NCBI RefSeq assembly: GCF_002113885.1
Contig: NW_018405533.1
Location: forward strand, 136,313-200,312
DNA length: 64,000 bases
Source: Mizuhopecten yessoensis
Lineage: Eukaryota
Direction of reading: 5' to 3'
Part shown: positions 1-64,000 of the stretch, piece after piece
Layout of the letters: each line of letters starts with the position of its first letter
Numbering within the stretch: position 1 is the first letter of the stretch
Made by a program: the position numbers and the translations under genes
The notes under the pieces: model-generated
What the model was told of the DNA's origin: nothing
Database searches by the model: none
Seen by the model: the letters and a program-made list of their open reading frames with translations, nothing else

Positions 1-298
1 TTTTGCAAATAAATTCAGCTCTTTTATTGATTCTTTTAATGATTGTTTCGTTCCATCTAAAATGAGAGAGGTATCATCTGCATATTGTGAGAGAAGTAGT
101 GGAGAGTTGTCTATATTTATACCCCTAATATAATTATTATTTCTAAGTCTTATTGCAAGTATTTCTGAACACAAAATAAAAATGTATGGAGCTATCGGAT
201 CACCTTGACGGCAACCCCTCTTAATTTCAAAAAAAGATGAGAGATTACCACCTTGATTAATTGCAGACATAGAATTTTTATGTAGTGTTTTTAATGCT
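1..298 (-). mobile_element. L1/Tx1-clade LINE reverse transcriptase fragment (runs off window start)
   Basis: Manual minus-strand translation KTLHKNSMSAINQGGNLSSFFEIKRGCRQGDPIAPYIFILCSEILAIRLRNNNYIRGINIDNSPLLLSQYADDTSLILDG contains the RGCRQGDP and YADD motifs of non-LTR RT. Not in the ORF track. Confidence 0.9.
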
Positions 299-3173
299 TG
301 TATAATCTAACACGTGTTGTATTATAGAACTTGTGTTGTAGTGAATTTGACTAATTACTTCGCAATCTTGAAAGACCAGCATAGATAGTGGAGTTTGGTT
401 GGTTTTTGTCTGGCAAAAATTCCGAAAGTAACATTATACATTGCTTATAAAGTCTGGTAATAAGCTTCACTTACGCAAAAAGTTGAAATCAAATTACCTC
501 GGAGAGGCAAGTTTAAGTCTGGTTTTAGCAATTCTTAACTGTGTTAGCACATAACATGCTGTTATTTTTTCAATCAAATCATAAATAGTGACATATTTTG
601 AAAATACATCTATTCATAAATTTAACAAGTCGATTACAGCAAAGTTAAATTTTGAACCGCATCATATAACCATTTTGTCCATGTAGGACTAATCAAATGT
701 ATTGCCTTTCTCAAACATATGTGAAAACACAACTAAATGGGCAAGGTTCCTATAACACTCTTCATAACGTTACACATGTATAACGTTTGGCTAAACCAGC
801 TTATTATTCTTATAGTAGTATTTCATGCAGACCATGTCCGAATAATTTCCAGATACAGGAGTTTATTGGGAAAGTCAATCCCCTCAGCTTAACATATTCA
901 CTGGAAATCAATATGATGGAATGGAAACTATTTAAATGAGAATAGGAATGACAATCACAAGGGAAATAACTGATGTAAAAAACGAAGCACTTTTATCATA
1001 GGAGAGATATTATACAACAAACATGTATCTAACGAACTAAAGCTCCGAATGAAAATAAAAGTAAGATTTATACAACAGGATATATTCACTTTATTTACTA
1101 TTCGAAATATTAAAGTGAAAGTTCATATGTGTCGGTATATTGCTAATTATGATGGTGTTGGTGTTTTTTCGCAACATAAGGCTACATACAAATGTACCTA
1201 GATAGTTGGACCATTATTGTGGCCTTCCCCAGAAGGGCTAAAACTCGCTAGGTGTAATTAAATAGAGCCCTTTGACCTTTCAGACAAATGACCCCGAAAT
1301 GTCACGGGACCCCAGTATAAACCCAAACAAAAAAACAGGATTATCCGAAAATATGAGGTTTAGGACATCTCAGAGAGATTGTCGTGTGAATGACAGTACT
1401 TGCATGACAATGATACAGTATACACGGCACATTTCATCAAACTTTATAACATTAAGTACGACTGACTCGGGCAAAATCTTAGTATGGAGAATAGTGCATT
1501 AATAACAATAAACAATGTTATACACTGTAGCAGATCAGGGTAACATGTAATAATGCATTGATAACAATAAACATTGTTAGACATAGTAGCTCAGTATACA
1601 ACTGGACATTTATAGTTACAAACATGGTCATATACTGTAGCGGACCAGGACAGAATGATGGATTAATGGCTATAAACAAGGATGGAGGGTGTAGTGGATA
1701 AGGTTTATATTATGCCATTAACAGCATTATTTGTAACGAGTGCATCGGTTTCAGATTATTCTGTCTTACACGAGGGACCATATGTACTGTCATATATCCG
1801 AGGTTTATCGAAGCTTAAGGGAACATGGACAGCCTGAGACGCTTAACAAATGTTCCAAGCAAATGTTTGTCAAGCATTGTTTCTTCTTCTTATATTTCTT
1901 CTCATTCTTCTTATATTTCTTCTATTTGTTTTTTATTTCTTCTTTTTCTTTTTCTTCTTTTATTTTGTCTTGTTCGTCTTCCTTTTCTTCATGATTATTT
2001 GGTCACGTGAGCCTCCACGAATACCACCGTGACTTCTGTGAGCATCATTTATGACTTGGGGTTCTTTTTTGGACTTTGAATCGCCTGTCTTAATAATCAT
2101 AACTTTTTGAATTTGAAATAATCACTCACTTCTATTTTAATTGATGCTCTGTTTGAGATATTTTTTTAAATTACACCCATGCTTAATTATAAAAGATAAA
2201 TCACATTCGAAATAGCAATATGTGTACGAAATTTTCTATACAATAAACAAAAGGCTCAACTGCCGAAAGACATTAGCACATAGAACTACTTAAGTATGGT
2301 TTCTAGTCTAAAAAGGAAAATATACCTTGTATTGGCATTTCTTGTGAATCTATGTACACAGCCTAAACAAACTTCATATTGTATAAATCATTCCAAGGTT
2401 TGTAACCATCATACATTGTACAAACAGCACAGTTTGTAAAGTTAAATGTATAGCGTGTTCGGATTGATAAATACAAGTTGTTTATGGACGAGAGATACAT
2501 TACGATCCTATCTGTTGGAGGCTTAGATACAATTATAACACGTAAAATGTAACGATACAACAATAGTTGTATGTGTTTGAGACAGAGATTAGGATACAAA
2601 AATAGTTATTTGTTGCTTAAAGAGATTACAATACAATACTTAATGATTCTGGTTGAGAGAACTTTCTATACCAGCTTAATAATCAAGTTTGTTTTACAAA
2701 TAATTGTATCAAGGGCTTTTTCGCAAATGATAATGCACAGAAATGAATCGCTCATGCTGACTATAAACAAATATTGCAAGATGAGATGTTGAAAGAGTTG
2801 TTTGGTAAAACAGTTGCATCATCGAACACCGGCGTTCAAATATTCCCTACAATTTCATGTAATGGGTGTAGGTTCAAAAATAGCTCGGCAAACACAGCTA
2901 TACATCCCACACGATCATCTCTGTAATGGTAGCAGACATCAATGCTTTGTTCTATAACACATACAGGGTACTGCAGTACACCTGCACCAAACACATGTCT
3001 TAATACATGTAATTCCTGTCTCAAATCAAACAGGCGTTACAATACCTCTCAAAGCATAGCTTCGTATGTACAGCAAAAAATGGAAACAAATCGGCTTGTG
3101 ACTCCTTAAGCTGATCCCGATGTGGGAAAGCTCGCAATATCAATTGATCTGTTATACATTTCTGTAAAATATT

Positions 3174-3530
3174 TAAGCATTTACTTGAATATATTTCTCA
3201 TGATAAGGAGATATAACACAAAAACCCAGAGTGTACTCTAAATAAACCGCGAAGCGGTTTATGATGAGAGTACACTCAGGTATTTTTGTGTTATAGCTCC
3301 ATAACATGAAAAATATATTCAAGTTAATCCTTATAATTTAATCTACTTAACACAATCCTTGTGGAAATCTACTTTTATTGATGGACTCTTTTCTCTTAGA
3401 AATTATTGCACTGCTGTATCAGCCAATCAAAAGCGACGTTACAAACGGCGACGTCATTTATTTTACGCTATGGGGTGATAACATAAATGTTTAAGCCAAT
3501 GAAAATGCTTGTTAAGATTAAATTAAAGCT
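3174..3530. mobile_element. Palindromic non-autonomous element (~160-bp hairpin 3174-3333 plus 3' extension)
   Basis: Arms acttgaatatatttctcatg...acacaaaaa...gagtgtactct and agagtacactc...tttttgtgt...catgaaaaatatattcaagt flank aaaccgc-gaa-gcggttt. The right boundary is approximate. Confidence 0.65.
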
Positions 3531-4637
3531 TGATATTCGCGTTTGGATATTTTCGCATTAATTTACACAATGCCACAATCACGAGCGTTTATAGTAGAAA
3601 ATCATCATCCGGATCATTCAGACCAAAACGTATTATGGTTTTTGAAAAGTACAACAAAAGTAAGCCCACTGTCTATAACGGTAGGAATTTATCAGAGGAA
3701 TGATGACTTTGTTTCCCTTTGTGTTATCCAAGCCTTACTACTGACATTTGTCACCACTTACAACATCACTGGACAGCATTAAAACCTTTGCCACAAAATT
3801 AATGCATGTGTCAAAGTTAAATGTGTGGATGTCGTAATCACGGTCGTATGAAAGTGTTTGCGCCGGTTGTTGACAATTTATGTTGACGTTATCAAGTGAG
3901 TTACTTGTTTTCTTTTTTCTGTATAATTATCGTCACTTGAACATAAGCTGTATAGGGTGTTTGTAACCTATGAATGACGTGACATGATGGCTTTAAAAGT
4001 ACAACATAGACAACTGTCTATAACATCACAGATATACCAAGGGAATGCTGGTTTCTTTTTTTCTGTCTTGTATCGGGACGTTATCATTCGCAGCAACATA
4101 CTGGGAGTGTTTTGTTGTACTTAGACTTAGACTTGTCTCTCTTTTATCGAGACAGCAAGACGTGTGTCCCGCTCATCGCATCCGAAGTTATTTAAACCAC
4201 TGTCAGAATCTTAATCCAATCTGCTTCTGTCAACTTTGAGTGATTGGGCAACGTTATCACTGTTGTATGGGAGTTGTTTTTAACCTATAGCCGGTATGAT
4301 ATGTTGACTTTAAAGTACAACTGGCACTTTTCTTATTTATAATTTGTCACTTTATGACTTTTGTCACTACCTTCAGCACCTTCGAATGTGTTTTTTTTTA
4401 ATTGTCACGACATTAATTCAATGGTCGAATGTCAAAGTTTGTATAACGTAAATATACTGTTCTGTGGGTGTTTTTAACATTGGCTAACACGACTTTAAAA
4501 GCGCAGCCAAATTTCCCTTTATTTTATCTGAATGTTAAGAGTTGTCCCCACTTACACTATTTATTGTCAATGCTAAAACTATTTCTTACTAATAACCACA
4601 TTATTCGATTGTCAACAATGTACAGGTGGATGAATTA

Positions 4638-4975
4638 AACACTGTTGTATGGGAAGTTTTGTGACGTACGCACTTTTGTATGTGAGTATTTTCTGACGTA
4701 AGCACTATTGCTAGGACAATTTTGAAGCGTAAATACTGTTATGTAGGAGTTTATGTGACATCGCACTGTTGTATTGTATTTTAGTTACGTAAATACTATA
4801 CTATTGAATGGGACATTTTGAGGATTAAGCACTATTTTTTTTGTTTTATGTTTTTAGCGTACGCATTGTTGTATGATAGTTTTTTGTGACGTAAGCACTG
4901 TTGTAAAGGTTTTTGTGACGTTCGTAATGCTAGATGGTAGTCTTTGTGACGTTAACTGTTGTGTGATAGTTTTTA
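4638..4975. repeat. Degenerate ~31-bp minisatellite
   Basis: Recurrent cactgttgtat...ttttgtgacgtaag units. Confidence 0.55.
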
Positions 4976-5377
4976 AAACTTTGGCTAACAAGACCTCGAC
5001 GACTGTTAAAGTACAACTCATACATTTAGATATTTTGTGTTTGGTGAGTAACGATACAANGGGGGGGGGGGGGGGGGGGCAATACAAATGCGTCGTTGTT
5101 TCTGACAGAAATTATTATTTGGGAAACATTTATACATTATAGACTGTGTTATGTATCATATTAGCGACTAAATATCGTAAAATGCAGAGCTCGATTACAA
5201 TTTAAGTAAGTGATGATATCATCAATATCAAACACATTAATTCATGCTAGTTTTGTAAGTGCTCATACCACACATCTGTAAAAATGATTAAATATATGAA
5301 TAAATGTTTAACAAAACTAGGAAGTTATACATCTAAAATCAGCGGTTGTAAATGTTATATTTCAGACTCTAACGAAA

Positions 5378-5495
5378 ATATGGTTGTTACCCTGACGTCA
5401 TATAAAATATGTTTGTAACCCTGACGTCATTAGAAATATGGTTGTTACCCTGACGTCATTAAAAATATGGGGCTGCATCACTGACACAATTAAAA
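5378..5495. repeat. ~29-bp tandem repeat containing TGACGTCA
   Basis: aaatatggttgttaccctgacgtcat x3 plus one decayed unit. Confidence 0.75.
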
Positions 5496-5529
5496 TCGTG
5501 TCTGTATCAATAATGCCGTAAAAAAACAA

Positions 5530-5906
5530 AGGTTTTGTTTTGTTTTGTTTTTATTTTGTCATTTAAGGACGTGCCTCCATGTGTGTTGTGAATAATTTAT
5601 GTACATGTGTGTTTGTGTGTTGGAGTCAAAGCATGTTGGTGTACTTGCCTCCTTGTGATAGAGCGGATCTGATACCGACTTTATAGTGCTATCTCACTGA
5701 AATATCTTGTCGAAGGCACCAAGCACAGCATTCCGCCCGGTCATATTACACTGAAAACGGGTGAACCAGTTGTTGCCATTCCCCTAAATGCTGAAGGTTA
5801 AGCAGCGAATAACAACAACCATTTTAAGGAGTTTGCTATGTCCCGGCCTGGGGACAGAACCCATTGCCTTCCTCACCTATGCGAACGCTTAACATCAAAG
5901 CCAAAC
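5530..5906 (-). mobile_element. tRNA-derived SINE, MetaSINE-like
   Basis: Minus strand shows a degenerate tRNA head (tggctttgatgttaagcg...gggttctgtcccc), a central ttaaaatggttgttgttattcgctgcttaaccttcagcatttagggg domain and an (aaaac)n tail. Family assigned from recollection of bivalve SINE domains. Confidence 0.6.
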
Positions 5907-7380
5907 TTGAGGTATTACAAAACAAGGCAGTAGGAATTAAAAAGTAGTTATAAGTAGAGAGAAATAATAAGATCCCAACCATTACAATTAGTGCAGCAGA
6001 TATATTTTGGTCGCTTTTGTGTCCTCAAGTATAGGGCACAAAAGCGAATCCCCAATTCTGCAGGGGATTCCCACATTAGTCGCCTCTTACGATACAAGCA
6101 GGTGTATTCTTTCCTCGATCCCCGACCTGTAGGGGTGAAAAAACATAGGACTTTATATCTTACGAAATAGGAAACATTGCGGCCTAACCATTATATCTTA
6201 GAAAACGTTGATCAATTATTGACGTCATAGACAATTGTACGGTATGACTTATATGAGATAATAAAAATTACCATATTGATTTATAAATAGACTTTATATA
6301 GGTTTTTGTTGTTCAAGTAATACCGCAGCAGGGTCTCAATACAGCAGGACAAAATATCATCTCCAACTCGACAGGAATAGACAACCCGCCATGATATCTC
6401 CAGTTTCAATTTCTAGGAAATATAAAGTGTCCCGTTTCTTTTCTGAGCTTTCGAATAGGCACATATATTCTCCTAGGTAACTAACCCCTTTCCCAGATCG
6501 TTCAGACGAAACGTTAATGCGTATTTTCAAAAGTCGATTACCATTATCTTAGCGTTAAGGATGTATTAAGAAAACGCTTTTCTCTAATTCCATGTCTTTT
6601 ATCGTGGCGTTATTTTGTTTGTTACTATTTGCACAATGGGGGAAAAGGTTAAAGATTGGTTCCTGGCGGTTTTGGTAATATTTCACTGTCTAAAAATCAA
6701 CTGTTATGGTGGTTTACCACGAACGAATCAGTTTTAAACTTTCTTTAAATAGCAACAGTAAAGGAAAAGCCATATATAAATGCTAAAATAACACAAAATA
6801 ATTACAGATTCAATCTAACAGCTATTTGTTTTCATTATATTTACCATCAGTTTAACAAAAACGTGAAACGGATGGTCGTGTATATCATCGGCATACCGAT
6901 CGAGACAAGTTTAAATGAAAATTAAAAGTTTGAAAGATAAACGTTAGACTCAAACACAGGTTGGTGATTGATAGATTTTGCCAAAAATAAACTACACTTC
7001 CCCAGCTGTTTCGTCCTTCTAGAACTTATCTGTGGTGCTGGGGACTAAGCCAGAGAAAAATCAACAGAACCCTTGTTTAGAATCACTGTCACAACAACGC
7101 AATATCTGGCAGTCTCCTTTGCCTGTGGTATTACCATGTAATACAACGTCTGTAAAATTCAGACTAGTCAAATTGTTTGGTAGTATTTAAGTAATAGAAA
7201 TGGAAAATATAGAAAGAATTGCAATGATAAAGGTTCGTGGTTCACGTAAACGTGAGCCATTACGATAATATTACCGGGTATACAACATACTAGTATATGA
7301 AGCAATAACAAGCAGTTGATTTACGCAATATAACTTTTTTTAATGGTATTACATTATGTAACAATGATGTAATGAATAAA

Positions 7381-7540
7381 CAATAATAATAATGATAATA
7401 ATTTGAGGTTCTTATATACCGCTTTATCACAACCTAGTCCGTAGGTCGTCTCACAGCGATTCACAAAATATTATCCGTGGTTTTAGGGCCTTTGCAATCA
7501 GACAATATCTTTCGCAACTCCCCGGGGAGCATACTGAATA
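7381..7540 (-). mobile_element. SINE 3' body and tail (same tail as the SINE at 27551)
   Basis: The reverse complement gtatgctccccggggagttgcgaaagatattg...gataaagcggtatataagaacctcaaattattat aligns to 27756-27875 joined to 34396-34430. Confidence 0.8.
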
Positions 7541-7706
7541 ACAAAGTGGGTGACAACACGGCGATTTCACAGGTGAGGTACCCATCTAATTACTGCCAAG
7601 TTTACTGCAAATTACAAACAGGGGCATGCTGTTTGATGTCCTGAAACCCTGTCGTCAGATGGTACAAAACCGATTTTCCCCTACACACCTCCCTCTCCCT
7701 TCCGCT

Positions 7707-8037
7707 CAGGTATCGGTTTGAGGTCAGTGATAGGACGCTTGTCCAATAACATTGACCTATCGTTGAGAGTTGACATATACTGGAGCTACAGGTATCGGTG
7801 TGAGGTCAGTGATAGGACGCTAGCCCAATAACATTGGCCTATCGTTGAAGGTTGACATATACTGGAGCTACAGGTATCGGTGTGAGGTCAGTGATAGGAC
7901 GCTTGTCCAATAACAGTGACCTATCGTTGAAGGTTGACATATACTGGAGCTACAGGTATCGGTGTGAGGTCAGTGATAGGAAGCTTGTCCAATAACATTG
8001 ACCTATCGTTGAGGGTTGACCTATACTGGAGCTACAG
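7707..8037. repeat. 82-bp tandem repeat, 4 copies
   Basis: caggtatcgg starts at 7707, 7789, 7871 and 7953, with a partial copy at 8035. Confidence 0.95.
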
Positions 8038-8556
8038 ATGTGTTTCTTTCCGAATCTCAACTGCAAGACGGAGTCTGTGCGATTTGTGCTTGCGGGTATA
8101 TAAAGCATTTGTAATTCTGCGCAGGAAACACCTCCCTTCGGACGACGCGCAAGTTAACTGTCCATCAAAGGGCTATAATTTTGTGTTTATAATCCTATTT
8201 TCTTATAAGATGGAAGTTAACTTTCCTTCCGAGACCAGTAATTTCGTTTTGGGAAGCTTGATTGATTCAGTAATTATGTTACACCCTAAAAAGTATTTTT
8301 TGTAGTGGGGCCGACCACTTAATCCAGTTATCGAAAAGCCAAGCAAACCCAATATAGTGTTCAATGCATGTAGATACTCGCTTTTAGACAGATTTTTTTT
8401 TAAATTTTTCACAGCGGAAGATGTCAACAAGTACGCCACAAGTTCAAACCATCATTTGTCTCGTTCTCCGGGACTATCGATGAAAAATCCAAGGACCGCA
8501 GTTTGAACCAAAACATCTTACGTGTATCTACATTTATTTAATGAAAGTGAAAAAAG

Positions 8557-9456
8557 GAGAATAAACAATTGGCAAAGCAGTAGGATATTGACGAGAATAT
8601 ACAATTGGCAAAGCAGTAGGATATTGACGAGAATATACAATTGGGAAAGCAGGAGGATATTGACGAGAATATACAATTGGGAAAGCAGGAGGATATTGAC
8701 GAGAATATACAATTGGGAAAGCAGGAGGATATTGACGAGAATATACAATTGGGAAAGCAGGAGGATATTGACGAGAATATACAATTGGGAAAGCAGGAGG
8801 ATATTGACGAGAATATACAATTGGGAAAGCAGGAGGATATTGACGAGAATATACAATTGGGAAAGCAGGAGGATATTGACGAGAATATACAATTGGGAAA
8901 GCAGGAGGATATTGACGAGAATATACAATTGGGAAAGCAGTAGGATATTGACGAGACTATACAATTGGCAAAGCAGCAGGATACTGACGAGAATATACCA
9001 TTGGCAAAGCAGTAGGATATTGCCGAGACTATACAATTGGGAAAGCAGTAGGATATTGACGAGACTATACAATTGGCAAAGCAGCAGGATACTGACGAGA
9101 ATATACCATTGGCAAAGCAGTAGGATATTGCCGAGACTATACAATTGGGAAAGCAGTAGGATATTGACGAGACTATACAATTGACAAAGCAGTAGGATAC
9201 TGACGAGAATATACAATTAGCAAAGCAGTAGGATAGTGACGAGAATATACAATTAGCAAAGCAGTAGGATATTGACGAGACTATACAATTGGGAAAGGAG
9301 GAGGATATTGACGAGAATAAACAATTGGCAAAGCAGTAGGATATTGACGAGAATATACAATTGGGAAAGCAGTAGGATATTGACGAGACTATACAATTGG
9401 GAAAGCAGTAGGATATTGACGAGAATAAACAATTGGCAAAGCAGTAGGATATTGAC
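8557..9456. repeat. 36-bp minisatellite, ~25 copies
   Basis: Unit attgacgagaatatacaattgg(g/c)aaagcag(g/t)aggat. It explains the four overlapping 12-aa-periodic ORFs. Confidence 0.97.
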
Positions 9457-10869
9457 TCTGTGATATGCATTGTGAACTGACGGGGTATGTTTGTCTTTGT
9501 ATGAGGTTGCTTAGATACATGTTGTTCTTTAACGTTGAACGATGCATTTTTTTCAAGTGCTGTTTTTTACTCTGTGGCATGCTTTTACCAGCGTAATGGC
9601 GCACTGGATTTTTTTTCTTTGTGTTGACATTGTGGGATATTCGGTCACTGTGTGTTGTTGCTGTGGTATAATATAACCTATCACTCCAAGGCGATGTAGT
9701 CAGAGACATCTTTATCCGAGGGTCAGGTTTTTGAAGGCTAGCACGATGCTTTACCGAGTGTGCGCTTTTCCTGCTTTTACAAATGGTATCAGTCTAAATT
9801 TGTATGCGCCTGCGCAGATGCTTGCATAATGTTAATAAGGTTTTGCTGTTGAAACACTTTTTCCAAATGTAACTTTTTATTTATCATTGATTAGAATAAA
9901 TTGAAACAAAAATTGTTGTCATTCTCGATGGATATTTGAATTATTATCTAAATCCCTGCTACATTAATAAAACCGCTATTTCCCTTCTGTTATCATAATG
10001 TGGCTTCCTCCATGTCTGTTCCATGTCGAGTGGGATGAGGAGTTAACCATCTGTCCTAATCGAAAACTCGTGTCCATTATGGACCTGTAGTTTGTAAGCA
10101 GTTCTTGTCTGTGGTTTTATTATAAAATAGTAAGCGGACAATTCACCAAATATCATTGTCTTGAATTATTACACCAATCCTACATTAAATCTCTTGCACT
10201 GGATATTACCTTCAAACAACTAGATCAAATGTCATTGTCTGGAGGTGTTACATTAAACGTATTGTCTAGGCTGCTAACTACATACAATTGGTGTACGTTG
10301 AATAGTATAGTGTTGGATTGTTACACAAATTATAAATTAAATTAATCTTACATTAACGAGTTATATGTTTTGTTACCTACATACAACTGCGTCATTGCCT
10401 GGAATTGTTACATCAATCTTATACTAAATCAACTGTACGGGGTGTATATAAAAAAGCAAGGATATTGTCCTAAAGAGTCACATGGTTACAACAAACATAC
10501 ACTAAAATAACTGTTCGCTACATACAAGTACGTTAGTCTGGAATTATGGTACCAAAATTACATCCTATTTACAGTATGGACTGTTATTTACGTACAAGTA
10601 CATCTACATTTATCATGAAATTTCTATTCCAAAAGAATATTGAAGTTCAGGCTGTTACCTACGTAAAAGTATGAACTGTTATTAACATACAAGTACATCA
10701 GATCTTAGTGTAGCCTGTTGGCTTGATTTTCTTCTGGAATGATTTACGTGAAGAACTAGAATTAGTAGTTTAAGTTTGGTTAATCTGTTGTAGACAAACG
10801 CGTTAAGTTGGTAGCGTAATGAAGGATTTTAAGAACATCCATATATTTTCGCTGCATTCCATACACTCA

Positions 10870-11018
10870 AGACGTGATTTTTTAACAATCTGCTGACCTT
10901 AAGTAACACTTATGGGGGGGTTAGTGTGGGAGGAAACCGGAGTACCCAGATCGTGGGATGGAACCCCAGCCGCCTTGGTGAAAGGCAAGTGCGCTATCCA
11001 CTGCACCGCCCGACCAGC
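10870..11018 (-). mobile_element. tRNA-derived SINE remnant, V-SINE-like, internally deleted
   Basis: Minus strand has a tRNA-like head (ggtgcagtggatagcgcac...ggggttccatccc) followed by gggtactccggtttcctcccac, the V-domain motif. Confidence 0.6.
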
Positions 11019-13850
11019 TCTTTCTTTCTTTTTATTGATATATCATTCATTTATATTAGTTTTCTTGGCTGTTACATATGAGTTCGTCTAATCTCATTAT
11101 CTGAATTCGATACACTGACATAGCATTACAACTCATTTTCTGGTCTGTGATTTACATAGCTACGAAATACAAAAGTGATGAGAAAAAATGTAATACGCAC
11201 TAAATATCGATGAAACAATGATGAATTGTTAACAAATGGCAGATTGATACGGACACCTTTAATAACATACAAGGACATTAATACCAGGCGTTCTGGAAGC
11301 GTAAGCGTCTTATGTTTCATAGACGACACCAGACATGCTTATCAATATACATATACATCAGATGTCATTGTCTTCAATAACAAACATCGAAACCCATAGT
11401 CTGGACTGTCAATTAACTTATCATTATAGTAAATATCATTGTCCGGATTTTCGACACCGACATAACTTTGAAATTGATAGTCTGGACTGTTAAGTAGATA
11501 CATGGTCGAATTTATCAGGTATCTTTGTTTGGATTTTGTTAAAAAAAATCTTGATTTATTGTCTAGAATTTTATTTCAGTGTACATAGAATATCAATGTC
11601 TGTTTAAAAAGAATTCAAATAATAAAAAGCAAACCTACATTAAAATTCATTACATGAGCAAACAAATTCCAAATAGTAATTAAGCAGAAACATGTTGTGT
11701 ACTTAATTGTTTGTTACTGTAATAATATAGGGCTTTTTCATTTTTTATATATATATTTTTTTTAAATCATCTAAAACCTTGACAGAAAATCAAGCTTTAA
11801 TCCTACCTCGATATATGCAATTGTTCCATGAATATTCAGATCACAAAATCCAGTCAAAAGACGCTGTGTGTAAAAAAGTATATTTCAGAAACAGAACACT
11901 TGATTTACGTAAAAACAATATGGTTTTAAATTCATTTAACGAAACTTCACACAAACATTGCCTCGAATGGCGATGCTTGGAATGGATCTTTTGAAACGGA
12001 ATACCACCATTAAATTCAACTACATCGGTTGAATTGGGAATTTTGGACGGGACACCGCCATAATTTAGATAGAGTTCTATATTTCAAAACAATTCTTTTC
12101 ATATTTTTGTTTACATTGCAAACAATTTAACATTATAATTATAGACATGCACAAGCATACTATATAGATTCAAAAAACTTATTCCTACAACTATTGATAA
12201 GTAATAACAAATATATTCTTTTGCATTGTTATGTCAAGGTAAAATATAAATAAATAAACAAAATAATAATAAAACCGCAATTCGAACTGAAAATCGATAG
12301 AACTAGCGTAGAATATGAACAAAGGAAGTAATTACATTGATACCCTAGCAAAGAACAAGATTGATAAGATGATGTTAAGGAAGGGTAAGCGTCTTCGTCT
12401 TCTGTTACATCGACGACACCCGCTAACGGATTTCGCATTTCATAATCCTAACGATGTACTTTTCTATTGATTTTCTTATTCAATAAGGGTCATATAGACA
12501 AAAAAACTAATAAATCAAACATTCCTATGGGATGTAGACAGAGAAATTTTCACTCGATTTGAGGATACAATTTTGAGGCTCAGTAACAGACTGTGCATGA
12601 GGCATCGTGGTTTATATGGCTATTCTTTTATGAAATGTTAAAGTTTTCAGAATGAAAGCGCGTGTGAATTGTCTCTCGTAAGAAAGGTTAATATATAGAA
12701 ATATTTGCCCTTAATAATAGTGAATGTCACTCAAGTGTGAGAGAAAAACTATTTTTGTGTTGAAGCAACAGGGAGAAACAATTAACCTTATGATGAAAAA
12801 GTTATACCTTGTAACAGAAAGATTATTACGTTTCACGTGTCTAGTGTAATGTATTGCTTCCATATTATATCCGTTACAATATGGATAATGGACAATATCT
12901 CCCTTTAAACTAGTACGGGTTACTTGATAATTTTGATATGTTTAGTTCGTTTGTGCTTTACGTCCTATTTACAGCTATGGTTATAGAGTTATTTGTTAAA
13001 TTGTAACAATGATGAAGCCTGCATTGGAACCATTGTAATTTATTTTATTTTATTTATTTATGTATTGAAGAAAAGTGTACTACTTTACTATGTAATCAAT
13101 AAAAATCTTTTGCTTTGCAACATCAATTGTTTTCGTAAATATGGTAGTGTATAGCTGGGGAATTCTGTGGAACTTATGACTGCGAATAATGATAATTATT
13201 CATTTGTCCTGAAGAAGTTAGAATTGATGTCAAAAGGCTGTCTATTCTTAAAACGAGAAGAATATAAAATTGCATTTTTGTTTATGTCGTTGACAATGCT
13301 TATTTCTTTATTGTCCTTTAACCTCGAAAAATTGTCCTAGGCGTGAAGTCACAATTGCAACAACAGAAACTTACAACCAATCACAGGGCTGATATCACAT
13401 GGATTAATACGCAACAAATATGACATTGATATATTCACTGGATAACACAGTACATAATATGATAAAATGAAATACATAATAGTCAAGCAAAGTATTACAA
13501 TACACATCTTAAAAAAACAGCTGCAAATAATAATGCATTTTATAGTGTAAAAGTTTGCAAAACCATACATTATAAGTAATGACAATGAAATATATTAACG
13601 GAAATGGAAACTGCGCGTATATGGAAATAAAGTATTAATAGTTAACTGAATTTTTGCTCTCACAAATATGTGTGCACTTCTTAACAACTTTGACGGATAA
13701 TGCGTTTTGTGCACTTACATTTTTTTGTCCTTGTGCGCGTGTCGAAATTTGCATTTTTCGCAAGTTTGACAATCTTTATTGACTTTGTTACTTATTTGCA
13801 TCCATGACAAACAGAAAAAACCCAATGTATCTCTGTTGAAAGTGTTTGGT

Positions 13851-27550: not shown

Positions 27551-27875
27551 GGAGGCACGGCAGCCTAGTGGTAGGATGCCGGGCTCGTGACTGAAGGGTT
27601 GCGTGTTCGAGTCACGGAACGGCACTGTGTTGTATCTTTGAGCAAGATACTTTACTCAGCTTGTTCCAGTCTACTCAGCTGTAAATGAGTACGGGGTTGG
27701 GGAGAGCTAGAATGGTTGAATGCTAGCTATTAGTGCCGAATTGGCAGCTCCGGCTGTATGCTCCCCAGGGAGTTGAGAAAGATATTGACTGGTTGCAAAG
27801 GCCTTATAACCACGGATAATAATTTGTGAACCACTTTGAGACGACCTGCGAACTTGGTTGTGATCAAGCGGTATA
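27551..27875 (+). mobile_element. tRNA-derived CORE-type SINE, 5' portion (split by the Polinton)
   Basis: A box cagcctagtgg, B box gtgttcgagtc, CORE-like tgtatctttgagcaagatactttac...ctcagctgtaaatgagtac and an L2-like tail that breaks at gcggtata. Confidence 0.85.
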
Positions 27876-28096
27876 TGATGAATAGGATATTTATAGTAAA
27901 CCCCTCCCTGACGGGATGGATCAGTGAGGGACCAGTGAGGGATGAGGGACTGACCCCATGACCTTTCATAGGAATTCATAGGAATTCCCTCTCAAAATAG
28001 ATTGAATACCCCATAGGGAACATTGAGGGACGAGGTATTACCTTACGTCAAGTCTATTTTTAGTGCAACTGGTTATAGCATGTAGACATATATTCG

Positions 28097-28993
28097 CTGG
28101 ATGCTTTATGGGATGTGGATCTTGCTGATGTATCCAACCTAGGAAAAGAAAACGATGGGATGCGTTATCTTTTCATCGCCATTGACGTGTTTTCACGCCA
28201 CTTATGAGTAGTTCCTCTTAAAGGCAAGCTTCACAACACAATCATCGATCGATTCAAAAAGATTTTGAACCAGGGCAGAAAACCTAGAGAAGTGAGATCG
28301 GATCCAGGAAGTGAATGGGGGAATAGATGGGTGAAGCAATATTTAGATAAAGAAGGGGTGCATGTATGAACCATTACGTCACTCATAACGCTACGCATGT
28401 AAATTATGCCAAAAGGGTGATCAGAACATTGAAAACACTCATCTACCGCTATTTCACGCACACCAGGTCCTATCATTACTTGGATGTTTTGCAAGATACG
28501 TCCGGAATTACAATGCAAGGCCTCACAGTACACTTGATGGAAAATCTCCAGACGAAATCAATACGTCAAACCAAGAACTCGTATGGAAACATTTGAACGT
28601 AGATCACAAGAAGGCTAGAACTCCAAAGTAAAAGAAATTCTCAAAATCTTTCAAGTTTAAAATAGGAGATGTGGTACGGATACCTAGTAACAGACGCACG
28701 TTTCAACGAGATTATGGACAGAAATGGACAGAATGTTCACCATTAAAGCGCGATACCTTCGACAAGGTATACCCGTTTACAAAATCGTGGACTACGACGG
28801 AGATCTGATAGCAGGGATGTTTTATAATAGTGAGCTACAAAAGGTCGGAAAGGGAAGAGACGACCTGTTTAAGGTGGAAAAGGTATTGAAACGACGCAAG
28901 AGAAATGGAATTAAGGAAGTCTACGTGAAATAGCTCGGTTACCCGAAAAAAATTAACAGCTGGATAGAAGAAAGCGACATCCAAGACCTATAA
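28097..28993 (+). pseudogene. Polinton retroviral-like (rve) integrase with C-terminal chromodomain, disrupted
   Basis: WDVDLADV..MRYLFIAIDVFSRHL*VVPLK..RSDPGSEW..YAKRVIRTLK (catalytic Glu replaced by Lys), then FKVEKVLKRRKRNGIKEVYVK*LGYPKKINSWI. Contains stops and frameshifts. Confidence 0.92.
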
Positions 28994-29199
28994 AAAGGAC
29001 ACCATATAAAAGTTGTCTTCATTTCCTTTTTAACAGTTTCTCACCAAGAGATGTTCTCTTAAAACACATGAAAACCATTCACGGGGCAGTCAACCATATC
29101 TGCAAATCACTCATGCCGTATCCGCCGCCGCAGGAGGTACAGTTGTTGCTTTTATCGCAGGGATTAAAGTCACCGCCGCCACCGTCGCCACAACTGCAG

Positions 29200-30532
29200 C
29201 ATCGGGACTTTGTTTTTAAACATCCCTTCACAGCTAACGTGTCTGGTCCTACTTCCTGTGGGAAAAGTACTTTGTCAAAACTATGCTACAAAATTGTTTG
29301 ACAAAAATAACACCAGGTCCTCAAAGAATCATATGGCTCTACAAACGATGGCAACCTCTATATGACGTCATCAAAGTATACCCATCAGTTGAATTTATAC
29401 AGGGGATACCCCTCGACCTAGATCAAGATTCTTTCATTAATCCGAGTGTTAGAAACCTTATCATACTGAACGACCTAATGTCCATAGCATCTAAGGATCC
29501 ACGAGTTGTTTACGGAGGGGAGCCACCACAGAAACCTATCCGTCATCGCCAAATCAAAATCTTTATTATAATAAGGATCCTACTCTAAGACGAAATTGTC
29601 ACTATTTAGTGATGTTTAATAACCCCGTGGATAAGCAGCAAATCATGACGTTGGCCCGGCAAATGTATCCAGAGAATACAAAGCACTTAATGAGACAATT
29701 CAGTGAAGCTACAGACAAACCATACGGATATTTACTGGTGGATCTGAAACCCACTACCCCTGAATCTCTACGTCTGCGCCGTAATGTTTTCCCGGAAAAG
29801 CATATAAAAGGACCCATGCATGTTACTTCGATTCATTCTGAGGATAACACTCCTACCGTGCAGACGTATTCAGGAGTCTCTGAAGAAGATTCGTATTTAG
29901 CTGCTGTAGTAGAAGAGTCACAGATCAATATGATCAGCTGTGAAGATTGTGGTGTTGTCTTCAAAAACTTGCATGATCTCCAGAAACACATTAAGAATTG
30001 GTGTCCCGATCAATCTTCATTGAAGAGGAAAATGTCTGAGGAAGATTCTTTACATGACAAAAAGATTAAATTAGAGAAAATGATCTCGGAAGACAGCGAC
30101 ACGTCGCCTGAGTCATATGATGACTATGACGATGACGTATTCACGCAGTTTGCAGAAATAGCCAGAGTGAAAAACGAAGAACAATGGTAAATTAGTGAAA
30201 TATGAGAATCAAGGAATCTCACATGAGGCTAAATCGAAGGCTGACATAAAACTTAAGGACGAGGACCTTAAATAATTCCTAGGTTACTATGGAAAACTGC
30301 TGTCCTATTTATTGCAGTTAAGACACGGTAGATTACACGGAGAGGTTATAGATTCCATTGAAAACTGCATGGCTGATGGCATGGATAGTGAAAAGGCCAT
30401 TCGAGTAATAAAGGCTATTTGGATTCCATCAAAGACACTGATGACGAGGAGAGTTTTAATACTGATTCCGAGGGATCGGACAATGAGGAAGATTATGAAA
30501 TGGATGAAGACGATGGTGAGGCTGAGGATTAG
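29200..30532 (+). pseudogene. Polinton A32/FtsK-like packaging ATPase running into a zinc-finger/acidic ORF, disrupted
   Basis: FKHPFTANVSGPTSCGKS (Walker A), LIILNDLM (Walker B, D->N), LFTEGSHHRNLSV, PYGYLLVDL, then CEDC-x12-H-x4-C, KRK and an acidic tail. Several frameshifts. Confidence 0.88.
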
Positions 30533-30967
30533 ATTAAATTTTCAGCCCGAAAGTTTTGATTGAGTTAATTGTATATACAAAAATATGATTGAAAATAATT
30601 AAGAACACGTGTAAATAGTTCCTGTGGTAAATAAAACTTTTATGCATATCTAGTACCATATAGAACAAGGGGTGTTTATTTTAAAAGTAATTTACAAAAT
30701 ATATACGGACAATGATACAGATGTACATTAGAACATTTCCTACTTTCATGCATATATACTATCATATCATAGAACAAGAGGTGCTTATTTTAAACGTAAT
30801 GAACATATCTTATACTATTTACAACCATGAAGCAAAATTAGCATTAATTAACATACATACTTTGTGAAAATAAATAGACACACGAATATATCTATATAGT
30901 TGTACAAACGATAACATCATAAAAGGTAAGATTTTGTTCTTTCATGTCAAATGTATGAAATGGTTCA

Positions 30968-32760
30968 TCACTGTGAAGTTTTATAATGACCATAAGCCAA
31001 ACTCTCTATTCCAGTGAAATACCGTGTGTCGTCGTAAGGAGACAGACTGGTCTTGTTGACCGTTATACTGTAGAGTATGTGATCAAAACTACGTATAAGA
31101 TTCATTTAATGTTTGCAATTGCTTTCTTCAAAAAGACATAGTAAGTACGTTTGGTGTCTCAATTGCTTTTGAATAACAGATTTCTTCACTCCCTTGTCTG
31201 TACGTTTACTACACCCCCACACGCCAGACTATACATTTTGGGGGTTAATTCAACGAACTGATCCATGATGCGACCATTATTACACTCGTCTTTCATTTTA
31301 CCGAGGACTTTGCAATTGTTCATGCTGAACATAGAACTGTCTTTTGGGAAATTGCTTGTTTCAAACAGGTCAGCGTTGTCTTGCATGTCTCTGTACCAGT
31401 CAGGTGTTTCTATACTGTATGCGAGGGAGTCCATGTCAGTGAATAATAATTCTGCTTTTGATCCATACTTTTGTTTGATGAAATCATAATTGAACTGATA
31501 CATGAATATTTTCGATACCTCTAGAATACAGAACCCTGCATAAATAGACCAATTTAAAACAATGTTTGTTTTCTTCATGTTGACGGCGACCCTTTGTTAA
31601 AAAATTTGAAAGACTTAAAATTTGGTTTAGCACACACTTTTCTTAATCGTTTTGGTGTATTGACAAGTTCCACTGAAACTGGCTTTTTCATGTTTTCTAT
31701 TGTTTTGCCAAATACATAGTTGTTTATAAGTTTGAAAAAGTCCTTCTCGAATCTGTTTCGTGCTTCTTTTCTTTTGAATGTATTAAAGTCAATGTAAGGC
31801 TTCAGCCAAGCGGATTGGGTAAATTCAATAACACGCAGAATTTTCGTAAATATCATACCTTTAGAAAGGTAGTATTTTAAATTCCGGTAATGGAGAACAT
31901 ATTGCTGCTTGGAGCAGAGATTTGGAACAAGTTTTCCGGAAGGTTTACTTTTGATATTCAACTTCTCACGAAGCTTTAGAGAATGTGGAGAGAGCATGTC
32001 CTTTGTTATGCTGATGTTCTCGGGTGCTAGGGGATATTCGTTGTGCTTGTCGTGCAAATGAATCGGATATTCAAGGTCAACTTCCAAAATGTAGCCCGTG
32101 TCCGCATTGTCGTCAATATTAGATACGTCAAACTGTGCGATTTGTTCTGCTGTCAACCATGCACAGTCCTTTTCCGGTAGGGATTCAGACATGCTTGTAC
32201 CATATAGGTTATTCATGTAAAGGTACGTGAGCCAAGTGTTTGGTTTGGACGGATCGCATTCCGGCGACTTGGGATTATTAGCCTGTGCAAATTTCTTTGA
32301 AATCATTGCCACACCACCTCGAATACCCTTTTCAAACATCAGTACCATGTCGTGTTCATAGTCTGTTTCGGATAGATCTGAATCTATCAGTTTATTATAA
32401 AACCGATCCTTTCCGGGCAATTCATTTCCGTCAAACGTTTCGGGTGATGTCACGTAATCGTACGGAAACACTCCCTTCCTAAGAAGAACTTTGAGATGTT
32501 GCTTTTTTGGGAAGCGCTTTGACAAGTTTGGGAATTTATCTATTCCTTCGACTGCTAAATTTGACACCAGTTTGTCAAGCGGTGCATTTAGAAATTATAA
32601 GGAATCTATGAATCTCAGATTCCCAAGGGAGAATAACGTATTTTTCCATATGGCTTGGTATACAAGACAAGGGTTTCGATTTAAATTTCCCCGCCGATTC
32701 CATCAACAAATGCATATCATAACCACGCAAGTTATGAAATACCACGGGGATGTAAAAAAG
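30968..32760 (-). pseudogene. Polinton protein-primed family B DNA polymerase (pPolB), 5'-truncated and disrupted
   Basis: PVVFHNLRGYD (ExoII), LLRKGVFPYDY, GIRGG, YLYMNNLYG (motif A, D->Y), KLINNYVFGK (motif B), FTDMDS (motif C), SLSPYDD..LAYGHY. ORFs 31575-32567 and 31186-31578 are pieces of it. Confidence 0.95.
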
Positions 32761-32789
32761 CGAGTGTGTATGTACATACGTCTACACAT

Positions 32790-34157
32790 CTGGAAAGTTA
32801 AAACTTTAACTGCATCCTAAACTATATTTTGATGAATCTCAATTATTAATGTTTCTAATCATAAACACCTAGGTTTGTTTTTCAACAGCAAGGCTAATTG
32901 GTATAACCACAGAAACTATTTATACGAAAAAGCTTATAAAAGAATTAATATACTTAGAATGTTGAAATACAAAATTGATAGAAAATCACTCGAAACTATA
33001 TATATCACATTTATACGTCCAATTCTGGAATATGCAAATATTATCTGGACAAACTGCACGCAGAATGAATGCAGTGTCTTGGAGTCTATCCAACTAGAAG
33101 CAACACGTATTATTTCAGGATTAAGACGTGGAACAAGTCATGCTATCTTATATAGAGAATCTGGTTTTATAACACTTAATAGAAGAAGACATTTGCATCA
33201 AAATATTACTTTTTATAAAATATATAATAGGAAAGTTCCCTCTCATGTCTATGATATAATTCAACCGTACATTAATGATAATACTGGCAATTATCATCTT
33301 CGCCTCAATAGAATTTTTGATGTTCCTATACCAAGAACTCAGTTATATAATGCCAGTTTTTTCCCGAAACTGATGTCTGAATGGAATAATCCAACCTGCC
33401 TGTATCCCACAATGACATCCATTGGATCTATAAAAAGAATTTTTTTACACTCAGAGAAAATGGATTCTCAACCCCAATGTACTGATATTTTTAAATACAA
33501 TGGTGATCGAAAATTTAATATTACCTTACGTCAAGTTAGAAACTGTGCCAGTAACCTGAATTCAGATCTATTTGAATCTCACCTAATTGATACCCCTGCC
33601 TGCTTATGTAGTTCTCCTGTTGAGGATTGTGATGACTTATTCTTACATTGAACTCTGTGTACTAATCAAATGCAAATTCTCCTAAACTCCATTTCTGCTC
33701 TTAATGACATTATTCCATTAAATACTCAGACTTTTCTTTATGTATGTCGAAGGCTCGATATCAATATGAATATAAGTATCTTGGAGATAGTTCAGAGATT
33801 CGTTAAAGATACAAGACGCTTTAACTACATTACACTTACTTGTTTATCTTTTTTCACGTGACTTTGCTGTAGGGAATGATTCCAGTACATAATTGTACTA
33901 TGTGCTGTCCACCAGCATATTTTCAATTGCCTTTTTTTGTAAAATCTAGTTTTTGTACAACCATTACCAAAAAAATAAAATAATGACATGCAAATATTAA
34001 TATTAATGTACATAATATACATGTTTTATCATTACTTCAATTCAATATGATGTGTGTAAACTGTTTATAACTGTAAGGAGAGGGCGCTCATAGGGTTTGC
34101 CTGTTGACCAATTCCTTTGTATCTAAGATCTGAACAATAACTATTCTGAAATGAAAC
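32790..34157 (+). mobile_element. 5'-truncated CR1/L2-group LINE (ORF2 C-terminus plus 3' UTR) nested in the Polinton
   Basis: HKHLGLFF..W..H, IYITFIRPILEYANIIW, LESIQLEATRIISG, C-terminal CLC motif and FVKDTRRF (ORFs 32875-33651 and 33670-33861). Tail gagggc...caataactattctgaaatgaaa. Confidence 0.92.
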
Positions 34158-34395
34158 TGATAACGCTTTTGTAAGTAAAGGCGTCTAATATACACAAATT
34201 GGGAAAACCCACACCGGGCTTAAAATAACTTCGATACAGCAATATAGAAGCGGACCTAACCGGTTTCTCTGAAAATAGACTTGACGCAAGGCAGTCACTC
34301 GTCCCTTACTGATCCATCCCGTCAGGGAGGAATTTATTATAAATATAGAGGGAGGGATAAAGTGGCGTAGAACTCTCATTTCCTATGCATCATCA

Positions 34396-34440
34396 GATAT
34401 ATAAAAACCTCGAATTATTATTATTATCATCATTATTATC
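34396..34440 (+). mobile_element. 3' tail of the SINE that starts at 27551
   Basis: gatatataaaaacctcgaattattattattatc matches the uninterrupted tail ggtatataagaacctcaaattattatc of the copy at 7381-7420 (minus strand). Confidence 0.85.
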
Positions 34441-35273
34441 ATATATTACACCTTTATATCAAAAATGAAAGATAACAATATTGTATAGGAGAGACGAAGT
34501 CAATGATACACCACTGATGTTACAGTGGCGGACCCAGAGGATATTATTGGGTTTCAGCAAACAACCAAAAATCTTGTTCGTTTTTCTCAATTTCCTAATT
34601 GGAATAACCTTTCCAAGGAAAATTTGAATCCCCTCCCTCACGATTGGCGTTTGAATCTACCACTATACCGTATTGGGATTTATAATGCAGTTTTAGTGAA
34701 GACTGAATTTACCAATATCTGGCTTTATAATGAAAATGATTTTTTGTTATATCGTTAAGATATCATTGTAATATTTTTATCATATATGTGTAATGTAATT
34801 CATGTCTTTGAATTCTCTCCACATTGTATTTTGTATCATGTAGACCCATATCCTAAAGCACTAATACTAATTTAGTCATGATGATTGGTCGTTTCACACA
34901 CTGTCGTACAATGTAGTAAACCGAACGATTTGTTTTCCAAATGTCGGTAAAGTTAGGCTTCATATACTTTCTATAGCATGTGTCGTTATACAAAAGTTGA
35001 AAAAGATATATCAAAGTAAACCCGCAATAAAAGTTAATTAAAGAGAGGAATTGCGGAAACACAGAGCAAATGAGAGCAGGTATTCCGGAAGTGAAAGTGT
35101 TAAAAAATATAATTAACACTTCATAAAGAATGAAGACCGCTGTCGTGGTGAAATGATGTTATCAGAATGCCAATTACTGCATATGAAACATAACGGTGAT
35201 TTCTCAGGACGGCCGTTTGTTGATATAATTGTAACGGTGATTTCTGAACGGAAAGTGGAAATCAGTACCTTAT

Positions 35274-35366
35274 CGTCTATTATTAACATGTATCAGTCAG
35301 ATATACTGTTTTGTAACACCGTCTATTATTAACATGTATCAGTCAGATATACTGTTTTGTAACACT
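35274..35366. repeat. 46-bp direct tandem duplication
   Basis: cgtctattattaacatgtatcagtcagatatactgttttgtaacac x2. Confidence 0.85.
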
Positions 35367-38300
35367 GTACTTTAAGCATGGATCAGTCACAGGCGTTCTG
35401 TTTTAAACAAGATAAGTAAATATCATTGATCAATGATATGGGAAATCCTTTTTGTCATATTTTTCAGCTGTGGCATATATTCATAGATGTCACATGAATT
35501 CCTCAAACGTATCATGTATAGGCTAAAACAACTCCTTGATTAGTGCTTCAGAATAATAGGTAAAACACGGATTTCCCGTAAATAGACATTTAAACCGTAA
35601 AGTAAATCATGTATTCAAATACCAGCCTGTAGCTATTAATAGAACATTATATGAAAGAAAACAAATTTTCTGTCCAGCACTATAGAATAATAATCATACA
35701 TCACGATTAGTAGTACGTAGGTGGTATTTGATTAAAAATTAAGCAGACTATATTTACAATTTACAGAAATGTGTTATACGTGTTCCTACTGTTATATACA
35801 ACCGTGACCAGACCTAGATGTTCTTAGCCACCAAGAAGCGTCATTTCGTATGATAAAATGATGGGTAATTTTCATGTCTTATTATAAAGTGATGAAAACA
35901 ACTTACATTTAATGGGTTTTTTTGTTAATTATTCCATATGATTCAAATTTTCATTCTATTGGTATTTCAATATGATTAATAGCTGGAGATATATCAGCTA
36001 AATGTCAGACACTGCTCTACAAAGTGTATGAAAATTGAGAAATATCCATTCATTATTGTATCTCGGACAGAACACTCCAGTATATAGATATTAATATTCA
36101 TTCATTGTTGATATCGTGAGTAAATTGTACTTCAATAGTACGTATTATCATTTGGCTGCCACATACATCGCTCAATATTATAATTGAAAGCATTTAAAGG
36201 CATAGTAGCAGTAGTGACATCCCAATGTCGTTTATTGATATATCGGGAATAAAATCAATATATTTAGAATTCTCAATCTATTTCATATTATATGTTCTGT
36301 TATTATTACGTCTAAGGGCCTCCAATTGTATGTCACGGTATAATGAACAAATCTTGAATGAGTTTCCACAATGTTTAATTATTGAATGCTGTAACGACTT
36401 CCCAAAGAGAAACTTTTATCTTTATTATTAGCTGTATTTATTGATTCAAACGATATCTGTAATATAGTTACACGGTTACTGCTGTTACACATGGAGAAGT
36501 TTAGACATTTTCACTTTTAGACCCGCCGTTTAATGTTTTATAATACATAAGGGAGGGAATGTACGAAAATAGCTAGCAAAGATCCGTCAATTTACACGTA
36601 AGCTATTCTAAAATCTCGAAATAAGTATGACCGAGCACAGAATATAGGCCTTTACGTGTGTTCGTAAATTTACAGCAGAGAACGAAAGAGAAAATACCAC
36701 TGACAAATCAGAAGTCATAGAGAGAACACTGATTAGAGAGAATGACATATACATTGTATCAAGTATTCAAGTTATCGTGATGTTGGGATCGGGATTGGAC
36801 GCCTATACAATGACGTGCCGAATTAACGTGAGTTGTAACCATTACATTGATTTCTAAACTCTTCCAAGTCACATAGTCAGGTGGAACGGTTAACAATTGT
36901 TTTTAAGAAATATCTTGTATTTGCTCGTAAATGTAGCACATGATACAATCTCAATATCTAATACACCTAAATTCCCCTGGCTTCGCCACCAGTTCATGAT
37001 GTTTTCCTTTTTGTTTTGGTATATCCCCAGTTCCAATTATTTACTTGTCATTGATACTGTTGTGTTTATTTGTGAAATAGTTTATTATGACGTCAACTAA
37101 ATTCCTGAAGGGTTACAAAATGAGCAAAATACTTCAAGAATTGCTCTATGAGTTTTGATTTGATACCATCATTACTTTGATATCAGCGTAAATTGTATTT
37201 AGATCGTTTTTCCTGTTTAAGTGTGTGAATAGTATGTTCGACTGTCCATATCGTATAAAGCAAATCAATTTAATGGTTCCAGACAGGTTTCGTAGGTCAA
37301 ACTGCGTAGTTCGATTTTATCCCATCAGGAGTTGAAATGATGTTAAGAAACGTAGTGTTTTAATGAGGTGTCAGCACGATTGTAGCTTCCTCAATGTTCA
37401 GCCTGATATACTTTTTAGCGTATCAATGTATAAGCGTAAACAGAAGTGAAACATCTCTGTTTCAACCCATTTCACATGGTCCAATGTTATCTTATATACC
37501 ATGTATTTATGTGCGATTACTTTGTATTTCGTCTGTATTTTATATATAAACTGTTATTTGTTATTAAACGTATAAGCGGGCCTTTTGGCTTGTCGGAGTG
37601 AAAGAAATAACTCTTTTATTTTTTCATTTTGGCAAATAATTGAACCTCATCAAGAGAAAAGTGACAAGATAAAATAAAAATACATAATTCAAAAACACGT
37701 ACAACATAAGTACAGCCATGACTGATTGATCGTTTCCAATCTCCGAACGGTAAATCTTTTCAACATTTCTTTGAAGTTCGGGATGCTACTATGTTTGTGT
37801 ACGCGACAAAAGCCGTGTCCCCTCATGTACAGCACTTGAACTGACCCAATGTGTATACATTCTGTAGTTTGGACCAAATGCACTATGTATTTTAGGGTTG
37901 AGGCTAATTTACTAGTTTCTTTGATCACTGACACAGTCAGTCGTGCCGACTAAACGGTTCGTCTTGACAGAGGGACAGGTAGTCGGTGAACTTGTTTCAT
38001 AATTGTTGTAAAATAAATAAAGTTTAAAAAATTAAATAGTCGGTGAATTGGAGAACTTTGTTATACGTAGTCCTTTTAATGCATACTATTTGATGGGTAA
38101 GGGAAGGAATAATATAATGTAATAAAATAATATAATAATGTATAATAAACAACCTTTTTACATTTATGAATGCAATGTAATTTATATGAATAATATTAAT
38201 CAATTGTTGTTGTGATATATCTATATTCGTTGACGTCATATATAAAAAAAAAAAAACACAACATGGAAATTAAATAGTGTAGTATGTCTGAACGTGTTTG

Positions 38301-38399
38301 CTGCGTCCGTGTATTGTCGACGTTCCACAATTTAAAGTTCCGAAAAAAGTAAACATAGCATACGTGTAGTGCTGCACGGGTCTGAGGTGCAATTAACTC

Positions 38400-38880
38400 T
38401 GACTCATGGTCACATGATTGTTTAGTCATCAGCTAGTGGGGACTTCCAATCCGATATACATATCAAAGCTTTTAAATTTCACGGATAATAGTAATGATTA
38501 GTCAAATTTAGATTACAATGATACGATGGCCGACAAGAGCCTGGCAAAAAGATGTGAATTTTCATATCTTTTTGTACCATGGTACTTTTTTTTATATGGT
38601 ACACAAAGATATTAAAATTCAAATCTTTGTGTACCATGTAAAAGTGTACCATGGTACAAAAGATATGAAAGTTCTCTCTTGTCGGCCATCGTACAATGAT
38701 CTGATGACACACACACATAAGGACATTACTGATAACTGGCCAGAACCAGTCATAGCAAGGCTGAGCCTGCCAGCACAAATATAGATCACACTGGAAAACC
38801 CCAGAACATTTTGATAGTGTCTATATTTAGAATCCGTGTATATATAAACACGACACTCTGTAACTACTACCAACATTTCC
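38400..38880 (+). promoter_or_regulatory. Candidate promoter for the IAP gene (AP-1, two kB-like sites, TATA)
   Basis: TGACTCA 38400-38406, GGGGACTTCC 38438-38447, GGAAAACCCC 38793-38802, TATAAA 38843-38848. The acceptor at 42723 implies an upstream exon. Motif match only. Confidence 0.3.
38522..38693. mobile_element. Foldback MITE (TA-flanked)
   Basis: Perfect 18-bp inverted ends tacgatggccgacaagag / ctcttgtcggccatcgta. The interior is also largely palindromic. Confidence 0.85.
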
Positions 38881-39180
38881 AGGTAATCCAACAATGTTTA
38901 CACGGCGAGATACTTTTGACAGGCGGCCTCTTATATTATAGGAGTACATTTCCAGGATACTTCATACAGACACTGCAAGTGTTACTTTTCTTTAAAGTTT
39001 TAAATATTTTGTAATACGTTCAGTATGATAAATATAACCATTAGGTCTGAACTATAAAATAGTGTATTTTCTATGACTGGTGCTGGTATAAAGTGCGATA
39101 ATATATAACTAACGTTAGGACACACTGTAATAGCGTTAATCCTCTCTCAAATACTACTTTCAAGTGCAAATTCTGTTTTC

Positions 39181-40725
39181 TTTTTAGGTCACACGAGCTT
39201 TGCGCAAGTGACCTATTCTGATCGCTTTCCGTCCGTCGTCGTCCGTGGTGCGTAGTGCGTAATTTTTTTACATTTTCAACTTCTTCTCAAGAACCAGTGA
39301 GTGGAATTTTTTCAAACTTGGTCAAAATCATCCTTGGTAGATGAGGCAACAAAATTGTAAAATTAGGATACCTACCCCAACCCCTGGGGCCAGGTCGGAG
39401 CCCCAAAGGGAAAATTTACAAATATTTCAAAAATCTTCTTTTCCAGACTCAGAGGTACTACAGCCATTTTCTCTGCATGGAAGGAAAAACCATCAGGGGC
39501 TTTATTTGAATTGTAAACTTCAGGACCCTCGATCTATCCGTTCTCTCTTGGGGAGGGGGTAAAGTTTACTATAGTTTATATAGGGAAATAGCACTTTTGG
39601 GTATATTTTGACAATTTTCTGAAGAAATTATTCTTATTTAGTGAGAATCATCCTTGAAGAAAGATGGTTTTGAAATTGTAAAATTGGGATTCTACCCCAA
39701 CCCTAGAGGCCAGGGCGGGGCCACAAAGGGATAATTAACCATTTTTTCAAAACATTTTCTCTCCAGATTCAAAGGTACTACAGTCAATTTCAGTGCTTGG
39801 ACAGAAAGATCATCAGGAACTTTATTTGAATTGTAAACTTCAGGACCCTCGAGCTATCCGTTCTCTCTTGGGGAGGGGGTAAAATTTACTATAGTTTATA
39901 TAGGGAAATAGCACTTTTGGGTATATTTTGACAATTTTCTGTAGAAATTATTCTTATTTAGTGAGAATCATCCTTGGAGAAAGATGGTTTTCAAATTGTA
40001 AAATTGGGATTCTACCCCAACCCTAGAGGCCAGGGCGAGGCCACAAAGGGATAATTAACCAATTGTTCAAAACATTTTCTCTCCAGACTCAAAGGTACTA
40101 CAGTCATTTTCAGTGCTTGGACAGAAAGATCATCCGGAACTTTATTTGAATTGTCAATTTCAGGACCCTCGAGCTATCCGTTCTCTCTTGGGGAGGGCGT
40201 AAAATTTACTATAGTTTATTTAGGGAAATAGCACTTTTGGGTATATTTTGACAATTTTCTGTAGAAATTATTCTTATTTAGTGAGAATCATCCTTGGAGA
40301 AAGATGGTTTTCAAATTGTAAAATATGGATTCTACCCCAACCCTAGAGGCCAGGGCGGGGCCCCAAAGGGAGAATTAACCATTTTTTCAAAAGAAATCCT
40401 TTCCAGAATCAGAAGGACAACAGTCAAGTTCAATGCTTGGATAGAAAGATCATCAGGAGCGTTATTGAAATTGTCAATTTCAGGACCCCCAAGCCATTCT
40501 TTCCGCCTTAGGGAGGGGGTAAAGTTAACCATAGTTTATATAGGGAAATAACACTTTTGAGTATATTTTATCCATTTTCAGCAAAAAATTACTCAAACTT
40601 GGTCAGAATCATCTTTGGTCAATGAGGGTATTACATTGTAAAATTGGGATTCCTGCTTTATCCCCAGGGGCTAGGGTGGGGCCCTAAAGGGAATATTTAT
40701 CAATATTTTAAAATTCTTATCCTTT
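39181..40725 (+). mobile_element. Non-autonomous Helentron/HINE-like element with ~320-bp internal tandem array (~4.3 copies)
   Basis: Begins in a T-run with hairpin taggtcac...gtgaccta, then a (gtcc/gtc)n microsatellite, then units starting aatcatc at ~39326, 39646, 39966, 40286 and 40607. The 3' end was not seen. Confidence 0.8.
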
Positions 40726-41289
40726 GATGACATGACAAGTATTGTATTTCACTTAGTTTATATGTTGATTTCCACATTATAACTAAAAAATAAAATAAAG
40801 CTACCAAAGTTTGTGTATAAAATAACTCTTTGCTATTATATATTCCAAATTGGACAACAACATTTCTTGAAGAACTGCATGTTCGTATTTGTTTCTTATT
40901 ATTCTGTTTTAAACATAGGCTATCATAATTTATAACTTGTACATATTGTTTACGATACCTTATATAACGTTTGCACTTAAATTTACAGGATAATACGCAA
41001 CAAAAACATGATGGGTGGATCAACCAACAATGTTGCAAACAATTCATCGATTTATCGCCATGGACTTTTTTTGTGTAAACCATTCAATGTGATAATCTTA
41101 ATCTATGGGGTATTTGAGAGATACAAGGTAAGTTTGCAGTGTTGCCCACATACTATGAATCGCACTACCGAATTGTTGATCAAATAATATTTTTTCTGCC
41201 CTTTTGAACCGTTTCCGAACATAAATCATGGTAAACATATTATATAATAAGCACTGCAAGTTCTTTCAAAAATAAATTTGGCCAGCAAC

Positions 41290-41475
41290 CTGTAAAAGTA
41301 GAAATTTTCGCAAGTGGGAATGATAAACACATCTCGGTGTGCAAATTATCGCCACGACATTAGTTTTGATATATGTATATCTTTATAATTCATATATTTG
41401 CGTGTAGACATTTACTTTACTCAATACGCGAAACTAGCGAGTATTGCCATATCGTGAACATTTCTACTTTTACAA
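41290..41475. mobile_element. Small MITE
   Basis: Inverted ends tgtaaaagtagaaat / atttctacttttaca. Confidence 0.7.
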
Positions 41476-41892
41476 ATATAACCATATTGAACCATTTTAC
41501 ATCGGTATTATTTCAGCTATATAATAATGCCAGTGTACAGTGAAGTCTTTACCAATAAAACATTGAGAGTAGGTACCCATATACAATAGATGAGTGATAT
41601 TATATAACGTTGTTGTATATGCAATAATATTATATAGATTTCATAAGTAAAACCGACAGTATGATCCAATTATTGACACTTGATCCTAACAAACAAATAT
41701 TGGCTGGATACGTATTTCTTAAATATATATGAGCATTGAAACAATAACGAAAGTGCAGACAAAAGAATTTGCAGAATTCATCATAAGTGTTTCTGGATTG
41801 TACATGTATATATATGATAGAAATATCCAACCGAAGCGTATAGAATAATGGGCGAAAACCGAGGCTTGCCAAGGTTTTTGAACTCAAATTGT

Positions 41893-42440
41893 TTACCCGA
41901 GAGTAGGACATTTCTATCATACAAGAGTTATGTTATACCCGAGAGTAGGACATTTCTATCATACAATAGTTATGGTATACCCGAGAGTAGGATATTTCTA
42001 TTATACAATAGTATGTTATACCCGAGAGTAGGACATTTCTATCATACAATAGTTATGTTATTCCCGAGAGTAGGACATTCCTATCATACAATAGTTTTGT
42101 TATACCCGAGAGTAGGCCATTTCTATCATAAAATAGTTATGTTATACTCGAGAGTAGGACATTCCTATCATACAATAGTTATGGGATACCCGAGAGTAGG
42201 CCATTTCTATCATAAAATAGTATGTTATACCCGAGAGAAGGAAATTTCTATCATACAATAGGTATGTTATACCCGAGACTAGGACATTTCTATCATAAAA
42301 TAGTATGTTATCCCCGAGATTAGGACAATTCTATCATACAATAGTTTTGTTATCCCCGAGAGTAGGCCATTTCTATCATACAATAGGTATGTTATACCCG
42401 AGAGTAGGACATTTCTATCATACAATAGTTATACCTGAGT
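41893..42440. repeat. 40-42-bp minisatellite, ~13 copies, within a palindromic element
   Basis: Unit ttatacccgagagtaggacatttctatcatacaatagttatg. An inverted copy tatgatagaaatatccaac lies at 41813 across the centre aaaaccgaggcttgccaaggtttt. Confidence 0.92.
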
Positions 42441-42863
42441 AATATTGTTACATTGCTTACCACTTTATTTGATTGACCAAAATCAATTAAATTGGCGTTA
42501 AACTTGCCGCGGCATGATGTCATCTAATTGTCTTTGCACTGTGACGTCATTCCCATTTAAGATAGATTGATCTAAAACGTTTTCTGCATTGTGAGCAAAT
42601 TATATCTTTTATGGATGGCTATGTAAGTAAAATCTAAATTCAGTCATAATGTAAGCGATCAACAGATTGGTATTGCATGCTACAGTTAATTAAAAATTAC
42701 AATTTACTTATATTTATTTTCAGAAAATATGACGATAAATCCGCCTGTTGAAGGGTGTTATTTGTTCCGAAATCAATCATCAGGAAACGAATCTATGAAA
42801 TCAAAGATGGCCGACCAGTCACGTCTGGCAAGTTTCTATTCATAACCTCGTATCGCCAATTCA

Positions 42864-45141
42864 ATGTATGACAAGGAAACGCAACTAGAACAACACCAGG
42901 CTGAACACGTTTCAAGTCCAGAAGATACAGCTCCTTCGGACGAGACACAGACAGTAGAATCACGTGATCAAAGTGGCAGAGGAAACATGTATAATACAAA
43001 TCATGATTCTATTAGTCATACTAGGACCAACGAAACGTCGACTGGAACACTAGAGACAGTCCCACCGAAGTATCAGCAGTTCTCTGTACTCGCCACCCGT
43101 CTTAACTCATATAGACACTGGCCAAAGCATCTCAAACAACGTCCCGAGGACTTGGCAAAAGCTGGTCTCTTTTATGAAGGTAAGGATAATATCGGAAACC
43201 TTGAACTGTGCACTTCAATGTAAAAACCATCGAATATATAGTTAATTATCAATTCCTTTTGGATCGATAACTCACACTGACCCTATTATTATGCATTTCT
43301 AAGTGATAAATTATATATTCCAAAGTCTGTGAAGTTAAGAAATAATGTTAATAGGCAGCTCTGATCTTTTGATTTCCAATATTGTTACTGATTTTTCTTT
43401 TTGTCTTGACACACAGGAAAAAACGACTACGTAAGATGCTTCCACTGCGCAGGGGGAATGCGTGAATGGGACCCGGAAGATGAACCTTTTTATGAGCATG
43501 CGCGGTGGTTCCCTTTTTGTCCATTCATGAAACTGATCAAGGGCGACAAGTACATAATGGGTGTCCAGTCAGGAACAATCCAACCACCTGATGTACAGGT
43601 GAATATATAGACATTAACGGTTGTACCAATTTATACCAAAGCTGTTTCAAATAGTTATATCAGCTTAACGCAATGCGATTCATGTCTTTACAATGTAATA
43701 AGAAGGCAAATAAAACAACATATTCAAATGAACATACATATATTTACATTCAAATTAATTATATCACGAACATATATTTCTAGCAAGCTTCAATTCTAAA
43801 GGCTGTTTCAGAAATAAGCAAGAATCGCGTGTAAATTAGGGGTTCTTATAGTTCAGAATATTGTTAAGTTCTCTGCATCCGATATATTAGAACTTGATTT
43901 ATTTTGAACGATGTCTAAATTCTAGCTTGCTGGTTTAGAGAACAATTAATGAATGTTTGATAAAAAAAAAAAAAAAATTCAAAGCTGTAGTGCATACTTG
44001 TCAAATAGAGTTCTTATTACTCATTATGTTATTTTGTTTGTAGCGCGATGAGTCCAGACAAGAGATCGATATGTTTGAACATCCAGCTGTACTCAGCGTC
44101 ATGGAACTGGGCTTCAGTAAAGACATTCTGACAAAGGTCATTACAGTGTACAGGAAACGTCACGGTATGTATACCTTCTGTACAACTATTTATGTCAATA
44201 CTGGTGTTAACTAAATAGTTATTATTCTCATTTGTATTTTCAATATCATGTAAATAAAATGTAATAATTTGATATTTTAACCTTAATATTTTAAATCAAA
44301 TACTTTAAACAAAATTATGTGATTTTTGAAAGAAAACATATCTGAATGTCAGTTTGAATAACACTTAATGCATATATTTCTTAAAACGAATTTTTGACCA
44401 TATATCTATTATCATTGGTTCACTTTACAGGCACGGATTTATGTGCTGAGAAGCTTTTGCATATCGTCTGGGAAATAGAAGAAAATTATGACATGGATGT
44501 CATCCCAGAAGACGACATTATAGAAACCAAACAGGCCAATCATAATCAAGAGGAAAGGGAATGTGAAAGAACATGTGAAGATACGGAACTCACGAAGAAA
44601 GATGAAATTACGAAAACGAAAGGTAATGAAAAAAGATATAGAAATTTCATGAAAATATGCTTCAGGATTTTTCATGGAAAACTTAATGCTACGACTGTGT
44701 GAACAAATTATAATCTACAATACTAGAAATTCTACTCTTCACGTGGTTACGGACTATTGCATAGAACATCTGCGACCATAACCATACAGTTTACGTTTGG
44801 TAAATATATGAACACGGTCTCGGAACGATATCCAATTATATGGGACTATATGGAAGCCATCTCCATTTCGAATAAATGAAAATGGGAACTTTTACGAATT
44901 TGTAGTGATTGTTTCCTTAACTTAATGTTTTATTTGTTTTACAGGTATTGATGAGCTAACAGAGGAAAATCGAGAACTTCGTGAACAGAAGATATGTAAG
45001 GTGTGTCTCGACGAGGAGGCTAGTATTGTGTTCTTGCCTTGTGGACATTTGGTCACGTGCCCTATGTGTGCCTCGGCCTTACGGAAGTGTCCAGTTTGTC
45101 GGACTTACATCAGGGGCACGGTCAAGGCTATCATATCGTAA
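42864..45141 (+). CDS. Inhibitor of apoptosis protein (BIRC family), single BIR + UBA-like + C-terminal RING, ~335 aa
   Basis: Exons 42864-43179, 43417-43598, 44044-44164, 44431-44622 and 44945-45141, all GT-AG with compatible phases (1008 nt in total). BIR: RLNSYRHWP...[18 protein letters not shown]-x16-H-x6-C. UBA-like: [16 protein letters not shown]: [36 protein letters not shown]. The start codon is uncertain. Confidence 0.92.
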
Positions 45142-45772
45142 GCAAATGTGTACGACCGAACAACATTCAGCTCAAAAATTGCGCAAGCGAGCATTACCTA
45201 CAGCAAAATTGAACATGTGAGCAATACGAAACACATTCATCGTCAGATCGGAATGCAGATGATCACAGCTGACCTTGAATGTACCGTTACATGATATATT
45301 GCCGACTTGTTCATTATACTGGGCAATCATCACCCACTCACACTGTACAAAATCTGTATTTTTCAAAAGTTCATTTTCTGATATCCAAATTTTGTAAATC
45401 TTCCATGAGATCAACATTTTGTTGATACAACTACATTTCTGTTAGAGCTTTTCCATAATAAATCATGTGAAGGAGGCGAGTGGCACGTGTATTTAAACAC
45501 TATTGTTGTAGTGTTAAATCCGAAACTCCCTACCATTCCATATATTGAATCAGTTTCAGCATTTGATGATTGATAGACCTCTTGAGAATAGCCTCTCACC
45601 ACTCCCAAAGAGTATATCCTGAAACAGCCCTTAGTGAATCTTTGTTCAAAGAAAACCTATTTTTCTTTACCAAATACAGCTAGCAGACAATATGTCTTAA
45701 TATGATAGTTCTGATTAATATATAAATGTTAACATTTTCAGGAAACCAATCTTTTGTCTATCATACAATTTT

Positions 45773-45928
45773 ATTCAGCATTGTCAGTTAATTCAGCATT
45801 GTCGGTTCATTCAGCATCGTCGGTTCATTCAGCATCGTCAGTTTATTCAGCATTGTCAGTTCATTCAGCATTGTCAGTTTATTCAGCATTGTCAGTTTAT
45901 TCAGCATTGTCGTTTCATTCAGCATTGT
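45773..45928. repeat. 18-bp minisatellite, ~8.5 copies (repeated at 48843-48998)
   Basis: Unit attcagcattgtcagttt. Confidence 0.92.
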
Positions 45929-46271
45929 AGGTGCTCTTTTTGTGCAGAACTTAATTTTTTTTTTGTAATTTCTTTTATAAATTTATTTAAGATGAGATTT
46001 ATGCTTGTTAAAAAAATATATTTGAAAATGAATTAAAAACACATTACACTTGTTGTTTTCTTTCCTTATTGTCTTTACAATCTTATATTGTTTAATGTTT
46101 AAACCTACACTATTGATAACCATACATAGATCTCTACCATCCACACGAAGTCTCGTATATAATCTCTATATCTTTACATATTGGACAATGTGTAAAACAC
46201 AGTAACATGTTTCCTACACAATCTGTTACATCCACAGATCTCCGTCTCACACACATAACAGATATGCTCCC

Positions 46272-46642
46272 TCAACATTTAAGAAAGAAAATATCAAAAA
46301 GAAAAGTTGTTTTTATAAAGCATTGGTAGGAAGCAGCATTGACCGTTTCCGATGATGTGACTACTGTTGCTACAATAGGAGACACAGCTGATGCTGCGAT
46401 ATTTGCTGCAGCTGCACTTGGATCCCCTGCAGCAGCCGCTGTCTGTAGGGGAAGGGTACCATCTACACCCTGGGGCACCTCTCCTGTTGCTTGAGTGGGG
46501 AGAGTAAAGTTCATTGGGAGGTTAGGGAGGGGAGCAGGGGTTTGAATAGACATCGGCAGAGTAGCTCCCGGGGAAAACGCAGCACTTGGTGGTGCGGGAC
46601 TGCCCCTTCCTGGTGGTGACATTGTACTGCTGGTAGTCACAC
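46272..46642 (-). CDS. Duplicate of the Pro/Ala-rich terminal exon at 49342-49712 (within the probable artefactual duplication)
   Basis: Same sequence as 49342-49712, offset by 3070 bp. Cut by the N just upstream of its acceptor. Confidence 0.4.
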
Positions 46643-46649
46643 CTGCAGN

Positions 46650-49600
46650 CCAACCACCTGATGTACAGGTGAATATATAGACATTAACGGTTGTACCAAT
46701 TTATACCAAAGCTGTTTCAAATAGTTATATCAGCTTAACGCAATGCGATTCATGTCTTTACAATGTAATAAGAAGGCAAATAAAACAACATATTCAAATG
46801 AACATACATATATTTACATTCAAATTAATTATATCACGAACATATATTTCTAGCAAGCTTCAATTCTAAAGGCTGTTTCAGAAATAAGCAAGAATCGCGT
46901 GTAAATTAGGGGTTCTTATAGTTCAGAATATTGTTAAGTTCTCTGCATCCGATATATTAGAACTTGATTTATTTTGAACGATGTCTAAATTCTAGCTTGC
47001 TGGTTTAGAGAACAATTAATGAATGTTTGATAAAAAAAAAAAAAAAATTCAAAGCTGTAGTGCATACTTGTCAAATAGAGTTCTTATTACTCATTATGTT
47101 ATTTTGTTTGTAGCGCGATGAGTCCAGACAAGAGATCGATATGTTTGAACATCCAGCTGTACTCAGCGTCATGGAACTGGGCTTCAGTAAAGACATTCTG
47201 ACAAAGGTCATTACAGTGTACAGGAAACGTCACGGTATGTATACCTTCTGTACAACTATTTATGTCAATACTGGTGTTAACTAAATAGTTATTATTCTCA
47301 TTTGTATTTTCAATATCATGTAAATAAAATGTAATAATTTGATATTTTAACCTTAATATTTTAAATCAAATACTTTAAACAAAATTATGTGATTTTTGAA
47401 AGAAAACATATCTGAATGTCAGTTTGAATAACACTTAATGCATATATTTCTTAAAACGAATTTTTGACCATATATCTATTATCATTGGTTCACTTTACAG
47501 GCACGGATTTATGTGCTGAGAAGCTTTTGCATATCGTCTGGGAAATAGAAGAAAATTATGACATGGATGTCATCCCAGAAGACGACATTATAGAAACCAA
47601 ACAGGCCAATCATAATCAAGAGGAAAGGGAATGTGAAAGAACATGTGAAGATACGGAACTCACGAAGAAAGATGAAATTACGAAAACGAAAGGTAATGAA
47701 AAAAGATATAGAAATTTCATGAAAATATGCTTCAGGATTTTTCATGGAAAACTTAATGCTACGACTGTGTGAACAAATTATAATCTACAATACTAGAAAT
47801 TCTACTCTTCACGTGGTTACGGACTATTGCATAGAACATCTGCGACCATAACCATACAGTTTACGTTTGGTAAATATATGAACACGGTCTCGGAACGATA
47901 TCCAATTATATGGGACTATATGGAAGCCATCTCCATTTCGAATAAATGAAAATGGGAACTTTTACGAATTTGTAGTGATTGTTTCCTTAACTTAATGTTT
48001 TATTTGTTTTACAGGTATTGATGAGCTAACAGAGGAAAATCGAGAACTTCGTGAACAGAAGATATGTAAGGTGTGTCTCGACGAGGAGGCTAGTATTGTG
48101 TTCTTGCCTTGTGGACATTTGGTCACGTGCCCTATGTGTGCCTCGGCCTTACGGAAGTGTCCAGTTTGTCGGACTTACATCAGGGGCACGGTCAAGGCTA
48201 TCATATCGTAAGCAAATGTGTACGACCGAACAACATTCAGCTCAAAAATTGCGCAAGCGAGCATTACCTACAGCAAAATTGAACATGTGAGCAATACGAA
48301 ACACATTCATCGTCAGATCGGAATGCAGATGATCACAGCTGACCTTGAATGTACCGTTACATGATATATTGCCGACTTGTTCATTATACTGGGCAATCAT
48401 CACCCACTCACACTGTACAAAATCTGTATTTTTCAAAAGTTCATTTTCTGATATCCAAATTTTGTAAATCTTCCATGAGATCAACATTTTGTTGATACAA
48501 CTACATTTCTGTTAGAGCTTTTCCATAATAAATCATGTGAAGGAGGCGAGTGGCACGTGTATTTAAACACTATTGTTGTAGTGTTAAATCCGAAACTCCC
48601 TACCATTCCATATATTGAATCAGTTTCAGCATTTGATGATTGATAGACCTCTTGAGAATAGCCTCTCACCACTCCCAAAGAGTATATCCTGAAACAGCCC
48701 TTAGTGAATCTTTGTTCAAAGAAAACCTATTTTTCTTTACCAAATACAGCTAGCAGACAATATGTCTTAATATGATAGTTCTGATTAATATATAAATGTT
48801 AACATTTTCAGGAAACCAATCTTTTGTCTATCATACAATTTTATTCAGCATTGTCAGTTAATTCAGCATTGTCGGTTCATTCAGCATCGTCGGTTCATTC
48901 AGCATCGTCAGTTTATTCAGCATTGTCAGTTCATTCAGCATTGTCAGTTTATTCAGCATTGTCAGTTTATTCAGCATTGTCGTTTCATTCAGCATTGTAG
49001 GTGCTCTTTTTGTGCAGAACTTAATTTTTTTTTTGTAATTTCTTTTATAAATTTATTTAAGATGAGATTTATGCTTGTTAAAAAAATATATTTGAAAATG
49101 AATTAAAAACACATTACACTTGTTGTTTTCTTTCCTTATTGTCTTTACAATCTTATATTGTTTAATGTTTAAACCTACACTATTGATAACCATACATAGA
49201 TCTCTACCATCCACACGAAGTCTCGTATATAATCTCTATATCTTTACATATTGGACAATGTGTAAAACACAGTAACATGTTTCCTACACAATCTGTTACA
49301 TCCACAGATCTCCGTCTCACACACATAACAGATATGCTCCCTCAACATTTAAGAAAGAAAATATCAAAAAGAAAAGTTGTTTTTATAAAGCATTGGTAGG
49401 AAGCAGCATTGACCGTTTCCGATGATGTGACTACTGTTGCTACAATAGGAGACACAGCTGATGCTGCGATATTTGCTGCAGCTGCACTTGGATCCCCTGC
49501 AGCAGCCGCTGTCTGTAGGGGAAGGGTACCATCTACACCCTGGGGCACCTCTCCTGTTGCTTGAGTGGGGAGAGTAAAGTTCATTGGGAGGTTAGGGAGG

Positions 49601-49718
49601 GGAGCAGGGGTTTGAATAGACATCGGCAGAGTAGCTCCCGGGGAAAACGCAGCACTTGGTGGTGCGGGACTGCCCCTTCCTGGTGGTGACATTGTACTGC
49701 TGGTAGTCACACCTGCAG
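46650..49718 (+). repeat. Apparently identical copy of 43580-46648 (IAP exons 3-5 repeated); probable assembly artefact
   Basis: All ORFs recur at +3070 with identical translations. The copies are joined by a single N at 46649 and homopolymer lengths match. Confidence 0.9.
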
Positions 49719-50356
49719 CAAACACACAAGAACAAGATAATGCCAGTTATAACACATCAAATACCTGAAGATAAAACAACCCTTTCTCGAATAAATAGAC
49801 ATCAAGAGTGTGTGTATATTTTACTCATTCTAAGATGTGATGTAGTTTATTTGTATTGTGAGGCATTGGCACATCCAGTTAGGATTATGATGTAATTTAC
49901 CATTGGGGTGAGGGAGGCATCTGTATTAATATATTAATTTACTAGTTGTGGGGTTGAATCCATATTTGCCTACCAATCTTTATATCAAATATTTTTGCTA
50001 ATTTTATGGGTGTTGGGGTCATCGAAAAAGTGCCTCCCACCCCTCCCTTATGGTTAATTAGTGAACAGCTCTTACCCATTTATCAGGTATCTATTAGTAT
50101 CAATCACATTATTTCCTGATATGTCAGATACTGACACGTACCTGTGAAGCAATCAACAAAACGTCCATTAGGTTAGTTTATTGATATACAATCTGTAACT
50201 TACCTGGGAGAGTAGGTAACGATGACATGGCTGGAAGTGCACCAGGCTGCATCCCCGGCAGCGACATCGGCATGGTAAAGGGAGGTAATGATGATAAGTT
50301 AGGCATTCCCGATAAGTTAGGTATTCCTGCTAAATTAGGCATTGTTGTTGCTGGTA
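49342..50356 (-). CDS. Last two exons of a Ser/Pro-rich protein, resembling the GRASP55 (GORASP2) C-terminal region
   Basis: Exon 50356-50204 (153 nt, phase 1-1, tttcag/GTAAGT) encodes PATTMPNLAGIPNLSGMPNLSSLPPFTMPMSLPGMQPG. Exon 49712-49342 (ctgcag) continues in frame. The identity rests on low-complexity resemblance only; no PDZ exons were seen. Confidence 0.6.
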
Positions 50357-51109
50357 CTGAAATAGGTACAAATAAAAAAAGTTTCTATGTAAAGCATGAA
50401 CAAGTGAAAACAGTCTTTCAATTTTTGTAACATATTTTAGCTATATAATTTAGTGGTAATAATTGTAAAGCCAGGGATGTACGTAAGAGGCAATGAAATA
50501 CAGCTACTCCATAACTGCCGTTTGTTCCTTCAGAGAAGGTCAGGGTTACCTATAGGTAGGTATATAGTGAGTTTTTTTTAAATTATAGGTGTTAAGGTTA
50601 TTTGGTTTTGGTTCCACAGATTTATCAAAACACCCTATAAATTATACCATAAGCTTACAAGTGATTCCCTCTGACGAAAGATCAGACGTTTACAGTAGGT
50701 TCAGTGATACCCCCCACCTCAATAACTGATGACATTTTATAGATTCGGTTAAGTGATGCCCAGTAAAGGGTTTCTAGGGTAAATGAATTAAGTAAAATGT
50801 GTTTATTTACATGTGATGCCCCCGCCGGTTGACGAGAAGTTTGGTAATGGTGTTGGCTGAAAAGGTAACCCATGACCAGCACCACTTTCACTTGCAGGGA
50901 TCACCGGTGTGGTCGTTTACCTAATCAATGACATTAATAAATATCTTGTTTTACATTAAATCACTGGATACTGCAAAGAGTTTATGTTTCATTTTCATGG
51001 CCTGAAAGTTATTCTGAATTTATGCAAAACTTAAATTTCACGACTTTTTCGCTTATTTAGTTATTAAGCAAAGTATCGCAAGAACTTAAACCCTTCGTAC
51101 CTTTCTAAG

Positions 51110-53030
51110 AACAAGAGCTGTTGGAGTATAGCATAGCTCGCCTATTGGTGATATATGTTGTAAGATAGCAAATAGCAATAGAAACAAATGTACAGTAAAA
51201 CTTTACTATACTGCCCGTCATTTCATTTACCACCTCACCTCACCTCAACATATGTTCAGGTCCCTTAATTATGTTTTTTCTTAATAATTCCTTTTACGTT
51301 TCCCTCAATTTATTGCCAATCCCCTTTATAATGCCACCATTTCTTTGAACAAATGATGGCAATAAAACAAGGTTTTGCTGTACCTTAACATGTAAGAAGA
51401 GATGACCAGCCACTCTGAAATAGTCATCAGCGTATTAATGGTGGTGACCGATTCAACACTGCACGAAACAAACTCGCCCAAAAACTTTAACCTTTTCCAA
51501 CTAACCAGTTCTGGCCCCTAAAATAATCAAAATATAATTCAGAACATTGCTTACGTTCCATATAAATACTTCATCTTTAAAATAGACAACAGCCTATTGA
51601 TGGTGGTTGTCCAACACTTTACAAAAAAAAATTGCCCAAAAACCTTAACCTCAAGCTTACCCAAAACCTTTAACTAAGTCCAATTAAGTTTTTTGGCCCC
51701 TAAAATATGAAAACATGGTTCAGCACATTGTTTACACTCCATATCAATACTTCAACCTTATAATAGACAACAGCTTATTGATGGTGGTTGTCCAACACGT
51801 CACAAACTAGAGCACCGCAAACGGATGCATAATACGCCCGTCTGGCCCTATCCAATTATTTTTTGTTTGTTTGATATTTAAAGTAGCTGGTAGCTGGTGT
51901 CATGTCTATGTGATAAAAATGGTTGCACTGACGCTTTTGTTACCAAGAGTGATTGTCATTACTGTAATGTTCACATTTATGTAATTGGTTCTTTGCTAAT
52001 GTATTGCCTAATGCCTCATAATCAGGGCATGCAGTAGACCCTTAATTTGATTTGACTTGTGGGTTTATAGGGACATGTCGTCTACCATATTTGGCTACGT
52101 GCAAGTGTATATACATATTGAATCTGAGTAGATTCTAAAAAAAGTTATGCTTAAAATTATCTTCGTGTGAAATGAGTAATTGTCTTAATTCAGAATTCTA
52201 TTTTTTTTTTTCAGTCTATACAAAATATGTGTGTTTCCTGTTGCATTTTGGGTTGATTCTGGCAATGTGTAATTTATTATTATTGTTCAGTACGTAAGTC
52301 GTTTTCAATATCTTTGAATTGGGGATGGTAGGCAAACAGGAAACAAACATATTTTATATTAGTTTTATAGACATGCCAGTTTTATTGATGGAAGTAAAAC
52401 AATCCAGCAGGTAGAAACTGGCAATTGTCAATTAAACCACAAATTCTCACAATAGTAGAAAATTGATAATGACATGAATAGGAGTTGTATTGTCACCATC
52501 GGCAATTCGACTTCACTGGATCCAAAGATAAATGGGAATGGGAAATGTAGGACAAATTCAGAATCTGCCATCTTGATTATCAGACCATTGTAAAGTCTTG
52601 GCCAAACATTTCTTGGACTTGGTAATAATTGTCCCAAAAGTAAAGTCCAAAATTTACAAAAACAGGAATTATTTTCGCAAATTAAATCCATATTGTCCTT
52701 CTTAGACCCCACATGGAAATCCATGCTACAAATTAGGAAAATAACACATGATCTGACTGAACTGTAGACCACTGAAGAACTTGCACCAAAACTTTAATCG
52801 AGAAATTGCGCGAGAACAGTAAAGTCCAAAACACGTCCAAAATTTCCAAAAATAGAAATTATTTTCTGAAATTTAATCCCACATGAACATCCATGCAAAA
52901 AATTAGGACAAAAACACTTGATCTAACTGAACTGTAGACCACTGAAGAAACTTGCACCAAAACTTTAACCAAACAGCTGATGATGGTGTGCTTAACAAAA
53001 AGAAGTTATTTAGCTTACAGCTGCTACAAA
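51110..53030 (-). mobile_element. Nested Helentron/HINE-like non-autonomous elements
   Basis: End-like motifs aacaagagctgt...agctcgcct (51110) and aactagagcaccgcaaacggatgc (51806). Internal ~180-bp repeats at 51430-51806 and 52640-52970, ending aaactttaa. Confidence 0.5.
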
Positions 53031-53713
53031 CTCTGTTACGATGTGGACGGTTAATAGGACTTTTTTATTTTCATTTGTATTAAAGGTTTAAATAGGTATA
53101 CAATTACAATGTAACTGCCAAAACATCACCGATTAAGAAATACACACCATGACTGGCATTTTCTAGACATATGCTCTTTCACACACTACTTTAGGAAGAA
53201 GGTCGAAAACATATTATACTGCATCACGTACATTTTTTCATTAAGTCATTGCAAGAGACACGCGATGATTTATAAACGTTGAATGCACGATTGAAATTAA
53301 ATTTTAAAAAATCCTAAAGGTCAGCGTATCTACCCTTTCCTCACAACACACATGGGTCACCTTGAACGGAACACCGAATCATAGCCTGACGTCACGCGTC
53401 GGACCAACTAACACTTGGCGATTAAGACAATGATTGATTCTCTTTCGATTTAATACACCATTCATGATCCAAGGGTAATATTTGGTTTGTTAAGAGAAAC
53501 ACAAAATAGTTCTTGAACAAATAAGATGTTGTTTTAGTATTTTGTTAAATATAGATCATAACGCATGTAATAGCATTCCTTTATAGTTCAAATACTACTG
53601 AGTAACATCATGACCCGTCCTAATCGTGACCTGCGACCAGCTGGCAGTCGGTACCCGTACAAATACCTAAGAAATTTTACTTGAAGAAAATACATAAAGC
53701 ATTCACGACATGA

Positions 53714-54237
53714 TACTGTATAGCGCTTTAAATTCGCGGGGTTACTTTTTCGCGGTTTCGTATTCATCACAATGTCATATTCGCGCCCGAATCCAATGTG
53801 TCGTGCAAAGTGTTTTTGAGTCTCATCTTTTAAGGGTTAAACCTCGTAATACAGGTAAACCGTTTGAAAATACCGATCCCGAGCGTCGCCATCTGCCAGT
53901 GACTTCACTCGAAAGAAAATCAAATGTGTTTGTTCTTTTGTAGGAGTTAACTGTAATCAATTAACCACCTACTGTGTACATATAGATATGTTGGGGCCAC
54001 TTATATGTAAGTGTTGTTTTTACGTGGACTGCTCAGTTGTCCGGTGATAATCTGATTTGAGTTCGTTTAAGCTTGCATAACAGCGTTTGGTTATAAGTAT
54101 TTTCAATATGTTGTGATAAGGTCTAAAAGTGGTTAACATTTTCGATAATTTAGCTGGTGCTAAGAATTCGCGGATATAAGTCAAAGCGTGAATAAAGCGA
54201 AATTAAAACCGCTGCGAAATATAACCGCTATTCCGTA
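53714..54237. mobile_element. TA-flanked MITE
   Basis: Imperfect TIRs tactgtatagcgctttaaattcgcgg / ccgctgcgaaatataaccgctattccgta. Confidence 0.65.
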
Positions 54238-54513
54238 GCTTTTATTATTATTCCGACAATTTTTAATGTATAGCAATGAATGAAGAGATATTGGCTCAAA
54301 ATTGTAAAAATAATTCTATACCGAGGAATTATACTTAGTGGACAAAACACATTCCATTTAATTTTATCGCGAGTAGGAAAAGAGCGGCAAATATTTCATT
54401 TAAACATAAATATACTTATAACATCCATTTAAAATACAATTGTTGCAGTTTTCAGTATCGCCTTATTCCATTTCAATAATTAAAATGTGTCAATATTCTT
54501 CCATTCTACACAG

Positions 54514-54704
54514 CTAGCTGTCCAACTGATCGTGGCTACACTTACAGCGCCTCCCTTGACTGGTGTTACAAGTTATTTACAGGACTAACAAAGAACGTTC
54601 AAACTGCGAGTAGCTATTGTAAACAAGCTGGCGCACGTCTGCTCAGAGTCAACTCAGTGGAAAAGCAGCTACACATGACTGACTTTCTAAGAAAGTTTTA
54701 TTAA
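54514..54704 (+). pseudogene. C-type lectin domain, N-terminal-half exon (orphan; first donor mutated)
   Basis: After the acceptor ccattctacacag: SCPTDRGYTYSASLDWCYKLFTGLTKNVQTASSYCKQAGARLLRVNSVEKQLHMTDFL, the CP..CY..A...C...GA.L pattern of long-form CTLDs. Not in the ORF track. Confidence 0.8.
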
Positions 54705-54878
54705 AGATGCAGCTACACATGACTGACTTTCGAAGTAAGTTTTATTAAAGTGGCAGCTACACATGATTGACTTTCTAAGTAAGTTTTACTAAAGAGGCAG
54801 CTACACATGACTGACTTTTAAGTAAGTTTTACTAACGAGGCAGCTACACATGACTGACTTTCTAGGTAAGTTTTACTC
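54665..54878 (+). repeat. 44-bp tandem repeat, 5 copies, spanning the lectin exon/intron junction
   Basis: Unit gcagctacacatgactgactttctaagtaagttttattaaagag. Confidence 0.93.
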
Positions 54879-54985
54879 ATCTATAAGAGTCATATTGAAA
54901 TCAATAACAACCAGATTGTTTTGTAATAATTCGTTCGACAAAGTATTGCATAGCCATACTGATGTTAACTCATATTTAATTTTAC

Positions 54986-57900
54986 TGTCGTGAATTTTGT
55001 ATGTGTTGTCACACACCTTCACAACATGTAGTTGAGAACTGCTCTCAGGTCCCAAAAACTATTAGAGTATGCGGAGGAAAATCACTCACGTGTGTTCTTG
55101 TTGAAGTCAGGATGTTCAATGTTGTCGGCGCGGTTATTAGTCTAATGGAGATAACTCTCCCCAAAATTCACCACACTCTTCCCCGTTTTATGAAGGCCTC
55201 CTCTTGAAGTTGGAAGCTGCTGATCAGGAATCATGGATGAGGTGGTCATTCTTGAGCATCAGATTTGGATCAGGTGTTGTTTGTGATGCTGGAGATGACT
55301 GTTCTCTGGTGGAGTTTGACAAGGTCGGGTCACTTCTTTAGCATAAGGGACCCCTATAAGGAACACAGTTTTACCGTGCCCTCGAGTGGAAGTCCTGTTG
55401 AAGGGCTTATCTTTACTGTGCCCTCCTCCAAGATACAGGACCATTAAGATATAAACTTTATGGTTGGGCATAGGCATACCGTGTCCCTGCCAGGTACTCA
55501 GACATAGTATTTGGATACTATGTCTGAAGTTTCAAAAGTGCAGGAACACCCTCCACTTGTATGCTTACTGTGACAGGACGTTGATAACACAATCCAATCC
55601 CTAATCAGATAACCGCTCAAGGGCCCGATCCCTCGCAGTTTCCGGAGACGGTTGAGAGGAAAACCCCTCTGTCTCTAGAGACCCGGAGGCTGCCTGCGAC
55701 GCAGAGAATCGTCTCTTTCTGAACTTCCGTATTGATAACTGACTTAAATAGAGCTTCTGCTTAAAAGCTGTCTCCAAACTGTACAATGTGATCCCATTTA
55801 CCTGGGTCACAAAAATACACAGGGATTTTTACTGTCCTTGCTCTTATTACTAGACATCAGAACACAACAGTGCCGTGAAATTTATCTGCTATGAAACTGT
55901 TGCCTAGTCACCCCAAATGCCAGTTCAGTCAACTTTTGGGGTGCTCTAGTCTAGATCTGCAGGACACCCATTGTGTTTCTATACTTGTTCTGTTGTTATC
56001 CCTGGGCTAACTTAAGTGCCTCATGTAACTCCTGGTCATCCAGTTCATCCTTGTCGTTATCTGATGAATCACATTTAGTTTGAAACATTTGCTGACGGAG
56101 GAACACAAGTTACCGTTACCTCTTCCCCGTCAAATGGAAATGAGTCAGATTTTGTTTTTCCCGCCTCACCTCCTTCAATTTTGAGCCCCACTGTTTGCGG
56201 TACATGTATATGTTTATTTTGTTTAGGACCAGGAGTACGGGCCTTGCTTGTCAACGGAACCATACTGTTCACGTCCTCTTCAAACCGTTCACAGTTAGCT
56301 TCCGCTGGACGACTGTTCAGTCGCTCTTCCTAGACCCTCACTAGCCTCTGGGGAGCTGAGGAATGACCTCTTTTGGCCCAGTAGCTATGATGTTCCCGGA
56401 GGTACTCTGGCCTTTTCCAGGAATTATGTCTGCTGTATAACAGCTCCGGGCTTCCCTGTGGAGATAAAATTTCACCTCTACATGTTATTTAACTTCAAAT
56501 TTCTGTCCTTCTGTCATTATGACGGACTTGGCAGTGTCATTCATCTCTCTCATGTGGAGTGTTGGGCACCGGGCGGCACTACCGAACCGGCAATCATGAC
56601 TCCCTTGGGATGTTGTGTGGGTTTAATCGTGGACATATCCCCATTAGGTCTAGCCCAGTCAACCGGACAGTGCCCTATAGTGTTTGGTGGTATTGTTACA
56701 TTTTGGGCTCACTTAACAGTGGACGATGTCATCTGCTCCTCCACCGGCGACGTTATAGGTATCATCAGATTACCAATAAACAGGACGCCTGCATCTAAGT
56801 CAATGACATATAGTTGTTCCTTGACAGGAAGTCCACCCCACACAACATGTTGGCCATCATGGAGGCATCACATACACATACGGTCCAATGTATTTTGGTA
56901 TTTCCTATTCCGATTTGTAAGTCTTTTATTTCCCATACTATCTCTAAATTGCTGGTACACACCCGGAGCCTCACTCGTTTCCCAAGCACTAGTGGCCCCT
57001 CGAGCCCATCCACCAGCTCCCGCTTAATTAGCGTCATCGTGGCCAATGTATCAACGACAGCCCGAATTGGAGTTCCATTTCAGGTTAGTGGTATGGTAAT
57101 ACTACTTCCATCTGAGACCGCAAGCTTCACCTCCGTCAAAATATGGAATCCTTTCTAGGCGCGGGGGATGGATACCTTGATCTGTCCGCCGTGTCTCTAA
57201 ATGGTTCCGGGGACGCAGATGGAGACCTCGGATGGAACGCCTGTATCTTCCGTCCTCTGTCGTTACCCCAACTGGCGGTACTGTTGTTGCCTCTCCCCGG
57301 TTTCCAGGGGTCCCGACTAGGTTGATCTTGACCTCGACCTGGTGACCATGTGCCAGGTGACTCCCTATGATATCCGTGTGACATGTTGCGGTTTCGCTGG
57401 GCACCTTGTCCTGAGTATGGGGACCGTATCTCGGCGTGGACCTTCATATCTATTACGCCCGTTGTCCTGGGGTGGACGAGGGTACTGAGCCCTAGCATGA
57501 TAATCTGGTGGTCGGTTCCCTTCATAGTTTTGAGGGGAACCTCGGTCGCGTTTTGGAGAACGGTAGTCTCCTCTACTTTGTCATCTCCCGACTTAGTGCC
57601 CTCAGCAAATTCCACCTGCCTACATGTACTAGGGTAACGTGGTGCGCGAGAACCAAACAGAGCACGCTGATTGGCCACGGAGGCCTTTTAGAGCTTTGTG
57701 AACCGTGTTAGGATTCCTCTTTATGGCTCTCTGCGCCGCCATCTTCTCGCAACAGCCTTTACGGAACGCATCTGGAGCGATCTGATTCCTGGTTGTGGTG
57801 TCGGAATGCGCAAAGCCATCTCCAATTATGGTTTGAATCCGATGGGCAAATTCTGCTAAGTTCTCAGTCTCCTCTTGTTTAGTGAAGTGCAGTTCTCTGC

Positions 57901-59040
57901 GGGACCGTTCCATCATCTTCTTCTTGAGCTTAGTGAACCCAAGAGTTCGCGGAAGTTTGTCGGTGTACTCAAACGCATCATCAACAAGACAATAAAAAAC
58001 CGCTGTATAGTCTGACGGTCCTACCATCTGTTATATCATTATTCTCTGGAATTAAAGAGCGAACGGCTCCCACCGCTCTTTACCTGAGTAAGTGGGAATC
58101 CTGTGGACTTCTACTCCTTCGGCGATGCCTCTGCCCGTCATCGGAGGAGTCCTCAGAATACGTATTGCTGTCCCCCTCCTCCTCACTGGAGAGGTCGGAG
58201 TCAGATTTGTAGCTCTTTGACTAATTATCACGTCTACGCCTTGCAGGGGCACGGCGCATTCCTTGTGATTGGCGCGCATGTCGTTCGCCGGGAGTGCGAA
58301 TTTTCCGTGCCGTCGCAGGGCCTTAACCCTCCAACTTGCACAGTTCATCCTCTGTAGCTGACCGTAAATTGATAACAGCCATTCTCAACTATGAGAAACT
58401 GATCAAGATAATGAAAAGTGTCTATGTTGTAATAAAAAAACAAGTCGAAACACTTAACTAAACAAGTACAACATTATGGACAATGACAGTATACCAACGT
58501 TGCTACAAGTATACACGTGTATTTGTCCCGCCAATATAGGCGGCTCACTATACAGGCGAATGGAGCTCCGTGACAAAGCAACAACTAACTTAAATTAAAT
58601 TTAATTTAAATATCAGAACGCCAGGGAACCGCTGACTATGAATTACCCCTAATAAATATTTAAATAAATAACAATAAACTATAAGAACTGTCACAAAATC
58701 TCTCACTCGTAATTCGTGCAATGGTCACGTAGGTCAGCGCACGAGGCGAGCGAGAGGGATCCAGCAAGGTTAAAAAAATACAAGTATAAAATATAGACAA
58801 AATACTTGAGAACTTCTGAACACCAAATGTGCGTGAATTTGGTGTGTGGTTACACACCGTCACAATATGTAGTTGAGAACTGCTTTCAGGTTCCAAAATC
58901 AATAAGACTATGCTGAGGGACATCACTCACGTGCGTTCAGTAGAATGTCAGGAGGTAAGAGACCGCGCTGCGATGTCACATCGATGTTGTCGGCGCGGTT
59001 AGCGGTCTAAGGGAGATAACTCACCCCGAAATTCACCACA
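54986..59040 (-). mobile_element. Non-autonomous Ty3/Gypsy LTR retrotransposon (gag + protease relics; no RT/RH/IN seen)
   Basis: LTRs 58828-59040 and 54986-55175 (TG...CA). tRNA-Leu-type PBS TGGTGTTCAGAAGT 58825-58812. PPT AAAACGGGGAAGAG next to 55175. Flanks ttac/ctac. Confidence 0.9.
56795..58350 (-). pseudogene. Gypsy gag and aspartic protease, disrupted
   Basis: Gag-like PTYSGKERWEPF and QEETENLAEFAHRIQ..DAFRKGC. Protease NGTPIRAVVDTLATMTLI...MLCGVDFL. Confidence 0.8.
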
Positions 59041-59566
59041 CTACTATATACCACCTACCGGCAGCATGCTAAATTCATTATCATTGGTTGTCAGTATGAG
59101 AAGAAGTTGAGAACGACTTGAGAAGAACTTAAGAAGAACTTGAGAACGGATTTTCCCATTCCCCAGCACTTGGGGACGCATTTTCTCAAAAAAGAACGAC
59201 TGATCGTGCCAGATAACGTCCGCAACTGGAAATAGTGTCTACACAAAAGGGATCCACGTGAGAAAATAGTTCGTCATAAACATATCAATACAAAGTTACG
59301 GAAACATAATGTGATAATAAAAACACCATTTCAGGTGTAAACGTGCTTATGGAAAACCCAATGACGATAGGATTGTTTAAAAAAAAAATCTACGTAGTTT
59401 TATGGTTCATTGTATTCCTCCGTGCAAAACTTCTATATGTTTATGTTTGTCACAGGTGATCGTTGACCATTGAGCTTAGAATTCATTTGAAAAACATGGT
59501 GTTTAGTTGAGTTTTTTGAATGAAGAAATATATAATTAAGGTAGTAGTATATAGATAATAACTAGT

Positions 59567-59727
59567 TTATCATACAATATTTTCAGTGTTTGTCGTTCGA
59601 ACAATTTTCTCATCGCTCGCAAGTAGATAAAATCTCGAGTCCACGTGCGATGGCCTCTCGATTTTCTCCACGTGCTCGCGATGAGAAAATTGTTCTCACG
59701 ACAAACCCTGAAAATACAGTGTGATAA
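59567..59727. repeat. ~160-bp imperfect palindrome (non-autonomous element core)
   Basis: tattttcagtgtttgtcgttcgaacaattttctcatcgc / gcgatgagaaaattgttctcacgacaaaccctgaaaata. Confidence 0.8.
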
Positions 59728-61362
59728 TCTATAACTAACACCTAAAACACTTACCGCTGTGTTACAGCAAAATGCCACTTGTCCTGCTGCTAATATCAGA
59801 GGGCTCAATAAGAAGACACAGTATATAAATGCACGTCCTACTCCGTCTACGTATTAGGCCAGAAAGGCCCAAATACGGTACATGACCCCAACTCTCTGGG
59901 ACATAAATAGGACAACACGTGACAACACGACAGGTACACTGGTAACGCACGTGAACAGGACAACACGGGTAAAATGTAGTACTCACACAAGGGGACCAAA
60001 TGTATGAAAAGGAAATGAATAGAGTAAATGAAAAACAAGATGAAAAACGTAAAAGATATACAGAAGAGGAATGAAAAGGAGGGCTAAACACTTAATAGGT
60101 GCCTGCCACAATGAACATCAATGTTCCTTTTCTATATAAACAGCGGAACTCATTGCTCTATTGTTGCCATATTTGTTGCGCAGAATAAGGCATCAAAGAA
60201 CAATCCTTCACAAAAAGTATTGAAGTATGGCATAACTTATAATTGTTTGGCTCAGAAAGCCACTTTACCTGAACATGTTTACCTGAATACTTTTCAGTAA
60301 TGGAATGTTTTGTATTTCAAATCCGGATTGACTAACTACCATATAGTTACCAATCAGGAATGAAAACAAGATACATGTATATATTTAGTATATAACCTTT
60401 TTTTCTTATTTATAATGCATTCATACATACACGAGAATAGCATATTTTTTTTTTATGTTCTCCAAAAAAAACTTTTTTTATATCCAGTTGCCTTCTTTAA
60501 TCAAGTGCTGGCTGGATACTGGTGTAGCAGAGCTGGGCTAGGACTCCACCGTCAATCTGCCAGCTCAGTCGGTTAAAGCAAAAGCATAGTAACATATGAG
60601 CTTCTGGGTTGGAGCATCTTCATTTTTATCGTAAATGCCCCTCAGGATATGATTTTCTTTTCAGAAATGATTTAGCAAAGGAAATTTAATGCTGGCAACA
60701 GTTTCCTACTCAAACCTACAGTATTTGGCAATGGTACGGGAATTCGTAATAGATTTGTTAAAGACGCAATACACAAAGAGATGTAATGTTGTCACGCATA
60801 ACTATTACTAACGTGGGATGTTTGGAAGTGTCTATTTATAGAACACAACTGCGAGCGGTAATACACAACCCATCCTGTAGTAAAAAGTTAACGTGTTAGA
60901 GCTATCTAAGAATAACGCTCGTTTAAAATTATCACAGCGGATATTTAATGCCATTGCCAAATTAATCAACATGGCGATCCATGAAGCATCATGTTTGAAT
61001 TCAAGTAGTAGGTGAGTACATTATGATATTTTACAATACATGAGCAGAACCTACCCTAGGCTTATTTTTAAGTCAATCTATTTTAGGACAATCTGTCTTA
61101 ATGTTTACATCATTGTATGCTTCTAATAGCTTACTTTCCAGTCGTTTTCCTATCATTTTTCATAGGAGAATATGATTTTTATTTGTTTTCTTTTATAAAA
61201 TTAGGCAATAATAAATGATGTGACGAATATCTGTAAAATCTGTCGAGGCCCACTTTGCTCGTGGGACTGCATGCTCATTTTTAAGTGCGGCCTATTTCCA
61301 ATGACGGCTTATTATCAAGAGTTTAGGGTTTCACCTAACAACTCTCATCAATGACATAAATG

Positions 61363-62260
61363 TATGGTGGCGTATAAGGGTCTAGACTTGTTTGTATGTC
61401 CTTATAGGTAGATTTGTTTATTTCTTTAATGTCTACCTGTCAATTTAATGTTTGTATACGTGTCGACATATATGTGGCGTTGTTTACCCTGATAATTGTT
61501 GACTAAATGAGATTCAATGTAATATGTAAACATATAATAAATCCATGGCTTTACGAAGCTGACAAAAAGTTTGTTCACTTACAAAACATTGAGTTATTGA
61601 TGTCGACTTTAATTTAGTCTATATCATGAACATATGCTTGTTGAATTATAGGTATATTTGTTTACTTGACTTTTGTCGCCTTATTGCTGTTCAGTTTCAC
61701 AGGGAAACAAAATTTATGTAGACTCCTTTAAGATGTTCACTACAATTATGCCGACTTTGATCAAGTCTATATAATTTACATATGCTATTTATCGACAGGT
61801 CGACAAAAGTCAAGTAAACAAGTCTACATATAAGTCAACAAGCATATGGAAATTAAATAGGCTTAATAAACGTCAACATCATTAACTCAAGTTAACGTAA
61901 ATGAACATAGTTGTTGTCAACTTCGTTAAAACGTAGATTTATTTCACTTTTACATGGTGCATTAAATATCATAAAGTCAAAAATTAGCAAGTAAACAACG
62001 ACACATATATATCGACATGTAAACATATATTATATAGACTTGATCATGTATAAAACAACACAATTTAAGTTGGACTTATGAAAATATTTTGAGCATAATT
62101 TTAGTAAACGTCTTAAAGAAGTCGATTTATTTAAGCTGACATGCTTAATGAATATCAACAGATGGACATAAAACAAGTAAGCAAGTCTACCTATAAGTCA
62201 ACAAATATGTATAACTTACATAGACTTAATAACAAGTCCAGACCCTTACACGCCACCATA
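61363..62260. mobile_element. ~900-bp foldback DNA element / MITE
   Basis: 30-bp TIR tatggtggcgtataagggtctagacttgtt / aacaagtccagacccttacacgccaccata (28/30). Further inverted arms 61500-61680 vs 61800-62000. Confidence 0.88.
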
Positions 62261-62971
62261 GGTAACTTTCTAAATACATTATAATGACTTTTTTATAAGT
62301 CAACAACTATATATAACTTACATACGAGATCATTATCATTGTAGGACGACTTGGCGAATTAATGTTGCTTCACTGAAAACAACCCATGGCAGGAATATGT
62401 AGCAATAACAATACCTTCATGGTTTAGTGATTGTGTGACGTGTTGAGCGTTAAAACAACTATAGAATTTCTGTCATTCGGCGTATCATATAAATTATTTA
62501 TAGGGGTTTTATGTATATAGGCAACGGGGACAGGTTTATGTTACCAAAGTTTTTAGAATTTGAGTCTGATGAAAGGCTTTGCGGTTAGTCACGTGTAGGA
62601 AACTGGACAGGTGACACTTGTATCTTACATGAGAAGGGAAAATCGTTAACGCTTACGCAACATATTGCGATAGTAAAACTATGTATTCATGACACATTAA
62701 ATAGAATTAATTGCTGAAACTTGTGAAAGCAGTTAGCTGTGTATAAACGATGTTGTTGAAAATAGGATGTAAATTTCTTGATATAGTTAATTTTCAATCT
62801 GACATTTCGTTCAGAATGTGTAAATGTCACCAATTGTTGATGAAAAAAATATCTTGAAGATCACATATCTCATATGAAACAACTCACTTATCTTGTACAC
62901 ACTAGGAACATGTATACATTTGTGTCCAGTAACGATGTCCGGTTGTTCGTTGGAAGTAGTAGCAAGCGCGC

Positions 62972-63039
62972 CTTGAACACTTTGCGATGTGTTCCGAAAT
63001 AGACTTGAACACTTTGCGATGTGTTCCGAAATAGACTTG
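62972..63039. repeat. 32-bp tandem duplication
   Basis: cttgaacactttgcgatgtgttccgaaataga x2. Confidence 0.85.
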
Positions 63040-64000
63040 CAGAATTGTGATTTGCAGACTTAACCCCCCACGGAAAAGTTCCGGACAAAACATCGCGAAA
63101 ATTAACAATAGTAGGTCTGGTATGGAAGCACAAAAGAGTAAGCCATGATAAGGGTATAATAAAAAATAACCTTTATACATAAGTTACCATGGATAACGAA
63201 AGCTGAGTGAAATAGACCTTGTAACAACTTTAAAATTTACACAGATTACACATATGATGAAATGTAAAGTGTCTGTGAACATCCTTTTAAACATCCCACA
63301 GGTAAAAAGGTGTATGGCCTATTAACATAGTGTACGTATCTTTATAAGTTTGTTAGGGTACGTTTAAGCAATAATGAATGAAAACAGATCATTGTCGAGC
63401 TACGCCGAAGGAATGGTGCCAAGAGAAAGAAATACACAAACCCGAATATACATTTTCAAATTACAAATTTATATACCAAAATACAGCAAAGAATATAGTT
63501 CTACATAATCCCAATTTCACTAAGATTTCTTGTCTTCACAAGCAATATTAAAAATAACAATACTGCCTGCTGTGGCTACTGAAGTATTTTAATAATTAGA
63601 GAATGATTAGAAAATTACATTTCAACACGAAAATTACAAATGACCCATTCGATGGTTATTGCAAGTATAAACTATACAACCGGCATATGTTAATAGTGAC
63701 TCAAAACTGGTCCATACCCGTGTCCGATTCACTCTGATTGAATGTTCTTTCAAATAAACAGGTCCAATCTACAGTTACAATACACAGTTCAAATACTAAG
63801 TTCTGTTCAGAATGTGACATGTTGGAAGCCACTGTATCATTTACCACTTCACACACATGAGAGTCCCGGCTTGTGCATCCCGTAGAGGGATGGTCTGTGT
63901 GATCAGCTAAAAACGTACACTCAGATGGCCGGATAAAGTTCAGGTCGTTCGCCCATGTTATGTATGTTGACCTGATGCTGCCCGCGCTCAAGCCATGCCC

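Follow-up and report, generated by a model that had tools for sequence, protein, structure and literature searches.

Vertebrate Polinton/Mavericks are described with terminal inverted repeats (TIRs) of 46-1,447 bp, a 6-bp target-site duplication (TSD), a terminal tandem repeat, an integrase, an ATPase and a family B DNA polymerase (PMC8097293), all of which have a counterpart in the element reported here, the 6-bp TSD in its best reading; it differs from them in its TGATGA...TCATCA ends, its 6.5-kb length and the loss of the capsid and protease genes. The end motifs given for vertebrates, (AGT)2, (AG)3 and (AC)3A, all start with A, so that the rule of the initial annotation, that Polintons usually start 5'-AG, holds there in general but has to make room for an AC type (PMC8097293). 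In molluscs, thousands of integrase-linked pPolB elements have been reported (2,559 pPolB1 and 39 pPolB2; PMC10748475), and adintovirus maps exist for Mytilus and Pinctada (PMC8502044); the accessible portions of these two surveys yielded no end sequences. Ginger1, Ginger2/Tdd, IS3EU/GingerRoot and IS481EU share with our element related DDE integrases and TG...CA-type ends but, unlike it, have no polymerase and no ATPase; Ginger has TGTNR ends (TGATG here), a 4-bp TSD and an HHCC finger, Ginger2 prefers RTATAY targets, and GingerRoot makes a 6-bp TSD (PMC2836005, PMC10045372, as far as accessible). No published TG...CA Polinton ends were found in our literature search, whose range lay outside Repbase, Dfam, Kapitonov and Jurka 2006, Pritham 2007 and Haapa-Paananen 2014, and the supplements of the curation guide held no Polinton entry.

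The window, that is, the whole 64,000-nucleotide stretch of Mizuhopecten yessoensis DNA that was analysed, contains a SINE whose tail is split by a 6,520-bp insert at 27876-34395, with the same coordinates and letters as first annotated. Because the SINE is split, the offset of the insert is fixed: the element and one TSD copy together measure 6,526 bp (best empty-site match score 114; runner-up 112). On the left, the flank 27756-27875 matches 7534-7415 on the minus strand at 88% identity; on the right, 34398-34434 matches the continuation of the same SINE copy at 86% over 37 bases (E=7e-7). This reference copy (7381-7534), in which the initial annotation saw an intact SINE tail at 7381-7420, has only its 3' ~160 bp in common with the split SINE and differs upstream. 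The head of the host SINE shows A/B-box-like motifs near 27560-27615, labels that come from sequence reading; ARAGORN and Rfam returned nothing over the host SINE 5' part (27550..27869).

At the offset set by the split SINE, we compared 165 partitions of start and TSD length. A perfect 6-base terminal inverted match was obtained in only one of them, 27876-34395 with a 6-bp TSD, where the ends are symmetric over six bases (TGATGA...TCATCA); symmetric A-starting ends longer than two bases were obtained in none (0/165), and random inner ends gave a terminal run of at least 6 in 4 of 20,000 trials. The two TSD copies, ggtata and gatata, agree at 5 of 6 bases, and with TIR arms that are 9.6% diverged, 45% of 6-bp TSDs should carry a mismatch; the catalogued fossil Mavericks, in the part of the catalogue accessible to us, also include mismatched TSDs. 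By both the partition test and the random trials, TG...CA ends with a 6-bp TSD, as originally proposed, are the best reading of the present copy. The next-best partition, 5-base GATGA ends with an 8-bp TSD, was dropped for its two TSD mismatches. The same empty site also allows perfect duplications of tata (4 bp), tatat (5 bp) and ta (2 bp), each leaving unequal ends, for which the TA and tatat readings were dropped. Features are listed in Table 1.

Table 1. Features of the insert, its host SINE and the empty-site reference, in window coordinates.
Feature	Position	Strand	Basis
Uninterrupted SINE 3' part, empty-site reference	7380..7534	-	match to both flanks
Host SINE 5' part (tRNA-like head, then body)	27550..27869	+	last 120 bp match copy at 7534-7415
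Left TSD, ggtata	27870..27875	+	agrees with uninterrupted SINE
Left TIR, begins TGATGA	27876..28075	+	comparison with right arm
rve integrase with C-terminal chromodomain, pseudogene	28097..28990	+	Polinton-type integrase matches
A32/FtsK-like packaging ATPase, pseudogene	29116..29800	+	matches to related loci and P0271
C2H2 zinc-finger/acidic accessory ORF	29816..30190	+	PF00096, E=1e-4, below cut-off
Protein-primed-type family B DNA polymerase, 3' half, pseudogene	30971..32763	-	residues 686-1359 of Argopecten P0002
5'-truncated LINE-like insert (ORF 32836-33651 and 3' UTR)	32790..34155 (borders approximate)	+	motifs
Right TIR, ~139 bp, ends CATCATCA	34257..34395	-	comparison with left arm
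Right TSD, gatata	34396..34401	+	1 mismatch
Split SINE 3' tail	34402..34450	+	86% over 37 bases

The two arms align in two blocks, 27887-27938 with 34295-34346 (90% identity) and 28017-28075 with 34257-34315 (80%), and relative to the right arm the left one lacks 3 and 35 bases and carries about 80 more. Within the window, the end motif occurs at 27876 and 34395 only. Both termini carry a short tandem repeat, (TGA)2 on the left and (TGA)2TG on the right; an A as first base would interrupt it. The left terminus reads TGATGA---ATAGG and the right one TGATGATGCATAGG. The initial annotation took the left end to be one TGA triplet short and saw in this the mark of slide-back initiation; the end is indeed three bases short, but a missing TGC fits, as does a missing TGA combined with a substitution. 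Slide-back as the source of the difference is not supported, since the gap is no clean triplet, it adjoins other left-arm lesions, and jumping-back is described, in the accessible text of PMC5175343, as recovering terminal bases rather than making ends unequal. Most simply, the difference would be a TGC deletion beside the 35-base deletion. It counts against a family-wide end motif that it is known from one degraded copy and that the left arm is rearranged immediately behind it.

Between the arms, the coding content agrees with the Polinton identity first assigned to the insert. All 150 Polinton-type integrases compared were placed at 28.0-29.0 kb, and the pieces are 48-69% identical to Pinctada FSP39_004278 (P0271); PF00665 and PF00385 were found in the integrase relatives. 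The first ~72 residues are gone, there are three frame changes and several stops, and the third catalytic position is altered. A homologue search with an 80-residue integrase piece gave none, and Pfam on 10 window fragments gave weak zf-C2H2 and rve_3 matches only. The ATPase remnant matches ORFs of five related loci (L002, L003, L008, L009 and L012) and residues 364-606 of P0271; PF04665 is found as the ATPase of a further related locus, L020. In P0271 too, a zinc-finger ORF directly follows the ATPase, so that the integrase-ATPase-zinc-finger order is common to both; in a profile search of PDB, the best 60 of 119 matches were all zinc fingers.

The polymerase remnant is 90% identical to Mizuhopecten LOC110442433 (P0001) and 82% to Argopecten P0002, and it joins these Mizuhopecten and Argopecten proteins with support 100/99 in a tree made up solely of homology-search matches. 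The N-terminal ~600-685 residues are gone, and the remainder shows a ~75-residue internal deletion, three frame changes and stops. The PF03175 cut-off was passed by the three relatives that were rescanned (P0040, P0065 and P0070), P0001 and P0002 being without a match. Motifs are spaced by 158-162 residues (A-B) and 98 residues (B-C), which we take to reflect TPR-type insertions. The bivalve relatives, annotated as uncharacterised or hypothetical, were compared at the protein level. As the gene order is that of the pearl-oyster gene model P0271 and the polymerase groups with scallop proteins, both halves of the insert belong to one bivalve family, and the element is a Polinton/Maverick from the bivalves.

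Of the element's 6.5 kb, about 1.4 kb, absent from the initial annotation, is an insert that we take to be LINE-like, mainly from its motifs; flanking duplications of more than 6 bases are absent, and its ORF has no Pfam match, with a weak RVT_1 lead (0.84). Six candidate capsids and three candidate proteases gave no significant match to the element (best E 0.05). Autonomous Polintons and adintoviruses are recognised by capsids, a maturation protease, a length of 13-25 kb and intact ORFs; with neither gene detected, 6.5 kb and broken frames, the element is a decayed, internally deleted and non-autonomous remnant.

We consider it probable that this is a bivalve Polinton whose family carries the end motif TGATGA...TCATCA and makes a 6-bp TSD, and that the copy decayed later. 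On inserting it, the rve integrase would have cut the SINE tail with a 6-base stagger and so have duplicated GGTATA; a G-to-A change in one TSD copy would have followed. The TGA triplets would serve a jumping-back start, with T as the first base, by the protein-primed polymerase, a T-start for which Bam35 offers a precedent (PMC5175343, accessible part), and the integrase would join CA-3' ends like retroviral, Gypsy, Ginger and IS3-type enzymes. After insertion, the copy would have lost the capsid/protease block together with the integrase start and the N-terminal half of the polymerase, and gained the LINE-like piece. While the borders, the symmetric ends, the gene remnants and the kinship can be read directly, we infer the family-wide motif, the priming mode and the CA recognition.

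The ends could also be specific to this copy, an ordinary A-starting family having had both terminal bases changed here or in the immediate parent. This is unlikely, even if the element is heavily mutated and all three published vertebrate motifs begin with A: independent change of both termini comes to about 3e-4 at the present divergence, the presumed AGA-TGA-TGA would be no perfect repeat, and the accessible vertebrate end table has no occurrence of AGATGA, nor of TGATGA or TCATCA (PMC8097293). The table does list single-end A-to-T changes (TGAGAG 3, TGTAGT 3) and, in about 340 AG-type rows, one fossil with TGAGAG...CTCTCA; symmetric TG...CA is therefore possible in single copies, but this precedent has no matching TSD and may be mis-bounded.

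A weaker rival, to which we give a slightly smaller chance, takes the perfect TATA as a 4-bp duplication in an RTATAY target. It spares the TSD mismatch, and the target GTATAT fits Ginger2's preference (PMC2836005, accessible part), a site whose density across the window is about 3.3 per kb; its price is an aberrant right end with two extra bases (GA) beyond CA, whereas published Polinton TSDs are 6 bp (PMC8097293, as accessible), an HHCC finger is found within the first 130 residues of 0/150 related integrases (that N-terminus being deleted in the present copy) and the ends are not TGTNR. The GA resembles an unprocessed 3' dinucleotide; the ends would still be TG...CA-based and the integrase Ginger2-like. 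In P0271, one HHCC-like match lies at residues 661-703, outside the integrase.

It is very improbable that the TIRs come from another element, a cut-and-paste transposon of the TG...CA or TA...TA kind (a Ginger, an IS3EU/GingerRoot or a MITE) that captured Polinton genes, for although TG...CA is typical of the Ginger and IS3EU/GingerRoot groups (PMC2836005, accessible part), the arms are short (~140 bp) and a TA duplication would give the ends TATGATGA/TCTGATGA with one mismatch, the element lacks a second transposase, every coding part identified outside the LINE-like insert is of Polinton type and stands in conserved order, and both a tandem triplet end and 140-bp arms fall within what is reported for Polintons (PMC8097293, as accessible).

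Returning to the bivalve Polinton with TGATGA...TCATCA ends, this looks like a new end type, seen in one degraded copy, because the accessible vertebrate catalogue holds A-starting motifs only and no TGATGA. Nearly all members of the Polinton integrase family join CA-3' ends; described animal Polinton ends, in the accessible sources, finish CT-3' or GT-3'. Only tentatively would we go further and propose an undescribed bivalve lineage defined by these ends, with T-start triplet jump-back and CA-3' joining as by retroviral integrases. Were such a lineage real, its contrast with A-ended families would show how Polinton integrases choose and process ends, and comparison would tell whether the end motif tracks the integrase or the polymerase; the dual use of Polinton ends in protein priming and integration, so far inferred, would become open to comparison. 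Surveys seeded with AG/AGT, such as the one in PMC8097293 as accessible to us, would overlook TG...CA elements. The gain is moderate, because the group is abundant, variation in its end motifs is already on record, and the element itself is a dead remnant of the ordinary kind.

Self-BLAST, TIR BLAST and tblastx disclosed no other copy in the window, and phage records gave no match. A scan of genome contigs returned 31 related loci, which seem to be contigs of eukaryotic or viral origin contained in MAG records and most of which stop at the contig edge or at the 10-kb flank; their DNA did not match the element's TIRs. No credible paired ends emerged from a self inverted-repeat search on all 31, a left/right comparison of 10, a TIR-plus-TSD scan of 22 or a cross-locus comparison of 8. 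Two of these loci, L009 and L020, are more distant relatives with an integrase, a protease, an ATPase and a polymerase, to which L020 adds a clear jelly-roll capsid.

The AT-rich, animal-like DNA of the window holds a SINE that is interrupted by a 6,520-bp insert at 27876-34395. As the initial annotation had proposed, the insert splits one SINE: its left 120-base flank is 88% identical to 7534-7415 (minus strand), and its right flank (34398-34434, 37 bases) continues the same SINE copy at 86% identity. When all cut-point pairs were scored against the uninterrupted SINE copy (7380-7534, minus strand), element plus one target-site duplication (TSD) came to 6,526 bp, the lead over the next offset being narrow (114 vs. 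112) because the insertion site is a TA repeat. The element entered the SINE tail by an integrase-type insertion with a short duplication, and decayed afterwards. The SINE copies at 7380-7700 and 27550-27875 have their 3' ~160 bp in common and unlike upstream parts, which may point to two SINE families with a common tail.

The insert is firmly identified as a Polinton (Maverick), as had been suggested, by its polymerase, integrase and ATPase remnants and its terminal inverted repeats (TIRs). On these features we class it within the Polinton/Maverick superfamily, as a remnant left by deletion; it does not qualify as an A-ended Polinton type, an autonomous Polinton or a Ginger element. The polymerase piece shares 90% identity with a protein of Mizuhopecten yessoensis, 82% with one of Argopecten irradians and ~70% with Pinctada and Saccostrea proteins; three frame changes and stops interrupt the remnant, and a deletion has removed 75 residues. 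In a midpoint-rooted tree of 40 rows, built on an uninterrupted stretch of 253 residues and made of named hits, top 20 hits and stop-free loci with reference Polintons left out, it clusters with both scallop proteins (support 100/99). The integrase has lost its first ~72 residues and is changed at the third catalytic position, and its reading frame is interrupted by several stops and shifts three times; an N-terminal HHCC finger was found for 0 of the 150 integrases retrieved with the integrase of L009, a related locus. Integrase, ATPase and zinc finger follow the window order in P0271 (Pinctada gene model FSP39_004278; integrase 48-69% identical), and both halves of the insert therefore derive from a single bivalve family. 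Remnants of a capsid or protease were not found in the window copy. Integrase and polymerase are convergent (28097-32763), whereas the core genes of the related loci L002, L003 and L009 all lie on one strand.

Features located in the window
Feature	Position	Strand	Remark
Family B polymerase piece	30971-32763	minus	longest minus-strand ORF; residues 686-1359 of the Argopecten protein
Integrase remnant	28.0-29.0 kb	plus	150/150 integrases retrieved with the L009 integrase map here
ATPase remnant, then C2H2 ORF	downstream of integrase	plus	
LINE-like insert, truncated	~32790-34155		in place of the polymerase first half; putatively LINE-like, from motifs and a weak lead
Palindromic MITE-like inverted repeats	61439-62039, 3174-3333, 38556-38674, 59563-59731		
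Tandem repeat arrays	8557-9456, 39301-40718, 41888-42439, 7707-8037		8557-9456: 36-bp period, open frames on both strands
tRNA-Ser(AGA)	22549-22622	minus	ARAGORN prediction

More distant relatives are fuller. In L009, a protease-like ORF accompanies the integrase-chromodomain, the ATPase and the polymerase; L020 encodes a jelly-roll capsid that passes the Pfam cut-off, and the 440-residue ORFs in L002, L008 and L009 resemble this capsid only weakly. The Polinton-like contigs L002, L003, L009, L020 and L021-L030, whose ORFs include integrase, ATPase, polymerase and capsid-like ones, lie within bacterial/archaeal MAG records and are apparently mis-binned eukaryotic or viral DNA. In L023, an inverted repeat of >1.2 kb (12256-13488/19531-20746, 97% identical) has an integrase ORF in each arm.

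At the 6,526-bp offset, we evaluated 165 pairings of a start with a duplication length. A perfect inverted match of six bases, TGATGA...TCATCA, arose from just one of them, 27876-34395 with ggtata/gatata; real flanks with random inner ends gave such a match in 4 of 20,000 trials. Symmetric A-starting ends longer than 2 bases are absent from all 165 combinations at this SINE-fixed offset; Kapitonov and Jurka reportedly gave 5'-AG as the rule for Polinton ends. TG...CA ends, claimed initially, remain the best reading for this copy, while the accompanying 6-bp TSD carries a mismatch, for which the expectation is 45% at 9.6% arm divergence; tata, tatat and ta are perfect duplications likewise restoring the SINE, but they leave the element ends unequal. 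A 4-bp reading, with a perfect TATA duplication and two extra bases beyond CA belonging to the element, strikes us as improbable yet worth retaining, its attraction being that the insertion site GTATAT matches the RTATAY target of Ginger2. Inwards, the TIRs match over one block of 52 bases (90%) and another of 59 (80%); compared with the right TIR (~140 bp), the left is without 3 and 35 bases and has ~80 extra. An exact 18-base identity within the element links the left TIR (28036-28053) and the LINE-like ORF (33519-33536); 4 of 5 arm-to-arm differences nearby side with the LINE sequence, and 0 of 300 random 200-mers gave even 15 bases. This is possibly local templated repair, in either direction.

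Terminal repeats let protein-primed polymerases initiate internally and then shift backwards; adenovirus does so by a triplet jump, and Bam35 with a T start (PMC5175343). Maverick end motifs have been proposed to act likewise (PMC8097293), and TG...CA termini occur in Gypsy, Ginger, IS3 and IS481 elements (PMC2836005, PMC10045372). Replication in this family would have T as its first base and use a triplet jump-back; the family's integrase would join CA-3' ends. Slide-back, proposed initially as the source of the unequal TGA count, does not hold up: in the alignment of TGATGA---ATAGG with TGATGATGCATAGG a single TGC deletion suffices, a lost TGA would need an extra substitution, the 35-base deletion directly adjoins the 3-base gap, and jumping-back is reported to recover terminal bases (PMC5175343).

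From the one window copy, a family-wide TGATGA...TCATCA motif with a 6-bp TSD seems fairly probable, because both ends agree on T/A (odds of independent change ~3e-4) and because TGA-TGA is a perfect repeat, while AGA-TGA is not. There is no second copy within the window, and the 31 related loci (polymerase identity 35-55%) yielded no paired ends. Against the family motif, a search of the vertebrate table for the listed end words only gives 3 TGTAGT and 3 TGAGAG beside 713 AGTAGT and 339 AGAGAG, and one vertebrate fossil has TGAGAG...CTCTCA at both ends without matching TSD (PMC8097293). The vertebrate survey gives (AGT)2, (AG)3 and (AC)3A as Polinton ends, and its table, unlike the window copy, contains neither TGATGA nor TCATCA (PMC8097293). 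Mollusc Polintons are abundant in print, with 2,559 + 39 integrase-linked polymerases (PMC10748475). No report of TG...CA Polinton ends was found in the literature searched, a scope outside which lie the founding papers, Repbase and Dfam; such ends may well be in curated libraries already, and we find it rather doubtful that further copies would show a family-wide TG...CA motif that is undescribed.

Elsewhere in the window, GC-rich ORF remnants on the minus strand (56000-58100) gave no Pfam match; presumably they resemble a decayed LTR-retrotransposon gag region. An exact 3,069-bp tandem duplication (43580-46648/46650-49718), with a single N at 46649, is most likely an assembly overlap artefact.
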